Assembly (NCBI GenBank): GCA_965205865.1 | Contig: CBDBHR010000024.1 | Span: forward strand, 155,648-219,647 | DNA length: 64,000 nucleotides | Direction of reading: 5' to 3' | Source: a bacterium | GTDB lineage: Bacteria > SAR324 > NAC60-12 | Part shown: piece by piece, positions 1 to 64,000 of the stretch | Layout of the letters: each line of letters starts with the position of its first letter | How positions within the stretch are numbered: the first letter of the stretch is position 1 | Program-made: the position numbers and the translations under genes | Notes under the pieces: model-generated | Told to the model about the DNA's origin: nothing | Databases searched by the model: none | The model's input: the letters and a program-made list of their open reading frames with translations, nothing else

Positions 1-875
1 GAAGGAAGAAGATGCCTAAAAATTATTCTCATATGACTTGCACCAGAGAGTCGAGCCGCCAGGACAAAATCCTCCTCCCTCAATTCTAGTAGTTGTCCTC
101 TCACCACTCTGGCTATGCCAGTCCAACCAACGATAGAGAGGACAATGGTAATCCCGAAATAAATCCTGATCATCGACCAATCTGTGGGCAGAGCTACCGC
201 CAATGCCATCCATAGGGGGATTCTGGGGATTGATGTTAAAAATTCTATGAGCCTTTGGATAATCATATCAGGAGCTCCTCCGAAATAACCGGAGATCCCC
301 CCCAATATACTTCCTAGAAAAAGGCTTAAGAACACCCCTACCAAGCCTATAGATAAAGAAATTCGTGATCCATTGAGAACACGGGAGAATACATCTCTTC
401 CCAATTTATCTGATCCGAATAAAAAAACCGTTCCCTCAGGCTCCTTTACTCCAAAAAAATGAATATCTGATTTAAACAAGTTCCAAAATTTATACTCATC
501 ACCAGGGACGAAAAAATAGATAGGAAACTTTCGGGTTTTATCTTCTTTGTATAGTCTGCGCATTGTTTTAAAATCGATTGTTAATTCTTGCTTATATACA
601 AAGGGACGAAAATGGAACTTTCCCTGATCATCGAAAAAATGAATCCTTTGCGGCGGACTATAGGTAAATTCCGTACGGGAATGCATATGATAAGGAGCAA
701 AAAAATCGCAGAATACCGCTAAAAGATAAAAAACACCTAACAAAATGCCACTCGCTATAGCGAGCTTATGTTTCCTGAACTTAAGCCACAACAACTGCCA
801 CTGTGAAGCAAAATAAATCTTTTCTGCTTCTCTGACACTAACATCATCAACTTTTTCTTTCTCATTGATCATCAT
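1..875 (-). CDS. ABC transporter permease, DppC/OppC-like (runs off window edge)
   Basis: Manual translation from ATG 875: MMINEKEKVDDVSVREAEKIYFASQWQLLWLKFRKHKLAIASG..., later FGSDKFGRDVFSRVLNGSRISLSI. It follows the DppB-like gene. Confidence 0.9.
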   Translation of the reverse strand, partial: MMINEKEKVDDVSVREAEKIYFASQWQLLWLKFRKHKLAIASGILLGVFYLLAVFCDFFAPYHMHSRTEFTYSPPQRIHFFDDQGKFHFRPFVYKQELTIDFKTMRRLYKEDKTRKFPIYFFVPGDEYKFWNLFKSDIHFFGVKEPEGTVFLFGSDKLGRDVFSRVLNGSRISLSIGLVGVFLSLFLGSILGGISGYFGGAPDMIIQRLIEFLTSIPRIPLWMALAVALPTDWSMIRIYFGITIVLSIVGWTGIARVVRGQLLELREEDFVLAARLSGASHMRIIFRHLLP

Positions 876-928
876 GAACCGCTTCCAAATTTATACATTC
901 AGGTTTCACTTATGAGAGGAGTCGGCTT

Positions 929-1927
929 TTAGCCACCACTTATCTTTTCAAAGCGAATACGGGGGTCCAGCCAAACAAGCAGTAAATCGGAAACAAAAAC
1001 GCCTACCACAGTTAAAGCGGATAGCAACATCATGATGCTCCCGGCTAAATACATATCCTGGCTTAGTAACGCGTGTAGAAAAAGAGGTCCCGTCGTGGGG
1101 AGGTTTAATGTTACAGCAACGATAATTTCTCCAGAGAGGATGAGGGGAAAAACCCAACCTATGCAGCTTACTATGGGATTTAATGCTATTCTTACCGGAT
1201 ACTTAAATAAAAGAGTCCCTTCCGAGAGCCCTTTGGCCCGGGCGGTAATGACATATTGCTTTTGAAGTTCATCCAAAAGGCATCCTCTCATAATCCTGAT
1301 AAGAAAGGCTAACCCGGCAGCACCGATCGTTATTACCGGAACCCACAAATGATTAACCAGATCTAAAACCTTGCCTGGGCTCCAGGGAGCGTGTACATAT
1401 TCAGATGAGAAAAGACCTCCTACATTTAGTCCGAAAAATCTGTTGAAAAAGAACATTAAAATAAGTGCCAAAAGGAAAGGAGGTGTAGCCACACCAACGA
1501 AACCAACGGCTGTAAAGGAATAGTCACCAAATGAGTACTGGTGGGTGGCAGAATAAATCCCGATAGGTATCGCTACAATATATGTCAGGAAGAGCGTAAA
1601 AAGAGATATCGATACTGTCAGTCCTAATCGTTCACCTATCAACTCAATCACTGGCTTATTATGTGAAAAGGACATGCCGAAATCCCCTTGAAACATATTC
1701 CCCATCCACTTGAAATATTGAAGATAGATTGGCGAATCCAGTCCATATTGCTTGATTAGAGCAGCTTTTTGAGCGTCATCAACAGGCGCTCCCGTCATCT
1801 CTAAAGTCGCTATGTAAGATGATAAAAAATCACCTGGTGGAAGCTGGATGATGATGAAACCAACAACAGAAACCACTAATAAAATCAGGATCATAAATAA
1901 AAACCGCTGAATATAATAATGCAACAT
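929..1927 (-). CDS. ABC transporter permease, DppB/OppB-like
   Basis: LPPGD, YGLDSPIYLQY, GDFGMSF, YVITARAKGLSE (EAA loop), C-terminal LDPRIR. Confidence 0.95.
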   Translation of the reverse strand: MLHYYIQRFLFMILILLVVSVVGFIIIQLPPGDFLSSYIATLEMTGAPVDDAQKAALIKQYGLDSPIYLQYFKWMGNMFQGDFGMSFSHNKPVIELIGERLGLTVSISLFTLFLTYIVAIPIGIYSATHQYSFGDYSFTAVGFVGVATPPFLLALILMFFFNRFFGLNVGGLFSSEYVHAPWSPGKVLDLVNHLWVPVITIGAAGLAFLIRIMRGCLLDELQKQYVITARAKGLSEGTLLFKYPVRIALNPIVSCIGWVFPLILSGEIIVAVTLNLPTTGPLFLHALLSQDMYLAGSIMMLLSALTVVGVFVSDLLLVWLDPRIRFEKISGG

Positions 1928-1991
1928 TTTTTATAATCCTCTTTAGGAATTGTCCCTTAATAACATCCTTAAATCCCTATACCCAAAACAG

Positions 1992-2036
1992 AGAGGCGGC
2001 TCTCACTCCCAATCTAACGGTGTGAGAACCGCCTCT
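1992..2036 (-). terminator. Stem-loop between SBP and permease genes (partial terminator or mRNA stabiliser)
   Basis: AGAGGCGGTTCTCAC...GTGAGAGCCGCCTCT followed by CTGTTTT on the minus strand. Confidence 0.6.
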
Positions 2037-2151
2037 GCGGAATTCAGGACAGCTTGACGCCTTTTGAAAAGTGATACACGAGTTGTGCACACTATATCTC
2101 AATAAGCTGGACGCCTGCCCTACAGGCTTTTTTGGATAGGCTCTTATCCCA

Positions 2152-4086
2152 CTATTTTTTGAAGAACCATTGTTCGGGTAACTGGTATCTGAGACAGCTT
2201 GTATCATAGGTATCCGTAAAAGCAGTCTCACTCATATTACGCAAGTTAGCCGCTGCTACGCCAGGTTTCTTACTATTTCTTATAGTCCCTATTCCCCAAA
2301 CATACTCGGCTTGTAGCTCCCCAATCTGCCTAATCAAATCCTTCTGTTCCTCTTTGTTTCCGGAAGCCCACAATTGTGCTTGTAAGGAGTAAAGCTTTTT
2401 TACCTCCGCGGGCGGCTCTTCACCGCTTTTACCAAGAGATGTTTTCCACTGTTGCCACTTGGGAGCGAACCATTCAGAATTAAACATGTGTTGACCAGAG
2501 GCCTTCACTATGGGAGCTATTCCTATGGCGCAACCGTTTATGAACACACCTACCTCATGCTTTGCAGAGTCTTTCAATTTCCAGACAGCTGCCCTATCCA
2601 TTTGCTTGACAGTGGCTTTAACACCGACTTCTCCCCAGTAGAGACTTGTCAACTCACTGGTCTCAATCCAGGCTATTTCACCCCCGGATGTAACGGTAAT
2701 TGATACGGTCAAAGTTTTGCCATCAGGTCGGAGCCGGAAACCTTCTCCATCCCGCTTATCCAATCCCATCTCATCCAGAAGTCTGTTGGCTTCTTTTGGA
2801 TCATAACTTGCGTACGCTTTGGCAAATCTTTCTTCATAACCCGGGGCATCGCGTCCGAATGTCAATTGAGCAGGATCGCCTGTCCCATAGTTTACTTTCA
2901 CATTAACCTCTTGGCGGTTGATAGCCAAAGAGAGAGCTCGTCGGAACCGGACATCGCGGAAGATATCACGCTTAACCGGATCATCATCATAGTTCAAATT
3001 AAACCAAAAACCGGGATTAGCAGTATAAGCGGTTGTTGGCGTCCAAATACGCAGGTTATGCTTCTTTATGGCCTCAAAATAAAGGGGATAATCCTCCAGC
3101 TTGAACATCCTTTGACCGAAATCAACCTCTCCAGCTATCGCTTTCATACTGTTTAACTCTGGAGTTGTAGCCATAGTCCCTGTCATTTTATCAATATAGG
3201 GGAGTTGGTTGCCTTCCGGGTCTACCTTAAAGTAATAGGGATTTCGCTCCCATAGTACATCTAATTCACCAGGTGCCACCTTTTTGGTGATCCACGCAGT
3301 GACCGTAGGAAGATCCAAATTTCGCTGTTTACCAGAAGTAAACTCCATTTTCGCCCTGATTAGCTGCACCCAGCTGTCAAATCCTGCTGCTTTGGCTACC
3401 TCATTCGCCTTTTTATTGTACTTGAGGTGAAATTGTTTTAGGTAATGTTTGGGCAATATCTGAGACTGCCAAAAGCCAAAACATACCCCGGCTAGAGGGA
3501 GAAGTACATTTGGATTAGGTGCTCCAAAGCGGAAGCGAAATGTATAATCGTCCACCTTCTCTATTTTCGGCAACTCACCACCGGGCGTGACTGTCCACGG
3601 CAGGTTTGAGACACCTCCATGATAAGCCGCGAAAAGATCCTTGCTCCAAACAATATCGTCATAAGTGAATACCATATCATCAGCGGTGAAGGGTGCACCA
3701 TCTGACCATCTCATCCCCTTTCTCAAATAGACGGTCAGAACTTTACGTCCTTCTGAAAACTCCCACTTTTTGGCAACATTTGGCACTATCTCTTCGAAAT
3801 TACGGTCAAAGAAGAACAAATTTTCAAAGTTACTTTCTGTGGGTTCACCCCAATCCAACACAGAAGGCATCATCATCCGCACTGTCCCCCCATACTGTCC
3901 AATTTCCTCATAGACTTCAATAACCAAAGGCTCTTCAGGAAGTCTTTCTTCCAACGGAGGAAGCTCCCCCGCCTTAACCAATTCCTTCAGCATGGGAGCC
4001 TCGTTATACTTTTGCGCCAGTGCTGAAGTCGCTCCCAATAAGCACATTACCCCAGCCAATAGTACCACCATTAATTTCTTATACAT
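2152..4086 (-). CDS. ABC transporter substrate-binding protein, family 5
   Basis: Signal peptide MYKKLMVVLLAG, then EAPML...GELPPLEERLPEEP, LRKGMRWSDGAPFTADD and RFRRALSLAINR. A GGAGA RBS precedes ATG 4086. Confidence 0.93.
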   Translation of the reverse strand: MYKKLMVVLLAGVMCLLGATSALAQKYNEAPMLKELVKAGELPPLEERLPEEPLVIEVYEEIGQYGGTVRMMMPSVLDWGEPTESNFENLFFFDRNFEEIVPNVAKKWEFSEGRKVLTVYLRKGMRWSDGAPFTADDMVFTYDDIVWSKDLFAAYHGGVSNLPWTVTPGGELPKIEKVDDYTFRFRFGAPNPNVLLPLAGVCFGFWQSQILPKHYLKQFHLKYNKKANEVAKAAGFDSWVQLIRAKMEFTSGKQRNLDLPTVTAWITKKVAPGELDVLWERNPYYFKVDPEGNQLPYIDKMTGTMATTPELNSMKAIAGEVDFGQRMFKLEDYPLYFEAIKKHNLRIWTPTTAYTANPGFWFNLNYDDDPVKRDIFRDVRFRRALSLAINRQEVNVKVNYGTGDPAQLTFGRDAPGYEERFAKAYASYDPKEANRLLDEMGLDKRDGEGFRLRPDGKTLTVSITVTSGGEIAWIETSELTSLYWGEVGVKATVKQMDRAAVWKLKDSAKHEVGVFINGCAIGIAPIVKASGQHMFNSEWFAPKWQQWKTSLGKSGEEPPAEVKKLYSLQAQLWASGNKEEQKDLIRQIGELQAEYVWGIGTIRNSKKPGVAAANLRNMSETAFTDTYDTSCLRYQLPEQWFFKK

Positions 4087-4110
4087 CGTTTTTCTCCAAA
4101 ATAAAGTTAT

Positions 4111-4141
4111 AGCTTTTACAAAAGCCGCTTTCGTAAAAGCT
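4111..4141. repeat. Near-perfect 31-bp inverted repeat in the SBP 5' leader
   Basis: AGCTTTTACAAAAGC-C-GCTTTCGTAAAAGCT, one mismatch. Confidence 0.8.
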
Positions 4142-4284
4142 CTCAAAAAGAGTAAAGTGTTAAAAAAAACACTTTTCCGCTATGGAAAGCTCCCTTTTAC
4201 TCCTCTGCAAATCCAGAAAGAAACATCCTTCAAGCCACTAATCTGGCTTTCCCGCATAAAGGTCGCCTGCCGCAAGTCTTTAGC

Positions 4285-4300
4285 TTCAAAAGTCATGCCA
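4285..4300 (-). promoter_or_regulatory. Putative sigma54 (-24/-12) promoter of the ABC operon
   Basis: TGGCATGACTTTTGAA versus consensus TGGCACG-N4-TTGCW. Spacing is correct; the -12 element is GA instead of GC. Confidence 0.6.
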
Positions 4301-4386
4301 TCCGCTCGAAACGCAGGATTGGCGGGGGCTGAGGGGACCTATGGGAAAGGAGGCCGCCGGTTTTGAGGTGATTTTTTGGTAAAATC

Positions 4387-4481
4387 GGGCATTTTTGCCC
4401 TTCTTAAACACAAAAATGATGTATTTTCGGCAGTAATGTTTTGATATTAAACACTAATCTGAAATTCGGGCATATATGCCC
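4387..4481. promoter_or_regulatory. Two palindromic enhancer-like sites plus an IHF-like site
   Basis: GGGCATTTTTGCCC (4387-4400) and GGGCATATATGCCC (4468-4481), both preceded by TC. TATCAAAACATTA (minus strand, 4434-4446) fits WATCAANNNNTTR. Confidence 0.6.
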
Positions 4482-4537
4482 CATTTGATTATATTTGCCT
4501 GAATCAAGCGTTTCGTGGATTTCCGCTTCCAGAAAGA

Positions 4538-4966
4538 CTACAGGCTGTTCAGCAATTCTTGGATTTCATGAATCAATATAGGTAAATTGGGTTGCGCAAA
4601 ACTCATTCCTTCTGCAGGAATCCTATTATGTTTCATATCTGGTGGAATATGCTTGTGATGTGGATGAGTGCTTTGCAAAGTCGAATCATTAGGATGTGGT
4701 TGAGAATCGTACCAGTATAGTTTTTTCTCTTTTTGTCGGATCTCATATCCATATTCGTCAATGACGGCAGGTATACGATGATAAACAATTCGTTCACGGA
4801 TGGCGATCCATACATCTTTTGCAAAATACAGTTCTCCCTCCACACGAGCTAAGGTTGTTCCACGACGGATTAAACGCAAAGTTGAACGTTGGATGACAGG
4901 GAACTGTTCGGTGAGTGTGTATATAAACAGCTCGTAGTCTTTGATGGTACGGAGAGCATTATTCAT
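4538..4966 (-). CDS. DUF6516/TumE-like putative toxin
   Basis: YGYE...YWYDSQPHP...THPHHKH motif. The start overlaps the upstream gene's stop (ATGA). Confidence 0.6.
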   Translation of the reverse strand: MNNALRTIKDYELFIYTLTEQFPVIQRSTLRLIRRGTTLARVEGELYFAKDVWIAIRERIVYHRIPAVIDEYGYEIRQKEKKLYWYDSQPHPNDSTLQSTHPHHKHIPPDMKHNRIPAEGMSFAQPNLPILIHEIQELLNSL

Positions 4967-5232
4967 ACAGAAACCCGAATCAAACCACTCAAAGTCGGCT
5001 TATCACGTTGAATTCGTTGTACTTGGTCACGATAGGTTGCTTGACGCGCTAACCACGTTCGAAAGACGCTGGCCCATTCTCCAAAATCTAAGACCCAATT
5101 TTCATCTTCAGGTTCTTCACCACTGATATAGGCTGCATAGAATATGTCCGAACGAACTCCATACTTTCTTTCAAAATCAAGCAGTTCTTCTTCAAGGGAG
5201 TGAATATCAATCAGAATATCTTCAAGAGTCAT
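4963..5232 (-). CDS. Small acidic protein, putative antitoxin of the DUF6516-like gene
   Basis: LLDFERKYGVRSDIFY...DFGEW pattern, AAGGATGG RBS-like sequence, coupled two-gene layout. Confidence 0.55.
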   Translation of the reverse strand: MTLEDILIDIHSLEEELLDFERKYGVRSDIFYAAYISGEEPEDENWVLDFGEWASVFRTWLARQATYRDQVQRIQRDKPTLSGLIRVSV

Positions 5233-5434
5233 ATAACCATCCTTTAAGTGTGAATAGAGCCTATTACTAAATCGGCGATTAACGCCTTCTTTGAGAGTAA
5301 GCGTACCGGTTTTCTATGAGTTCTCCAAGCCTGTTTCATTGCTGATCTTTCGATGGCATGTCGTTTTCTTCTGCCCGGACGGCGTTCCGCTTCTGCCTCT
5401 GGCCTTCCAGGGGCCCACCAAAACAATCTTCCCT

Positions 5435-8400
5435 TTAGGAGGGTTTGAGATGGTACTGTTTTATTTTTCGATACAACGTTTTAGGATCAACCCCCAGGAG
5501 GGTTGAAACTTTGCCCTGGTGCCAGTCATTATCTTCCAGCACCTTGGTCAAATACAGTTTTTCGAGTCGCTTCATGGTGGCATCCAAGGGTTCATTGGTT
5601 TCACGCTCCTCAATCGAGACCGGTGGTTCTGTTAGGCTGTCATCGATTAAAGAGGTATCGAGGAAGTCGAGTTTCTTGAGCGTCAGGTAGCGATGCATGG
5701 TGTTGATCAGTTCCCTGACGTTTCCCGGCCAATCATAGGAGGTCAGAGCTTCCATGACACGGATGGTGATTTTTGGCAGGTTATTTGAGGAAGGGTGGTT
5801 TTGCATAAAATGCTCGATCAAAAGGGGGATATCCTCTTTACGTTTCCTGAGAGGCGGCAAGTGAATGGGGATAATGTGGATGCGGTAGAAGAAATCCTCC
5901 CGTATCAATCCCTTTTTCACCTGTTGTTTTAAATCTTTATTGGTGGCGGCAATGATGCGAAAATCGGAGGTTTCCGCTTTAAGGCCGCCTACTGGCGTGA
6001 ACCCTCCGCCCTCAATAGCACGCAGCAGTTTGGCTTGCAGGTTGGGGCCGATTTCACCCAATTCATCCAGGAAAAGCGTGCCTTTGTCTGCCAAATGGAG
6101 CAGGCCAGGCTTATCCGTGTTGGCTCCGGTAAAGGCCCCTTTTTTGTAGCCGAAAAACTCGCTCTCCAAGAGGGTTTCCGCAACACCACCAGCGTTGACG
6201 GGAACAAAGGGTTTTTCTTTTCTATCACTCATTTCATGGATGGCTTCGGCCACCAGTTCTTTACCCGTCCCTGATTCACCATAGACAATGACGCCAACAT
6301 CGCTAGCCGCCGCCTTTAAGATCAATTCATAAATCTCCTGCATCACGGGGCTTTTGCCGATGATCTTTCCGAACCGATAACGCTCCTTGATGTTGGAGCG
6401 CAGGCGGACATTTTCTTCATGCAGGGCTTCCATCCGGTTTTTCTGCTCCGTTACGTCGGAAAGAATCCCTTCGATGAAGCGCAATGCATCAGTCTCGTCA
6501 TAAACGGGGCGGGCGTGCAGGGATGCCCAGAAGGTGCTGCCGTCTTTACGGAAAAATTCCACCTCAAAATCCGAAACGGGGCGTCGGTGCCGGATGAGAT
6601 CCAGGAACTGATGACGCCGCTCCGGATACACATAAAGCTGGTGCCCGACGTCGGTGATGGATGCCATCAGCTCCTCCGGGGAAGAGTACCCGAAGATTCG
6701 GGCCATCGCTGGATTGGCGCTCAGAAAGCGGCCGTCCTGGCTCGTCCGGTAGATGCCTTCAGTGGCATTTTCAAATATTCCCCGGTATTCCGCTTCGGTT
6801 CGTTTGAGGTTTTCGTGAAGCCTGGCATTTTCCAGAGAAATGGCGATCTGGGAGGTGAGGTGTTTGATCACCTCGAGTCGCCGGGGGGTGAAGGCTCCCT
6901 CAACCAGGTTATTTTCCAGGTAAATGATTCCGGTCAAGGCGGACTGATGAGTGATCGGCGCGCACAGGATGGATTTGATGCGCTCCCGTTTAATATAGTC
7001 ATCCTCGGCAAACCGTTCTTCCCGGGAGGCGTTGTCCAAAACCAGGTGTTCCCGGGTTTGTTTCACCCAGGAGATGACCGAGAGGGAGAGGGAGAAAGCC
7101 TTTTCCACAGGCAGGGAAAGCGGCAGGAAACATTCGACCTGCTCGGCGCTCCCGCGGGCAGCGATGAGAGACTGACCTTCGGTTTCCAGAAGCAGGGTTG
7201 CTGTCTGGGCCCCGGCATTTTCCATGAGAATGCGGAGCAGGATCACCAGCAGCGGTTCCAACTCGAGGGTTCCGGAGATAGCCTCCGAGGCTTTGAGCAT
7301 CGTCGCCAGGTCCAGGTTGGCCGAAGGAGGCGCCACTTCTATGTGATCATCGGCAATCAACCCAGGATATCGAGACTTCAGATGCGCGACCTTCCGTTTT
7401 GCCCCCCAGGCTTCGTACTGCTCCATTGCTGCGCGCAGGTAAGACCTGGCGGCGTCGTTCTGCCCCTGGTTGAGCAAGTACCTGGCTGCCAGTTCATTGG
7501 CCAGGGCTTCCTCGTGGATATATTCGCTCTCTCCGGCCAAAGCGATGGCCTGGTCATAGTGGTACATAATGGTATCGGGTTCACCATCCAAAACCCGCAG
7601 CCGCTCGGCTTCCACCAGGTGATGCTTATGCAAATAATTGGGCGGGGCACTGCGCGCCAGTTTCTCCAATGTATCCTGATTGTCATGAACCCGGGTGAGG
7701 GTCTCCTCCTTTTCCCCCTCGCTCCCCTGGTCGCAAACTGCCAGGAGAGCGAGGGACAGGTAGCAGTTGGCCAAGGGATCAACAAGGGCATCCTTGTAGG
7801 TTTTCATCAGGTTGATCATTTCAAAAACCGTCTCACGGGCTGCTTCGTATTCTTCGAACAGGGTTTGCAGCACCAGCTTTTGGTAATTAAAACTGCTCTG
7901 TTCATGATAGACGAACTCTGCACCCGTCACCCTGTGGAATTGATCCATGATGCCGCTCGACAGGCTCGAAGGTTCCTCCATCAGAATCGTGACCGCCTTC
8001 GTCAGCATTTCGACTTGGGGAGACCCGATAATATAATCGATCTTCTCGAGGGCAAGCTTCAACGTCGACAATTCCCCTTTCAGCCAATTCAGCTCCTTCC
8101 CGCACATAAACGCTATACGACACCTTGCGACGGCGCTAATACCGGCATTGTAGAAATCTCCCGTCTCGATTCCCATCTTATGAGCTTCCAGCAAGGGCTC
8201 CAATGACGCCGATAGCGGCTCCCTGTAGAACCGGATCGAGAGGTTGAAAACCCTGGAAACTCTACAGTTTATTTTCTTCAGAGCAAGCGCTTCCATGAGC
8301 TGCATGCCCAGACGACCGAGTTCATAACCAAATTCAAAATCCTGCATAAACCTGCAATAGTTTAATCCAAGGAGACAATAGAATTCGGGTGAATATTCCG

Positions 8401-11400
8401 GATGAAAATGATTGAGCAGCAAAGAGATACGTTTTAATGCGATAGGCTGCCAAAGACCGTCATCCAAAGTAACCCCAGCCTCTCCATATGCCGTATGGAG
8501 CCTATATAGGATAGGGACAAGGATCTCGGCATGCGGTTGGGTGAGCGGCTCAAAGCGCATCACTTCTTCGACGCTTTTACCGGCCAGGCTGGATTTGATT
8601 TGAACGAGGGTCTGCTGCCACTGGTCTAAAGACAAATGGGTGAGATTACACCCCAATTTCTCCAGAATTTCCTCGCCCGTTTCCATGGCCTTCTTTAATT
8701 CACCCCGGGTGGTGTACGCCTTGATCCGGCATCGATAAACGTTGGCCTGGTCCAGGTCCTCTCGGGTGTTGTCTTTTACGGCACCCGCCAGCTTCTCCAT
8801 CAACTCGAAGCGGCCGCAGAGCGATGACATCTCCGTGGCCTCCTCATGCAGGGATAAGGTTAAGGGGTAATGCCGTTTCCAGGCGGCGGCTCCTGAAAGC
8901 TCCAGACCTATGGTAAAATATTCCAGGGCCTGTTCAAAAGCCGAAGCCGCTCTGGCCTGACGACCGGCTTCCAGGTTCAGTTCTGCCAGATGCAATCGTT
9001 CTTTCCATTTATCCTTCACCCTCCGGGCCAGGTTGAGATGGTGAACGATGTCAAAAAGCAGAGCGTCACTTTCCTCCGGAGCGTATTGCTTGAGCAGGGT
9101 CTGACCGATTCGAAGATGGACCGGCTTTCTCTCCTTTTGCGCAATGAGGGCATAGGCAGCCTGCTGCACCCGGTCATGCAGGAATTTATAGCCGCCGCCC
9201 TCCGCGGTCGATTCGGCGGTCGGATCATCCGGCTGCGGGACCTGGGAAAAACCGAGGATCAACCCGTTTTCAAGGGCCGGCAACAGGTTCTCATAGATCT
9301 CCCCGCTTCCAGCTCCGCTGATCAACTCCAAGGATTCCAGGTCAAAGGTATTGCCGATGCAGGCCGCCAGGCTCAAAAGTCGCCTGGTTTCAGAGGAAAA
9401 CCGATGGAGCCGGTCAATCAGCAACTCCACCACATTCTCGGTCACCGCCAGGAACTCGATGGCAGCCAGCTCCCAGGTCCATCGTTTTTCCTCAGGGGAG
9501 TAACCGATCAGATCCTTCTCGGAGAGTACGGTCAAGAACTGACTCACAAAGAAGGGATTACCGCCGGTTTTTCGCTCCAGGGCCTCTGCCAGCGGGTTTG
9601 CCTCCTCAGGACGGCAGTGGCAGGTATGGACGAGCAGTTGTGAAATGTGATCCCGGTTCAGGGGCTTTAAGGGGATCGTTTTGGCAGGCAGGCCTGATTT
9701 TTTGATCACCTCACTACTGATCATCAGCCGATGATCGGCCTCCACCTCGTTGTCGCGATAGGCCCCCAGGAAAAGCAGAGGTTTCCTCTCCGGATCCTGA
9801 GCGATCTGTTCCACCAGCTTGAGAGTATCAGCGTCCACCCACTGCAAGTCGTCCAGAAAAATAACCAGGGGATGGGTCTTTTCACAGAAAAGGTCGATGA
9901 ACTCCAATAAAACGGCAGTGAAGCGGTTGCGGGACTCCAGCGCTCCCATTTCCGGCAGCGGGGGTTGCGGGCCGATCATCAGCTCCAGTTCCGGGATCAC
10001 CCGGGTCACCAGTTGTCCGTTGGGTCCCAGCGCTGCCCGTATCCTGCTTTTCCAACGCTCCATTCCGGATTTGTTTGCGACCGATACCTCCCGGATGAGT
10101 CCCCGCAGCGCCTGGATCAGGGCGCTGTAGGGGATATTATGCCGGAGCTGGTCAAACTTGCCGGAGATGAAGAAGCCGTTTTTTTGGGCAATGGACCTGT
10201 GAATTTCACCGACCAGGGCGGTTTTACCGACACCGGCGGTTCCCGAGACCAGCACCATCTCGGTCGCTCCCTGGCTGACTCGCTCCAGGGCGGCCTCCAG
10301 AGCAGTGATTTCATCCTCCCGACCGTAAAGCCCCGGGGCGATCTGCAGTTCTTTAGGCATATCATGGCGGCCCAGGGGAAAGTCGGACAGGCTCCCCTGG
10401 TTTTCCAGCTGCTCCACACATGCCAGGAGATCGGCTGAAAGGCCCGAATGACTCTGGTAGCGCGCCTCGGCACGCTTGGCCATCAGTTTCATCACCAGGC
10501 GGGAAAGGGTTTTGGGCACCTGCGGCGTTATCTGCTCCAGGGGTACAGGCTGCCGGGCAATGTGAGCGTGGATGATTTCCATGGCCTCCCGGGAGTGGAA
10601 AGGCACTCTCCCGCTGAAAAGTTCGTAAAGGGTGACCCCCAGGGAATAAAAATCACTGCGATAATCGAGGGGGCGGTTCATCCGGCCGCTCTGCTCGGTG
10701 GAGATATAGGGCAGGGTTTCCCCGGTCAGCTGGGGACTCAAGGTCGTCGAATTTTCCCGGGGAAGCCGGGTGGCCAGGCCGAAGCCGCTCAGTTTGACCG
10801 TTCCCGATGCCGGATCGACAAAAATATTGAATGGGTTGATCATTTTATGAAGAATACCCTGCCGGTGCACTTCTTCCAGGGTGCCGGTCAGTGAAACCGC
10901 TACCTTGAGGGAGTCCGGCAGGTCGAGCCGGGAGGCGTCCATCAGCTTTCTTAAAGGGAGCCCTTCGGTGTTTTCCAGGATCAACGCCCATCCCTTCTCA
11001 TACTGCGCCAGTTCCTCTGACCTGAGGACCCCATCGATCTCGAGATCCCGAGTGATCTCATGCTCGTGCCGTATTTCCGCCTGTTCCTGCGCGCTCTGCT
11101 CAGAGGAAGCCGGTCCCTTGATCAGGACCAAAAGCCCATCCCTTAGCCGCCTGCCTCGCCAGAGCCGGGTCCGGCTGCTTTCAAGAATGACCTCCTCCAG
11201 TGAATATCCCGGTATATCCGGCTTTTTTCTGGCGGGAATCGTCTGCTCTAATAGCGGAAACAGCTCTTTTACTGGCCTGGGATGCGTTTCCATTCCCTGT
11301 CCAGTAGAAATTTCTTCCTTTGACCATTGAGAAATTTTGAAGCTTTTCAGCAGATCCCCCAAGAAACCCTGGTTCTTTTCGATTTCGTGGATTTTTCCCA

Positions 11401-11746
11401 GCATTCTCCGGGCGGCATGGTAATTTAATCCGATTTTTTCTGATAATTGTTGAGCCGTCGTCTCCCCATTGCATGCAGCCACATAATAAATCCCCCAAAA
11501 CCAGTAACGCAGCGGAGTCCGAGTCCGGTGCATCAGAGTTCCCGCGATTAGCGAAGTCTGGTGTTTACAATTTCTGCATTGCAGTATTTGACGTTTTTTC
11601 AGGGCATCGTATCGGTGACTACCGCAGACTGAGCACACATAACCGGCTGGCCAACGGAGGTGGGAGAGGTGATTGCGGCAGACTTCATCGTTCGAAAAAA
11701 GCTTTTGGATCTCATGAAAGGAATGGGCTTGAGTTGTTTCATCCAT
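5435..11746 (-). CDS. Giant sigma54-dependent activator: IS1595-type Zn ribbon/HTH, pseudokinase, P-loop NTPase, helical repeats, GAF, PAS, sigma54 AAA+, Fis HTH
   Basis: Motifs in order: [25 protein letters not shown] and [12 protein letters not shown] and [69 protein letters not shown]. The likely start is ATG 11746 after GGAG. Confidence 0.92.
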
Positions 11747-11845
11747 TTTGCGCTCCCACATCTGAGATGGTTTAATGAACACTCAGGGATGAGCTTGATC
11801 TGTTTCATCCACTTGGCGCTTCCACATCTAAGATGGTTTAATGAA
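11720..11845. repeat. Diverged 66-bp-period tandem duplication spanning the activator start
   Basis: TGTTTCATCCATTTTGCGCTCCCACATCTGAGATGGTTTAATGAA (11735-11779) versus TGTTTCATCCACTTGGCGCTTCCACATCTAAGATGGTTTAATGAA (11801-11845). Confidence 0.9.
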
Positions 11846-12006
11846 AACTTTTGATTGTAAATTTTAGATTGGTATAACCTTTCAGATGATTTAACGCAAG
11901 AAAAATTATACTTCTTCCATCACAGAAACTTCATCTCTACTACGAAATAATCCGCCCGAGGAGAGATGAGATGATAAACTGCTTTCCAAAATATTAAGGA
12001 TATCCG

Positions 12007-12099
12007 TTAACGCAGCTCAATCTTTCTTTCAGAACTGGCGTTTTCCCTAAAGATCCAGTTTGGTGGCCAATCGTCATCTTTATGTTCCTCAATCCAGAT
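12007..12099 (-). pseudogene. Possible remnant of a DUF4160-type C-terminus
   Basis: Reads IWIEEHKDDDWPPNWIFRENASSERKIELR*, resembling the WxExHxxE..NW..KIEPL* ending. Short and degraded. Confidence 0.3.
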
Positions 12100-12250
12100 T
12101 CATCAAATCGATACGAGTCGATGGTTGATTATAATGAAATTTATTTAGTAAAATAACCTCAAAAATAAAGTTAGACTATAATCATTGACCATAGTCTTCA
12201 TTTATATTAAATTTGAAAAATCAATAACCATTTTAGAGAGGAGATTAAGA

Positions 12251-12505
12251 ATGGAAAATGAATTGGAGGTGATCGCTATTTCAGAATTCAAGGCTACCTG
12301 TTTGAAGGTTTTAGAACAAGTACGAAGGACCGGGGATTCCGTATTAATAACCCGTAGAGGAGACCCGATTGCTCTCATTTCTCCTCCCCCGCCACAAGAA
12401 AAACCGTCGTCGTGGTTAGGGATGTTTCAGGGGCAAGGGAAAATCGAGGGAGATATTGTTTCCCCAATATTGGATGAAACAGAATGGGAGGTTTTAAAAA
12501 AATGA
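12251..12505 (+). CDS. Phd/YefM family antitoxin
   Basis: IAISEFKATCLKVLEQV..VLITRRGDPIA, GAGGAG RBS, ATGA overlap with the toxin. Confidence 0.9.
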   Translation: MENELEVIAISEFKATCLKVLEQVRRTGDSVLITRRGDPIALISPPPPQEKPSSWLGMFQGQGKIEGDIVSPILDETEWEVLKK

Positions 12506-12900
12506 AGTTTCTGCTCGATACCCATATTTTTTTGTGGAGTATATTGGAACCCAGCAAACTTTCAAAACAAGTCACAGATGTTCTGGAAAACGCATCAAAT
12601 GAATTTTGGCTATCACCCATTACGACTTGGGAAATCATGATCATGGCTGAGAAAAACCGAATCACTTTGGATGGCTCCAACCCTTCCGAATGGATAAAAA
12701 AAGTTTACTCCAGGATTCCATTCAAAGAAGCTCCCTTGAACCATGAAATCGCTCTGCAAAGCCGCCTGCTGGATTTACCCCATCAAGATCCGGCCGATCG
12801 TTTTCTCGTGGCAACAGCATTGATCTATAACCTGATTTTCATCACTGCTGATCACTCAATCCTTTCCTGCAAACAGATCAGGATCCTGCCAAATGAGTGA
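12502..12900 (+). CDS. vapC: VapC (PIN domain) toxin
   Basis: LLDTHIFLW, SPITTWEI, HQDPADRFLVATA, LIFITAD. Confidence 0.92.
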   Translation: MKFLLDTHIFLWSILEPSKLSKQVTDVLENASNEFWLSPITTWEIMIMAEKNRITLDGSNPSEWIKKVYSRIPFKEAPLNHEIALQSRLLDLPHQDPADRFLVATALIYNLIFITADHSILSCKQIRILPNE

Positions 12901-13064
12901 TAAATCATCTATCGGTATTTCATTCATAATATGGTTTTAATATGCCGTCTTTTAATACTTTGACTGACTATTGAACTTCTTGCCTGATGCCTAAGTCGCC
13001 TAGTTCTTTTTCCTAAACGGCTTGAAGAATTTGGCTCCCCTGTGAGCCATGAAAGCGTCAAGGA

Positions 13065-13320
13065 CTAAATCCCTGTTTCCAGCTGGAATCTCCCCCTCGC
13101 CAAAGATTTTCCCTGGTCTAGCGTCCGATTTCATCTGGGGATGATTGATCGAGATCCCTTGGTTCAACAAAGTCAATGGTTTGGGAGCCCTGACGATTGG
13201 AAGGAGTATCTCAAGGAGGAGTTCCATCATTTAGAAAGATTTCGAGATCATTTTCGGACGGGTCGCCCCTTAGGAGATGACCATTTTTAGAAAGGCGGAA
13301 GCCATGACCAAACGAGACAA
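13065..13320 (+). pseudogene. C-terminal remnant of a REP-associated (Y1/IS200-like) tyrosine transposase
   Basis: AKDFPWSSVRFHLG..DPL..DWKEYL..RDHFRTGRPLGDDHF*, preceded by a degraded NPVxAG-like segment. Confidence 0.65.
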
Positions 13321-13640
13321 GTCATGAATTGCTTTGATCAGCCAATTTTTTACCAAAATTGCTTTATCATCCATAAATACGTTTCCCCCTCTGCAATATT
13401 TGATATTCTAAGGCAGCAGGAACCTCTGAAAATTTATTAACTTCTTTTCGAGTTTTTACCAAAATATCTAAAGGATAGGGAATATCTCTGAGGAGACGAT
13501 AAGCCAGGGAGGCCCTCATGGTCGGTGACAGTTCACTATTTTTTACAATCACTAATAAATCCAAATCACTGTCTTGATTTGGATTTCCTCATACATGAGA
13601 GCCAAAGAAAAATATTTGCTCCGGACAGTTTGAACTTCAA
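13315..13640 (-). pseudogene. Decayed MNT (minimal nucleotidyltransferase)-HEPN pair
   Basis: PEQIFFFGSHV*GNPNQDSDLDLLV has an in-frame TGA at 13589-13591. An overlapping HEPN start MDDKAILVKNWLIKAIHDL (ATG 13374) is cut off by the RAYT remnant. Confidence 0.75.
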
Positions 13641-13769
13641 CAATTTGCTAAGGCTGCTTAAATGCTGCCTCTGTCGGGCAAGGGATCAACGATCCCCTGC
13701 ACCCCAAGTTAACCTCTGGTGATGGTTGGTAATTGAAAGAGAATATTGCTTTACAAATGTCCATGTGCT

Positions 13770-14340
13770 TGCTCAACTCAATGTCCTCATATTTGGTATT
13801 CAAGGGATGCGGCACCCTGGTTTATCCATACTTCTTCAATTGTTTGAACGTTGCTTCCCACTCTTCATTACAAACAACAACATAGTCATTGTGCTCCGCT
13901 TTGAGATAAGGATTAATCACAATAATGTCTTCCTGATGAAATTCCGGTTCCATGCTATTTCTCCGAACCCGCAAAGCAAACGTGCCTTTGGAATCGGTCT
14001 CCATAAGCTTCCAATCCTCCTGTTGAGAATTTGTACATTCTCTCCAATGGCCAGCCTGTGTCCAGGTAAGGATAGGGATTTGTTTAATCCTACCTTTTTG
14101 TTCTGGTTCATTCTGAACAGCAAGATAGCCCGTTTCTCTGAGAAACTCTTCAATTTCGATGCGATAGGTGTCCAAGAATCCCATCACCATGTCAGAAGAC
14201 GGCACACTGCTGCCATTTTCTACATCGGCAGCCTGGGAATCACAGGGTCTCGCCAGATCTATTTACCAGTTGAAGTTCAAAAATTAATGGGAAACACCGG
14301 CAGCATTCGTTGCCAACTTTTAGGTTAATTTTTCCGAGCG
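13770..14340 (-). pseudogene. CI/LexA-like repressor (XRE HTH + S24 peptidase), degraded
   Basis: IPILTWTQAG, FALRVRRNSMEPEF, EATFKQLKKYG* then HPLNTKYEDIEL after the stop. The N-terminal HTH is broken. Boundaries are approximate. Confidence 0.7.
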
Positions 14341-14365
14341 ATGATCAAGGAACGCCTGATCACTC

Positions 14366-15307
14366 CTAATGTGCGCCGGTTCTGCATCGCAGAGACCATA
14401 TAATGAGGCGAATCAAACGCGTTTTCCGAGAAGGGGGGAGAAGAGCTTTTTGGGCACGGATATCCACCTTTGCCATTTCTTTTAAAAATTTCCCATGAGC
14501 GCTTTGAGCTTTCTTCAATAGGGTTTTGTAATGTTTTTTTCGCTTCGTTTTACTGTCCTTTTTACCTGTCTCAAAAGCCATCATCTTAGAGAGCTTATTC
14601 ATCTCCTTGATGAGGAAATCAAAATTTCTTTCACTGATCTCAGCGATTCCAAATGTATCAAGGGAACGCCCTCGATGGTAGCTTCGCTCCACGAGACGAG
14701 TCAATATCGACGAATCAGTAGGCCAAGCTGTATTTCCTTTTACAGAGGTGCTATCCAGTTTTAAAATATCAAAATCGTCCAACTCTTCATCGAGAACCAT
14801 TCGAATTTGAGCATCGAAAATAAACTGTCTGCTCTCGTTGCTGACAGCATTGACATTATCAAGGATTGTACTCGCTCCCGGCATTTTCAATCCACGGTTG
14901 AGCAGAAGCAGATGCAGTGTGATTGACTCTGAAAGAAATATTTGGGCCGTTTGGGATTTGATACTTCCTAAATATCCCCGAATCATCATAAAAAGGTAGA
15001 CTAAAAAAGCCGACATCCGAGGACACCCTATTTCCAGCCTCAGTTCTTCCGGCTTCAATTCCTCATCTTCTACGGGAAGATGAGGAAGCCATGGATTCCG
15101 GGCTTCCTGCCATCGTTTATCCTCTAAACGCTCTTTCTTTTTATTTCTTGCGTATTTCTCCAAATCCTGTTCAATTTTGTCCAATATCTCCGGCTCTCGC
15201 TCAGACAATTGATCAAGTTCTGATAAGAAATTTTCAAATTCTGTATCAGGAGCGCTTAAAAAAAGATGTTTTTCTGCTCGAATGAATGGTTTCATTTTGG
15301 GTGCCAT
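14366..15307 (-). mobile_element. ISNCY/IS5-like DDE transposase, C-terminally truncated
   Basis: GCPRMSA, then LDSTSVKGNTAWPTDSSIL (first catalytic Asp region). Later DDE motifs are missing. Confidence 0.7.
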
Positions 15308-15404
15308 AATTCTTAATATTGAAGTTATTCACAGTTATTTCAATGAATTATGGCACTTTTTAACCTCAAGTTTAAAGATATAATTCTAAAAAATACCTTT
15401 TCGG

Positions 15405-17915
15405 CTAGGATCTAGCTACCTGCTCAAGCCAAGCATCCGCATCCTTTATCATCAACATGCGACACGAGATTTGCAATAGGCATTCTTCGAGCCACTTCAA
15501 GAAATCTAATCTTTCAGCGGCAGTCTTTAAATCGAGGTTGGCTGGGTGCATCACCTCAACTCGGCTGTTATCGTCATCGGGGAAACTGATCTGTGGAGTC
15601 CCTTTTGACTGAGCAGACGGGATGAGGACAATGCTTATGCGCTCATGAATTGGGGTCACATCAGACTCGATACTCGTGGATAGGAATGCTTCCAAAGTAC
15701 TAAGGAGGGATTCTGCAATACCAAAGGAGGTTTCATTGTTGGGAGTCTCGACAACGAATTTCGATCCGAGGATAGTTGACTTCAGCATACTGGTCTCCCC
15801 AACTACCAGCATCGGTTGAGAAGTAATGTCTTTGGCTGCCGGTTGATCTTGCCACTGCTCAAAGAAACGCTGAACAGTCCTTGCATCCATGCCATCCTCA
15901 AAGAATCCTTCTTCACGAAGAGCCTGTTCATGACCAAGGACGAACAGCAACGCAATTCGAGCGAAGTCCAGCCCTAGCCGCTGTAACGTACCAGGCAGGC
16001 GTGTTACGCTTGAAAGTGCCTCCATGGGAACGTTCAGGATGTGAATACCAAGTAACTGTTCCTGCATCTGTCTTTCTTCGACGTAGGCTTTCAACCGATC
16101 TTCAGGTAGGTCAAGTTGTTGCGCTACGAAATCTGCAAAGGTTATCGCTTCTAAACTGTGGGGAATACGTCCCAGCCTCAGTTCGGTCCATGCAAGCCAT
16201 TTCAAGGCAGACAATGTTGCAGGAATCATCTGTCCCAGTTCAACAAACATTGCCAAAGTCAGATCAGCCGCCGCCAGAGCCTTACTTCGAGCGGCCCATA
16301 GGAGTCCTGCGCGTTCAAAGGCATAACTCATGCAAAAAAGGGCCTTAACAAGCTCTCTACGATATTCCTTCTTTATCAAAAGCTTCTCGGCGCGGCCGAG
16401 CCATCGGATTGCTTCATAGGGTTTTTCTAACCTTATTTTCTGGATGGCCCGCCCGACGTAGGCTTTCCCGGCTTCACCCTCGCTGCGTCGTTCTCTCATG
16501 GTATTTGCCAATTTTTCGTAGAGCGCGTCGAATGCAGGACCATCAACATATTCGCCAAGTTCTCTAACGAGGTCGAATAGATGCTCTAACGAATACGCGC
16601 CCAAGCCCTCTGACTTGTCAATAACTTCTGCTAATTCACGACAACCATCTTCCATCTTATCGAATTTACTATCATGGTAAGCGCGAGTCGTTCGCATCAG
16701 AATCGAGTTCGTACGTGCTTGGAGGGCATTGTTGGGTCGTGTAGAGTCAGCCATTATAGCATTCAACTTCGTGGTCAAGCGCTGCGAGCGGGATTCGATC
16801 TTGGCATCCTGAGCTTGTATCCGACCAGCAGCCATCGAAGGTAATAACAGCATCCAAAGATTTAGAAGAAGGCCGACATCGTGGGAAAGAACTGACTCTT
16901 CCACGCGCTGTTCGACATCTTCGTATAATTGACTGAATTCGGTATAGTCCGCGTACCACCAGAAGGTTGTCCAAGCACGATTGTAAGCAATTCGTAATCG
17001 CTGCTGGTTATGGTTCAAGTCTTGAGTCAGTCGCTCCGCCTGCATGAAGCGCCTCTCGACCTCACTACGCGATCGGTCGAGTCCCCTGGCCAAGATCGCG
17101 CTACGCAGACAGTCCTCAACCAACTGATAGCGCGCACCCTGATAACGTGCTGGGTCAGCAATTTGCTTATCCAGCCTCTCAAGTTCTTCAATCCTTGCAG
17201 TGTCTCGAGGACCTGTTCGGGTTTTCCTTTCTTTTTGTATATTTTCAACGCCCAATGCCGCAAAGTAAGTTTCCATGTATTGGTTGTCGGACTCGTAAAC
17301 TTTCTCCTTGATCCAGGCGCGGTCGATGATGTGTACGGGAATACCCACGTTCTTTGAGAGCGTGTCTTCATGGATTGACCGATCCCTGTCGCTGACAAAT
17401 TAATTGGTAAAAAAGTAGACTAGCTTGTAATCGCGGTCAGTGGAGAGGATACTTTTTACATCGGCCTTAATCTTCGGCTTCCATTCCTTCTTGGCGCTAA
17501 AGGCGAAGGCCCAACGTTCCGTTCCAGCCGATGGCGAACCGATCCACCACCGCTCGGTGATCTCCTCGGCGACTGGATAGGTTTCGGTGTCAACCTTACT
17601 GTCACCGCCACCTGTGGGTCCGGTCTGGACGCGAAGATTCGGACAGATTTCCTTTTCTGCCAGTTTCCGGCAAAAGTGCTCGAACTGGTACTCCTGTTTG
17701 CGGCTGGTCAGCGTGCACAGATGGTATTCGAACACTTCCTTCGGGAGCCGAGAGACATCATCGACTTGCGTGTCAGAGAAAAGGTCTGGATGGCGAACTC
17801 GCATCAGGTCACTGGGATTGGGTATGTTTCGGCTGGATAAAGCCTGATCGTCTATATCACTTGAAGCGCTAAGATGACGGTCAATTTTTGCATTATTTAT
17901 TTTCTCTGTAGACAT
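15405..17915 (-). pseudogene. Large protein with an N-terminal restriction-endonuclease-like domain and helical (TPR-like) repeats; one nonsense codon, C-terminus probably cut by the IS
   Basis: ORFs 17400-17915 and 15405-17348 are in the same frame, separated only by TAA (FFTN*FVSDRDR). FEHFCRKL...GGGDSKVD...FSAKK resembles an Mrr-like PD-(D/E)xK core. Confidence 0.65.
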
Positions 17916-18103
17916 TTGTGGTAATCTTTCCTTGTAAAGATTGAATTCTCTATATCACAATTACAGTAGGGTAAAAAATTTAGAAAAAATATATTACGAT
18001 TCAAACAGAATTACAAGAGAAATATTTGCAATTACTTTTTAATTGATTGACTTTATTACTATTAACTGTAATGATTCGAAACCTTGTATCCCAATCATAA
18101 ATG

Positions 18104-18160
18104 TGTCATTCCAAAAGAATGTGAGGAATCTTAAGGATCTCTCCATGCGGTCGGGAGACA
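18104..18160. repeat. Degenerate GTCATT...GAC palindromic repeat element
   Basis: TGTCATTCC...GAGGAATCT...GATCTCTCC..CGGTCGGGAGACA. It is the same general class as 35302-35382. Confidence 0.45.
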
Positions 18161-18289
18161 CTGAGGGTTATAGCCTGTTGAACCAATACATTTTCCACTA
18201 ACAGGAGAGACAAAGGAATCTGTAGATTCTTGAGGACCGGTACCCTATGAAAGAGGAGCAAACGTAAGATCCCTTTTGGCTAAACAACA

Positions 18290-18545
18290 CACTTGGCTAA
18301 GGAAACTTTGATCATGGCAATACAAATCATGTTTTCGGAAATGTATGTGAGGGTTCCCGCACAATCGATACGATGATATTGTGGGAGGATTTCAAAATCT
18401 TTGGCTGATCATCTGAATCCCCCGAACCAAGCGAGTGTTTGCTCAATAGTAACGGATTTATTGGTTGCAAGGACTTTCAAGTGTAAAAGGATACCTGAAG
18501 AGTCGATGCTGATACGGCGTCTACGCCCTTTGACTTTTCCTCCTC
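18290..18545 (-). pseudogene. Internally deleted IS5-family transposase remnant
   Basis: GGKVKGRRRRISIDSSGILL, IEQTLAWFGGFR*SAKDFEILP and SENMICIAMI match the IS5 motifs KVKGRKRH, VERTFAW and KDYE. Confidence 0.65.
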
Positions 18546-18626
18546 AATAATTCCAAATCCTCTTGCCAGACCCTTCTTTGATTTCATCGGCGATAATGAT
18601 CGTAAACGGTTTGCCAGGGAGGAAAA

Positions 18627-21185
18627 TCATGGGAGGGCATTCTCCAGGATTTCAGCATCCAGACGAGAACGAAAATCTACCAGGTTCTTCTCGCGAAGCT
18701 TTTTAGAAAAACCCGGATAGTCTCGTGGTGTCAGCATATTGAATTGATAGGACACGTCTTTTCCTGAATCACTCAACCAATTGTTCAACCGCTCAAAATG
18801 TGCGGTTGCGTATTCATATTTTTTGACGTTTTCTTGTGAGGGCTCACCAATTTCCGAATCATCCTTGATTTCAACAACAAAAACCCATTTACCTTGTTTT
18901 ATAAAAAAATCAGGACTGAACATACCGCGCTTGATATGTGGCGCCCCTTTTTTCCTGCTCGTCGTCTTGGAGCAGGCATACTCAATGAAATAAAAACCCA
19001 TCGCCGTATTTTTTATCCAGCAATCAATGGTTTTAGCATTTTTGGAGTTACATAATTTCCGTACAAACCGACGCTCCGGATTGCTATCGGCGATTACAAG
19101 ATTTACAGAGGTCTTGAAATCATAGTCATTGGAGATGGAGACAGTATTTGCGGTATATTCGCCGTCTTGATCCGTTAATTCATGAAAGAAATCCTTCTGT
19201 TCCCGAGGTAGATATGATTCACAGTCAGAACGAGAAAATACGAATTTATCTCTACGTAACTCAGCAGCACTGCAACTGTCCTTTTGACGATCTTTTGTGC
19301 TCATTTTAACCAGAGCTTTTGCCGAAGTATCATAAGACACTCGCCGAGACACCCTGCGTCGCAATATCCCAAGCGATTGAAGAAATTTTTGTCGCGCCTC
19401 TTCCGGTATTCTATCCTCGTCAATTTGAGCTCGTTTAGCCGATTCTCTCACGACTTTCTCCAACCAGGTTGTCGAATAACGAGCGATATATTGAGTGCGT
19501 TTTTCAGGGTCGTTTTCGGAAGCGGTTTCCCTGTCTACCGCTTCCAAAGCTTGGTGCATATGTCCGGCGATTGCCGTCGCTGTAAAGGTCGTGTGCTTGA
19601 TCGTTAACGTCTCTTCTCTTCTCTTGCCTCCAACCCTGTCGAATTGTATTTGCGCCGGTTCTTCTGCCAAGAGTGAAGGTAATTCAATATGACCACGCTC
19701 GAACAGGTTGAACTCATCACTCGTTTTCACATCCGTAGAGGATTTATTTTTTTCATAGTCCAGGTTGTATAATTCAAAGTGATAATCGGACTGGGGTAAA
19801 GCCAACGATGAGACACGTTTTTCTATTTCTAAAATTTTATCGACCAGACTTTTAATGCGAGGCGCCCAAGCGTCATGATTGAAAACGGTAACGACGGGCG
19901 GCGGCCCTTTCCATTGTTCGGGAATTCTCAAACCTCGCCCGAGAACCTGGGCGATAAGGAGTTTGCTGTTAAAGGCGCGTTCCTCATGCGGAATGATTTG
20001 GAATTCGTTCTTGACGTCCCAGCCCTCGGTCAACATGGAAACTGATATAATCCACTCCGCTTTGGATTGTGAACTGTCCACTGTTCTCAACCGCGCCACA
20101 TTCAGTTGGTGTTTATTGGATGAAGTAACAGCAATGACTTTCTCTTTTGCTTGCTTTGCCGAAATTTTTTCCTTCTCCTGTAAATAAGCCCTTAGTTCAT
20201 CCGCAACGTCGTCGCACTTGTTGATGGTATTGGTAACGATAATGGTCAATGGGCGAATTCCTTGCTTGCTCAAATTTCTGAGACCGTTAATATGTCTCTG
20301 GTATATCAACTGCCATTTCTCATCAGGGTCATGCAATGTCGGAGCTTCTGCAACGTATTCAACATCTTTTACCTTGCGTTCCTCTATCGCCTGACGCAGT
20401 GAATAGCGGTAGACCACATCTGCAAAATATTGATTTTTATGGTAGCAAGTGCCGGAAACCCCGACTATCCGTTTGAATCCAAACTCTTCTTCCATCAAAA
20501 ATTTTTTCCATTTGCGAAGATCACCTGGAGCAGAAGCAACATGATGCGTTTCATCATTGAGAACAAGTGTTCTTTTCCCTTTACCGAGCAAGATGTCCCG
20601 TATTGATGATTTCACGTGCTTCAAAACCGCATGATAGTTCTCTACACAGATGGAACCTTTGACAATTGTCTGCGAAGCGTTAATCACTTGCGGAGAAACA
20701 TACTTGGCATCCATTGGCATTGCAGACTGCAAATCGGCATCTGCGGCAAGAGTTTTGAACTTGTCAGTCAGCCCACGTTCAATCGTATTAGAGGGGCAAA
20801 TGGTTAAAACCTGATCTATCAAATCTTCGGCAAGCAAAATCGCCGCAATACCATAAAGGACGTAACTCTTACCGGTTCCTGTTGCAAGATCGAGGGAACA
20901 GGAAAGCAGTCCGGGAAATTGCAGTTTACTCTCCATAGCCTCCCAGGAACCGTATACCTCTTCCAGCTTCGGATTCTCATTAAAATTTTCACGGGCCAAA
21001 GCCTGCAGATTTTCATACCTGTTCCCCGCCAGAAAACGCAGAGTGGTAAATATCGCTTCTTTCTGGTACTCGCGGTCGGCACAAAGCTCATCCACAAAAG
21101 CATCATATTTGCCTTCATCCCATACGTTAGGGTCGATATGGCCAGACACTTTCAGAACCAGATCTTCATTTCGTATTTTACTCAC
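18627..21185 (-). CDS. res: Type III restriction enzyme Res subunit (SF2 helicase + PD-(D/E)xK nuclease)
   Basis: LATGTGKS, NDETHH, MLTEGWDV, QVLGRGLR, C-terminal PDFFIK..VVEIK. Adjacent to mod. Confidence 0.88.
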   Translation of the reverse strand: MSKIRNEDLVLKVSGHIDPNVWDEGKYDAFVDELCADREYQKEAIFTTLRFLAGNRYENLQALARENFNENPKLEEVYGSWEAMESKLQFPGLLSCSLDLATGTGKSYVLYGIAAILLAEDLIDQVLTICPSNTIERGLTDKFKTLAADADLQSAMPMDAKYVSPQVINASQTIVKGSICVENYHAVLKHVKSSIRDILLGKGKRTLVLNDETHHVASAPGDLRKWKKFLMEEEFGFKRIVGVSGTCYHKNQYFADVVYRYSLRQAIEERKVKDVEYVAEAPTLHDPDEKWQLIYQRHINGLRNLSKQGIRPLTIIVTNTINKCDDVADELRAYLQEKEKISAKQAKEKVIAVTSSNKHQLNVARLRTVDSSQSKAEWIISVSMLTEGWDVKNEFQIIPHEERAFNSKLLIAQVLGRGLRIPEQWKGPPPVVTVFNHDAWAPRIKSLVDKILEIEKRVSSLALPQSDYHFELYNLDYEKNKSSTDVKTSDEFNLFERGHIELPSLLAEEPAQIQFDRVGGKRREETLTIKHTTFTATAIAGHMHQALEAVDRETASENDPEKRTQYIARYSTTWLEKVVRESAKRAQIDEDRIPEEARQKFLQSLGILRRRVSRRVSYDTSAKALVKMSTKDRQKDSCSAAELRRDKFVFSRSDCESYLPREQKDFFHELTDQDGEYTANTVSISNDYDFKTSVNLVIADSNPERRFVRKLCNSKNAKTIDCWIKNTAMGFYFIEYACSKTTSRKKGAPHIKRGMFSPDFFIKQGKWVFVVEIKDDSEIGEPSQENVKKYEYATAHFERLNNWLSDSGKDVSYQFNMLTPRDYPGFSKKLREKNLVDFRSRLDAEILENALP

Positions 21186-21215
21186 AACCTATTCCTCATT
21201 GCTTTGCTTCCCTTT

Positions 21216-23279
21216 TTATAACGTAATACCGTTCTTGAAGCTTTTAACATTAATCAACTCTCGCGCTTCATTGCCGTAAACGTCAATAAAAATCGCCATG
21301 ACATTCTCACCGAGATTTTCATAAGAGAAAAATACCGTCCAACCTTCCTTGCTCAAGTCATCCGCATAAAACACCTCATCAAACTCAAAAATTCCTTTGG
21401 CAGATTCATAATCATAATCCAGCATCAGCATTGAAAGGGTTTCCCTGTTGTCGTCCATCCTCATCGCTTGAGGAATGCGGGCATTGCTCTTAAAGGTTTC
21501 AATCTTTATAAAGGCCTTGTCAATCGAATCAACTTCCTGTTTTTTCACCCCAACCGAATATTTGAGCTTGGGACGACGGTTGAAATCAAACCCGACTGCC
21601 TCCACGGTTTCATTTACCGACATTTCGTTTTCGGGCTGGCGCAACGCGGTGAAGTCCCGTCGATGCAGTTCATTGATGATTGAATACGGAATGCGCAATG
21701 CATAATAACGCACACCATCGTAGTCAATGTAATCCTGGAAAAAACCAAAGGACATGGCAGGCGCAATCAGAAACATATGCCTGCCGACCATCCTTCCAAT
21801 GTTTGAATGAAGTTCCTGAATCGTCTCCTCTGTAATCAGTTCATTTTTCACATTCTGCGGTTCATAAACCAAAACGCTTTTGCCTCTCAGTTTTCCATCC
21901 ATCCGTATGCCGCCGATTTCATGGATTTCTTCGCGGCACTGAAATAGTAGTAGTACAAAACGCCGCCAATTCTCGCGCGGCTCTTCACCCAGTTTCTCCA
22001 ATTCATAAAGTCCGGCATTGAAAAAAGCAAACGTTTTGGGCTGCAAAACCGGCCCTTTATTTCCGATCTCCTTTCGCAGATTGAGCATTCTTTTTTGGGT
22101 TGTGTAAATCGCCAGCTTACCGCAATCACAACCAATCCAACGACGCCCGATTTTTTCGGCGACAGCTATGGTAGTGCCCGAACCGAGAAAAAAGTCGGCA
22201 ATAATATCACCATTATCGGACGATGTTTTTAGGATGCGTTCAAGAAGGGCTTCGGGTTTTTGGGTGGGATAGTCGAGTGATTGGTTGTCTCCTGATGATA
22301 AATAGTTAATGTCAGTCCAATTATCTCCGAGAGGAGACCCTTGGTATTCATCTGCGTAAATTTTATATCGGGGCCGCTCTTTTCCCGTCCAATGGATAAG
22401 ATGTGGATTTAATTTGAGACGATTATTAAAAGTTTCCTGCGTCCATCTCCAACCTACAGAGGAGACCACCGTTTTGCCTTTGATTGTCCGCGGTTCACCT
22501 CTGCTACTGTCGTTAGAGGACTGTTCCAGAGCTACATGCTGATAACGTCGTCCCGTTTCTTTTTCTATGTATGGGAATTTCTGTTCTACATCACAAATTC
22601 TACTAAATTGCAGGTTGAAAGTAATTTGCTGTCGGTTCTTGGCATAGATGAATATTGTATCAGTAATAGCATCAAAACCAGATTTGGAAAGACTATGAGG
22701 AGCATATCTTTTCCATGATATATGATTCACAAAGTTCTCTTTCCCAAACACCTCGTCCATCAACACCCGGACATAAGAATTCATCCGCCAATCGAGATGC
22801 ACATAGATGCTTCCGTCATCGGAAAGCAGTTCCCGAATTAAAATCAATCTTTTCCTAAGAAACTCAAGAAACTCGCCTGCGGAAAGTTTGTCCTGATAGG
22901 CCTGCGCTCCGCCTATACCCTGCATCTCTTTTCTAGTGGAAAACGGTGGATCAATATAAACAAGCCTGATGCCGGGCGTCCCATCGGCATTGCACAAATT
23001 GCCTCTTTGCTTTTCTTCCAAAAGCGACTTCATCACCTGCAAATTATCGCCGAATACCAGTTTGTTGTGCCAGCCGTTGCCATTGTTACCGAACCGCCGC
23101 GTTTGCTGGAGTGGTACAGCCATTGTCTCCGCCAGAATTTCCTCTTCCCTCGCCTTGCCGTCATAGACAAGCTCGCACTCCCGCTTTTGATTGGGAAAGA
23201 CAACGGATGACCATTCTGATGAAAGCATCTCACCACTCTCAAGAATTTCGATGATTCTTTTCCGCTCTTCTTCTTTCAT
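21216..23279 (-). CDS. mod: Type III R-M DNA methyltransferase (beta class)
   Basis: GDNL, YIDPPF, YPTQKPEALLERI, DFFLGSGTT, plus a long C-terminal extension. Confidence 0.9.
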   Translation of the reverse strand: MKEEERKRIIEILESGEMLSSEWSSVVFPNQKRECELVYDGKAREEEILAETMAVPLQQTRRFGNNGNGWHNKLVFGDNLQVMKSLLEEKQRGNLCNADGTPGIRLVYIDPPFSTRKEMQGIGGAQAYQDKLSAGEFLEFLRKRLILIRELLSDDGSIYVHLDWRMNSYVRVLMDEVFGKENFVNHISWKRYAPHSLSKSGFDAITDTIFIYAKNRQQITFNLQFSRICDVEQKFPYIEKETGRRYQHVALEQSSNDSSRGEPRTIKGKTVVSSVGWRWTQETFNNRLKLNPHLIHWTGKERPRYKIYADEYQGSPLGDNWTDINYLSSGDNQSLDYPTQKPEALLERILKTSSDNGDIIADFFLGSGTTIAVAEKIGRRWIGCDCGKLAIYTTQKRMLNLRKEIGNKGPVLQPKTFAFFNAGLYELEKLGEEPRENWRRFVLLLFQCREEIHEIGGIRMDGKLRGKSVLVYEPQNVKNELITEETIQELHSNIGRMVGRHMFLIAPAMSFGFFQDYIDYDGVRYYALRIPYSIINELHRRDFTALRQPENEMSVNETVEAVGFDFNRRPKLKYSVGVKKQEVDSIDKAFIKIETFKSNARIPQAMRMDDNRETLSMLMLDYDYESAKGIFEFDEVFYADDLSKEGWTVFFSYENLGENVMAIFIDVYGNEARELINVKSFKNGITL

Positions 23280-24047
23280 ATCTCCACCACTCTTGACAAT
23301 CGCACCGCTCTCTCAGTTGTTCCCGGAGCAAGACATTCCAGTTCCAATTCATCTAAAAGACCTTTGTCGGCAAAACTGTAAAACTCCTCTCCACCAACAA
23401 CCAAATGATCCAACACTTTAATATTCAGGGGACGAGTCGCCGCAATCAGGTCTTTTGTCAACAACCGGTCCGACTCGCTTGGTTCCGTATCGCCGGAAGG
23501 ATGGTTATGGGCGGCAATTATAGCACTAGCGTTGACCTGCAAGGCATTTGAAACAATCTGGCGCAAAGAGATATGAACTTTTGCTGCCTCTCCTCGCGAA
23601 ATCAATATGTCACTGAGCAGTACATTGCGCCGATTCAGGTACAAAACCCGAAAATGTTCCTCTGGCAAAAATCTCAAACGATCACGCAGATACTCTCCGG
23701 CCTGTGTGGTACTTGTAATTTTCTGCCTTTGATCCCCCGACATAAGCACGCTCCTGCGCGCGATTTCCCATCGCCGCCGTCAATTGCGCAGCCTTTGCTC
23801 CCTTAAGTCCTTTGATTTCCAATAATGCCAAAGTAGGTGCTTCCACCATTGCTCTCAATGAACCGAATTTTTATAATATCTGCCGTGCCAACTCTACCGC
23901 GCTTGACCCGCGTACCCCAACCCTCAAAAGGATTGCCACCAGTTCAGCATCCGTGAGCGCTTCCGCCCCGTGTTTGAGCAAACGTTCCCGAGGACGCTCT
24001 TCTTCGGGCCAGGAAGAAATTCCCTTTTTTGTTTTTGAATCAGCCAT
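23276..24047 (-). pseudogene. radC: RadC/JAB-domain protein with a nonsense codon and a frameshift
   Basis: [29 protein letters not shown] from ATG 24047. In-frame TAA at 23871-23873 and a +1 frameshift near 23766. The JAB motif HNHPSGDTEPSESD...LDH is intact. Confidence 0.88.
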
Positions 24048-24253
24048 AACACGTTTTGATTTCTCTCAATAACATCATCAGTACCGGATACTTATTGACG
24101 GATATCGTTTGTTCTCATTTTTAAAAGAAGAAGACAATGATCAGACAAATTGGGAATGTCCTAAAATCAGTTGAAAATTGAAAGATGACCTCACATTCGT
24201 TATGTTGTGGTTTCATTTACCACACAAAACCCAACCGAACGAACGGAGGTCGT

Positions 24254-24484
24254 ATGAAAAAGGTAAGCAAAACCCGAGAAAGAAGCAACGCGAAAGATCA
24301 AGTGGAGGCGTATAAAGAATTAGAGCAGGGCGATTTTGAGTTTACCACCCGCTTAACGTTGATTCAACAGTTGATTCCTTTAGGACTGATGGCAGTAGAG
24401 GAAATACTGCAAGAAGAAGTGACTCACATAGCCGGGGAACCTTACAGCCTCGGAAGGAGCCGGCAACGCTGGGGTAGCAATCCT
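24254..24484 (+). pseudogene. IS256 transposase N-terminal fragment
   Basis: LIQQLIPLGLMAVEEILQEEV..RWGSNP, homologous to the minus-strand copy. Confidence 0.85.
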
Positions 24485-25664
24485 TTGATTTTCCTCAAAC
24501 TAGGTTCAATTTCTAGTAAGGCTGTTGCAATCCAGCGTTGTCGCTGATTGGAGTTTTCCAATAACTCACTCGATGGGTATATTGCCCTAACTGACTGTTG
24601 AGTGATTCGATACAATTGGTGGTTTTCAAACTAATGCCTAACTGCTTGAAAACTCTCAGACGATGTAGAGTGATTGTTTCTTCAAAGCCTTCATCAAGGC
24701 TGTTGATGGCGGATTGATTGATCAAACTCAGTTCTTTTCGGATGGAATTCAATGCCATTTTCGCCTGCTTATAACTCTTTTTCTGATAGGCTTTCCGGAG
24801 TTTTTTGCGAAATATGCCTTGTTGAGATTTGGGTAAATAAGCGATGACGTTTTCACGCTTGTGCCACTGACATCGCTCTACGAGAGCTTGTCTACCAAAT
24901 ACTTTCTGAATCCCTTTTCTCAGTCCTTTGGCCCCATCAATAATAAAGAGAAGTTTATTTTCATCCCTCAATCCCCTTTCTTTGAGATTTTGGAGAAATT
25001 CTCGACAAACCCGATGATTCTCTGTGTGGGATTCGATCATCCCTAAAATAACTTTTTCTCCTTGCAAAGTCACTCCCAAGGCAATAATCATCTCGTTTTG
25101 GGCAAAATTTTTTCCATCCATGAAAATGGCAATGATATCTTGATCATTGAGATCACGCTCATTCAATTCCTTCAGTTTCTGAGCAGAGGCTTTGATGAAC
25201 TTTTGAGAAATACTATTTTTGCTGATACCAAAGGTTTCCAGAATTTTCTCCACCGCCTTTTCATATTTTCTCGAACTGATTCCATTGAGCACTTGAGCAA
25301 ATACCCGCTCATCGACGATTTGAGGAGATTGAAGTTGTCGAAAAGCTTCCAAGCCAACTTCCTCATTTTCTTCGGTATCTCGAAGGCGGGGAACTCGAAT
25401 CGAGAGTTTTTGATTACCTAAAAAGACAGATCCAGGGTTCGATCCCCAACGTTTGAGGCTGCATTCTCGACTGTATCGTTGACCAGCCAACTCGGTCACT
25501 TCCGACTGCAGTGCCTCTTCTACGGCCAGAAGACCAATTGGGATTAACTGTTGAATCAGTAACAACCGGCTGTTCACATCATATTCTCTTTCTACCAATT
25601 CCCGATAGGATGCCACTCTTGCTTTCGTATTGATTTTTGATTCGGTTTTGTTTACTTTCTTCAT
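24480..25664 (-). pseudogene. IS256 family transposase, frameshifted and truncated at the C-terminus
   Basis: RVPRLRD, FMDG, IIDGAKGL, RCQWHK, TTNCIES. There is a frameshift near 24555; the other frame reads NQRQRWIATALLEIEPSLRKIKG. Confidence 0.88.
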
Positions 25665-26065
25665 GAGACCTCCATGGTGGTTCAGTTATGATTTTTGCGA
25701 TAAATTTGACTTTACCGCAATGGAGGTCATGTTTCAAATTTCAACTAATTGTAGGACATCTTCTGACACACTTGTGGTGAAGCGTATTCATGGAAACCGC
25801 TGAATGCAAAAAATATACACGTAACCTTCATGTAAATTATTTTCACCCCGGAGGATGAATAAAAATAACAAACCATATAGTTTCAGTAGGTTAGATAGTT
25901 TTCTTCACGGTAACATGACTCAATAAATAAGCCACTGTTCGAAAACAAAAATTCAAACGCAGATAGAAAAACATTCAATTGGTCCGAATAGACATTGCCT
26001 TATAGAAATAAAACCGATATTAGTGGGACTCACTACCTTGGCACTTTTTGATTTTCAGAAAATTC

Positions 26066-27037
26066 ATGAATCTCAATACTATTCTTGACAGTGTTGCAGA
26101 AGAACTATGCCACGTCGAAAAGGCGATTTTACACTATGTGCAAACCGATATTCCACTGCTTACCAACGTTGCTCAATATATTCTCAGTGCAGGAGGAAAA
26201 CGGTTGCGCCCGGCCTTGGTTTTGCTCAGTGCAAAGTTATTCAACTATAATGGTCATCAAACCATTCAGGCGGCACAAGTTGTAGAATACCTTCACACAG
26301 CAACACTCCTGCATGACGATGTGGTAGACAGTGCCGATACACGTCGTTCTCAAAAGGCAGTTCGCAGCATTTGGGGCAATGAAGCCAGTGTTTTGGTGGG
26401 GGACTATTTGTTTTCCATGGTGTTTCGCATGCTCACAGAATTGCGAAACCTGGAAATTTTGGACGTCATGTCACATACTACTACTCTGATGGCCAAAGGA
26501 GAACTTCTCCAATTGACACGCTCTTACGATTCAATGAACGAAGAAGAATACTTAGAGATCATCTTCAACAAAACTGCCTGCTTATTTGCCTCAGCCTTGA
26601 AAATGGGAGCCTCTCTGGCTCAAGCGCCTAATCGAGCCAAGCAACAGCTCTATGATTATGGAATGGCCATCGGTTTCGCATTTCAGATAATCGATGATAC
26701 GCTGGATTATATAGAAGAACAGACAAAAACAGGCAAAGCAATAGGCATTGATTTGAAGGAACGTAAAATGACACTCCCACTCATTCACTTGCTAAAACTG
26801 GCCTCCTCCCCTGACAAAGCCCGGTTAACTAATATCCTTCACGGAGAAGTTATCACCAATGCGCATGTCCAAGAAGTCATGCAAATGATGAAACATTATG
26901 GTTCCGCCGCATATTCCATTCAAGTTGCGCAAAACTATGCCAGCAAGGCCGAATCTAGCCTAGATGTTTTGCCACCTTCTCCAATCAAACAGATGCTGAC
27001 TGATATCGCCCATTTTATTATAGTACGTCATTCTTAA
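26066..27037 (+). CDS. ispB: Polyprenyl (octaprenyl-like) diphosphate synthase
   Basis: GGKRLRP, LHDDVVD, FQIIDDTLD. Confidence 0.88.
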   Translation: MNLNTILDSVAEELCHVEKAILHYVQTDIPLLTNVAQYILSAGGKRLRPALVLLSAKLFNYNGHQTIQAAQVVEYLHTATLLHDDVVDSADTRRSQKAVRSIWGNEASVLVGDYLFSMVFRMLTELRNLEILDVMSHTTTLMAKGELLQLTRSYDSMNEEEYLEIIFNKTACLFASALKMGASLAQAPNRAKQQLYDYGMAIGFAFQIIDDTLDYIEEQTKTGKAIGIDLKERKMTLPLIHLLKLASSPDKARLTNILHGEVITNAHVQEVMQMMKHYGSAAYSIQVAQNYASKAESSLDVLPPSPIKQMLTDIAHFIIVRHS

Positions 27038-27354
27038 AGCAAGTTTTCCTGGCACAATCGCCTTTCCTAACTTGCGAATCCAGCCCGTTTTGAATCACTT
27101 CGACTCATCAATCTCGGCAAAAACACAAAAACTTCCACGCTTAATTGGATTGATGGGAAATGGGACGGTATTTGGTGGGATATGATGGTAATTTGGGATG
27201 AACGGCTTAGAGTGCTATGTCCTTGTCCGGATTAGCGATCAATTGAAATGAATGTCACCATAGGTAGAGGGTCTCGGCCTTGGTCCGGGTTTCCGGTTCT
27301 CAACCGGACATGTTTCCCGAATGAGAGGCAAGAATCCTTCCGGACGTCATCGTG

Positions 27355-27714
27355 TTATGCAGCCAGCTTTGCTTTTACCTCTTCTACAATGGAATCAAAA
27401 GCGTCCGATTCTTCCATTGCCAAGTGAGCAAGAGCTTTTCGGTCCAGGTCGATATCGGCTAGTTGAAGGCCATGAATGAATTGACTGTAACTAAGACCAT
27501 GAGCTCGAACGGCAGCATTGATTCGCACAATCCACAGTCTGCGAAAATCACGTTTTCTGACACGGCGGTCCCGATAACTATACTGTCGGGCGCGATCCAC
27601 GGCATTTTTCACGGTACGCCATAAACGACTCCGCGCACCGCGAAAGCCTTTAGCTGCTTTAAAATAATTTTTTTTTCTTTTTCGAGCCTGTATAGCTCTT
27701 TTTATCCGGGCCAT
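27355..27714 (-). CDS. rplT: 50S ribosomal protein L20
   Basis: [30 protein letters not shown]. Confidence 0.98.
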
Positions 27715-27731
27715 AGTTATTCCTTAGCTTT

Positions 27732-27935
27732 TTATCCGTTTGGCAACAATTTTCTCACCGTAGGAACCTCTGTTGCCGTGACATAGGTCTTGCTCCTTAA
27801 CGTGCGCTTAACTTTTGGTGGCTTCTTGCGCATCCCGTGTCGTAAATACGCCCTTTTGCGTTTGATCTTACCACTGCTTTTTATCTTGAAACGCTTGGCT
27901 GCGCCACGATTTGTCTTCGTTTTTACTTTTACCAT
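27732..27935 (-). CDS. rpmI: 50S ribosomal protein L35
   Basis: KTKTNRGAAKRFK, located between infC and rplT. Confidence 0.97.
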   Translation of the reverse strand: MVKVKTKTNRGAAKRFKIKSSGKIKRKRAYLRHGMRKKPPKVKRTLRSKTYVTATEVPTVRKLLPNG

Positions 27936-27941
27936 GATTTT

Positions 27942-28508
27942 TTACTTCTTTGTCTGCTTCAACTTGCTGGGTGCCAATATCAGAGAAATACTGCGACCTT
28001 CCTCTTTCAACGGCTGTTCCACCACGCCCTTTTCTCCAATGCATTCGCTAAACTTTTCCAACAATGCAATGCCAATGTCCCGATGCGTCATTTCACGTCC
28101 CCGAAATATCACGATTACTTTGACCTTATTGCCTTCTTCTAAAAATCGCCAAGCATTGTTCAATTTAAAATCAAGATCATGTTTCTCCGTCTTGGGCCTC
28201 AACTTGATTTCTTTGAGATGAACGATTTTTTGATTCTTCTTTGCTTCGTGCTGTTTTTTGTTGCGCTGATACTTGTACTTGCCATAGTCCATCAAGCGGC
28301 AAACCGGAGGTGTGGCGTTTGGGGAAACCTCAATCAAATCCAACCCTTGCTTTTCCGCTATCTCCAAGGCTTCTTCTGTTATAAGGATCCCAATTTGCAT
28401 ACCTTCTGCACTGATGACCCGAACTTCGGGAGCAGCAATTTTTTCGTTGATACGAGCTTTTTCCTCAACTGTAGATTGCCGTTTTCTCTGATTTGCTATT
28501 GTCCTCAC
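27942..28508 (-). CDS. infC: Translation initiation factor IF-3
   Basis: RINEKI, PPVCRLMDYGKYKY, FRGRE. The exact start is uncertain. Confidence 0.97.
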   Translation of the reverse strand: MRTIANQRKRQSTVEEKARINEKIAAPEVRVISAEGMQIGILITEEALEIAEKQGLDLIEVSPNATPPVCRLMDYGKYKYQRNKKQHEAKKNQKIVHLKEIKLRPKTEKHDLDFKLNNAWRFLEEGNKVKVIVIFRGREMTHRDIGIALLEKFSECIGEKGVVEQPLKEEGRSISLILAPSKLKQTKK

Positions 28509-28567
28509 CTCTTCAGGTTAAAATGCGCTTCGGGATCAATCCCCTTGAAAATTAATGACAAAAAGGA

Positions 28568-28642
<75 letters not shown>

Positions 28643-28799
28643 CTCATTTGAAAAAATATTCGGACTATGTCCGACTCTGTCACATTGATGTTCCTGGCAG
28701 TACTATAAGCAATGACTTCACTCCTATTTCAAGGGAGAAAAAATTCTCTTTTGCCACAAGCACCATAAAACAATTCACTCACCATCGCAAATGCGATGT

Positions 28800-28875
<76 letters not shown>

Positions 28876-28926
28876 AGGAATTCCTATTTTTTCAACATTG
28901 CAAATTTCGTTCTCAAAGGGTCAAAT

Positions 28927-29003
<77 letters not shown>

Positions 29004-29180
29004 TTTCCTCAAGTATCCGACTCATTTTTCTGAGCAAAGGAGCCATTCAAGAAAGAGGCGAAACAAACTGAAAACGCCGACCGTGTCTCTTGGAAGGACT
29101 CCAGAAGAAATCCTGCAACTCCCTACCTTCAGATCGCAAGTCTTATGCGGCTCCGCTGTAGCCAGACCTTAAAAACGAAT

Positions 29181-29209
29181 AACATATCCGGACTCTTTTG
29201 ATTTGTCAA
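29181..29209 (-). promoter_or_regulatory. Sigma70 promoter upstream of tRNA-Ile/Ala
   Basis: TTGACA-17 nt-TATGTT. Confidence 0.7.
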
Positions 29210-29429
29210 GACGCTTTGCATTAAATTCTAGTCTTAGGGGGTAAAAAAGCACCGACAATTTGAGCAGACATATGATATCAAATGTGTCATTAAAAAAAAT
29301 GGCGAAATAGAGGTGTTCCGTTTTTCCGGATTTTCCGGAAAACGCTTATGGTAGGTTTCAGATATAACTGGTTTTATTTTAGAAATCCACTGTAAATCTA
29401 CCATAGAAAATTAGAGAATCAAAGTATGA

Positions 29430-29506
29430 TGGCGCGCCTGGGAGGATTCGAACCTCCGCCCTTTAGATTCGAAGTCTACTGCTCTATCCAACTGAGCTAC
29501 AGGCGC
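29430..29506 (-). tRNA. tRNA-Arg(TCG)
   Basis: GCGCCTGTAGCTCAG...CTTCGAA...GTTCGAATCC...CCA. Confidence 0.94.
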
Positions 29507-29520
29507 CTGGCAAAGCAAGA

Positions 29521-29596
29521 TGGGCGAGCGAAGGGACTTGAACCCTCGGCCACTGGAATCACAATCCAGCGCTCTACCAACTGAGCTACGCTCGCC
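29521..29596 (-). tRNA. tRNA-His(GTG)
   Basis: GGCGAGCGTAGCTCAG...TTGTGAT...GTTCAAGTCC. Confidence 0.94.
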
Positions 29597-29819
29597 ATTG
29601 GAAGCGATGAATCATTTATCTTAGGGGTTTTTTCAATAATTTACAATACAAGTTTTAATTTGTTTCCCAGAGGAAAAACCTGACCCTGTACAAGCCTCCT
29701 TTTCTCGTTATAGTCACAATTATGGATTTTATACTAAACCTCGGATTGCTTGAAAAGCAGTTGGGGGAATTCAGCCGTTAGGTAAGAGAATGGAGGCTGG
29801 GACAGGATGGTTTATGGAA

Positions 29820-31061
29820 TCAAATGGAAGCCAATTGTAAATATGAGGACAAGCGTTTGGCACCACATTTCGTAGAAGCGCCATATTTGTTTTTGAAATA
29901 GGCATAAGACATCTCGGAGACCCTCCGATGGAGTTGACTTTGCCGTCTGGCCCAGGTTTGACCATTACCCCGGATGGAACGATAGTTGGGACGGTCGATA
30001 ATACTGATAATCGAGTAAGGTCGGCGTCCTTCAGGAGTTTTGATTTCAATGATGCCCACATTGGCATTCAACCCCCTCACAAATCCTGTCTTGTCCCAGA
30101 TTTTAGCATCATGATCTCCGGCGAAGCAAGTGCCGTCTTTGAGTCGGTCTTTTACTCCATGACGGCTGGAAAGTCCGAGGAGATACAGCATTTCATCGGA
30201 TGCTTTTTCGTTCAATTTTGCGGAAAATTCAGCTCCCAGCACTTGGCGGTTCCACAAACGAATAAATAGGCGATTCAAATCTTCAGCAGAAATTTTATTC
30301 AAATAGGTTTTGCCTCCCTTTGGTATGTACTCCACCAGTTTCAAGTGGCGGTACAAGCCTGTATCCTCGAGAATTTTTTTTGCGCCCCAAGGACCTCCCA
30401 ACAATTTCAAGATACGATTGGTACTTGGATTATCGCTAAACCGAATCATCCGTATCAAATTCAATTGTTTTTTCTTGGAATGCTCGATGTTGCCGCGGAA
30501 GCGATGTATCATATAGGCTTGCAGGATGAGTACTTTGATCAGACTGGCGGCTTTCACCTGGGTGGTCGGGTTGATGGAGGCAACCATTTTGTCCGTGTGT
30601 AAGTCTTTGATGATCAAAGAAAAATTGTCTTCCACATACATCTGCCCATTGCGTTTTACATCAACGATGAATTGCTCGATGGCGGTTTCCAATGCGGAGG
30701 TGTCGAAGTCTTCTGCCCCATTCTCTCGCGACAGCTGAGATGGAATATGCCGGATCTTGCGGATAAATTTTTTTACAACCCAACCCAAGGCTCCATCTCC
30801 GTCTTTTACCAGAGCCCACCCTCGTTTCGTGACATGACGAAGGCTGAGGAGAGTACCGCGGTTCAGAACTTTGATAACTTGGTGTTTTTTGCCGGGTCCC
30901 ACCCGCATGTTCAAAAGATTTACCTCAACTATATGGCGTTGTTTTTCCAGTCCGGCCGTATTCTGGTTCGCCCATGTGTGATTCGTAAAAACGAGTAGTA
31001 AAGTGCAAAAAATTGTCAAGCGCTGTAAGAGCCTGAAACGATAATTTGAAAAATTCATCAT
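29820..31061 (-). CDS. Secreted SH3b-domain serine hydrolase, class A beta-lactamase-like fold
   Basis: Signal peptide, LNMRVGPG (SH3b), ASLIK (SxxK), SDN, KTG. Confidence 0.8.
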   Translation of the reverse strand: MMNFSNYRFRLLQRLTIFCTLLLVFTNHTWANQNTAGLEKQRHIVEVNLLNMRVGPGKKHQVIKVLNRGTLLSLRHVTKRGWALVKDGDGALGWVVKKFIRKIRHIPSQLSRENGAEDFDTSALETAIEQFIVDVKRNGQMYVEDNFSLIIKDLHTDKMVASINPTTQVKAASLIKVLILQAYMIHRFRGNIEHSKKKQLNLIRMIRFSDNPSTNRILKLLGGPWGAKKILEDTGLYRHLKLVEYIPKGGKTYLNKISAEDLNRLFIRLWNRQVLGAEFSAKLNEKASDEMLYLLGLSSRHGVKDRLKDGTCFAGDHDAKIWDKTGFVRGLNANVGIIEIKTPEGRRPYSIISIIDRPNYRSIRGNGQTWARRQSQLHRRVSEMSYAYFKNKYGASTKCGAKRLSSYLQLASI

Positions 31062-31378
31062 CTTGATCTCGTGATTGAAGAGAGGCTGTTAACAAATTCG
31101 AATTGAAATGCGCCAATGATACATTTGAAATTTTTTCAGTTAAAAAAATGAAGGAACTTGCTATTTTCAAGAGCAAGATATGTGCCGCACAAAAAATTTG
31201 TTTGTAGTAAATCATGATGTTATAGTTTCGGCAATAATTCTAATTTCAACGCACTTCCTTGCAGAAAGTTCCCTGACGTATTCCAGCGTGTAAATAAAAA
31301 TATTCGGGGTCGTTGCGCAACTATTGAATTTTTGTCAACAGTATAAAAAATGGACCCTGCTTACAGGAGAAGGTCAAG

Positions 31379-33295
31379 TTGATTCAGTCCAATATCGCAT
31401 GCGCGAAAAAATATGACGTGATGGTGGTCGGGGGCGGGCATGCCGGCTGTGAAGCTGCGTTGGCTGCGGCCCGAATGGGTGCGGAAACCCTCCTGTTAAC
31501 CATGTCCGAAGAAACCATTGCGCAAATGTCCTGCAATCCCGCCATTGGAGGATTGGCCAAAGGTCATTTAGTCAAAGAAATCGATGCCCTTGGTGGAGAA
31601 ATGGGAAAAGCTGCTGATGCCAGCGGCATCCAGTTTCGTGTGCTCAACCGCTCCAAAGGACCGGCCACACGTGGAACGCGTTGCCAGTCAGAAATGGGGT
31701 TATATAAAAAATACATGCGTAGCCAACTAAAAAAACAGTCCCGTCTGACTATACAAACCGGAACGGTGAAGGAATTGCTGTTCCAGGAACGCCAAGTCAT
31801 GGGGGTTGTTTCCGGAGAAGGGGTTGAATATTATTCCCAAACCTTGATCCTGACCACAGGGACATTCCTCAACGGACTGATTCACCGTGGTGAAGAAAGA
31901 ATCGCAGCAGGACGCATAGGAGAAGCCCCTTCCACCGGAATCACTCCGTCGTTGGCAGGAAAAAAACTTCGCATGGGGCGACTGAAAACCGGGACGCCGG
32001 CTCGTTTGGACCGTAGGACTATCGAATGGCAGCAAACAGAAATCCAATGGGGCGACCATCCCATGAGCAAGTTTTCCTTCTGGGACTCCGAGATTCTTTT
32101 GCCTCAGTTACCGTGTCATATTACGTATACCAATGAAAAAACACATCAAGTCATCCGGAACAATCTCGAACGCTCTGCAATGTATAGTGGCGCCATTCAA
32201 GGCGTAGGTCCCCGATACTGCCCTTCTATCGAAGACAAAGTCGTCAAATTTGCTGATAAACTCCGTCATCAGATCTTTCTGGAGCCAATGGGCCTTCGCG
32301 ATTTGAAAATCTATCCCAATGGTCTCTCAACGAGCATGCCTGCCGAAGTGCAGGAGGCATTTTTAAAAACCATCCCAGGACTACAAGAGGTTGAAATCAT
32401 CCAACCCGGTTATGCAATCGAATACGATTTCATCCTTCCCCATCAGCTATACCCAAGCTTGGAACTGAAAGACACCAGCAACCTTTTTCTGGCAGGGCAG
32501 ATAAACGGCACTTCCGGTTATGAAGAAGCAGCAGCTCAAGGGATTATGGCGGGGATCAATGCCGTTTTAAAAGTGAGAAAAGCAGCCCCTTTTGTCCTGA
32601 AACGCAACGATGCCTACATTGGGGTTTTGATTGATGATTTGATTTCCAAAGGAACCAATGAACCTTATCGGATGTTCACTTCGCGTTCAGAGTATCGACT
32701 TTTACTACGCGAAGACAATGCCGATCAACGCCTCAGTGAGAAGGGTTTTCGCCTTGGATTGCTTGCCAAAGAGTGTTTTCTTCAAGTGGAAGCAAAAAAG
32801 AAAAAAATCTTTCAGCTTTCGGCAACTCTGCAAGCTTGCCGCATTACACCCACAGAAGTAGTCAATGGAGAACTGGAGGCTTGCAATGAGGCTAAGTTGA
32901 AAAAAGAAACAAATGCCCTCACTCTCCTGAAACGTCCACGGTTGACTATCGAGAAGCTCCGGCATTTTCGGTTTTTAGAGGAATCCATCCCTTGGTGCCA
33001 ATATCCCAGTGCGGTCTGGAAACAAGTCGAAATTCAAACCAAATACGAAGGATATATTTTACGGCAGCAACAGGAGTTAAAATCGTTTGATCAATTGGAA
33101 AGCATCCTATTGCCTGAGATCCTGCATTACGAAGGCATTCCTGGCTTGTCTTTGGAGGTCATTCAAAAATTGCAGGATTATCGTCCTATCAATTTAGGCC
33201 AAGCAAGCCGAATCAGTGGAATGACACCTGCTGCTATCAGTGTTTTGCATATTTATTTGAAAAACATGAGAACTCCACTCATCAAAGCTTTTTGA
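31379..33295 (+). CDS. mnmG: tRNA uridine-5-carboxymethylaminomethyl modification enzyme
   Basis: GGGHAGCEAA, SCNPAIGG, GPRYCPSIEDK, AGQINGTSGYEEAAAQG. Confidence 0.98.
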   Translation: MIQSNIACAKKYDVMVVGGGHAGCEAALAAARMGAETLLLTMSEETIAQMSCNPAIGGLAKGHLVKEIDALGGEMGKAADASGIQFRVLNRSKGPATRGTRCQSEMGLYKKYMRSQLKKQSRLTIQTGTVKELLFQERQVMGVVSGEGVEYYSQTLILTTGTFLNGLIHRGEERIAAGRIGEAPSTGITPSLAGKKLRMGRLKTGTPARLDRRTIEWQQTEIQWGDHPMSKFSFWDSEILLPQLPCHITYTNEKTHQVIRNNLERSAMYSGAIQGVGPRYCPSIEDKVVKFADKLRHQIFLEPMGLRDLKIYPNGLSTSMPAEVQEAFLKTIPGLQEVEIIQPGYAIEYDFILPHQLYPSLELKDTSNLFLAGQINGTSGYEEAAAQGIMAGINAVLKVRKAAPFVLKRNDAYIGVLIDDLISKGTNEPYRMFTSRSEYRLLLREDNADQRLSEKGFRLGLLAKECFLQVEAKKKKIFQLSATLQACRITPTEVVNGELEACNEAKLKKETNALTLLKRPRLTIEKLRHFRFLEESIPWCQYPSAVWKQVEIQTKYEGYILRQQQELKSFDQLESILLPEILHYEGIPGLSLEVIQKLQDYRPINLGQASRISGMTPAAISVLHIYLKNMRTPLIKAF

Positions 33296-33366
33296 ACGGA
33301 AATTTCCGTTTTATTCAACTGAAACAGTTAGAAAATGGCACACAAAATCCTTGCCAGCTGAATCGC

Positions 33367-34185
33367 ATGCCTGAATTGCCCGAAGTGGAAACCATTGTAC
33401 GGGGATTGCAAAAGACGGTGGTTTCCCATACCATCACCACCGTCACAGTGTTTCGCAAAGATGCCATCAACCCGGAAAACCCTACGACATTCGCACAGCG
33501 TCTCTCAGGCCTCACCATTAAATCGGTCACCCGCCGTGCCAAGTACTTGATTTTTGAACTGGATCCTCCCTTGTGGTTGATGGCTCACTTGAGGATGACG
33601 GGAAAATTTATCGTCACCCCTCCTCTACCTGTTCCGGCCAAGCATCACCGTCTTTGGTTCCATTTGGATCCGGAACTGCTGCTTGTCTTTGCCGACGTGC
33701 GCTGTTTTGGTACTTTGAAATTGTTCGATTCCTTGGAAAATGCGATGGTATTGCATCAACTTGGTATTGAGCCTCTTTCTTCCGATTTGACAACTACGTA
33801 TTTGAAAAAATGTTTCACTAAAAGTACGAGTCCCATCAAAAACTTGCTACTCAATCAAAATAAAGTAGTAGGAATTGGAAATATATATGCTGCCGAAATT
33901 TTATTCGACTCTGGCATTTCTCCCTGTCGTCCGGGAAGTGCACTGCGGAAGGGGGAATTGAGAAAATTAGTGCGTTCGATTCAAAAAATAATTCAGGCTT
34001 CCATTGAGCAAAGTGGCACTTCCATTTCTGACTTTCGCCGCGTTGATGAGCAAACCGGAGTCTTCCAGAATTTTCTGAAAGTCTATGGAAAAGCAGAACA
34101 GCCTTGTCCTCGATGCTCCACACCTATTCTGCGCATTGTCCAGCAGCAGCGCAGCAGTTTTTATTGTCCTTCTTGTCAGCAATGA
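33367..34185 (+). CDS. mutM: Formamidopyrimidine-DNA glycosylase
   Basis: MPELPEVET, HLRMTG, GIGNIYA, C-terminal Cys4 zinc finger. Confidence 0.97.
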   Translation: MPELPEVETIVRGLQKTVVSHTITTVTVFRKDAINPENPTTFAQRLSGLTIKSVTRRAKYLIFELDPPLWLMAHLRMTGKFIVTPPLPVPAKHHRLWFHLDPELLLVFADVRCFGTLKLFDSLENAMVLHQLGIEPLSSDLTTTYLKKCFTKSTSPIKNLLLNQNKVVGIGNIYAAEILFDSGISPCRPGSALRKGELRKLVRSIQKIIQASIEQSGTSISDFRRVDEQTGVFQNFLKVYGKAEQPCPRCSTPILRIVQQQRSSFYCPSCQQ

Positions 34186-34188
34186 AAC

Positions 34189-35130
34189 ATGAAAGATTAT
34201 TGGCAGTTGCGAGCAATAATTTGCATAGTGATTGGAGTCTTCTTTGCTCCGGCGGAGTGCTTCAACCTGCAAGGGGCTTCTTATTATTCCATCCTGGTAG
34301 GAGCACAGGGAACCGGCTCTTATCAATTTGCCAGGGAGTTTTCGCGATTGTGGGATGTTCCTGAATTTGAAATGCCTGGCTCCCTTGTTCCGATTGTGGA
34401 AAAAAAACCGGAAAATCGCGTGCGTCGTCTGCGATCACGTCAGGGAGATTTTGCCATCCTTCCCCCACAAGAGGCCCATCGTTTGCTTGCTGGCAATTCT
34501 GAGATTGTGGTGATTACGGCGCTATGGCCCAACGCGCTTCACGTGATTACGCATCAGACAAAAATAACGGCGTTGCGGGTTGAAACTCCAGACTCGATTT
34601 ATGCGCACCACAACTCCGCGTACTTTGTTGTCTCTAGGAACAAACTGCTCTCTCTGCGCAAATACAACCCCTCTCAATTCCAGTGGTTTGCAAAGGAAAA
34701 CATCCTTGAGACTCTTTCCATCCCGGATAATGGAGCACTTTTTGTGACGGCCCCTTACCCGCTGCAAGAAATCCACCAGTTACTGCTTAATCCTGCTTAT
34801 AAACTGATTCCTCCGGAGGATAGGCTGATAACCGTTAACCGTGAGAATTACCCTTGGCTGGTTAGTCGCCCGCTGCCAGCGAATATTTATCCTAACTCTC
34901 CCCAGCCTGTGCCGACCCTGACAAGTTACCCGGTCTTGGTTGCAAGGTCTGACACACCGAATACACTCATTTTACAAATCCTGAAAATCCTTTTTCCCTC
35001 CGCCTCGGCAAACCACCAAGTTTCCATCCTTCCCCACGGCCTCTTTCGCTTCCTGGAGCCGCAAATTAATCATCTTTTCAAGAAGAATTATCATTTCCAT
35101 TCGGAATCAAAAAAACGATTCAAGCTCTAG
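34189..35130 (+). CDS. Divergent TAXI-family solute-binding-like protein
   Basis: GAQGTGSY, ENRVRRL..GDFAI, ALWPNALHVI, LPANIYP. No transporter gene is adjacent. Confidence 0.55.
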   Translation: MKDYWQLRAIICIVIGVFFAPAECFNLQGASYYSILVGAQGTGSYQFAREFSRLWDVPEFEMPGSLVPIVEKKPENRVRRLRSRQGDFAILPPQEAHRLLAGNSEIVVITALWPNALHVITHQTKITALRVETPDSIYAHHNSAYFVVSRNKLLSLRKYNPSQFQWFAKENILETLSIPDNGALFVTAPYPLQEIHQLLLNPAYKLIPPEDRLITVNRENYPWLVSRPLPANIYPNSPQPVPTLTSYPVLVARSDTPNTLILQILKILFPSASANHQVSILPHGLFRFLEPQINHLFKKNYHFHSESKKRFKL

Positions 35131-35301
35131 TTCACTAAAACCAATCCCTGGGTCTCACTACCTCCTTACCTGAGGACAGGCAAAGCCTCATTGATCGGAT
35201 TTTCAGTGTTTACATCTCCCAATAAAGTAGTTTGAGTTTTAAAACGGAACAATTTACTCTGAAGTTTCAAGCCCATAAAGTAACCTGTGATTTTCTATTT
35301 T

Positions 35302-35382
35302 TGTCATTCTTGGCTTGACCAGGAAACCAGGGGTATGCCACGATATGTGGTCCCTGGATCCTGGATCGGATCCGTGGTGACA
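35302..35382. repeat. GTCATT...GAC palindromic repeat element
   Basis: TGTCATTCTTGGCTTGACCAGGAAACCAGGG...CCCTGGATCCTGGATCGGATCCGTGGTGACA. Confidence 0.55.
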
Positions 35383-35480
35383 AATCATTGAGATCATCGA
35401 ATATTCAAAAAATAACAGAAAGATTCACACCCAACCATATATGATCTTCATTTTTTGAATTTAAATACTCCAAATCTTTT

Positions 35481-36821
35481 ATGATTGAGACTTACAAACA
35501 ATTCGCTAAGGAATTGATCGCCATCGCTCAAAAAAAGGGTGCGGAACAAGTCACCGTTTCAATTGGAGATACCACTTCATTTCAAGTCGAAGTGCGGAAT
35601 CACCAAATCGATCTTCTCAAAGAGGCAAGTTCGGCCGGGGTGCATTTGACTCTTTGTCGAAACAAATGCCGTTCATCGGTGACGTCCAATGATCTCCGTA
35701 TCGAAACACTGGTTCCTTTGGTCCAATCCACTATGGAAGTCCTGCCTTATATCAATTCTGATGAATTTTACACACTCCCGGATCCTTTCTTGCAGGGGAG
35801 AGCCCCTGGTGATCTAGTCTTTCTGGATCCCTGTTTTGAGCACTATTCTTCTTCCGAAAAAATTCAAAATACATTTCTCCAAGAAGAAAAAACCCTGGCT
35901 ACCGATTCTCGTCTACGTACTGAACAATCTTATTATTCCGACTTGGTCTCACAAGCCGTTTATGCCGATTCCAATGGTTTCATGGACAGTTACAAAAAAT
36001 CGTTGTTTATTCGAGGGATGTCCGCTTTTGTTGAAGATCAAGACATTACCGGACAAAACTCCGCACGTAAACAAACCGATGGCTGGCATGGTTGCTCTTG
36101 TTTTTATGGGCAATTGGAATCAATGGAAACCATTGCTGACAAAACCTGTGAACGTGTCATTCGAAAAATAGGAGCGATTAAACCCGAAAGCCAGGAAGTG
36201 CCTGTTGTTTTTAGTCCGGAAATGGCAAGCAGTTTTTTAGGATCTCTCACCTCTGCTATGATGGGGGACAATATCTTCCGGAAACAATCGTTTCTGGTGG
36301 ATCGCCTTGAAACCTCCATCGCCAATCCCTGCATCCAATTACGGGACGACCCACTGTTACCAGGTAAACCTGGGAGTCGGTATTTTGACAACGAGGGTGT
36401 GAAAGCAGCCCCATTGATGCTCATCGAAAACGGTGTTTTGAAAAACTACATGCTCTCCACCTATTCGGCCAACAAGTTGAACATGCAAACAAACGGGTAT
36501 GCAGGTGGAACTTCAAATATTGTCCTCGAACCTGGTCCTTATTCTGAAGAAGAATTGATTGAAAGCGTTAAAAATGGACTTTATTTGACTTTTATGTCCG
36601 GTCAAGGAGCCAATATCACGACTGGAGATTATTCACGGGGGGGGCAAGGTATTTGGATACGGGATGGAAAGTTGGCAGAACCAGTGAATGAATTCACTAT
36701 TGCCGGCACGTTTCATGATATTTTGAAGCAGATCACCATGATTGCCAACGAAGTCGATGAACGGAGCTCGATCCTCACTCCTGCATTCAAAGTGGAAAAA
36801 ATAGCAATCTCCGGCAAATGA
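35481..36821 (+). CDS. pmbA: TldD/PmbA family protein, PmbA/TldE-like
   Basis: PVVFSPE, FDNEGV, LIENGVL, GANITTGDYS. Confidence 0.88.
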   Translation: MIETYKQFAKELIAIAQKKGAEQVTVSIGDTTSFQVEVRNHQIDLLKEASSAGVHLTLCRNKCRSSVTSNDLRIETLVPLVQSTMEVLPYINSDEFYTLPDPFLQGRAPGDLVFLDPCFEHYSSSEKIQNTFLQEEKTLATDSRLRTEQSYYSDLVSQAVYADSNGFMDSYKKSLFIRGMSAFVEDQDITGQNSARKQTDGWHGCSCFYGQLESMETIADKTCERVIRKIGAIKPESQEVPVVFSPEMASSFLGSLTSAMMGDNIFRKQSFLVDRLETSIANPCIQLRDDPLLPGKPGSRYFDNEGVKAAPLMLIENGVLKNYMLSTYSANKLNMQTNGYAGGTSNIVLEPGPYSEEELIESVKNGLYLTFMSGQGANITTGDYSRGGQGIWIRDGKLAEPVNEFTIAGTFHDILKQITMIANEVDERSSILTPAFKVEKIAISGK

Positions 36822-36849
36822 AAAGATTGCTGAATTTTCAACAATTCTG

Positions 36850-37899
36850 ATGCCACAGCCACTAAAAATTTTGGTCATTCGCTTCAGTTCTTTGGGTGAT
36901 ATCGTTTTGTGCACTCCGGTATTTCGTGAACTGAAAAAAATCTTTCCTGAAAGCCATGTTACTTTTTTAACGTCAAAGGAACAGGGTCGAGTCCTTGATA
37001 ACAATCCTTATATTGACCAGGTCATTTACCATCTCCGTCAAGATTCCCTGCAGGAATTGAATCAATTGTCTGAACGGCTCTATCAGCAATCCTTTGACAT
37101 CATATATGATATTCACCGCTCGCTGAGGAGTCGTTGGATCTGTTGGAAGTTGAAACCTTTTTTCCAAAAGCGTTCCCCACTCCTTTGGAAAATCAATAAG
37201 TATGGCTGGCAACGGACGCTCCTCATACATTGGAAGCTCAATCTGTTGAGAAATGGACGTTCTCAAAGGGAAATCTTTCTCCGTCCCCTGCAATCTCAAA
37301 CATCCCAACCTCTTGCTTATCGAACGGAACTTTTTCCTTCCTCTCAAGACAAAACCACCATCAAAATTTTCTTAAAAGAACATCACCTTGACTCGGGTCG
37401 ATTGATCTGTATCGGGCCTGCCGCGTCTTTTCCCGGAAAATGTTGGCCTTTGTCCCATTATCAAGCTTTGGTGAGCAGACTGCTGGTGGAACAATGGCAA
37501 GTCGTATTAGTCGGGGGAGAAAAAGAAGAAGAATCGAAAAGGCTCGAGCAGCATTTTGGAGGAGCTGTATACAATTTGGCAGGAAAACTGACTCCTCTGG
37601 AATCTGCTTCCCTTCTAGAACAGGCTCGTTTAGTTGTTTGCAACGATACTTCCATTGCCCATATTGCTGAAGCAATGAACACCCCCACTATCGCGATTTT
37701 TGGACCGACGGTGCAGGAATTTGGTTATTTCCCTTACTTGGAACAAAGCATGCCAATTGAGGTGGACTTGCCCTGTCGTCCTTGCAGTCGAACCGGCAAA
37801 GGAGAGTGCAAAATTAAGCAAAAACGTCTTTGCTTGACTTCCATTTCTCCCCAATTGGTCTTCAACCGAGTCGTTCAAATCGCCCAAACTGTTATGTAG
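36850..37899 (+). CDS. Glycosyltransferase family 9 (LPS heptosyltransferase-like)
   Basis: IRFSSLGDIVL, KCWP, CNDT..HIAEA, AIFGPT. Confidence 0.9.
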   Translation: MPQPLKILVIRFSSLGDIVLCTPVFRELKKIFPESHVTFLTSKEQGRVLDNNPYIDQVIYHLRQDSLQELNQLSERLYQQSFDIIYDIHRSLRSRWICWKLKPFFQKRSPLLWKINKYGWQRTLLIHWKLNLLRNGRSQREIFLRPLQSQTSQPLAYRTELFPSSQDKTTIKIFLKEHHLDSGRLICIGPAASFPGKCWPLSHYQALVSRLLVEQWQVVLVGGEKEEESKRLEQHFGGAVYNLAGKLTPLESASLLEQARLVVCNDTSIAHIAEAMNTPTIAIFGPTVQEFGYFPYLEQSMPIEVDLPCRPCSRTGKGECKIKQKRLCLTSISPQLVFNRVVQIAQTVM

Positions 37900-38275
37900 C
37901 ATGTGACCACTTGCCAGATCAGCTTGCAGCACAGGGTTATCTTGTCTTGAAAATGATCTTTGCTCCTAATATACTGTCCTTGATTATTGAAAAAAAACGT
38001 CTGCATGCGCGTTCCATGACTACCGGACATCGCATTGACAATAACCGAAGAATTCTCTAACTGAACCGCTCATCTGCCGCATGGAAACCGCATCAGACAA
38101 TGTGAACCGTATCGTCTATCGGAATTTATAGTTTGCCTTTATCTTCCTTCAAATTGTATCCGGTTTTAGTGCTTGATGAAACTTGGTAATCAATGTCCAA
38201 GAATGGTCAACGGTACTCGCAGGTGGGTTCGGGTTGATCCCGAATTATTGCAGGGTGAGCCTCAAAAGGAACAAA

Positions 38276-38791
38276 ATGGAGCGGACTCTACTCTTGAATG
38301 CTAGCTTCCAACCATTGAAGGTGATCTCTTGGCGTAAAGCCGTACTCCTCCTTTTTTTAGATAAAGTTGAGATTCTTGAAAAATATGACCGGGAAATCCG
38401 TAGTGTCTCCCAATCGATTCCCCTGCCTGCTGTTATACGTCTCATGAAATATGTGCGCTGGGAAAAAGGTCCCGTCAAACTATCCCGTGAGACGATCTTC
38501 CAACGAGACCACTATACCTGCCAATATTGTTCACACCGCCTTTCTTCGCACAAACTAACGTGTGATCATGTGATACCACGCAGTAAAGGCGGAAGAACCT
38601 CTTGGGATAATCTGGTCACTGCCTGCCTCGCTTGCAATGCAAAAAAAGGCAATAAACTTCCTGAAAAGATGGGAGCCTCTTTGAGAAAAAAACCGATGGA
38701 GCCCGATTGGTTTCAGTTTCTCGCTCTCTCTTTGCAGACGGCGCATGATCACCCTGCTTGGAAAATCTACATGTCCTCTATTCCCAATTAA
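38276..38791 (+). CDS. HNH endonuclease
   Basis: LLLNASFQPL, RDHYTCQYC, DHVIPRSKGG..WDNLVTACLACN. Confidence 0.93.
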   Translation: MERTLLLNASFQPLKVISWRKAVLLLFLDKVEILEKYDREIRSVSQSIPLPAVIRLMKYVRWEKGPVKLSRETIFQRDHYTCQYCSHRLSSHKLTCDHVIPRSKGGRTSWDNLVTACLACNAKKGNKLPEKMGASLRKKPMEPDWFQFLALSLQTAHDHPAWKIYMSSIPN

Positions 38792-38908
38792 TCTTGGAAA
38801 TCCATTCGTATTCCGACAGTTTTTTTTCAGAGAGTGGTCGCAGTTTCCTCTACCATCTGCTCAGTGCATAGTACAGGCGTTGGCAATCTATCTCACACGG
38901 GAATGTGA

Positions 38909-39166
38909 TTACCAATTGCTGGTTGAAGACGAGATTCCAGAATTGAAATTCAAATTGCCTATCTCATCCCAACTTCCTCTATCATCGTCTGCCAAAGGAT
39001 CAATCGAATTGATAGAATTGTGGACAGTTTCGATCTTTTTGATCTTACCGCCCCTTTTTAAAAACTGCCGCATCGCTTCGTTGATCTCTTCATGACTGAT
39101 TTTTTTGAAATTTTCTCCTGAATTCATATGACCCTGTTTTCCTTTTTTACGTTCATTGCATACCAT
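38909..39166 (-). CDS. Small protein with a SutA-like RNA-polymerase-binding motif
   Basis: Strong AAGGAGG RBS, the motif EINEAMRQFLKRGGKIKKIE, and an acidic tail. Confidence 0.6.
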   Translation of the reverse strand: MVCNERKKGKQGHMNSGENFKKISHEEINEAMRQFLKRGGKIKKIETVHNSINSIDPLADDDRGSWDEIGNLNFNSGISSSTSNW

Positions 39167-39294
39167 GTTGCCCTCCTTGACTCTCCTTCATACTACTCAA
39201 TGAAACTTCTTTTGCTTCCTTCCGTTGCATGCAAAAATCATGTCTGATTCCCCTGTTTCTTAAAAACAAAGAATTTATTTTAAAACTACTATTA

Positions 39295-39321
39295 CTAGCA
39301 CTCTATGTTTGTGAGTGCTAA
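39295..39321. promoter_or_regulatory. CIRCE element (HrcA operator)
   Basis: CTAGCACTC-TATGTTTGT-GAGTGCTAA: 17/18 match to TTAGCACTC-N9-GAGTGCTAA. Confidence 0.88.
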
Positions 39322-39399
39322 CACTTTTTTGAGGCAAACCTTAACAATTTTTTTTTAAGATATCAACAAAAAAATGCATAAAAAAGAAATTATTGCAAA

Positions 39400-40467
39400 T
39401 CAGGGCAAAACAGCAGCACTTTTGATGAGGGCATAGATTGATTTTCCAGTTTCCAATTGGAGTAAATCGCAGGATTTTCGAGTAACGCGAGCCCACAAGG
39501 GGCTACCTACGTCGAGTAAGAGGTCGATATGGGAAGGGCTTATCCGGATCATAGAGGCAATAGTTCCTTGCAGCATATTGAGGACGCTGCTGTCATGAGG
39601 CAAAGTAGTAGCGATGGTGACATCTCGAGGCAGGATACGGACTCGGATAGATTGCTGGAGGGATAGGTGCTGACGGGCAACAGAAATTTGTCCGCCAGGA
39701 TGGGAGAGCAGGGTCAAGTCGTAGCTCAAATCATGAGCAATGATTTGGGTATCCAGCACCGATCCGATTTCTTCCAACCCATAAAATTTTTGTATTTCAT
39801 GTTGAGCTAACACTTCGACGATGGGACCGTACGCCAAACAAGAACCTTCCGCAATGAAGGCAATGGAGTGGGCGAGGTGAATGATTTCATCAATCAGATG
39901 ACTCACGTAAATAATAGGGATTTTTAATTCGCTGCAGATTCGTTTAAGGTAAGGAAGGATTTGGATTTTACGCGGGGCATCCAGCGAGGCCAGCGGTTCA
40001 TCCATCAACAACAGTTCTGGTTGACGAAGCAAGGCTCTTCCAATAGCCACCCGTTGTTTTTCACCCATGGACAACCATTTGGGATAACGGGTCAACAGTG
40101 TTTCCAATTCCAAAAGAGAAACAATGTTGTCAAAGTGCAGCAACTGCGGTTTCCCCGAAATCTGGCGATAACCATAAACCAGATTTTTTCTCACATTGAG
40201 ATGAGGAAAGAGGCGGGATTCCTGAAAAACGTAGCCCATGCCTCGTTGTGCCGGAGGGAGGTTGATATTTTCCGAAGAGTGAAACAAGACCCGCTGATTG
40301 AGGGCGATTCTTCCATGATCCGGGCTCATCAACCCGGCGATCAGATTGAGTAGCGTGGTTTTTCCAGCACCGGATTTGCCGAAAAAGGCGGTCACGCCAG
40401 GAGGGAAAGTCTGGTTGAAATCGAGTTGAAAACGAGCTATTTTTTTTTGGATATCAATTTCCAGCAA
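39400..40467 (-). CDS. modC: Molybdate ABC transporter ATP-binding protein
   Basis: GKSGAGKT, VFQESRLFPHL, LLMDEP, C-terminal TOBE/Mop domain SSVLN. Confidence 0.9.
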   Translation of the reverse strand: MLEIDIQKKIARFQLDFNQTFPPGVTAFFGKSGAGKTTLLNLIAGLMSPDHGRIALNQRVLFHSSENINLPPAQRGMGYVFQESRLFPHLNVRKNLVYGYRQISGKPQLLHFDNIVSLLELETLLTRYPKWLSMGEKQRVAIGRALLRQPELLLMDEPLASLDAPRKIQILPYLKRICSELKIPIIYVSHLIDEIIHLAHSIAFIAEGSCLAYGPIVEVLAQHEIQKFYGLEEIGSVLDTQIIAHDLSYDLTLLSHPGGQISVARQHLSLQQSIRVRILPRDVTIATTLPHDSSVLNMLQGTIASMIRISPSHIDLLLDVGSPLWARVTRKSCDLLQLETGKSIYALIKSAAVLP

Positions 40468-40476
40468 AATGCCTCT

Positions 40477-40953
40477 TCAAATAAATTCAACATCCAGCAC
40501 CTCAACATCAATGGTCCCTTTTGGGATACGGATGGTGATTTCATCTCCAGCTTTTTTTCCAATCAGCGCCCGAGCAACGGGGGAGGAATATGATATTTTT
40601 TTTTCATTGAGATCGGCTTCTTCGTCTCCAACAATTTGGTAACGCATCTCTTCCTCGGTTCCCAGATCGAGCAGAGTCACCATAGCTCCGAAAATCACAG
40701 TATCTCCTGATAACATGGCTGGATCAATCACTTGGCAATTGGACAATTTGCCAGTGATTTCTTGAAGCCTTCCTTCAATGAATCCTTGTTGTTCCTTGGC
40801 GGCGTGGTATTCTGCGTTTTCTCGGAGATCTCCATGCGCGCGTGCCTCTTCAATAGCCTGAACCACTGCAGGGCGTTCCACGGATTTCAAGTGTTTCAAC
40901 CTATTTTTCAGTTTTTCATACCCTGTTTTCGTGATGGGATTAATATCACTCAT
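40477..40953 (-). CDS. greA: Transcription elongation factor GreA
   Basis: [27 protein letters not shown]. Confidence 0.97.
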
Positions 40954-41047
40954 AATCTCCTTTGATCTGCAAAAAAACTTTTATTTTCTGGCAATGTGCC
41001 GCGACAATCACCCGGATCAACTGGCAGAATGAAAACTGGTCAAGGGG

Positions 41048-43300
41048 CTAAGAGGTTTCGGAATAATCGAAGGTGAGCGCCTCGTTTTGGACATTAATGA
41101 AAACTTGCCCGCCATTGACCAGATGCCCAAACAACACTTCATCAGCAAGAACGGTTTCAATCTCTTGCTGGATCACTCGCTGCATCAAGCGGGCTCCGAA
41201 CTTTGGATCATATCCTTTTTGCGCCAGCAACCGGCGTGTCGACTCGGAAATATTGATGACCACCCGTTTGTGCTGGAGTTTATGTTCCAGGGCAAGGATG
41301 AATTTATCGACCACCATGAGGATCACATTTTCCGGAAGCGAATTGAAGTTGATGATAGCATCCAGACGATTGCGGAATTCAGGACTGAACATTCTTTCCA
41401 GCGCTTGTTTGCCGGGGGTTGTTGGGGAATTGTTCCCAAACCCAATCATTGCCGTACTCATTTCCTTTGCCCCGATGTTGGAGGTCATGATGATGACCAC
41501 ATTACGAAAATCTGCCTGCCGTCCGTTATTGTCCGTCAGTTTGGCGTGGTCCATCACCTGCAGTAGAATATTGAAGATGTCCGGATGGGCTTTTTCGATT
41601 TCGTCCAATAGCAAAACCGAATGAGGGTGTTTTCGAATCGAATCAGTCATCAAACCTCCCTGATCAAAGCCAACATAACCGGGAGGTGCTCCAATCAAGC
41701 GAGAAACCGCATGCTTTTCCATATATTCACTCATATCAAAGCGCTCGAAATGAATTCCCATGATCATAGCGAGCTGTTTGGCTACTTCAGTCTTTCCCAC
41801 TCCGGTAGGTCCGGTGAACAGAAAAGAGCCAACAGGTTGATCCGGCTGACTCAATCCGGCCCGCGAACGTTTGATGGCGATTGCCAGAGTTTGCAGTGCT
41901 TTGTCCTGGCCAAAGACCCGCAACTTTAGTTCCTTTTCCAAATTCTGCAGCTGATCTTTGTCGGAAACGGTTACCCGCTGTAAAGGAATACGCGCGATGC
42001 GTGAAACTACCTGCTCGACATCGACTGCCGTAACTGTTTTGCGTTTTTTAGATGCCGGACGCAACTTCACAGCAGAGCCAACCTCATCAATGACATCGAT
42101 AGCCTTATCTGGCAAAAACCGTTCGTTGATGTATTTAGCGGATAATTCAGCCGCAACCCGCAAAGCACCCTGTGTATAACGCAATTCGTGGTGGTTCTCA
42201 TAATGGACTTTCAATCCCTTCAAAATCTTGATCGTCTCTTCCACGGTCGGTTCCAGGATATCGATCTTTTGAAATCTTCGGGAAAGGGCATGGTCTTTAT
42301 CAAAGGACTTTTTATATTCTTCGTAGGTCGTGGAACCGATACAACGGAGAGTGCCTTTCGCAAGAGCCGGTTTGAGTAAATTGGAGACATCCATCGATCC
42401 CCCGCTGGTGGCTCCTGCTCCCACGATGGTATGGATTTCATCAATGAATAGAATCGAATGGACTTTATTCTTTAACGCCTTTAGCACCGCTTTGACGCGT
42501 TGTTCGAAATCACCGCGAAATTTCGTTCCTGCCAGCAGGGCCCCAATGTCCAAAGAAAAAATTTCTGCATCTTCCAGAAGGTCCGGAACGCCTCCCCGTT
42601 GGATCTGCAGAGCCAACCCTTCGGCAATGGCGGTTTTTCCCACTCCAGGCTCTCCTACGTAGATTGGATTGTTTTTCCGACGCCGGCAGAGAATTTGGAT
42701 GGTGCGCTCCAGTTCGTAATTCCTTCCGATCAGGGGATCGATCTTGTTTTCTGCAGCCAATTGTGACAAATTGAGCGTATACAAAGCCAAAGGATTGCGC
42801 TCCTGACGCCCCTCTGACTCCTCACCATCTTCTGAAAAATCTCGATTATTGTCCAGTTCTTCATCATCTACCGGAACTTTGGAAATACCATGTGAGATGT
42901 AGTTGAGTAAATCCAGACGGGTGATGCCTTCTTTCTGTATATAATAAGAGGCATGTGATTTGGATTCGCGGTGGATGGCGACCAGCACGTCACCCACATC
43001 TGCAGTGGTCTTTCCCGCACTGTTGACGTGCATGACTGCCAGATGCAAAACTCGCTGCACTGCCAGGGTTTGCTGGGGATTGTCTCCTCTGAGTAAAACG
43101 GTCTCTTGCTTTGCGAAAAACTCTTCCAAGCTCTCTTTCAGTTGTTCAACGTTTCCCCCGCAATGTTTGATGATGCGCACTCCCATCTCATTGTTGAGCA
43201 AGGCATAGAGAATATGCTCCACACATAAATACTCATGCCTGCGGTTTTTAGCCTCTCGTTGAGCGGCCATCAGACTGACCTCAAGATCTTTGGTAAACAT
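41048..43300 (-). CDS. clpA: ATP-dependent Clp protease ATPase subunit ClpA
   Basis: Two AAA modules (GEPGVGKT, GPTGVGKT), IGF loop, 750 aa, adjacent clpS. Confidence 0.96.
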   Translation of the reverse strand: MFTKDLEVSLMAAQREAKNRRHEYLCVEHILYALLNNEMGVRIIKHCGGNVEQLKESLEEFFAKQETVLLRGDNPQQTLAVQRVLHLAVMHVNSAGKTTADVGDVLVAIHRESKSHASYYIQKEGITRLDLLNYISHGISKVPVDDEELDNNRDFSEDGEESEGRQERNPLALYTLNLSQLAAENKIDPLIGRNYELERTIQILCRRRKNNPIYVGEPGVGKTAIAEGLALQIQRGGVPDLLEDAEIFSLDIGALLAGTKFRGDFEQRVKAVLKALKNKVHSILFIDEIHTIVGAGATSGGSMDVSNLLKPALAKGTLRCIGSTTYEEYKKSFDKDHALSRRFQKIDILEPTVEETIKILKGLKVHYENHHELRYTQGALRVAAELSAKYINERFLPDKAIDVIDEVGSAVKLRPASKKRKTVTAVDVEQVVSRIARIPLQRVTVSDKDQLQNLEKELKLRVFGQDKALQTLAIAIKRSRAGLSQPDQPVGSFLFTGPTGVGKTEVAKQLAMIMGIHFERFDMSEYMEKHAVSRLIGAPPGYVGFDQGGLMTDSIRKHPHSVLLLDEIEKAHPDIFNILLQVMDHAKLTDNNGRQADFRNVVIIMTSNIGAKEMSTAMIGFGNNSPTTPGKQALERMFSPEFRNRLDAIINFNSLPENVILMVVDKFILALEHKLQHKRVVINISESTRRLLAQKGYDPKFGARLMQRVIQQEIETVLADEVLFGHLVNGGQVFINVQNEALTFDYSETS

Positions 43301-43313
43301 GTTCTTCGCTCCT

Positions 43314-43625
43314 CTAAATCTCTTCCATACTACACCTTAGAGGAAATTCATATTGTTCGGCAATTGCATGGACTGCCGCAATTTTCGTTTCCGCAAGTTC
43401 AAAGTCGTAAATCCCGCAAACCCCAACGCCGTTATTATGAACGCTGAACATGATACGTGAGGCTTCTATCGGACTTTTACCAAATATTGTTTCTAAAATG
43501 TGTACCACAAAATCCATGGTGGTATAATCATCGTTGTGTATCAATACCTGATACATTGGTGGGGATTGAATCTTAGTCTCTGTCTCTTTTAGCGCATGAT
43601 TGTCAGCCGAACTATCTCGCCCCAT
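43314..43625 (-). CDS. clpS: Clp adaptor ClpS
   Basis: YQVLIHNDDYTTMDFV, FPLRCSME. Confidence 0.96.
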   Translation of the reverse strand: MGRDSSADNHALKETETKIQSPPMYQVLIHNDDYTTMDFVVHILETIFGKSPIEASRIMFSVHNNGVGVCGIYDFELAETKIAAVHAIAEQYEFPLRCSMEEI

Positions 43626-43782
43626 TTTTTCTCCTGTTATCGACAAACACTCGTTGGGCTTGCATCCGGTCTTAATCGTTGCATGCTTCCTCATCCTCGA
43701 GTCTTACAGCGATTCTCAGCAATTCACAGGTTGAAAATGCTTCAGCAGGTAAAATCTTACAAATCCCTCCAAAAATCAAGAT

Positions 43783-44736
43783 CTAGGCTTGAATCGGTTT
43801 TGACGAGGATTCGGGATCCAGCAGAATTTCTTCCCGTTCGACCGAACATTGATTGGCCTTTGCGTCCCACACAACTCTGCTATTGGGAGGTACGCTACGG
43901 GTCAGCCAGACATTGCCTCCAATAATGGAACGGGCACCCACCACAGTTTTACCACCCAGGATGGTTGCCCCCGCATAAATGACCACATGCTCTTCAATGG
44001 TAGGATGCCGTTTTTCCCAGGGACGAACCACTTTCTTCGTGGGGCTCAAGGCACCGATGGTCACTCCCTGGTAAATGCGGAGATAATCCCCGATCACAGC
44101 AGTTTCTCCAATGACGATCCCCGTTCCATGATCAATCATAGTTGCTTTGCCAATTTTTGCGCCGGGATGAATGTCGATTCCGGTTTGGGAGTGCACATAT
44201 TCACTCATGATGCGAGGAAGAAGAGGGATGTTTTTTTCATAAAAAAAATGTGAAATACGGTGAATGCTCAAGGCATTGATACCCGGATAACCTAAAACGA
44301 TCTCTTGCGGGCTGCGGGCTGCGGGGTCTCCTTCATAAAATGCGGAGACATCTTCCGCGAGTACGTCCCGCATTTGTGGAATGGATTCGAGAAATTCCAT
44401 CGCAATATGTTCCACTTGCCGGGCAAAGGAAGGATCGTCGTGGCAATTTTCTCCTTCTTGGGCAATTTCCCAACATAGCACTTGTTCCATATATATTTGC
44501 AGACGTTTGAATATGGAGACCGTCTTTTGTCCAATGATATAGGGAAGTTCGAGAGGCTCCAGTTGTTCTTCCCGAATGAATCCGGGAAACAACAACATTT
44601 GAATGTCTTGGACCAGGAGGATGATGTCCTCTCGGGCAGGAAGCTGTTTTTTGCCAATGCGCTCCAATTTGGGATGTTTGCGATAGGAGTCCAGTATGGA
44701 GGATACCGCCGAGGCCAGTCTTTTTTCATTATTCAT
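43783..44736 (-). CDS. cysE: Serine O-acetyltransferase
   Basis: GDPAA, GIDIHPGA, IDHGTG, KRHPT. Overlaps the cysK stop. Confidence 0.93.
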   Translation of the reverse strand: MNNEKRLASAVSSILDSYRKHPKLERIGKKQLPAREDIILLVQDIQMLLFPGFIREEQLEPLELPYIIGQKTVSIFKRLQIYMEQVLCWEIAQEGENCHDDPSFARQVEHIAMEFLESIPQMRDVLAEDVSAFYEGDPAARSPQEIVLGYPGINALSIHRISHFFYEKNIPLLPRIMSEYVHSQTGIDIHPGAKIGKATMIDHGTGIVIGETAVIGDYLRIYQGVTIGALSPTKKVVRPWEKRHPTIEEHVVIYAGATILGGKTVVGARSIIGGNVWLTRSVPPNSRVVWDAKANQCSVEREEILLDPESSSKPIQA

Positions 44737-45668
44737 GGGAATCTCTTTTTTTGAATGAACAAAGGTGTGCTCATATAATGTTCCGCACCATCGGGTAAAA
44801 TGGCCAGAATGCGTTTCCCTTTTTCCTCCGACTTGGCAATTTGCAGAGCAGCCCACAAACTTGCGCCGGAGGAAATTCCGATCAAAATTCCTTCTCGAGA
44901 TGCGGCTGCCCGTGCTGTATCATAGGCGTTCCCCTCAGTGACCAACATGACCTGATCCACCCATTCCGGGTGATAATTATCCGGTACAAACCCGGCACCG
45001 ATCCCTTGGATTCCATGGATACCCAAAGGTCCTCCTGAAATAGCAGCGCAGTGGGCCGGTTCGACGGCCACATTTTGAATCTCCGGAAAATGCTGTTTTA
45101 ATATTTTACCTGTTCCGGACATTGTACCGCCTGTGCCAATGCCACTGACAAGATAGTCCAATTCGGCGTTTTGGAAATCTTCTAGTATTTCGTGCGCTGT
45201 AGTCTCTTCGTGGATGGCAGGGTTGGCCGGATTGCTGAATTGAGACATCATGCAATATCCCCGTTCTTTCACCAGAGTGTGGGCCATCTCGATTGCGCCC
45301 CGCATGCCCAATGCGCCTGTGGTGAGAGTGATGGAGGCCCCCATGTGTTCCATCATTGCCCGGCGTTCGAAGCTCATGGTGTCCGGCATTGTCAAGACCA
45401 TGCCATAACCCCGCACCACTGCGATCAAGGTCAGCCCGATTCCCGTATTGCCTGAAGTCGGCTCCACAATCGTGTCTCCAGGCTTGAGTCGTCCTTGCTT
45501 TTCCGCGTTGAGGATCATTCCCAATGCCGTCCGGTCTTTGACACTGCCTCCAGGATTGAAACTTTCCAGTTTCACATAAACTCCGGCATCTCCATTCCCG
45601 ACCAAACGGTTGATTTTTACAATCGGGGTGCTCCCGATTGTTCCTAAAATGTCATTGTAAATTGGCAC
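44733..45668 (-). CDS. cysK: Cysteine synthase
   Basis: NPGGSVKDR, EPTSGNTG, GTGGT, IQGIGAG. Confidence 0.95.
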   Translation of the reverse strand: MPIYNDILGTIGSTPIVKINRLVGNGDAGVYVKLESFNPGGSVKDRTALGMILNAEKQGRLKPGDTIVEPTSGNTGIGLTLIAVVRGYGMVLTMPDTMSFERRAMMEHMGASITLTTGALGMRGAIEMAHTLVKERGYCMMSQFSNPANPAIHEETTAHEILEDFQNAELDYLVSGIGTGGTMSGTGKILKQHFPEIQNVAVEPAHCAAISGGPLGIHGIQGIGAGFVPDNYHPEWVDQVMLVTEGNAYDTARAAASREGILIGISSGASLWAALQIAKSEEKGKRILAILPDGAEHYMSTPLFIQKKRFP

Positions 45669-45927
45669 AGTGACTCAATGAAGAATTGCAATATGTCACA
45701 AAATGAGCTAAAAATTGCTGACTGAGAATGGTTGAGGCAAGCAAACATTTCCTGAGTTTTTTCTCCGGATGTGGAGGAAGCCCATAGTAAAAACCCAATA
45801 TCGAACATTTCAACGCTAAACAAAAGTATAAATTTTTTTTGGGATATTTTCAAGTTTGTACAGAGGATTGATAATGCCTGCCGGGAATCATTTCCAGAGC
45901 AAGGCGGGTTGCGGGGATGAGGGGGAA

Positions 45928-46632
45928 ATGACGAGTTATAAAAAGGAATTTATTGAATTTTTGGTCAAAGAGAATGCACTGCAATTTGGGGAATTCACCT
46001 TAAAAAGCGGCCGAATCTCTCCTTATTTTTTTAATGCGGCCTCTTTCAATTCAGGATCGACGATTGCTCGTTTGGGTTATTTTTATGCTGCAGCGGTATG
46101 TGAATTGGCTCCGGACAGCACGTTGATCTTCGGACCTGCATACAAAGGAATTCCCCTTTGTCTGACCACGGTGATTGCTTTATCAGCTCATTTCAATCAA
46201 AATAAGGGTTATTTTTTCAATCGCAAAGAAACCAAAACCCATGGAGACAAAGGAACTCTTGTCGGGAAACTTCCCACTGCTGCAGATCGGATTGTGATGG
46301 TTGATGACGTCATCACTGATGGTGCGACCAAGCGTGAAGCCCTCAAGCAAGTGCGGCAGGTCCTCCATGCTGATTTTTCCTTAATCTTGATCGCCGTGGA
46401 TCGTATGGAAACCAATGGAGAGGGAAAAGACACCGCGCCGGAATTGCAAGCTGAAACCAATATCCCGGTTAAAGCCATCGTCTCCATTGAAGAAATTTGT
46501 CAATACCTGCGAGGACGGGAGATCGAAGGCACCGTGGTTCTGACCGAAGAGATTTATCATCGAATCGAAGCATACTTGCAAACTTATCGCATTCGAAAAT
46601 GTAGAAAGAAGGAATCAGGATTTTATGCATAA
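45928..46632 (+). CDS. pyrE: Orotate phosphoribosyltransferase
   Basis: FTLKSGRISPYFFN, FGPAYKGIP, VDDVITDG. Confidence 0.96.
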   Translation: MTSYKKEFIEFLVKENALQFGEFTLKSGRISPYFFNAASFNSGSTIARLGYFYAAAVCELAPDSTLIFGPAYKGIPLCLTTVIALSAHFNQNKGYFFNRKETKTHGDKGTLVGKLPTAADRIVMVDDVITDGATKREALKQVRQVLHADFSLILIAVDRMETNGEGKDTAPELQAETNIPVKAIVSIEEICQYLRGREIEGTVVLTEEIYHRIEAYLQTYRIRKCRKKESGFYA

Positions 46633-47056
46633 AACCAAACCATCTTTCCGCAGCATGCAGCGCGCTCTAATTTCCTGGCAGCAGGCCCAAGTTGATTTCA
46701 TGGAAGCCAAATCCGTGCTTAAACACCAACCGCACAAGAGTAGTTTGTTGAGCGCCCAGGCAGCAATGAATGCCTTGAGCTCCATCCTGGAAGCGCGGGG
46801 TTACTTTCAGTTACCAGTGTTTTCCACCTGTGAGTTGCTTAAAAAATGTATTGAAGTGGAAACGGTTTTTGAAGTCCTTCGCTCCGCCTGTACTGTCCTC
46901 GACGGCACTGTGGAAAGAGACATGTTTGGCTCCACGCGCACGCCTCAGGCCCATTTCACACCGGCCTTTGCAAGAGCTTGTCTGAAAGCTTGTGGAGAAA
47001 TTCAGAAAGAAACAAAAAGATATTGGAAACGAAACAAAAACTTCCTTTCTGCTTAA
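46625..47056 (+). CDS. HEPN-like domain protein
   Basis: WQQAQVDF..A, AQAAMNAL and ELLKKC follow the HEPN helical pattern. Confidence 0.55.
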   Translation: MHKTKPSFRSMQRALISWQQAQVDFMEAKSVLKHQPHKSSLLSAQAAMNALSSILEARGYFQLPVFSTCELLKKCIEVETVFEVLRSACTVLDGTVERDMFGSTRTPQAHFTPAFARACLKACGEIQKETKRYWKRNKNFLSA

Positions 47057-47069
47057 AAGACACTGAAAA

Positions 47070-47732
47070 ATGCCGGACATCTTGCGTGAACGACTTGCCA
47101 ATTATATCCCCCCGGAAAATCCGCATCCCACTCAAAAAGCTTCGGTCTTGATTCCATTGCTTGAAAAAGATTCTCAGCTCCATCTCCTCTTCACTCGACG
47201 CTCCAAAGCGCTGCGGTCGCATTCCGGACAAGTTTCCTTTCCAGGAGGCAAAGCGGATTCCACAGACAAAGATGCACTGGAAACCGCCCTGCGTGAAAGT
47301 CATGAAGAAATCGGCTTGGCCCCGGAACAAGTCCGCATCTTGGGTCAACTCGATCAAATCATCTCCCTGAATTTTTTACTGGTCACTCCTTTTATTGGAC
47401 TGATTTCTGCGGATTTTGTCCCACAACCCAATGCATTGGAAATTGAAAGCATGTTCGAAGTACCTGTTGATTTCTTCATGGAAGAAGCCAATCATTCGAT
47501 AACTGAATACCAAACCAAGCGCCAAGACTCAGCACACCATTTCCATTTCAAAGATTACGACATCTGGGGACTGACTGCCATGTTGATCCTACAATTTCTG
47601 AAAATTGGTTTTCATTATGTCCCTTCCTACCAGGTGCATCGTCCTGACTTTCCCACCTGGATGGAACAATCACAGCGGTTCAGAGACGAACTCATTCCGC
47701 AAATACGCAAAGAGAGGGAACTTTCACGATGA
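47070..47732 (+). CDS. Nudix CoA pyrophosphatase (NudL-like)
   Basis: RSHSGQVSFPGG, ALRESHEEIG, IWGLTA. Confidence 0.9.
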   Translation: MPDILRERLANYIPPENPHPTQKASVLIPLLEKDSQLHLLFTRRSKALRSHSGQVSFPGGKADSTDKDALETALRESHEEIGLAPEQVRILGQLDQIISLNFLLVTPFIGLISADFVPQPNALEIESMFEVPVDFFMEEANHSITEYQTKRQDSAHHFHFKDYDIWGLTAMLILQFLKIGFHYVPSYQVHRPDFPTWMEQSQRFRDELIPQIRKERELSR

Positions 47733-47818
47733 AGTGCTGATGTATTGCTTCATAGATACCATGCCGTCGCCCACCAATCCAAAGAAGATATCTTTTCTCG
47801 CTCTCAGCGCCAACTGCC

Positions 47819-48718
47819 ATGAATGACTTGAAAGATTTTTCAGAGAGCCATTATTTGACATTGGAAGTCGAACTTTCCCACGAACACGCTGATTTGTGGA
47901 GTGCCTTTTGTTTTGAAAAAGAAGCATCCGGAATTGAGATAGTTGCGGAAACGGAAACAATACAGCAACAGCGGATTTTTTTTGAACATAAGCTCTGCGA
48001 AGTAGTCCGACAATTCCCGCAACAATTTGCGCAAACTTATCCCAAAACACAGGGTATGATTTCAGTTCTTAAGCTGGAAACCCACACTTATGAAGATTGG
48101 CAATCTAACTGGAAAGACCATTTCCAGCCCGTGGAAGCGGGACGTTCGTTCACTATCTGTCCCCCCTGGGCGACAGAAGCCTGCTCAGCAGAAAAGATTT
48201 TGCTAGTAATCAATCCAAATCAAGGTTTCGGCACAGGTCACCACCCTTCCACATTGCTGGCCTTAGAAGCCTTGGAAGCCCACCTCCTCCGCGCTCCAAC
48301 TCCCCCGGCGTCTCTGGTGGATGTTGGAACCGGATCGGGCATCCTTTCTTTGGCTGCCGCCCATCTTGGCGTTCATCTGGTTCACGGAGTCGATCTTGAT
48401 TTTAACGCAATCCGGGATGTGACGAAAAACAGAGAATTAAATCAGTTGGGTCACGTAGTACGAGTTGTGGCAGGCAGAGCGGATTGTCTGAATCGGCAAT
48501 ATGAGGTAGTGATCAGCAATATGCTCTCCCATGAGTTGTTGGAAACACACGCTGATTTGGTTCGTCTTGCTGAACCTCAAGGAGTCTTGATTTGCAGCGG
48601 ATTTCTGGAAACGCAATGGCCTGACTTGAAAACAGCATTTCAGCTGTTGGGGATGAAACTCCATACCCTATTTGAAAAAGAAGAATGGCAGGCCGTTAAG
48701 TTGATCCACGATTATTGA
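47819..48718 (+). CDS. prmA: Ribosomal protein L11 methyltransferase
   Basis: DWQSNWK, GFGTGHHPST, DVGTGSGIL. Confidence 0.92.
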   Translation: MNDLKDFSESHYLTLEVELSHEHADLWSAFCFEKEASGIEIVAETETIQQQRIFFEHKLCEVVRQFPQQFAQTYPKTQGMISVLKLETHTYEDWQSNWKDHFQPVEAGRSFTICPPWATEACSAEKILLVINPNQGFGTGHHPSTLLALEALEAHLLRAPTPPASLVDVGTGSGILSLAAAHLGVHLVHGVDLDFNAIRDVTKNRELNQLGHVVRVVAGRADCLNRQYEVVISNMLSHELLETHADLVRLAEPQGVLICSGFLETQWPDLKTAFQLLGMKLHTLFEKEEWQAVKLIHDY

Positions 48719-49818
48719 GTTGGCCAACTATGAATGCAATTTCCCTTCCCTTGTCCCACACTCCTCCTCCCAGAACAGGCTGGTCATTATTGGCTCTTTT
48801 GATGTTCATGGCGGTCTTGAGCGCCTTCCTTCTTCATTGGTACCAAAATGAAATCCAATTTCGTCTGCAAGCAGAGGTTTCTTTGCAACATCAATTACTG
48901 CATCAACAATTAGAAGGGGTGATTACTAAAAGTTTGTTGGACTTACAGAACTTTTCTGAAGATCACTTGCGTACGAATACCGTAACCCGGGGCCCGATCG
49001 TGTTTTCTTCCTTCTTTCCCCAATGGTCCATGCGCAGCCTTCCTGCCCAAGAGGATCCAATATTGACTGTGGAACTCCAACATCAATCACTGGGCGTCCC
49101 CGTGAGTTTTGAAGCGCTGCTGTATTTCCATTCCTATTTCCTCTCCGATTTTCCCTGGTTCGATTCTTCCCCTATTCCTTCCGATTCGCTTCCCGACAAT
49201 CTTATTATTTCCCGCGCGGATGACCTGCAGCGTAGCAATAAAATACACCGTTTTTCGCTGCAACAAAAGTCGATTGCCGCCTCTTTCGATTACGTGTTTC
49301 ATGGCAACACTGAGATACTTTGGGAGCAAGATCAGATGAAGGTTATTCAAGGGGAAAATGAATGGGAATTGACTGAGTTTCTCCGGGAGAAACTGCAAAT
49401 TCAAATCCAGGGGGATGTCACAATTATCGGAACCATGGGCCACCATGCTGGCAAATTGGTTTTTCTCGAGGCCAAAGGCGATCTGATTTTGCAGTTGCCT
49501 GCCGGTTCTGCGGATTTCTCTACCACGCTGCCCTCTTTTTTCGCCCATGTCACCGGAAAGACCCACGTTCAGGCGAAGAATGCCGATCATGTAAACGTTC
49601 AAGTCAACGGTTATTTCTGGATCGAGGATGCCTGCCCACTTGCGCACGCAGCCCTTCAAGCGGTTTATTGGAATGGCAGCCTGGCTTGTCCATTGGAGCG
49701 TTCTCCAACATGGCAAGTTCCCTTGCATTTGCGTTACGCCCCTCCTACCCAAGCGCCCCCTGACACCTTTGTCCGTACGGCTTTGCAACTCGGTGGAGTG
49801 CGCCCAATGAATCAATAA
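48715..49818 (+). CDS. Hypothetical protein with a prepilin-like (PilX/GspK-type) N-terminus
   Basis: RTG|WSLLALLMFMAVL hydrophobic helix without Glu5. The remainder is unrecognised. Confidence 0.45.
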   Translation: MSWPTMNAISLPLSHTPPPRTGWSLLALLMFMAVLSAFLLHWYQNEIQFRLQAEVSLQHQLLHQQLEGVITKSLLDLQNFSEDHLRTNTVTRGPIVFSSFFPQWSMRSLPAQEDPILTVELQHQSLGVPVSFEALLYFHSYFLSDFPWFDSSPIPSDSLPDNLIISRADDLQRSNKIHRFSLQQKSIAASFDYVFHGNTEILWEQDQMKVIQGENEWELTEFLREKLQIQIQGDVTIIGTMGHHAGKLVFLEAKGDLILQLPAGSADFSTTLPSFFAHVTGKTHVQAKNADHVNVQVNGYFWIEDACPLAHAALQAVYWNGSLACPLERSPTWQVPLHLRYAPPTQAPPDTFVRTALQLGGVRPMNQ

Positions 49819-49894
49819 GAGGATTGACTTATTTTCCGCTTAACTGCTAATTCAAATTATTGACTGTTTCATTGATCGATAGTAATGAGTAGCC

Positions 49895-50650
49895 ATGCAA
49901 ACCTCAATTGCCTTGATAGTAGAAAATCTGATTTTCAGTCCGCTGATCTTTGGGATTTTCTTCTTGATCACTTGCTGCCTGCCATTTTGGCGCAAACCCC
50001 GGAGAAAAAACACTCGTCTAATCTGGATGATCGTGCTCTGGTTGGTATTATTTTTCTCCAGTAGTACATGGTTTTTTCAACTTTTCTCCTGGCCTCTCAA
50101 ACAATGGACGCCATCCAGCCGCAAAAGTATGGCCGACGTAATCGTCGTTGCCACGGCCGGCGTCCATGAATCCGGAGCTCCCTCTCCAGGTTCCACTATC
50201 CGAGCCCATGCTGCAGCCCAACTCTACTTGGAGGGTTGGGCACCATTGATCCTTGTCACCGGAGGTATTGTTACCAAACCATCTGAAGGGCAGATCGCTG
50301 CCAAAGGCATGCACATTATCTTAAGGGGGATGGGCATTCCGGATGAGAACATCCTGATCGAGCATAAATCGGTGGACACCCATATGAACAGCACCAAGAG
50401 TGCCGAAATCCTCAATGCGCGCCAACTGAAAAAAATTCTTCTGGTAACTCACGATTATCACCTTTTACGCCTCTCACTGACTTTCCAGCAGCTTGGTTTT
50501 GAAATCATACCCTATGCCGCCGATATTCCCACCCTCAAAAAATCAACCTCCTGGTGGCAGATCTTTGATTGGGAAAATTTTAATAAACTGCAAACTTATG
50601 CTCATGAATACATTGGATTGCTGACCTATAAAGTGCGCGGGTGGATTTAA
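49895..50650 (+). CDS. YdcF/DUF218 family membrane protein
   Basis: ILVTGG, EHKSVDTHMN, LVTHDYHLLR, HEYIG. Confidence 0.88.
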   Translation: MQTSIALIVENLIFSPLIFGIFFLITCCLPFWRKPRRKNTRLIWMIVLWLVLFFSSSTWFFQLFSWPLKQWTPSSRKSMADVIVVATAGVHESGAPSPGSTIRAHAAAQLYLEGWAPLILVTGGIVTKPSEGQIAAKGMHIILRGMGIPDENILIEHKSVDTHMNSTKSAEILNARQLKKILLVTHDYHLLRLSLTFQQLGFEIIPYAADIPTLKKSTSWWQIFDWENFNKLQTYAHEYIGLLTYKVRGWI

Positions 50651-50659
50651 AAGCGCTCC

Positions 50660-51709
50660 TTAAAGGATCAGCATACAATCTCCGTAACTATAAAATCGGT
50701 ACTGCTGCTCGATGGCAGTTTGATATGCATTTATTAATGGCTCCCGCCCGTAAAAAGCGGCGACAAGCAAAATGAGCGTGGAATCAGGTAGGTGAAAATT
50801 AGTAAGCAACCCCTGCACCCACTGAAAATCATAAGGTGGATAAATGTAAAGATTGGTCCATCCGGAGACGAGGGTTTCGTGGCGGGCCATGGTTTCCAGT
50901 ACTCGCGCACAGGTGGTCCCCACAGCCACCAGTTTCCTCTTATCGTCCCTGGCCTGTTGTAGTCGGAGTTGGTTGGAGCGGGTGATTTCAAAGTATTCGG
51001 CATGGATTTTATGTTGTTGAATATCCTGAGAACGGAGAAGAGCGAATGTACCGAGACCGACATGGAGCGTCACTTCAATGAGAGGAATCCCCTTTTGCTC
51101 GAGCTTCCCCAGGATCTCCGGAGTGAAATGCAAACCGGCAGTTGGTGCTGCTACGGCCCCAGGTAGACGGGCGTAGCATGTTTGATAGCGCACCCGATCT
51201 TGTAGTTTGTCCACATCCGGCGTTGAGGTCCGATCGATGTAGGGTGGCAGTGGTGAGTATGCATGCTGCTCAAGCCGTGTTATCAATGTTTCGTGCTGCT
51301 CAAACTCGAGCACCCAGGTGCCTTCAGGTAACCGGGTAACAGCTCTTGCCGGGATGTGGCCAGAACAAAAGGAAAAGGAATCTCCAGGCCGGATACGCTT
51401 GGCACGCTTTATCAGGGCTTCCCACTGACCGGGAGTTCGTTCACGGAGTAGCAAGGCCTCAACCGTTCTTCCGGTTTTTCGCTGGCCAAGAAGACGGGTC
51501 GGCAAGACTTTAGTGTTATTAAGAACCAGTGCGATGTCTTCGGACAACGAATCGACGATCTGGTAAAAGTGGCGGTGGGTGATTTCCGAGGTCTCCCGAG
51601 ACAAAATCATCATTCGGGAATGATCTCGTTGCTCTGCGGGATACTGGGCAATTAGAGTGGAAGGAAGATCAAAGCGGTAGGAATCCAGCTTCCAATCCGA
51701 AGGCAACAT
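50660..51709 (-). CDS. queA: SAM:tRNA ribosyltransferase-isomerase
   Basis: LIAQYP, PLPPYI, AAPTAGLHF, TNFHLP, YSYGDCM. Confidence 0.97.
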   Translation of the reverse strand: MLPSDWKLDSYRFDLPSTLIAQYPAEQRDHSRMMILSRETSEITHRHFYQIVDSLSEDIALVLNNTKVLPTRLLGQRKTGRTVEALLLRERTPGQWEALIKRAKRIRPGDSFSFCSGHIPARAVTRLPEGTWVLEFEQHETLITRLEQHAYSPLPPYIDRTSTPDVDKLQDRVRYQTCYARLPGAVAAPTAGLHFTPEILGKLEQKGIPLIEVTLHVGLGTFALLRSQDIQQHKIHAEYFEITRSNQLRLQQARDDKRKLVAVGTTCARVLETMARHETLVSGWTNLYIYPPYDFQWVQGLLTNFHLPDSTLILLVAAFYGREPLINAYQTAIEQQYRFYSYGDCMLIL

Positions 51710-51853
51710 CTGCTTTCTCTGTTTATCAAAGCTTGCCAAGTAATTCAAACGATTTTCGGAGAAGACGTGATCCGGGAATCGTAATCCGAAAAATCCCCTC
51801 TTGGGAGGGCAGGTGGGTCGATTTTATTTTGGAGCGCCACCTCAGCTCCCCCT

Positions 51854-52708
51854 TTAAGCGACGTTTTGCGCGCGCAGTGGTTGTTGCTGTTCATACCATA
51901 GATTCACTTGCTGCGGAAATTCATCCCCGGTACGGCAATAAATCGAAGCCAACGCAAAGCTTTGTTCGACCTGGATCAATCGCAGACGCACCATCTCCAG
52001 GATGGACATGAAGGTAATAATAAGCATAGCAAGGGAATAATCCTCGGCAAAAAATTCCTCGAACTGATAACGCGGTTTGAGATGAAGCAACTGAATCAAC
52101 TCTTCGATGCGATCTTCAGTCCGATAAGTTTCCGTTTCGATCACATGGACATTTTTACGGGGACGCTCCATTACTTGACGGAATGCCTGCATGAGCTCAA
52201 AAAGAGAAATTTCTTCAAAAACCTCCGGTGTCTCCGTTGTTTCTTTTACAACTTCTGTTTCCTGATCCGGGCGAATGAAAATATCACGCCCCAGCATATC
52301 GAAACTGCTCAGCAAAAAAGCAGCTTCCTTAAATGTTTGATATTCAATGAGTTGGCGTCGTAATCGCTCTTCGGGATCTTCCTCTTCCCCTTCTTCGACG
52401 AGAGGCGTCTGGGGCAACAGGTGCTTCGATTTGAGCCAGACCAAGGTGGCGGCTGTTTCCAGAAATTCACCGGCATAATCCAGGTTTACCGATTCTATCA
52501 ACTCTAAATACGCCAAATAGGAACTGGTCAATTCCGCCAATGCCACTTTGTGAATATCCAACTCCTTCTTGCGTATCAAATGCAACAAAAGGTCCAGCGG
52601 TCCTTCAAATGTCGGTATTTTGATTTCCAGAGGATTGTGGGGATTCGGAAATACGAGTAGGGGCGCCCCTCGCTCGGGTACCACTTTTGTCTCAATTGCC
52701 ATTTTCAT
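51854..52708 (-). CDS. scpA: Segregation and condensation protein A
   Basis: FEGPLDLLLHLI, LKSKHLLP, TFMSILE. Confidence 0.93.
   Translation of the reverse strand: MKMAIETKVVPERGAPLLVFPNPHNPLEIKIPTFEGPLDLLLHLIRKKELDIHKVALAELTSSYLAYLELIESVNLDYAGEFLETAATLVWLKSKHLLPQTPLVEEGEEEDPEERLRRQLIEYQTFKEAAFLLSSFDMLGRDIFIRPDQETEVVKETTETPEVFEEISLFELMQAFRQVMERPRKNVHVIETETYRTEDRIEELIQLLHLKPRYQFEEFFAEDYSLAMLIITFMSILEMVRLRLIQVEQSFALASIYCRTGDEFPQQVNLWYEQQQPLRAQNVA
52657..52682 (+). repeat. GTAG-type REP-like sequence inside the scpA 5' region
   Basis: GTAGGGGCGCCCCTCGCTCGG; 20 of 21 bases are identical to the copy at 60235. Confidence 0.7.
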
Positions 52709-52757
52709 ATGCTCGTCCTATGAGGGCTGTTTGCGCTCCTTCCTGGAGCGCCTTTTG

Positions 52758-55715
52758 TCATTGATCAAACTGTTCTGCAGGTGATTCTTTTTCCTCTAGC
52801 AGCTCGCGAAATGATTTTTGCCGTAGGGGTTCTCCTTGCTCGGATCCCCTACTGGATCGTATATACTGGGCGTTGGCCCTTTCGGTGACTCGGATCAAAT
52901 CCTGTTGACTGCGAATGATGGTTGGACGAATGAACATCATCAAATTCGTTTTTTCCACACGCTCCGAGTTGCTTCTGAAGAGCCAGCCAATGAATGGCAG
53001 ACCTCCTAATCCGGGAATTTCTGATTCGTTCAGACTAACTTGCTCATTGAGCAATCCCCCGAGCACCACAATCGAATCATTGACCGTGATCACAACAGTT
53101 TTTAACTCCCGTTTGAAAGTCGTCACTGCATTTGAACTTCCAACGGGAGTGGGCGCGACGTCACTAGTGGTCTGACTGATTTCCAGGCGAATGCTTTGAT
53201 CTCCACTGATTTGCGGGCGAATTGTGGCAATCACACCCACATCCCGAAACTCAATTTGATCCGTCACCCGTCCATTTGCATCAACCACCGACTTGGTCGC
53301 TACCGGAACCACCCGGGAGACGTTCAAGGTAGCTTCTTCATTATTAAGCATCATCAATTGCGGATTGGCCAAAATGTTGATGTCCGCATCATGCTGGACC
53401 GCCCGCACAAAGGCGCCGAAACTCAGAAAGGTTTGCCCCTCAAATATCAAGGAGCCTCCGCTCAATACCCCGATAGCGCTGGTCCCTGCATTTTGCAATG
53501 CATTTTCGATCGTCAAAGGAGAGGCATCCGGAAAACCAGCGCTGATTATCGCCTCACCGCCCGAAGTCTGAGTAGTAGCAGACCAGTTGACTCCGAAATC
53601 GAGGCTCTTGCTCAAACTGGTCTCCATGATCAGCGCCTCGATATATACCTGAACCCGGGGTATGTCCAGTTGCTCTATTATCCGGTCCAGAGTGGCAAAA
53701 ATTTCAGTCGGGCCGAAAACGAGCAAGGTGTTGGTAGTTTCATCCGCCGTAATGGAAATCTGGTTAGCCGTTTCCTCATGCATCCGTGTCTTGCTATCCC
53801 CGGCTGAGAGCGCACCCTCGCTCGACTGCTCCTCTTTTCCCGCTTCCGCTTGGGACACCGATTGAAGTACCGAATCGTCGGTTTCTCCGCTTTTGGCCAC
53901 ATCCACGATGTTGCCGGTTACCTCTTTGAGCAAACTGGCCACTTCCTTGGCCACGGCATGTTGCAGCGAGTAAAGCTTGAATTGGCTTCGTGCCACTTCC
54001 ATCTTGGCCGGAAGATCCAACCTTTCGATTAAATTCAAGATCCGTTCCGTCCTTTGGTGGTCGGCAAAAATAATCAACAGATTGAGGCGTTCATCGGATA
54101 AGATCAACCATTCCTGTTCCATCTCTGATTCGTTCCCCGTCACCGACTTTTGGCTGAAGATGGAATTGAGCAATTTCGCAACCGTTCCTGCTTTGGCGTG
54201 TTGGAGGGGATGGACCGTGAATTCCGCATTTCCCCCACTGACATCAAGTTGTTCGATCAAACCCAGTATCCGCGGTATTGTGAATTTGTCGGCAATGATG
54301 ATCAAGGAATTCAAACGGGGTTCCGGGATGATCTTCACTCGGCTTCGAACCGCAGTCTGCCCTTGGTCTTTACCGGCCACAATCTGATCTGAAAAAATAT
54401 TGGCAAGGAGGGGTCCCAAAATCGGGGCGGAAGCAAATTTCAGCGGATGTAGAAGCAGATCGAATTCTCCCTGGGGGACATCAAGCTCTTCCACCAGTTT
54501 CAAAATATCTTGCGTGGTGGATGGATCGGCAATAATGATCAGGAGACTGAGGCTGTCAAATGGAATGATTTGCACGGGAGAAGTGATAGCTGTCACGGAC
54601 TTTGGTTTTTGTACGTCTTTAGCACTCTCCCCTCTTTCTCGAGTGTCTTCGATTTTGATGACAGGAAGATCTTTCCGGGTATAGATTTGGGAAAGCAGGG
54701 GGGCGATGCTGCCTGGGGTCCGGTATGTCAATGGATGGACAGTTAGTTCCGTCCCTTCTTCTTCCGCAACTTCGACGTCTATCAGTTTCAGCAGCTTAAG
54801 GATTTGCTCGGTAGCGGCTTGGGTTGTGAAAAAAATCAAGGAGTTTTGCCTCGCGTTGACAAGAAATTTGACTTCTTCCTGTCGTCCGCTATACAAGATG
54901 TTGGCATAAATAGAGGAGACCATACGGTGGGTTTCCTCGACCCGGGTGTGCTTCATTTTGTAAACCGTCATCACCTGTTTCAAATCTTCCGGATCCTTCA
55001 CATCCAGAATATCAATGATGCCGTTGATGCGGTCCACGTTGACCTGGGAATCTACAAAAATAAAAACGCGGAGTAGATCATAGGTGAGCAGCATACCGAC
55101 TTGAGAGAGAAAGGGCTGAATGACGTCCTTGATTTGGTTCATATCCGCATACTTGATTTGACGCACGCGAATCACATAGTCCGAGGGGTTTATCGCCTTT
55201 AGTCGGTCTCTGGTGGTCTGAGAGGAAATCGTGATTTGAGAATCACCCTCCATTTCTCGAGATTCGGGTTCCCGCATTTCTGCTTGTGGTGGATCGTCAA
55301 AAAGAAGGGGCAACTTATGAAAACGAGCCTCGCGACCTTCAATGAGTTCCACAACATTACTGTCCGGGTAACGCAGCAAGGTCAGACTTTGGGATTCCAG
55401 CAGTTTGTTGAACAGCACGAAAAGATCCTTCTTTTTCACCGTGAAATTAGAAGGCATAGTTATGGACAATTGTCCGCGCAGGGTGCCTTCTTGATACATG
55501 AAGAGAGTGTTGGTTTCCCTGGAAATGATTTCCATTAACTGTTCTAAAGTGACACTTTCCGGAAGGTTGATCGAAATTTCTTCCTCCAGAAAGTTTTCTT
55601 CTTCAACCCCCTCTGTCAGCTCGGTAATTGGCGATTGCGGATGAACCTTCTCCGCTATCAGCAGACACGCTCCGATCGAGAGCGCCATCACCCAATACTG
55701 CCAATATTGCTTCAT
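52758..55715 (-). CDS. gspD: Secretin, GspD-like, with expanded N-domain repeats
   Basis: LDIPRVQVYIEALIME, NILANPQL, EFRDVG, EIPGLGGLPFIGWLF, FIRPTII, and six periplasmic repeats. Confidence 0.85.
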   Translation of the reverse strand: MKQYWQYWVMALSIGACLLIAEKVHPQSPITELTEGVEEENFLEEEISINLPESVTLEQLMEIISRETNTLFMYQEGTLRGQLSITMPSNFTVKKKDLFVLFNKLLESQSLTLLRYPDSNVVELIEGREARFHKLPLLFDDPPQAEMREPESREMEGDSQITISSQTTRDRLKAINPSDYVIRVRQIKYADMNQIKDVIQPFLSQVGMLLTYDLLRVFIFVDSQVNVDRINGIIDILDVKDPEDLKQVMTVYKMKHTRVEETHRMVSSIYANILYSGRQEEVKFLVNARQNSLIFFTTQAATEQILKLLKLIDVEVAEEEGTELTVHPLTYRTPGSIAPLLSQIYTRKDLPVIKIEDTRERGESAKDVQKPKSVTAITSPVQIIPFDSLSLLIIIADPSTTQDILKLVEELDVPQGEFDLLLHPLKFASAPILGPLLANIFSDQIVAGKDQGQTAVRSRVKIIPEPRLNSLIIIADKFTIPRILGLIEQLDVSGGNAEFTVHPLQHAKAGTVAKLLNSIFSQKSVTGNESEMEQEWLILSDERLNLLIIFADHQRTERILNLIERLDLPAKMEVARSQFKLYSLQHAVAKEVASLLKEVTGNIVDVAKSGETDDSVLQSVSQAEAGKEEQSSEGALSAGDSKTRMHEETANQISITADETTNTLLVFGPTEIFATLDRIIEQLDIPRVQVYIEALIMETSLSKSLDFGVNWSATTQTSGGEAIISAGFPDASPLTIENALQNAGTSAIGVLSGGSLIFEGQTFLSFGAFVRAVQHDADINILANPQLMMLNNEEATLNVSRVVPVATKSVVDANGRVTDQIEFRDVGVIATIRPQISGDQSIRLEISQTTSDVAPTPVGSSNAVTTFKRELKTVVITVNDSIVVLGGLLNEQVSLNESEIPGLGGLPFIGWLFRSNSERVEKTNLMMFIRPTIIRSQQDLIRVTERANAQYIRSSRGSEQGEPLRQKSFRELLEEKESPAEQFDQ

Positions 55716-55769
55716 TCAAGTCCTTTAGGAACAAACCTTAATTAACCTGTAATTCTTCCAATAGTGTGA

Positions 55770-55846
55770 GCAAAATTGGGGGACATGTACAGCGGCATCC
55801 CAACTCTACTGTTTTATGCCTGCTGTTACCTGTCCCCTAATTTTGC
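55770..55846. repeat. Long imperfect inverted repeat (REP/MITE-like)
   Basis: GCAAAATTGGGGGACATGTACAGCGGCAT pairs with ATGCCTGCTGTTACCTGTCCCCTAATTTTGC. Confidence 0.75.
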
Positions 55847-55881
55847 GTATCCATACTTCTAACTTATTTAAATTTCATTCC

Positions 55882-56571
55882 TTAAGGATTTGTTTTCAAA
55901 TCAAGCCACCATTCTGCCAACTTCAAATCCTGCTGTCTCGTAATCTTCAAATTAAACACATCCCCTTCCACGGGGGAGACCGCATGGCCCCATTGCTCGA
56001 CGACCGAAGCATCATCGGTGGTTTGCCAACCATGGTTTTGTAAGGCTTGATAGGCCTCGATCAACAATCGGGCTTCGAATCCCTGCGGGGTTTGCGTGGC
56101 AAATAGCTGAGAACGATTCAATACACGGCTGCTACTGTCCCGGATTTCCCGAATTGTGTCCGTTAAAGGAATCACCGGTATTGCTGCGTTTGTAAGTGCG
56201 CACTGGTTCAGAATTCGTTCGACCAATTTAGAAGAACATAAAGGTCGGGCCCCATCGTGGACCAAAATCCATTTGGGAAGTGGTCCTTGACGAATCCGTT
56301 CCAAGGCATTGAACACTGAATCCTGCCGTTTTTCTCCTCCTGTCACCAATGTGATGCGTCTCTCTCCTTCAGTCCAGAATAACAGACGATCCATGTCTTG
56401 TCGGGCAATCACTAAGTAAATCTGGGAAATCCGGGGTTGCGTCAAGAAGAGAGTTAAGGTGTGCTGTAAAACTGTTCGAGTGCCAAGGGGCAGAAACAAT
56501 TTGTTTTGGCCGGCGGCCATTCGCTTTCCCTGACCTGCGGCAGGGATAATTGCAACCGCGTCACCTGACAT
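55882..56571 (-). CDS. ispD: 2-C-methyl-D-erythritol 4-phosphate cytidylyltransferase
   Basis: PAAGQGKRM, RQDSV, VHDGARP, QTPQGF, NLKIT. Confidence 0.96.
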   Translation of the reverse strand: MSGDAVAIIPAAGQGKRMAAGQNKLFLPLGTRTVLQHTLTLFLTQPRISQIYLVIARQDMDRLLFWTEGERRITLVTGGEKRQDSVFNALERIRQGPLPKWILVHDGARPLCSSKLVERILNQCALTNAAIPVIPLTDTIREIRDSSSRVLNRSQLFATQTPQGFEARLLIEAYQALQNHGWQTTDDASVVEQWGHAVSPVEGDVFNLKITRQQDLKLAEWWLDLKTNP

Positions 56572-56808
56572 GCTTCCGTCCTTCCCCTGTCCCTCGAGTC
56601 CGTAATTGGCTGAAGCTACCAGATTTTTCAGACAAAAACAATATTTGTGAGAAGAGACAAGGCCGTAAGAATACTCCAGATTGTCTGAATCTTGAGAAAT
56701 GAGTAACTGCTTTTCTCTTTTTCATTTTAAACTGTTGAATTGCAGCAATTCATGTCATATTTTCAATACTGGATTTCATAGATTCATCGGTTTTCCAAGA
56801 GAGGTTTC

Positions 56809-57210
56809 ATGTTTTGGAAATTGGTCCTGGCTTTCACGCTCATTCCGGTGGTTGAAATTTATTTATTGATTCGGGTGGGTTCGCAGTTCGGGGCATTGAC
56901 CACGGTAGTGATCGTCTTCGGCACCGGCATTCTGGGAGCTTCTTTGGCGCGAATGCAAGGACTGAAAACCATGTTCAAGGTTCGTGAACAGTTGCAGCAA
57001 GGATTGATGCCTGCAGGAGAAATGATCGATGCGCTTCTTATTGTGGTGGCGGGAATTGTGTTGCTCACTCCTGGATTTCTCACGGATCTCGCCGGATTCC
57101 TGCTGCTCATTCCAACAACGCGGGTTCTTTTCAAGCAATGGTTACGCCGACGTTTCGAGACGCTTTATGTCCAGCGCACTCCCATGCCTCCTCCTAAAAA
57201 CATCAATTGA
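56809..57210 (+). CDS. fxsA: FxsA family membrane protein
   Basis: IPVVEIYLLI, LLTPGFLTD. Confidence 0.9.
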   Translation: MFWKLVLAFTLIPVVEIYLLIRVGSQFGALTTVVIVFGTGILGASLARMQGLKTMFKVREQLQQGLMPAGEMIDALLIVVAGIVLLTPGFLTDLAGFLLLIPTTRVLFKQWLRRRFETLYVQRTPMPPPKNIN

Positions 57211-57302
57211 AAAAGGAGTAGCGGCTCTTTTTTGTCCCGGCAGAAATCAAGCCTGCAAAAAAGCGAGTTCCCCCCCTTCGATTTTTCAATAGCGTGGGAG
57301 GC

Positions 57303-60300
57303 ATGATCCATCGTATTGAATTGATCATCAAACAAGAGTTGCAGGATCCGGAGGGCTTGAAACTACTTCAGCAACTTTGCGCTGTTCCACATCTCGATTT
57401 TCCGCTGAAACCCCATTCCATCGAAGACATACGCACCCTTTCCGGCTTTCTATTTTTCTCTCCGATAACCTCTTCTGATGCAAAGCAGCTGTGTCGAGCC
57501 GTTTTAGAAGATCCGGTGTTGCATGAAAGCCGAGTGGATTCTTTTTTTGGCGACGAACTGGAATTTGATTGGTACGTGGAAATCGGATTTCGTCCTGGGG
57601 TGACCGACAATATTGGACGAACGGCGCAGGAAACCTTTGAATTATGGCTGCAACGGCCTTTTGCGCCAGAACAGCATGCGCATTCGGTACGGGGGTTTTT
57701 TTTCAAAGGAAGTCTTTCTCGTCAGCATCTGGAAGCATTGACCAGTCAATTTCTCATGAATGAGCTCATCGAGAAGGCAACCATTGTTTCCAAAACCGAT
57801 TGGGCCACCTCCCGCAACACGTTACGAACTCTGCCTCTGGTTCAATTGTCAGATCCCATCCGGGTGCAGACTTTTGCCTTGGAATCTGCCGAAGCCATGT
57901 TGGAATTGGGGCGACAACGGACATTGGCTTTGAATTTCGAGGAAGCTGAGGCGATTCTGCATTATTTTCAACAACCACACATTCGTCAACGTCGATGCGA
58001 GGAAGGAATCAGTGAAGATCCCACGGATGTGGAACTCGAGGTGCTGGCGCAAACCTGGTCGGAGCATTGCAAGCATAAAATTTTCAATGCAACTGTCAAT
58101 TATTCAGATTCCACTACTGGAACAATCGAATGTATCGATTCGCTCTACAAAACCTATGTGAAAGGGGCCACTGCCCAAATCCGCCGATCACTGGGCAATG
58201 CAGACTGGTGTGTTTCTGTTTTTTCAGACAATGCGGGGATCATCCGATTCAATGAGGAGTGGAATGTTGCCGTGAAAGTGGAAACCCACAATTCCCCTTC
58301 TGCTTTGGATCCTTATGGTGGCGCCTTGACCGGCATCGTGGGAGTCAATCGGGATATTATGGGAACCGGTATGGGGGCGGCAATGATCTTCAACACGAAT
58401 GTCTTTTGCTTTGCCTCTCCTTTTTATGACAAACCATTGCCCGGCCAGTTGATGCATCCCCGGCGGATATTCGACGGCGTGCGCTCAGGAGTGGAACATG
58501 GAGGCAATAAAAGTGGCGTCCCCACGGTTAATGGCGCCATTGTTTTTCATGAACGCTTTCTGGGTAAACCCCTGGTGTTTTGCGGAACGGGAGGTTTGAT
58601 ACCCGCTCAAATCAAGGGACATCCGTCCCACCTGAAAAGTGTCATCCCCGGAGACGTCATCGTGATGGTGGGAGGACGAATTGGCAAAGATGGCATCCAC
58701 GGGGCAACTTTCTCTTCAGAAGCATTGCAACAAGGCTCACCAGCCACTGCGGTGCAAATCGGCGATCCTATCATTCAACGGCGTATGTATGATTTCCTTT
58801 TAGAAGCGCGGGACCAGGGATTGTATCGCTGCATTACCGACAATGGAGCAGGTGGACTTTCCTCTTCGGTGGCAGAAATGGCTCAACTTTCCAATGGCTT
58901 TCATCTGCAACTGGACAAAGCCCCTTTGAAATATCCGGGTTTGCAACCCTGGGAAATTTTTGTTTCGGAAGCCCAGGAACGCATGACGGTCGCAGTGCCT
59001 CCCGATCATCTGGAATCTTTTCTTGCCTTGTCGGAATCCATGAACGTGGAATCGACGGCCTTGGGAACATTCAACGACTCCGGGTTTTTGAAAGCCACCT
59101 GTCAAGACAAAACGGTTGCCCTGCTGGACATGAACTTCCTCCATGAGGGAGTTCCCACCATGGAGTTGGAAGCAATCTGGGAGCCTCCGTACTGCCAGGA
59201 ACCGGAATTTACTCCTCCCGCCGATCTGACGACGATCCTACAAGTTCTACTGGGTCGCTTGAACGTGTGCAGCAAGGAAGGGGTGATTCGCCAATATGAC
59301 CACGAGGTCCAGGGAGGCAGCGTGATCAAACCCTTGGTTGGTGTTCACAATGATGGTCCCAGTGATGCGGCAGTGATTCGCCCAGTCTTGGAATCCATGG
59401 AAGGACTGGCCATTGCCAACGGAATCTGCCCTCGTTACAGTGACATCGACACCTACCATATGACTGCCTGCGCCATCGACGAAGCGGTACGCAATATCAT
59501 CGCTGTAGGCGGTAATCCGGAACAAATAGCTGGGCTGGACAATTTCTGTTGGTGCGACCCGATTGCCTCGCAAGCGAATGCGGATGGTCCTTACAAAATG
59601 GCGCAGTTAGTGCGTGCCAACAAAGCCCTCTATGATATGACCACCCTTTATGGCATGCCTTGTATTTCAGGCAAAGACAGTATGAAAAATGACTATCGTT
59701 TCGGCAACACGCATATCGCCATCCCTCCCACAGTTCTCTTCACCACCGTAGGCAAGATCAATGACGTGCGAAAAACCATCACCATGGATGTCAAAACTGC
59801 AGGGGATTGGATATATTTGCTAGGCGAAACCAAAAATGAACTGGGAGGATCCGAATATTACGACCATTTGGGCTTTTTGGGAAAAAATGTCCCGCAAGTG
59901 GATGGTAGGACAGCCAGGGAACGTTACAGAAAGGTGAGTCAGGCAATTGCAGCAGGGTGGTTGCAATCCTGCCACGATTGTTCCGATGGTGGTGTGGCGG
60001 TGGCCTTGGCGGAATCCGCCTTTGCCGGGGGGTTGGGAATGCAGTTGGGCATTTCCGATCTGCTGGAGCAAACGGGCCTACGCCCCGACCAATTTCTATT
60101 TTCGGAATCAGCCAGTCGCTTTGTTGTAACGGTCTCTCCACGACATCGTGAGGCGTTTGAAACGAGTTTTGCAGATCAGGATTGCTATTGCTTAGGGCAG
60201 GTGACCAAAACTCCGCAATTGGTGATTTCGGGACGTAGGGGCGCTCCTCGCTCGGTTGCCCTGCATTTGCGAGGCTTCCCACCCGGTCGATCAAAGGATA

Positions 60301-60383
60301 CCTCGGGAGAAAAACCGACAGTATTGATCCGGGCTACGATTGCAGCGTTGAAAGAAAGTTGGCAGGCAACCTTACGAACATAA
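57303..60383 (+). CDS. purL: Phosphoribosylformylglycinamidine synthase subunit PurL (with PurS-like N-terminus)
   Basis: QTWSEHCKHKIF, KVETHNSPS, DNGAGG, SEAQERM, HDCSDGG. Confidence 0.95.
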   Translation: MIHRIELIIKQELQDPEGLKLLQQLCAVPHLDFPLKPHSIEDIRTLSGFLFFSPITSSDAKQLCRAVLEDPVLHESRVDSFFGDELEFDWYVEIGFRPGVTDNIGRTAQETFELWLQRPFAPEQHAHSVRGFFFKGSLSRQHLEALTSQFLMNELIEKATIVSKTDWATSRNTLRTLPLVQLSDPIRVQTFALESAEAMLELGRQRTLALNFEEAEAILHYFQQPHIRQRRCEEGISEDPTDVELEVLAQTWSEHCKHKIFNATVNYSDSTTGTIECIDSLYKTYVKGATAQIRRSLGNADWCVSVFSDNAGIIRFNEEWNVAVKVETHNSPSALDPYGGALTGIVGVNRDIMGTGMGAAMIFNTNVFCFASPFYDKPLPGQLMHPRRIFDGVRSGVEHGGNKSGVPTVNGAIVFHERFLGKPLVFCGTGGLIPAQIKGHPSHLKSVIPGDVIVMVGGRIGKDGIHGATFSSEALQQGSPATAVQIGDPIIQRRMYDFLLEARDQGLYRCITDNGAGGLSSSVAEMAQLSNGFHLQLDKAPLKYPGLQPWEIFVSEAQERMTVAVPPDHLESFLALSESMNVESTALGTFNDSGFLKATCQDKTVALLDMNFLHEGVPTMELEAIWEPPYCQEPEFTPPADLTTILQVLLGRLNVCSKEGVIRQYDHEVQGGSVIKPLVGVHNDGPSDAAVIRPVLESMEGLAIANGICPRYSDIDTYHMTACAIDEAVRNIIAVGGNPEQIAGLDNFCWCDPIASQANADGPYKMAQLVRANKALYDMTTLYGMPCISGKDSMKNDYRFGNTHIAIPPTVLFTTVGKINDVRKTITMDVKTAGDWIYLLGETKNELGGSEYYDHLGFLGKNVPQVDGRTARERYRKVSQAIAAGWLQSCHDCSDGGVAVALAESAFAGGLGMQLGISDLLEQTGLRPDQFLFSESASRFVVTVSPRHREAFETSFADQDCYCLGQVTKTPQLVISGRRGAPRSVALHLRGFPPGRSKDTSGEKPTVLIRATIAALKESWQATLRT
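60228..60308 (+). repeat. 75-bp in-frame REP-like insertion in purL, flanked by TCGGGA direct repeats
   Basis: TCGGGA at 60228 and 60303; the insert contains GTAGGGGCGCTCCTCGCTCGGTTGCCC. Confidence 0.7.
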
Positions 60384-60390
60384 AAGAATC

Positions 60391-61218
60391 ATGACACTCC
60401 CCAAAACTCTGATACTTTCCGGTTATGGTCTCAATTGCGAGAAAGAGACGGCGCATTGCTGTCGTCTGGCAGGAGGTGGAGAGGTCGAGGTGATCCATAC
60501 TTCGCAGCTCATGCGGGGTATCATTCGGTTACAGGACTATCAATTCTTGATTTTCATCGGTGGTTTTCTGGACGGCGACGACTTGGGAGCAGGTCGAGTA
60601 GGGGCCAATCGTTTTAAATATGGCATTACGGGCAATTCCCGTCTTCCTTTGCAGGAACAGTTGTTGGCGTTTGTGGAAAAAGGCAAACTGGTATTGGGCA
60701 TTTGCAACGGATTTCAAGTGCTCGTCAAGCTTGGTTTGCTGCCTGGTAACGATTTGCGGCAAGGAAATCGAATGGTCTGCCATCAACAGGTTTCACTGAC
60801 CAACAATGCCCGTCATCAATTTGAAGACCGCTGGGTGCATTTGAAGGTCAATCCGGCCTCCCCTTGCGTGTACAGCAAAGACATCCCGCGACTTTATTTG
60901 CCGGTGCGTCATGGCGAAGGACGCCTCGAAGGCGACCGCGAGCAGGTGCTGCCACAATTACTGGGACGCAATCAGGTTCCTCTGCAATACGCATCACCAG
61001 AAGGAGAGGTAACCGAACATTACCCCGACAATCCGAATGGTTCTCCCTTGGGCATTGCATCGCTGTGCAACACGAAAGGTAACGTCATGGGCCTCATGCC
61101 GCATCCGGAAGCTTACCATCATTACACGAATCATCCTCATTGGACTCGTTTGTCACATCAGAAAGAGGAAGGAGAAGGATTGCAGCTTTTTAAAAATGCG
61201 TACCACTATTTTTCCTGA
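60391..61218 (+). CDS. purQ: FGAM synthase glutaminase subunit PurQ
   Basis: GLNCEKET, LGICNGFQ, RHGEG, GLMPHPE. Confidence 0.96.
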   Translation: MTLPKTLILSGYGLNCEKETAHCCRLAGGGEVEVIHTSQLMRGIIRLQDYQFLIFIGGFLDGDDLGAGRVGANRFKYGITGNSRLPLQEQLLAFVEKGKLVLGICNGFQVLVKLGLLPGNDLRQGNRMVCHQQVSLTNNARHQFEDRWVHLKVNPASPCVYSKDIPRLYLPVRHGEGRLEGDREQVLPQLLGRNQVPLQYASPEGEVTEHYPDNPNGSPLGIASLCNTKGNVMGLMPHPEAYHHYTNHPHWTRLSHQKEEGEGLQLFKNAYHYFS

Positions 61219-61619
61219 TGCATCATCGAGAACAACCATAGCACACTTCTGGCACAACCACGTAGATGGCGAGCGATGGTGGCTCCCATTCGGCATCTGA
61301 CCGTTCACACTCGCCCCGTATGTTTCGCGTCCACCCCTCTCAAAAGGGAGCCCGCAGGGTGTGGCGTATCAGACCACACCCGATAAATTAAATTGACAGA
61401 ATACTAAAAGCCCATCTCCCGCTTCAGATCCTGGTCGATCCAGACACGGGTGAGGACAGTTGAGTAATTGCCCTGTCCTATTCTGATCTCGCCGTTATAC
61501 CCCTTTTTTTGAATGATGAGCTAGCCTTGTCAATTTACAGACAATTGACTCGACTGTTAGAAATAGGTAAATTAAAATTTTTTTATAGCTTCAAAATTTC
61601 TTCAAGAGGAGACCGAAAA

Positions 61620-61859
61620 ATGCTTCACAACTATACGGCTCACTATGTAAAGATCAATTCAGGTTATATGGGGCAATTGCTTGAATGGCCTGAAGTGGTT
61701 ACAGAAGGCGAGGATATCGAGAATTGCCGATTGATGCTAAGAGACGCAATGCATGAAATGGTTCTGGCTTACCAACGACAAGGAAACGAAATCCCTCTGG
61801 GTAATAGTCTGATTGAACAGGTTCCTATCGAGATAGCAGATGTCGGTCAAACGACGTGA
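61620..61859 (+). CDS. hicB: HicB family antitoxin
   Basis: GYMGQLLEWPEVVTEGEDIENCRLMLRDA, GAGGAG RBS. Confidence 0.85.
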   Translation: MLHNYTAHYVKINSGYMGQLLEWPEVVTEGEDIENCRLMLRDAMHEMVLAYQRQGNEIPLGNSLIEQVPIEIADVGQTT

Positions 61860-61881
61860 TTTAGAACTTATCCTTAAATAA
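61840..61881 (+). pseudogene. Truncated HicA toxin start
   Basis: MSVKRRDL overlaps the hicB end, then unrelated sequence and a stop follow. Confidence 0.55.
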
Positions 61882-61945
61882 CATTAACTTTCCTGTAAGT
61901 TATGATAGCTGCAGCCAATTGAAGCAGTGCGAGATAAGTTTGATA

Positions 61946-63697
61946 CCCAAATTGAGCGATTCTAAAAAAGGATCAGATTTTCAAGATGATTTTTTTGCCT
62001 GAGAAAGGCAATCATTCTGAAATCAGATTTTGATCATCAAATCCATGGATGTTTGAGTGAGAATGAGCATCAAAATGCTGTTTTCAGATGTGGAAGGTCT
62101 TCATTTCTCATGTTTTGGACGCACTTATCCCCTTAAACTTTAATGTTTTTGTTTTTTAATTGAAGCGAAACCCGTTGATCAGATTGGCGCCAATGCGTGC
62201 TGGCAGGTGGCAAATAGTTGGTCCAATTGCAAGCGCTCAAAGGTCTTTTTTGGTATTTTCAAGATCAGTTTTCCGGCATGACGAAGCAGTTTGCCTGCCG
62301 TATCAAGAAACTGGCGCCGGAAGGTATCAGCATACATCGTTACCGCAATCACTGGCTTGCTGACATCTTCTTTGAAGGATTCGAAGAGGTTATTGCCAAG
62401 CAGCATCAGATAGTACCATGCGGTATTGGAAATGAAGTCCTTGAAGGGAAGTTGTTGATGACCAAAGTTTTTCAGCGCCCGGTTGGCCAGTTCATCCTTT
62501 CCCCGTCCGTGGTACGAGCCAAGGATGCTATGAGCATCGATGCGCTTTTCTTCAGCGGCTTGGCTGAGTTGGCCATCAATGGCCTCTCCCATACCAAGGT
62601 TCGTAATGATCACGCCATCATGATCCAAACCCGGCAAAGAGAGTTGGCTATCGTGTTCAATCAAGCGGCTGTAGATCGTGCGACGAGCCTTCTTCCATGT
62701 CCCCTGCTGGCTCTTAAACTCGGTGTACTGCCAGATCTCCTTCTTGCCCGATGAAGTGAAGGTCTGCCAGTCAGTGGCTTCTTCCGCAGCATTCCTCACA
62801 TTGGCATAGGACTTTCCTCCGCTTCAGCTAACCGATGTTCAGTCGTTCACAGGTTTCAAAGATTTTTTCGTCAAAAAAACCGGTGTCCATGCGCACCATG
62901 ATTGGTACATCATCTCGGTATTGGCGGCGAATCCTTTTCACGATATGAACCAGCATATTCTGAACAGTTTTCCCGTGATTCGAATGTTTGCTACCTCCGC
63001 GAAAAACTGCGTCAACCATATAACGACCCCAATTCATCTGCAGGGGATGAAATCCTTTGACCATCTTGTAAGTCGGCTGGACACCATGGCGTTTCAGGGC
63101 ATCATCATTATCAAGTACCATCGAATCCAGACCCAACACAATCACCGTTGGACAAGTCTTCTTCAGTCTCCAGATAAACAGTATCTGCAGCAGATGACGA
63201 AACAGGTAGACTCGTACAAAAGAGAACTTTCCAAAAAATCTTTTCACGGCATGCGAGGAGGCAAGGTCTTGCTCACTGCATGACAGCAAGGCGGCATAAC
63301 CCTCGCCCCTTTTGAGGTGATCGAACCAACTGAGATGACGGCTGCTGCCGTCCATGAAAAAACAGAGGATCTGCACAAAAAAATCAGAGACAGCAATTCC
63401 TTTTTTATTTTTACGCATCGAACCAAACAACCTTTCGATGATCGGCATCAGCCGAATGCTTTGCAGATACTGGGCAAACAAGGCCAATCCGGCACGACTT
63501 GTCAAGTGTTCATCGGTTGGCTGAATGGCATCAATTATCTGTTTCTTTTTATCCTGAACTGTTATATTTTTTCCCATAAAGCTCTCTACCTGTTGGGTTG
63601 TGTTAGATTTTGTGAATTTTTTTATTTTAACCACTGAAATATAACACATTTTTCCCAAGGTTGGGAGCTTTTTTTATTACGAATCGCTCAACTTAGG
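61946..63697 (-). mobile_element. IS1380-family insertion sequence with a disrupted transposase
   Basis: IRs CCCAAATTGAGCGATTC and GAATCGCTCAACTTAGG, with a 5-bp TGATA duplication on both sides. Transposase motifs LTSRAGL, LDSMV, VRMDTG and YHGRGKDE are split by a TAG and a frameshift near 62828. Confidence 0.92.
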
Positions 63698-64000
63698 TGA
63701 TAATATTTTTCGAATCGGACCATTATCTTGCGAAACCTGTTGAACCATGAATGACTCACCTCGACGACCCATCTTCCGGGTCTGTATTGGGGATTTGCTT
63801 TTTTTTCTTGAATCCCTTTATTCTGTCTCTGAAAGCGGTCAGATTTTGTTACATTTGAGCAAGATTTTCACTGCATTTCGTTAAAATTTCGTTAGAGATT
63901 GGCAAGAAATTTACTAACTTTATGTCCTGAGATTAGGACGGGTTGTTCAATAATATTCGGAATGATAGACAAAAAGGCTTGGCATATACTTGGAATCTGC

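Follow-up and report, generated by a model that had tools for sequence, protein, structure and literature searches.

A putative giant sigma-54 activator with a transposase-derived head belongs to a multicopy family in a SAR324 bacterium

Introduction

A 64,000-nucleotide stretch of a SAR324 genome (henceforth the window) contains one very long gene that joins the DNA-binding part of an IS1595-type transposase to the sensors and motor of a sigma-54 activator, which raises the question of what a regulator of this kind would do with a second potential DNA-binding end. The answer that we favour, and that we consider moderately probable, is that the gene is intact and translated and belongs to a recombining family, specific to this lineage, of giant one-component sigma-54 activators, in which the tail would lead the protein to an importer operon and the head would be a non-catalytic DNA-binding module.

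Architecture of the window protein

The gene reads as a single frame that, in the ORF listing, stays open beyond its ATG up to a GTG at 11782 (ORF 5435..11782, minus strand, 2,115 aa). The ATG at 11746 (MDETT...) is preceded 6 nt upstream by a Shine-Dalgarno-like GGGAG, and we consider it the likelier start of the two because one paralogue (L019) has no upstream ATG, only a GTG at the equivalent position. Protein positions below refer to P0001, the window protein, whose numbering is the ATG numbering plus 12.

5435..11746, minus strand: giant sigma-54 activator gene, 2,103 aa from the ATG, single open frame
11372..11746, minus strand: IS1595-transposase-derived head, type A (Zn_ribbon_IS1595, PF12760, P0001 31–75, E 2.4e-10; NF033547, model positions 2–50 of 215; structure model pLDDT 85.4; dN/dS)
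11204..11371, minus strand: linker 1 (ending ...PGY), seen solely behind IS1595 heads
10439..11149, minus strand: predicted pseudokinase domain (Pkinase, PF00069, P0001 212–448, E 9.4e-23, and alignment)
9770..10330, minus strand: AAA_16 / STAND-type P-loop NTPase (PF13191, P0001 485–671, E 2.9e-46)
7283..9769, minus strand: helical region of ~830 aa between NTPase and GAF, with no Pfam family among the matches listed
6833..7261, minus strand: GAF domain (Pfam, P0001 1508–1650, E 1.2e-11)
6446..6790, minus strand: PAS domain (Pfam, P0001 1665–1779, E 2.5e-14)
5624..6364, minus strand: sigma-54 interaction AAA+ domain with GAFTGA, plus AAA lid (Sigma54_activat, PF00158, P0001 1807–1974, E 3.3e-66; AAA_lid_14, PF25601)
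5453..5575, minus strand: HTH_8 (Fis-type) tail, type T2 (PF02954, P0001 2070–2110, E 2.4e-9, and tail clustering)

The ORF listing and Pfam together confirm what the first-pass annotation had read from the letters, namely one ORF that joins an IS1595 head to kinase-like, NTPase, helical, GAF, PAS, sigma-54 AAA+ and HTH domains. The GAFTGA motif, also claimed there as intact, is present: both GAFTGA and LFLDELGE are readable in the translation (GAFTGA loop, Walker motifs), and PF00158 is matched over its full length (1–168 of 168). GAFTGA with Walker A and B are the motif names for sigma-54 activators, as HRD, DFG and the Gly-rich loop are for active kinases. The AAA_16 NTPase has both its Walker A (GTAGVGKT) and its Walker B (LVIFLDD). 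No TPR family is found among the best 25 of the 34 Pfam matches of P0001, and the related protein P0058 has TPR_12. The window protein falls under every NCBIfam equivalog cut-off, the best being NifA (321.8 against 528.85 bits). The genome of the window (G000) carries a sigma-54 gene (rpoN), a 554-aa frame on contig C25 that scores above the cut-off of TIGR02395.

As for the domain described earlier as kinase-like, the fold is that of a kinase (PF00069), but the term calls for a correction. In the alignment HKM replaces HRD, SGFG replaces DFG and the Gly loop (GxGxxG) is missing, features common to the window protein and all paralogues aligned, and the residues indicate that the domain is catalytically dead, i.e. 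a pseudokinase. Headless relatives from other genera differ in this respect: the four sister-genus copies examined begin at the kinase domain and retain HKD and DFG, whereas the window family combines the apparently dead kinase with a sigma-54 output and added heads.

Recurrence of the fusion

Three giant ORFs with a head are present in G000 (2,115, 1,998 and 2,129 aa) with identical domain order, and a closed genome of the same genus (4.26-Mb chromosome) holds 21 full-length paralogues, so the fusion recurs beyond this assembly, and the uniqueness that the first-pass annotation had named as grounds for refutation does not apply. Long proteins bearing a head fell into 42 clusters. A search of 41 genomes (G000 plus 40 relatives) found giant fused ORFs in just the two genomes of genus g1, the remaining matches being frames of 58–388 aa (mostly ~240–390 aa) with identity of at most 44%; 3 of 26 metagenome loci were fused.

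Short public Logan contigs lie over the junction: X1 (181 nt, 0 differences) over 11171–11351, X2 (239 nt, 13 differences) over 11276–11514 and X20, from an RNA library (298 nt, 19 differences), over 11134–11430. Read support, on which the first-pass annotation had made the fusion depend, is therefore partial: contigs from independent runs cover the junction, but none spans the whole stretch. This lack of a single contig or long read across it is what could be said for a mis-assembly, or for a head left untranslated by a start at an internal Met (METHPRP). The fusion is not an assembly artefact, however, as the same junction occurs in three G000 contigs and in the closed chromosome, and translation only from the downstream Met is unlikely given the GGGAG upstream of the ATG and the purifying selection acting on the head (see below). 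We regard the artefactual or untranslated alternative as extremely improbable.

The transposase-derived head

The head consists of two helices, a CxxC..CxxC zinc ribbon (11558–11692) and an HTH bundle, and its PF12760 match exceeds the gathering score. The DDE catalytic part is missing behind it, in agreement with the first-pass annotation: the NCBIfam IS1595 transposase model NF033547 is matched at positions 2–50 only (E 3e-5, under the cut-off), and PF12762 (DDE_Tnp_IS1595) does not appear in the complete Pfam match lists of two sister paralogues. A genuine 302-aa IS1595 transposase of the same genome scores on both PF12760 and PF12762 (2.3e-33). The break in the heads falls right behind the HTH, where transposases run on into the region of the first catalytic Asp. 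Heads are 36–44% identical to IS1595 transposases of ~300 aa and only 25–31% identical to the resident ones, and the four Cys are invariant in all 35 aligned heads and transposases. In a tree of 115 columns, all 18 fused or short heads grouped in a single starred clade (99/96) that excluded the 32 transposases; the zinc-ribbon columns alone did not recover a single origin, yet did not reject it (AU p 0.38).

The structure model of the head (pLDDT 85.4) presents a zinc ribbon and an HTH-like bundle. Fold comparison (VIA-align) gave weak HTH matches, the best (Z 5.7) to MarR-type and homeodomain proteins; Foldseek returned nothing at E <= 0.001, and a sequence search for solved relatives returned none, the best hits being generic zinc ribbons (E 0.033). 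From family knowledge and these weak fold matches we infer that the head binds DNA.

Selection on the heads was estimated from dN/dS means across paralogues that recombine and are not independent. With type A heads (6 paralogues, 15 pairs) the zinc ribbon gave 0.28 and the HTH 0.12, compared with 0.23–0.48 in the remaining protein, and Arm heads (see below) gave 0.25 (12 heads, 66 pairs). By these ratios heads are constrained at least as strongly as the body and are under purifying selection, in contrast to the neutral evolution of the IS part that the first-pass annotation had considered. In the distant fusions P0059 and P0060 the heads are 55–66% identical and the kinase region only 31%. Given that the fusion is recurrent and its IS1595 part conserved as protein (dN/dS, invariant Cys), the term 'domesticated transposase domain' used in the first-pass annotation holds. 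The head has the marks of an exapted recombinase DNA-binding domain: the DNA-binding part kept, catalysis lost, and purifying selection.

Alternative heads and a mosaic family

The IS1595 capture proposed in the first-pass annotation is real, but one event in one gene is too narrow a description, since the same body bears heads of three recombinase classes. Paralogues with 84–90% identical bodies carry either an integrase Arm DNA-binding domain (Arm-DNA-bind_3, E 5.3e-13) or an IS607-type MerR plus resolvase (Pfam MerR and Resolvase), in both cases followed by a basic linker different from linker 1. The resolvase head can be aligned with 3ilx, an IS607-type catalytic domain (E 1.3e-25), and reads 'VCVDS' in place of 'ARVSS', i.e. 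with the catalytic serine replaced. A census of 120 long relatives counted 49 IS1595, 45 Arm and 4 MerR-resolvase heads, 16 proteins without a head and 6 cut or unclear cases. With 16 headless proteins among the 120, and a MerR-resolvase head that stands out of frame in one G000 copy, the body can stay open without a head. In G000 and G001, the second genome screened alongside it for cassettes and heads, Arm and MerR-resolvase heads were found on giant genes or their remnants only.

Between head types, bodies are 80–95% identical (as is the helical region between paralogues) against 32–36% for the first 60 columns; dS of the zinc ribbon is saturated in 24 of 45 pairs and that of the body is 0.2–0.3. 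Trees of body segments conflict, sister pairs with 99–100 support disagreeing between segments. We relied on these segment trees after setting aside a sliding-window analysis of the nearest paralogue, whose signal was indistinguishable from a star tree with noise. The PAS domain is carried by some paralogues and not by others, HTH_8 tails cluster into four types, and heads, PAS and tails are found in numerous combinations, heads and tail types assorting independently. Heads, PAS and the four tail types are shuffled by recombination.

The 5' end of the gene contains a repeat.

11714..11845, minus strand: 66-nt tandem duplication of the 5' end, also in L011, L016 and L025

Each unit holds the promoter-proximal leader, the Shine-Dalgarno stretch and the first codons, and the upstream copy is a short ORF closed by a stop. 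Tandemly duplicated promoter units lie upstream of type-A IS1595 heads and of Arm heads, and every head type is accompanied by a conserved upstream promoter region peculiar to it, in many cases duplicated. A search for dispersed head-cognate sites with the 404-nt upstream region of the window gene found it beside type-A paralogues only, plus one 47-nt piece, a confinement that co-duplication would produce as well.

That each head type travels with its own upstream region could mean that heads are passengers of promoter capture: elements landing upstream would have supplied promoter, leader and start codon, and the peptide would be tolerated without a function. Headless and decoupled forms do occur, and the stacked head remnants of L013 suggest repeated replacement of the 5' end. 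A functionless peptide is nevertheless difficult to reconcile with a constraint at least as strong as that on the body (dN/dS 0.12–0.28; Arm 0.25), with invariant zinc ligands or with the heads of P0059 and P0060, far better conserved than their kinase regions, and we consider this explanation improbable.

Tail types and downstream cassettes

Downstream of the activator gene, the window contains a candidate target operon and its putative control sites.

4538..5232, minus strand: TumE-type toxin gene (4538–4966) and its 89-aa upstream partner (4963–5232) (Pfam)
4467..4482, minus strand: palindrome GGGGCATATATGCCCG, a candidate T2-tail enhancer (UAS) that lies ~180 nt upstream of the -24/-12 motif
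4387..4400, minus strand: second palindrome GGGCAAAAATGCCC, ~100 nt upstream of the -24/-12 motif
4283..4310, minus strand: conserved 28-nt block with a sigma-54-type motif, TGGCAT-N5-TTGAA, at 4285–4300 (conservation)
2152..4146, minus strand: SBP_bac_5 solute-binding protein gene, probable target (Pfam; position relative to the promoter)
929–1927 and 3–875: permease genes after the SBP_bac_5 gene (Pfam)

The toxin pair sits between the activator gene and the candidate enhancer, an arrangement repeated in L020 and L046. In G000 and G001 the T2 28-nt block has nine matches (none for a reversed-pattern control), each downstream of a T2-type paralogue, i.e. all eight full-length paralogues and one broken copy, and six of the nine cassettes contain the 16-nt palindrome at up to 2 mismatches. 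A T3 cassette accompanies 4 of 4 paralogues (it was not found in the G000 assembly) and a T1 cassette 10 of 12. In the T1 and T2 motifs the -12 element is TTGAA and not the usual TTGC. The first ORF behind the motif, in 13 cases examined, was SBP_bac_5 in seven, SBP_bac_1/8 in three, BPD_transp_2 in one and a receiver domain in one (L039, where the cassette precedes this gene instead of an importer gene), and the last had no match.

Consensus searches for sigma-54 promoters added little: 43 matches in the window against 33.3 expected are not above chance, the 89 matches in the whole genome, many of them intragenic, are uninformative alone, and an exact match on contig C6 was discarded as it falls within a coding frame. 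Gene neighbourhood was likewise rejected as a clue to function, the flanks being heterogeneous (toxin-antitoxin, AAA_14/DUF4143, Uma2, transposases).

As every tail type is followed by a cassette peculiar to it, mostly ahead of ABC-importer genes, the tail appears to choose the target; in these comparisons it is the C-terminal HTH_8 type, and not the head, that tracks the apparent target promoter. Tail type and cassette are physically linked, 0.2–4.9 kb apart, and their association could arise by co-inheritance alone. The family probably switches on neighbouring nutrient-uptake genes.

Proposed mechanism and role of the heads

In the mechanism that we favour, the block of pseudokinase, STAND NTPase, helical region, GAF and PAS would sense a signal and gate assembly of the AAA+ ring. 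The T2-type HTH_8 tail would bind the palindromes at 4467–4482 and 4387–4400, and the ring would open the sigma-54 promoter at 4285–4300, turning on the SBP_bac_5/permease importer operon. The IS1595-derived head, catalytically void, would be a sequence-specific DNA binder without a say in the choice of target promoter; it would most likely bind sites that came in with it at the 5' end of its own gene, in the tandemly duplicated promoter-proximal unit, with autoregulation and/or tethering of the protein near its own locus as the result.

A tentative and rather unlikely extension is two-key addressing. Eight paralogues share the T2 tail and their cassettes closely resemble each other; therefore tails alone cannot separate the switches. 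Heads that arrived with their cognate end sequences at the 5' end of each gene might tether each activator in cis to its own locus, head and tail would form a combinatorial address, and shuffling would create new private regulator-importer circuits. If true, bacteria would have their own equivalent of transposase capture, fed by DDE, tyrosine and serine recombinases alike.

Heads could also act as sensors or baits, likened to the integrated decoy of plant NLRs, that recognise the DNA ends or the recombinase of a cognate mobile element, the STAND switch reporting element activity. All three head types are catalytically void element-end-recognition parts of recombinases, mounted on a STAND-type NTPase, in a very repeat-rich genome (544 kb in 18-mers of at least 8 copies) where toxin-antitoxin, transposase and restriction genes surround the paralogues. 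The apparent outputs, however, are nutrient importers and not defence genes, G000 and G001 yielded no integrase or IS607 transposase cognate to the Arm and MerR-resolvase heads at E <= 0.001, and the resident IS1595 transposases are distant from the heads (25–31% identity). This role, too, we judge improbable.

Enhancer-binding proteins usually have a regulatory N-terminal domain, and the analysis brought no DNA site of the head to light, both of which would suit a protein-protein module that tunes oligomerisation of the switch by dimerisation or by docking on the pseudokinase, with no DNA binding. Three structurally unrelated heads at the same position have DNA recognition in common, not a shared protein partner, and we give this alternative only a slim chance.

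Relationship to known systems

With bacterial enhancer-binding proteins of the NtrC/NifA/NorR type the window protein shares the AAA+ domain with GAFTGA, the C-terminal Fis-type HTH and GAF/PAS before the AAA+, as well as a candidate control region beside the regulator gene, in which a pair of palindromes precedes a -24/-12 motif by ~100 and ~180 nt. It is about four times larger, adding the recombinase-derived head, pseudokinase, STAND NTPase and ~830-aa helical region, and its family amounts to 21 paralogues in one 4.26-Mb genome. In AfsR/SARP-type and MalT/LAL-type STAND regulators, too, a P-loop NTPase and a helical sensor control a DNA-binding output in the same chain; these have a single DNA-binding domain and act on sigma-70 RNA polymerase, whereas the window protein combines a sigma-54 AAA+ motor with two putative DNA-binding ends. 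IS1595-family transposases share the zinc ribbon and HTH with the head, DDE_Tnp_IS1595 being theirs only.

Transposase capture by host regulators has been described in eukaryotes. Vertebrate host-transposase fusion genes (bioRxiv 10.1101/2020.05.07.082677) likewise keep the DNA-binding part without the catalytic part, joined to a host regulator, with recurrent capture, and multicopy F-box genes (PMC12062965) offer another capture of a transposase HTH into a multicopy family. Set against these accounts, the window family is bacterial, its heads appear to have been acquired by 5'-end recombination rather than exon shuffling and derive from DDE, tyrosine and serine recombinases, and the host protein already has a DNA-binding tail. 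The literature searched held no account of a recombinase-headed giant sigma-54 activator, which agrees with the first-pass annotation, where the architecture was not recognised as described; the available part of the main text of an eLife 2020 paper on NTP-dependent conflict systems contains no sigma-54, transposase or integrase. New here are the other recombinase heads on the same bodies, the shuffled heads, PAS and tails, and the tail-type-specific cassettes.

If our reading is true, the capture of mobile-element DNA-binding domains by host regulators, well documented in vertebrates, extends to bacteria, and there it happened repeatedly, with three unrelated classes of recombinase supplying the same position of a single protein family. 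It would also represent an extreme expansion of regulators (21 genes of ~6 kb that fill ~3% of the 4.26-Mb genome), with apparently one gene for each nutrient-uptake cassette, and the family's interchangeable heads, sensors and tails would make a natural system for studying cross-talk among paralogous sigma-54 circuits. The tail-type/palindrome pairs (T1, T2, T3) would be testable and the sites of the heads mappable in vitro without culture.

The body also resembles multidomain sensors of the Pkinase-AAA_16-helical-GAF(-PAS) kind, whose output is a histidine kinase or another domain, such as P0278, and the headless sister-genus giants, all of which have the same core order from kinase fold to GAF. 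These relatives are 34–45% identical in the kinase/NTPase part and multi-copy per genome in related genera. P0278 itself is named by its source 'PAS domain S-box-containing protein', with a HisKA/HATPase/receiver set listed.

A sigma-54 activator with a transposase-derived N-terminus

The ORF listing gives a single, uninterrupted frame at 5435..11782 (-). Counted from its GTG it has 2,115 codons; the ATG at 11746, with GGGAG upstream at the right spacing, gives 2,103.

Pfam domains of the window protein (residues of the 2,115-aa translation)
31-75, Zn_ribbon_IS1595, E 2.4e-10
212-448, Pkinase, E 9.4e-23
485-671, AAA_16, E 2.9e-46
1508-1650, GAF, E 1.2e-11
1665-1779, PAS, E 2.5e-14
1807-1974, Sigma54_activat, E 3.3e-66
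1979-2053, AAA_lid_14, E 7.6e-19
2070-2110, HTH_8, E 2.4e-9

GAFTGA is legible in the translation, as are the Walker motifs of the two ATPases. The catalytic part of the transposase is absent, the NCBIfam IS1595 model aligning over the first 50 of its 215 positions only; the genome's own IS1595 transposase (302 aa) scores on the ribbon and DDE models alike. Lacking a DDE domain, the window protein is not a transposase. Since ORF, Pfam domains, motifs and missing DDE part agree, the first-pass annotation was right in describing, at 5435..11746, an uninterrupted ORF whose IS1595-type N-terminus has lost its DDE part and is joined to P-loop NTPase, GAF, PAS, sigma-54 AAA+ (with GAFTGA) and Fis-HTH domains. 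Its "kinase-like" domain does match Pkinase, but the catalytic motifs are lost (HKM replaces HRD, SGFG replaces DFG and the glycine loop is absent in translation and alignment), hence it is a pseudokinase and no active kinase. The window protein has all the protein-sequence hallmarks of enhancer-binding proteins, yet it scores below all NCBIfam equivalog cut-offs.

GC3 changes in steps along the gene, from 0.49–0.51 in the IS1595 head and linker to 0.65–0.71 from kinase to PAS and 0.57–0.58 at the sigma-54/HTH end (genome GC 0.48). Among the other head kinds described below, Arm heads are body-like (0.57–0.69), and the value is 0.50 in the MerR-resolvase head.

Recurrence of the fusion

One rival reading makes the fusion an artefact. 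A search of the window's genome (G000) with residues 1-128 from the ATG found three giant frames with the head (2,115, 1,998 and 2,129 aa; 100, 91 and 66% identity), identical in domain order except that PAS is missing from one. Further matches were a 100-aa fragment, a 163-aa frame, a weaker match and the frame of a true IS1595 transposase, present in at least seven copies (31% identity). Across 41 genomes (G000 and 40 relatives), giant head-bearing frames were confined to two genomes of genus g1, the second being the closed 4.26 Mb chromosome of G001 (OZ242383.1); head matches outside the genus were frames of 58–388 aa, mostly about 240–390 aa, at no more than 44% identity. A protein collection held 42 clusters of long head-bearing proteins (1,459–2,114 aa), and fusions were present at 3 of 26 related loci in JGI metagenomes. 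The fusion is thus no artefact and not unique to this assembly. Short contigs covering the head/linker/kinase junction were found in public runs of four studies, including one RNA library, but no single one of them crosses the whole stretch.

Three database proteins are more distant fusions: P0059 (2,155 aa) has the domain order of the window protein, P0060 joins the head to kinase and AAA_16, and P0058 joins it to TPR, GAF and sigma-54 domains without a kinase. Their heads are 55–66% identical to those of the window family, the kinase region only 31%. A metagenomic protein of 689 aa (P0085) has IS1595 zinc ribbons repeated in tandem, three to four of them, and no further Pfam domain.

Selection, origin and model of the head

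Another rival reading holds the head to be a passenger of promoter capture. The neutrality that had been named as a possibility for the N-terminal module was not seen: among six full-length paralogues with head type A (15 pairs, Nei-Gojobori means), dN/dS was 0.28 in the zinc ribbon and 0.12 in the HTH, with 0.48 in the linker and 0.24–0.41 in the body domains. The four zinc-ribbon cysteines are invariant in all 35 aligned heads and transposases, and by these measures the IS1595 head is under selection. Arm heads are likewise constrained (0.25; 12 heads, 66 pairs). When 52 modules were placed in one tree (115 columns), every one of the 18 heads, fused or short, fell in a single starred clade (99/96), separate from 32 transposase-length relatives; the 63 zinc-ribbon columns alone did not recover this clade, yet did not reject it (AU p 0.38).

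An AlphaFold model of the head (35 sequences, mean pLDDT 85.4) has two helices, a three-stranded ribbon and a helical bundle. Foldseek returned no match at E <= 0.001, and VIA-align reached Z 5.7 at best, to MarR-type, homeodomain and similar HTH proteins. These results are no more than compatible with putative DNA binding; a protein-protein module is the rival reading.

A family with interchangeable heads

Searching proteins and both g1 genomes with the kinase/NTPase part gave 29 family matches in G001, 21 of them frames of 1,889–2,119 aa (~3% of the genome), and four full copies plus one broken in G000, which may be an undercount because that assembly is in 30 contigs. Different N-termini sit on bodies 84–90% identical to the window's. 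Twelve G001 paralogues carry an integrase Arm DNA-binding domain (PF13356, E 5.3e-13); others have an IS607-type MerR HTH, either together with a resolvase domain or by itself. That resolvase domain, in which the active-site stretch ARVSS has become VCVDS, can be aligned with the catalytic domain of ISC1904/IS607 (3ilx, E 1.3e-25). IS1595 heads fall into four types (A–D) that share 32–36% identity over the first 60 columns, against 80–95% for the bodies. Among 120 long relatives, picked by similarity to the window protein, 45 heads were Arm, 49 IS1595, 4 MerR-resolvase, 16 had none and 6 were cut or unclear. Arm and MerR-resolvase heads occur in the two genomes exclusively on giant genes or their remnants.

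Zinc-ribbon dS is saturated in 24 of 45 pairs versus 0.2–0.3 in the body, quick trees of three body segments give sister pairs that conflict at 99–100 support, and head, PAS and tail occur in many combinations; taken together, these comparisons indicate recombination among paralogues. Kinase/NTPase-part matches in five other genera of the family number 1–15 per genome at no more than 45% identity. Since the four such copies examined are headless and retain HKD and DFG, a dead kinase and added heads mark the window's subfamily.

On these grounds the observation stands; its interpretation is supported in part, but was too narrow and has to be widened to a family: the window gene reads as a sigma-54 activator/STAND regulator with recombinase-derived, interchangeable heads. 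The first-pass annotation did not recognise the architecture as described, and searches of open-access full text turned up no sigma-54 activator or STAND protein with an IS1595, Arm or IS607 head. The nearest concepts are vertebrate transposase capture (bioRxiv 10.1101/2020.05.07.082677) and multicopy F-box genes that have captured a transposase HTH (PMC12062965).

A decayed paralogue in G000 (L013, G000:C3:108500-115500, about 2999-6365) has stacked heads: a 100-aa IS1595 type-A fragment is followed ~1.2 kb later by the ORF of a MerR-resolvase head and, after that, by a body broken by one TGA, an arrangement suggesting head replacement by 5'-end additions. In the fourth G000 giant (L039, G000:C23:40500-51500), the MerR-resolvase head ORF (2439-3218) is separate from the body ORF (3083-8905), overlapping it by 136 nt out of frame; L052 of G001 is the same pair fused in frame. 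G000 is also very rich in repeats, with 544 kb (about 11%) in runs of 18-mers with at least 8 copies, including about 50 intervals of 1.7–1.9 kb.

Tail types and downstream cassettes

Clustering 25 full-length paralogues by their last 75 residues yields four tail types, T1–T4 (the window gene is T2), and a conserved, tail type-specific cassette lies downstream on the same strand.

Cassettes of three tail types
T1: palindromes GTC-A/T-rich-GAC, two copies; putative -24/-12 motif TGGCACACTGCTTGAA; 10 of 12 paralogues (not found for the other two within 1.6–2.6 kb of sequence)
T2: palindromes GGGGCATATCTGCCCC (often doubled) and GGGCAAAAATGCCC; putative -24/-12 block TTCGAGCGG.TGGCATGACTTTTGAAGC; 8 of 8 full-length paralogues and one broken
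T3: two palindromes of the GGGGCC-N-GGCCCC kind; putative -24/-12 motif TGGCACCATCCTTGC; 4 of 4 paralogues

The 28-nt T2 block has nine matches in the two genomes (reversed-pattern control, 0), each of which, by locus coordinates, is on the downstream side of a T2 gene at a distance of 0.8–4.9 kb; the 16-nt T2 palindrome (up to 2 mismatches) is in six of the nine cassettes and once elsewhere. At 13 loci the first ORF past the motif was SBP_bac_5 (7), SBP_bac_1/8 (3), an ABC permease (1), a receiver domain (1) or without match (1, cut by the locus end), a count that leaves out two short ORFs, of 92 and 110 aa, and nine loci where sequence ends early or the motif escaped the search pattern. The receiver domain, in place of an importer gene, comes first after the T2 block of L039.

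Candidate T2 cassette in the window
4467-4482 (-), candidate palindrome
4387-4400 (-), candidate palindrome
4285-4300 (-), putative -24/-12 motif, its -12 element reading TTGAA in place of the usual TTGC
2152-4146 (-), SBP_bac_5 gene, two permease genes next

A sigma-54 gene is present in G000. The neighbouring ABC importer is probably the regulated target of the window gene, and the best reading of the protein is a one-component sensor-activator: the N-terminal block, pseudokinase through PAS, would gate the AAA+ ring, the tail would select the enhancer and the importer would be the output. In NorR, GAF is known to repress the AAA+ domain. Linkage of the tail to its cassette means that co-inheritance by itself could account for the association.

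Past the putative T2/T3 promoters, four loci (L016, L053, L017, L020) conserve a leader with a strong Shine-Dalgarno stretch, then a two-codon mini-ORF (ATG GAA TAA), then the solute-binding-protein gene.

Role of the head

Close-copy T2 cassettes (closeness read from three aligned) follow genes whose heads are IS1595-A, IS1595-B, Arm or, out of frame, MerR-resolvase, so that the head, judged from these loci, cannot be the selector of the T2-cassette promoter. In their parent families, the three head kinds all recognise DNA at the left end of the element, directly upstream of the recombinase gene. Each head type is also accompanied by its own conserved upstream region, often tandemly duplicated. 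In the window, as in L011, L016 and L025, a 66-nt unit is duplicated at the 5' end of the gene; its upstream copy keeps the Shine-Dalgarno-like stretch and start, and forms an ORF of ~14 codons with a TGA stop. L011 has an additional 128-nt duplication of the promoter region, and Arm heads are preceded by units of two sizes, about 125 nt and about 70 nt, in which CTATTTGCT-like words recur. Because of the shared left-end recognition and these upstream regions, we favour a head that would bind near its own gene, in autoregulation or cis-tethering; the rival here is a head serving as mobile-element bait.

Features flanking the gene in the window
11714-11845 (-), 5' end of the gene duplicated in tandem (66-nt unit)
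4538-5232 (-), TumE-type toxin and 89-aa partner, between activator gene and candidate cassette, as in L020 and L046
12185-12900 (+), Phd-like/PIN toxin-antitoxin pair upstream of the gene, common to the L011 locus

Other features of the window

An ORF of 413 aa, whose start resembles a signal peptide, lies 126 nt downstream of an intergenic near-consensus -24/-12 motif, CGGCACATATCTTGCT, at 31172-31187 (-); a link from this motif to the giant activator was not found. At 18627-23279 (-), a ResIII/SNF2-like helicase ORF (852 aa) adjoins an N6_N4 DNA methylase ORF (687 aa); the two resemble a restriction-modification pair of type III-like kind.

Follow-up and report, generated by a model that had tools for sequence, protein, structure and literature searches.

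A small protein with a SutA-type RNA-polymerase-binding domain and a predicted HrcA/CIRCE control in a family of uncultured bacteria

In the HrcA/GroE model, unfolded proteins draw GroEL off HrcA, and the genes under HrcA control are then derepressed. A small, lineage-specific non-chaperone whose gene bears a CIRCE, the HrcA operator, is known from Chlamydia, where HagF is repressed by HrcA and is able to bind and act on it, and no SutA-type domain is reported for HagF in the available part of that paper (PMC13750654). In Geobacter sulfurreducens, as listed in Table 8 of PMC545781, rpoH carries a CIRCE, a case of predicted HrcA control of a component that reprograms RNA polymerase (RNAP), namely a sigma factor.

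On the side of the transcription machinery, the closest described protein is SutA of Pseudomonas aeruginosa (structures 7F0R, 7XL3 and 7XL4), a small protein made under stress, in which disordered flanks enclose one central helix followed by a GG turn and by a short strand. According to the accessible sections of the cryo-EM study (PMC9300723), its RNAP-binding domain (RBD) spans residues 57-90, with the helix at 57-76 and the strand at 81-84, and its interface was validated by mutation of K60, R64, L67, M71, F74, L75, G78, G79, V81 and I84. From the N-terminal side of the helix, the chain leads through a wedge loop into the gap between protrusion and lobe and into the main cleft, and the C-terminal side passes over the top of beta1, towards sigma region 3.1 (PMC9300723). 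The same layout, one helix with flexible flanks, was found by NMR (10.1101/423384). SutA activates transcription by means of an acidic disordered tail (PMC9300723, 10.1101/423384): the N-terminal tail of 55 residues, 23 of them D/E, is needed for activation, and SutA deprived of it shows dose-dependent inhibition of transcription, an effect measured with this laboratory construct at one promoter (10.1101/423384). Natural homologues without the first ~40 residues are described in the same source. In the portions of the literature at hand, SutA is placed in the Alteromonadales and Pseudomonadales (PMC9300723), and Pseudomonas sutA is served by RpoD, RpoS and FliA promoters together with Lrp (bioRxiv 10.64898/2026.06.26.734693). 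A related family, PFL_1563 (NF058628), has in common a motif of ~23 residues. In the literature searched, the SutA-RBD family and PFL_1563 were found named only in the SutA cryo-EM paper, and no paper linked SutA-type proteins to HrcA. A preliminary description of the DNA analysed here had spoken of a possibly undescribed link between protein stress and transcription.

The window, that is, the whole stretch of 64,000 nucleotides that was analysed, lies on contig C24 of a genome of 4.74 Mb (30 contigs, 92% complete). The features of the locus are the following:

38909..39166, minus strand: small SutA-RBD open reading frame of 85 aa, stop included in the span (sequence, Pfam and homologue searches)
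38912..39025, minus strand: acidic, probably disordered C-terminal tail, residues 48-85, ending in Trp (composition, pLDDT and alignment)
39026..39106, minus strand: SutA-type RNAP-binding domain, residues 21-47, with helix, GG turn and short strand (Pfam, alignment, profile and AlphaFold2)
39167..39294, minus strand: leader of 128 nt from CIRCE to start codon (sequence)
39172..39178, minus strand: ribosome-binding site AAGGAGG, 5 nt ahead of the ATG, with the same sequence in the related genome G001
39295..39321, no strand: CIRCE (HrcA operator), 17 of 18 consensus positions
39338..39343, minus strand: putative -10 hexamer TAAGGT, 16 nt upstream of CIRCE and with a 17-nt spacer to the -35 hexamer (by-eye alignment of upstream regions)
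39361..39366, minus strand: putative -35 hexamer TTGATA behind a T-run like that of the clpB promoter (placed by sequence reading)

On the forward strand the CIRCE reads CTAGCACTC-N9-GAGTGCTAA, one mismatch away from TTAGCACTC-N9-GAGTGCTAA, and on the strand of the gene it reads TTAGCACTC-ACAAACATA-GAGTGCTAG. A search of the 64-kb window with the consensus at up to 3 mismatches returned this single match, as compared with an average of 0.01 matches over 100 shuffles. The preliminary description, which had noticed a 17/18 CIRCE about 130 bp upstream of an 85-aa frame with a strong ribosome-binding site, is borne out in these points, as well as in its view that this frame is the only plausible target. 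The upstream gene, co-oriented and with its end at 39400, is modC-like in view of its ABC_tran and TOBE domains; beyond it, further upstream, GreA, ClpA and ClpS are encoded. These assignments agree with the cysKE-clpSA-greA-modC run first proposed, in which, however, the supposed cysE gave a hexapeptide-repeat match only. The 3′ end of modC had also been taken as the only other neighbour, a reading that overlooked an HNH-endonuclease frame (38183-38791, plus strand) lying convergently on the far side of the small gene. Because of its orientation, this HNH frame is no CIRCE target, and the small gene is, judged by orientation, the sole possible one.

The genome contains the repressor whose presence the preliminary description had proposed to confirm: hrcA maps to C30:1234358-1235020 (PF01628, 200 bits), with a perfect CIRCE ahead of it. 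In total, 10 CIRCE sites were detected at up to 2 mismatches and 8 at up to 1, against 0 for a reversed control pattern. Sites with 0-1 mismatch precede clpB, the hrcA-grpE-dnaK-dnaJ genes, two hsp20 genes and the small gene, groES-groEL shows a weaker CIRCE with 2 mismatches, and four dispersed copies of a promoter-plus-CIRCE fragment are each joined to a decayed clpB-like 5′ end. Among the intact CIRCE targets of this genome, the small gene is the only non-chaperone. The best match to the RpoH model reached 139 bits (cut-off 323), and since no RpoH attains that cut-off, HrcA may be the main heat-shock regulator of this genome.

The operator was followed through a family set of 45 genomes from 12 genera (g1-g12, the window genome being G000). 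Searches with the single window protein gave few homologues (4 clusters only in the protein search, and a same-genus record only in the search for related loci), and relatives of the protein are present in 45/45 family genomes, with 1-9 matches in each. An orthologue preceded by a CIRCE, the conservation that the preliminary description had suggested to look for, was found in 30 of the 45 genomes and 7 of the 12 genera, counts that leave G049 and four g3 genomes uninspected and that overstate independence because the genomes are related. For the best-scoring copies from 30 genomes, a CIRCE with up to 3 mismatches lies upstream in 28, distributed as g1 2/2, g4 1/1, g7 2/2, g11 17/17, g2 2/2 (degenerate, with 3 mismatches), g5 3/3 and g12 1/1, and those of G008 (g8) and G009 (g9) have no CIRCE upstream. 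Of twenty further regions, two gave a CIRCE and complete the g12 genomes, and 18, all without CIRCE, are paralogues or the top matches from G006, G010, G013 and from five of the nine genomes in g3. This leaves 15 of the 45 genomes with no CIRCE-linked copy shown, the uninspected G049 and four g3 genomes included. G009 carries a clear orthologue, sister to the clade of the window protein, that has no CIRCE within 1.5 kb.

The distance from CIRCE to start codon is 29-139 nt in 27 cases and 540-575 nt in the other 3, all of them from g5, where a CIRCE-controlled hsp20 comes first and the small gene follows on the same strand. In this genus the CIRCE sits on a TTGACA-18-TATAGT promoter before hsp20, the small gene starts ~120 nt behind it, and no second promoter-like or terminator-like site was detected on that strand between both genes, an arrangement that, from its sequence, looks like an hsp20-small gene operon. 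CIRCE sites with up to 1 mismatch are rare, with 1-8 per family genome and 0 for the reversed control in 44 of the 45, and the g11 genomes have only 1-4 of them, that of the small gene included. The neighbours vary with the genus: g1 and g4 have modC, g7 has greA, g11 has a lysyl-tRNA-synthetase-like gene and one for a small membrane protein, and g2 and g12 have still others. It is the small gene that the operator accompanies through these changes. An hrcA gene was found in 40 of the 45 genomes, including all 19 high-quality ones, and the five misses are 51-86% complete. Chance or hitch-hiking is disfavoured because CIRCE is rare in each genome, the neighbours differ and hrcA occurs in 40/45.

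The association is also specific within the protein family. A maximum-likelihood tree was built from 60 distinct family proteins (73 columns), of which 30 have a CIRCE in the 700 nt upstream and the other 30 lack one. On this tree 2 changes suffice for the CIRCE label, against a mean of 20.4 for shuffled labels, and none of 500 shuffles came as low. One clade groups g1, g4 and g7, with the CIRCE-less G009 protein as its sister (support 98/95), and another one groups g5, g2, g12 and g11 (90/78); a single gain of CIRCE or two gains would both fit, since 73 columns leave the deep forks unresolved. None of the paralogue clades in this tree has a CIRCE, and proteins of related genomes with a tail of the 'KLPDQK...YESL' type form a separate clade, also without it. 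Other families of the phylum contributed 19 regions with RBD-type hits, of which 0/19 have a CIRCE close upstream; the matches seen there are one with 3 mismatches, at ~510 nt on the upstream side of its hit, and one on the downstream side of a second hit. In this sampling, the CIRCE-wired variant of the SutA-RBD proteins is limited to one family of uncultured bacteria.

The putative promoter was read by eye from the lined-up upstream regions of the orthologues. A consensus scan of 38700-39600 detected no promoter-like site on the gene strand; the -10 hexamer matches 3 of 6 consensus positions only and was therefore missed. The hexamer pairs keep a fixed register to CIRCE, with TTGATA-17-TAAGGT in the window genome, TTGCAC-17-TAGAGT in G001, TTGACT-17-TAACGT in G016 and TTGACT-17-TAGCGT in G007, and in each of the four 16 nt lie between the -10 hexamer and CIRCE, which would place CIRCE at about +10 to +36 of the transcript. 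The orthologue loci of g1 and g7 (L007, L009 and L010) have TTGAYW or TTGCAC as the hexamer in the equivalent place. In a second layout, found in g11 and g5 as well as at the clpB and hsp20 promoters of the window genome, TTGACA abuts CIRCE and the -10 hexamer (TAAAGT, TATAAT or TATTAT) falls within its 9-nt spacer. Both layouts, with promoters placed by sequence, would put HrcA on the promoter.

The leader between CIRCE and start codon folds with a z of -2.67, leaves the Shine-Dalgarno sequence unpaired in the minimum-energy fold and matched nothing in Rfam at E values up to 1. An RNA thermometer or a known RNA element in this leader was considered and discarded, given the lack of an Rfam match and the unpaired Shine-Dalgarno.

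Twenty public sequencing runs contain the whole or part of the stretch, among them four metatranscriptomes that belong to two studies. Contigs from all four cover the small gene, which informs on presence only and not on strand, level or true ends. Two of them span 38874-39141 (X19) and 38892-39213 (X20). The contig of X17 ends without a loose end at 39322, the outer edge of CIRCE, a weak hint of a 5′ end, and that of X15, from the same study, reaches beyond the promoter, up to 39372, and has a loose end. The X15 extension conflicts with transcripts that would begin cleanly at 39322; it may come from modC read-through or from library DNA.

These data bear on the possibility that the palindrome is no working operator but a relic, an RNA-stability hairpin or the modC terminator, in which case the small gene would be expressed independently of heat. 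One operator mismatch, the weak -10 hexamer, the X15 contig running from the gene past the promoter towards modC and the CIRCE-less orthologue of G009 would be in line with it. However, the operator is kept in 7 genera and modC lies upstream in g1 and g4 only, its register to the promoter hexamers is fixed, and with 1-8 sites per genome a chance occurrence amounts to ~1e-4 per genome. As for a terminator, a scan of 38700-39600 detected no terminator-like site, and this candidate was dropped. A palindrome without operator function is therefore very improbable, and the small gene is in all likelihood a member of the HrcA regulon.

Regarding the encoded protein, the core of its translation is NEAMRQFLKRGGKIKKIE. 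Its likeness to the RNAP-binding helix of SutA, pointed out in the preliminary description, holds in an HMM search: Pfam PF20661 (SutA-RBD) matches residues 25-47 with 31.0 bits (cut-off 29.3, E 1.6e-7), and the window protein is the only one of its genome above the cut-off. When the single protein was compared with PDB sequences, residues 21-47 aligned weakly (E 0.43) to positions 64-90 of the SutA chain 7f0r_G, and a profile of 17 relatives gave SutA as the top match with E 8.4e-4. The contacts described in the available part of PMC9300723 were mapped through the 7f0r_G alignment, allowing for the 4-residue offset of the deposited chain. Thus, K60 corresponds to K21, R64 to H25, L67 to I28, M71 to M32, F74 to F35, L75 to L36, G78 and G79 to G39 and G40, V81 to I42 and I84 to I45, so that 9 of the 10 SutA-beta contacts are retained, either unchanged or with a conservative substitution. 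The exception is R64: the window protein has His at this place, and 8 of the 16 other aligned relatives have Arg. Across the alignment of 17 sequences G39, G40 and I42 do not vary, and M32 and I45 hardly vary. AlphaFold2 predicts one helix at 25-37 between low-confidence flanks, with pLDDT averaging 82 over residues 21-30 and 89 over residues 31-40.

A scan of 1.84 billion representative sequences with the family profile returned 187 proteins at E<=1e-3, 27 of them at E<=1e-10. Among 148 of these relatives, at E<=0.01, 136 match PF20661, 122 the PFL_1563 model and 61 the SutA model. An HSP20 match appeared in 1 of the 148. Two long proteins, P0020 (874 aa) and P0066 (216 aa), show repeated '...FMANGG.LFK' or '...FLKKGGKIK' motifs; they were judged a different kind of protein, and together with P0086 they were left out of the alignment A3. 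The window protein scores far below the equivalog models, with 19.5 bits for SutA (NF041490, cut-off 145) and 24 bits for PFL_1563 (NF058628, cut-off 60). By its sequence, the small protein is a member of the SutA-RBD domain family, and not SutA. In the three computational checks put forward in the preliminary description (hrcA in the genome, CIRCE ahead of orthologues and a SutA-like domain match), its idea stood up each time.

Co-folding of residues 1-560 of the beta subunit (26 rows) with the small protein (17 rows) gave scores of 0.40, 0.31 and 0.31 around a mark of 0.32, in runs that had no controls, and this outcome speaks neither for binding nor against it. The beta residues S59 and E73 are invariant in 26 relatives, and the Pseudomonas beta chain aligns over spans of equal length; this conservation is non-discriminating because both residues are widely conserved. 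The RBD itself is only ~25 residues long. From the domain matches and the mapped contacts, docking on RNAP is predicted as the probable role of this domain. A true member of the HrcA regulon could also use its helix and GG turn to bind another partner, either HrcA itself, as a HagF-like antagonist, or a chaperone or client. HagF, as far as the consulted part of PMC13750654 goes, sets the precedent of a small CIRCE-controlled non-chaperone able to act on HrcA, the RBD match is short, the E value of the single sequence against the SutA chain is poor, the small gene of g5 sits directly behind hsp20, and binding to RNAP is itself a prediction. Such a partner is nevertheless unlikely in view of a PF20661 score above the curated cut-off, of SutA as the top PDB match of the family profile and of the retained contacts, the GG pair included; no likeness to the HagF family surfaced in the searches, which involved no direct comparison with the HagF sequence.

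The 40 residues after the GG-x-I-x-x-I motif contain 7 D/E and 1 K/R, and from residue 51 on pLDDT averages 48-52 in each block of 10 residues. The window protein has a tail motif VHNSI..IDPL...W in common with the g4, g7 and g9 orthologues, the tail is conserved within each clade, and C-terminal tails of 31-43 residues with 4-11 D/E and 0-4 K/R occur in 17/17 aligned members. Before the domain, the window protein has 20 residues (2 D/E, 4 K/R) and its relatives 1-8, so that a long acidic N-terminal tail like that of SutA is absent from the window protein and the aligned relatives. The window protein likewise lacks a long region that could guide a wedge. Because of this absence the activation mechanism of SutA is not simply transferable, and the RNAP modulator proposed in the preliminary description may, from its sequence, be one in a sense other than SutA-like activation.

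A sign of the effect opposite to that of the preferred reading given below, with the same regulation and docking, would follow if the acidic C-terminal tail replaced the N-terminal one and the protein boosted open complexes under stress, for instance at rRNA or stress promoters. The use of an acidic disordered tail by SutA itself (PMC9300723, 10.1101/423384) and the presence of acidic C-terminal tails in every aligned member, conserved within clades, speak for such an activator. However, in the accessible structural account the activating tail of SutA leaves the N-terminal end of the helix and the C-terminal end faces the top of beta1 and sigma 3.1, so that a C-terminal tail would start from the wrong side; moreover, SutA without its N-terminal tail inhibits transcription in the part of 10.1101/423384 available. 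An activator is accordingly held to be quite unlikely.

The preferred reading, to which a probability of about 0.5 is given, is that of a minimal SutA-type accessory protein of RNAP whose transcription is repressed by HrcA through CIRCE, with both binding and induction as predictions. Its expression would start at the sigma-70-type promoter TTGATA-17-TAAGGT, firing ~9 nt upstream of CIRCE, and HrcA bound at this position would block initiation or early elongation. Titration of GroEL by unfolded proteins would then derepress the small gene together with clpB, dnaK, groESL and hsp20. By homology, the helix-GG-strand unit of the protein would dock in the hydrophobic groove of the beta protrusion (beta1) of RNAP, as residues 57-90 of SutA do. 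Finally, an inhibition like that of SutA without its N-terminal tail would damp rRNA and ribosomal-protein promoters during proteotoxic stress, and near-consensus heat-shock promoters would keep firing. That the protein acts in this way, damping initiation at sensitive growth promoters, is a tentative proposal drawn by analogy and at present doubtful.

Compared with SutA, the window protein has in common the small size, the helix, GG turn and strand between disordered flanks, the PF20661 domain with most of its beta-protrusion contacts and, as a prediction, its production under stress. It differs in belonging to another phylum than the orders to which the consulted part of PMC9300723 assigns SutA, in having an acidic C-terminal tail of ~40 residues instead of the acidic N-terminal one, and in a predicted CIRCE/HrcA control, versus RpoS, FliA and Lrp in what is available on sutA. 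SutA without its N-terminal tail, either the laboratory construct or the natural homologues, shows the same architecture of RBD plus C-terminal tail and may be regarded as the best functional analogy, although the C-terminal tail is ~40 residues long here and 15-18 residues in the source (10.1101/423384), is acidic here and has, as far as seen, an unrelated sequence. With HagF it shares a small, lineage-specific non-chaperone gene bearing a CIRCE, repressed by HrcA in Chlamydia and predicted to be so here, and differs from it in carrying an RNAP-docking motif. As for Geobacter rpoH, HrcA control of a component acting on RNAP is predicted in both cases, the component being there a sigma factor and here a small protein predicted to bind the core as an accessory. 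The novelty of this locus lies in a SutA-RBD protein whose tail architecture is inverted and whose predicted regulatory input is new.

SutA has so far been a Pseudomonas-centred story of slow growth, and here its docking module appears in an unrelated, uncultured lineage, wired into the classical circuit of a chaperone repressor and with its tails inverted. Should the predicted binding to RNAP hold true, the reach of HrcA would extend from chaperones to the transcription machine itself, the family would provide a natural SutA without N-terminal tail for probing how tails set activation versus inhibition, and the groove of the beta protrusion would be a widely used docking site of small regulators. 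In a broader picture, which is possible yet speculative, a family apparently devoid of a canonical sigma-32 would rely on an HrcA regulon that includes a stress-induced mini-SutA brake, docked at the beta protrusion and retuning sigma-70 initiation with its acidic C-terminal tail, and the 1-9 differently tailed SutA-RBD paralogues per genome would be a so far unrecognised toolkit of exchangeable RNAP add-ons, each wired to another signal. The locus suggests that in this family the stress of protein damage directly retunes the transcription machine.

Beyond the operator in front of the small gene for the SutA-type RNA polymerase-binding domain (RBD), the same genome (G000) carries other CIRCE-like sequences. 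Two of these palindromes are found in the groES promoter region (G000:C23:69227-69330), one with 2 mismatches placed upstream of a TTGATT...TATATT promoter and a more degenerate one, ATAGCACTC-N9-GAATGCTAT, downstream of it. Four dispersed copies lie outside the window:

G000:C4:14747-14773, CIRCE-like operator copy
G000:C26:151340-151366, CIRCE-like operator copy
G000:C26:158307-158333, CIRCE-like operator copy
G000:C26:165336-165362, CIRCE-like operator copy

All four share an identical spacer, show an extra half-site TAGAGTGCTAATAA plus TTGTCAAC nearby, and are followed by MNPQKWTEK(A/V), which from its sequence looks like the beginning of a clpB-type gene. An in-frame TGA comes immediately after this peptide in the three C26 copies, and the reading frame of the C4 copy breaks down shortly after it. 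A heat-shock promoter fragment seems to have been duplicated around the genome together with a repeat. One of the four copies has a group II intron reverse transcriptase as its neighbour.

A search for sigma-32 (TIGR02392) gave no match above the cut-off in this assembly, which is 92% complete; the top match (139 bits) is an open frame of 631 aa, apparently the primary sigma factor.

In the window, the small SutA-RBD gene is convergent with another gene:

38183-38791, + strand, HNH endonuclease ORF (HNH_5/HNH match)

Contigs from two public metatranscriptome runs (X15 and X17) span both genes, and therefore their transcripts may overlap in antisense.

Within the family, one perfect CIRCE in genus g5 (loci L053, L065 and L066) sits on a TTGACA-18-TATAGT promoter and precedes hsp20 and the SutA-RBD gene in tandem, an arrangement that probably represents a bicistronic heat-shock operon. 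In genus g12 (L067, L071 and L074), the CIRCE-linked gene shares a locus of roughly 2-3 kb with a second, divergent RBD-type ORF (MDDSIRAWNRYPAER...DFL..GGQIRQL...), and these second ORFs form a separate clade in the tree with strong support (100/99).

Two proteins from the family-profile scan of 1.84 billion representatives, P0020 (874 aa) and P0066 (216 aa), contain an RBD-like motif as 3-6 tandem repeats (...VPPEVQEAAQRFMANGGELFK... and ...ATKDFLKKGGKIKRYPEG...), which would indicate either reuse of the helix-GG motif in repeat proteins or a look-alike family.

Finally, small SutA-RBD paralogues number 1-9 in each family genome (L018-L035, L068-L087), and every clade has its own distinct type of tail, such as ...HIAGEPVMGKDYLL..EMLEM..., ...ETEVNGLR...EDWLGEDT..., ...VSHEDV.SAMERF..HGGKITKI... 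and ...KLPDQK...YESL, and CIRCE is absent from the paralogues at these loci. The family's SutA-RBD paralogues appear to form a toolkit in which mini-proteins that dock on RNAP bear differing tails.
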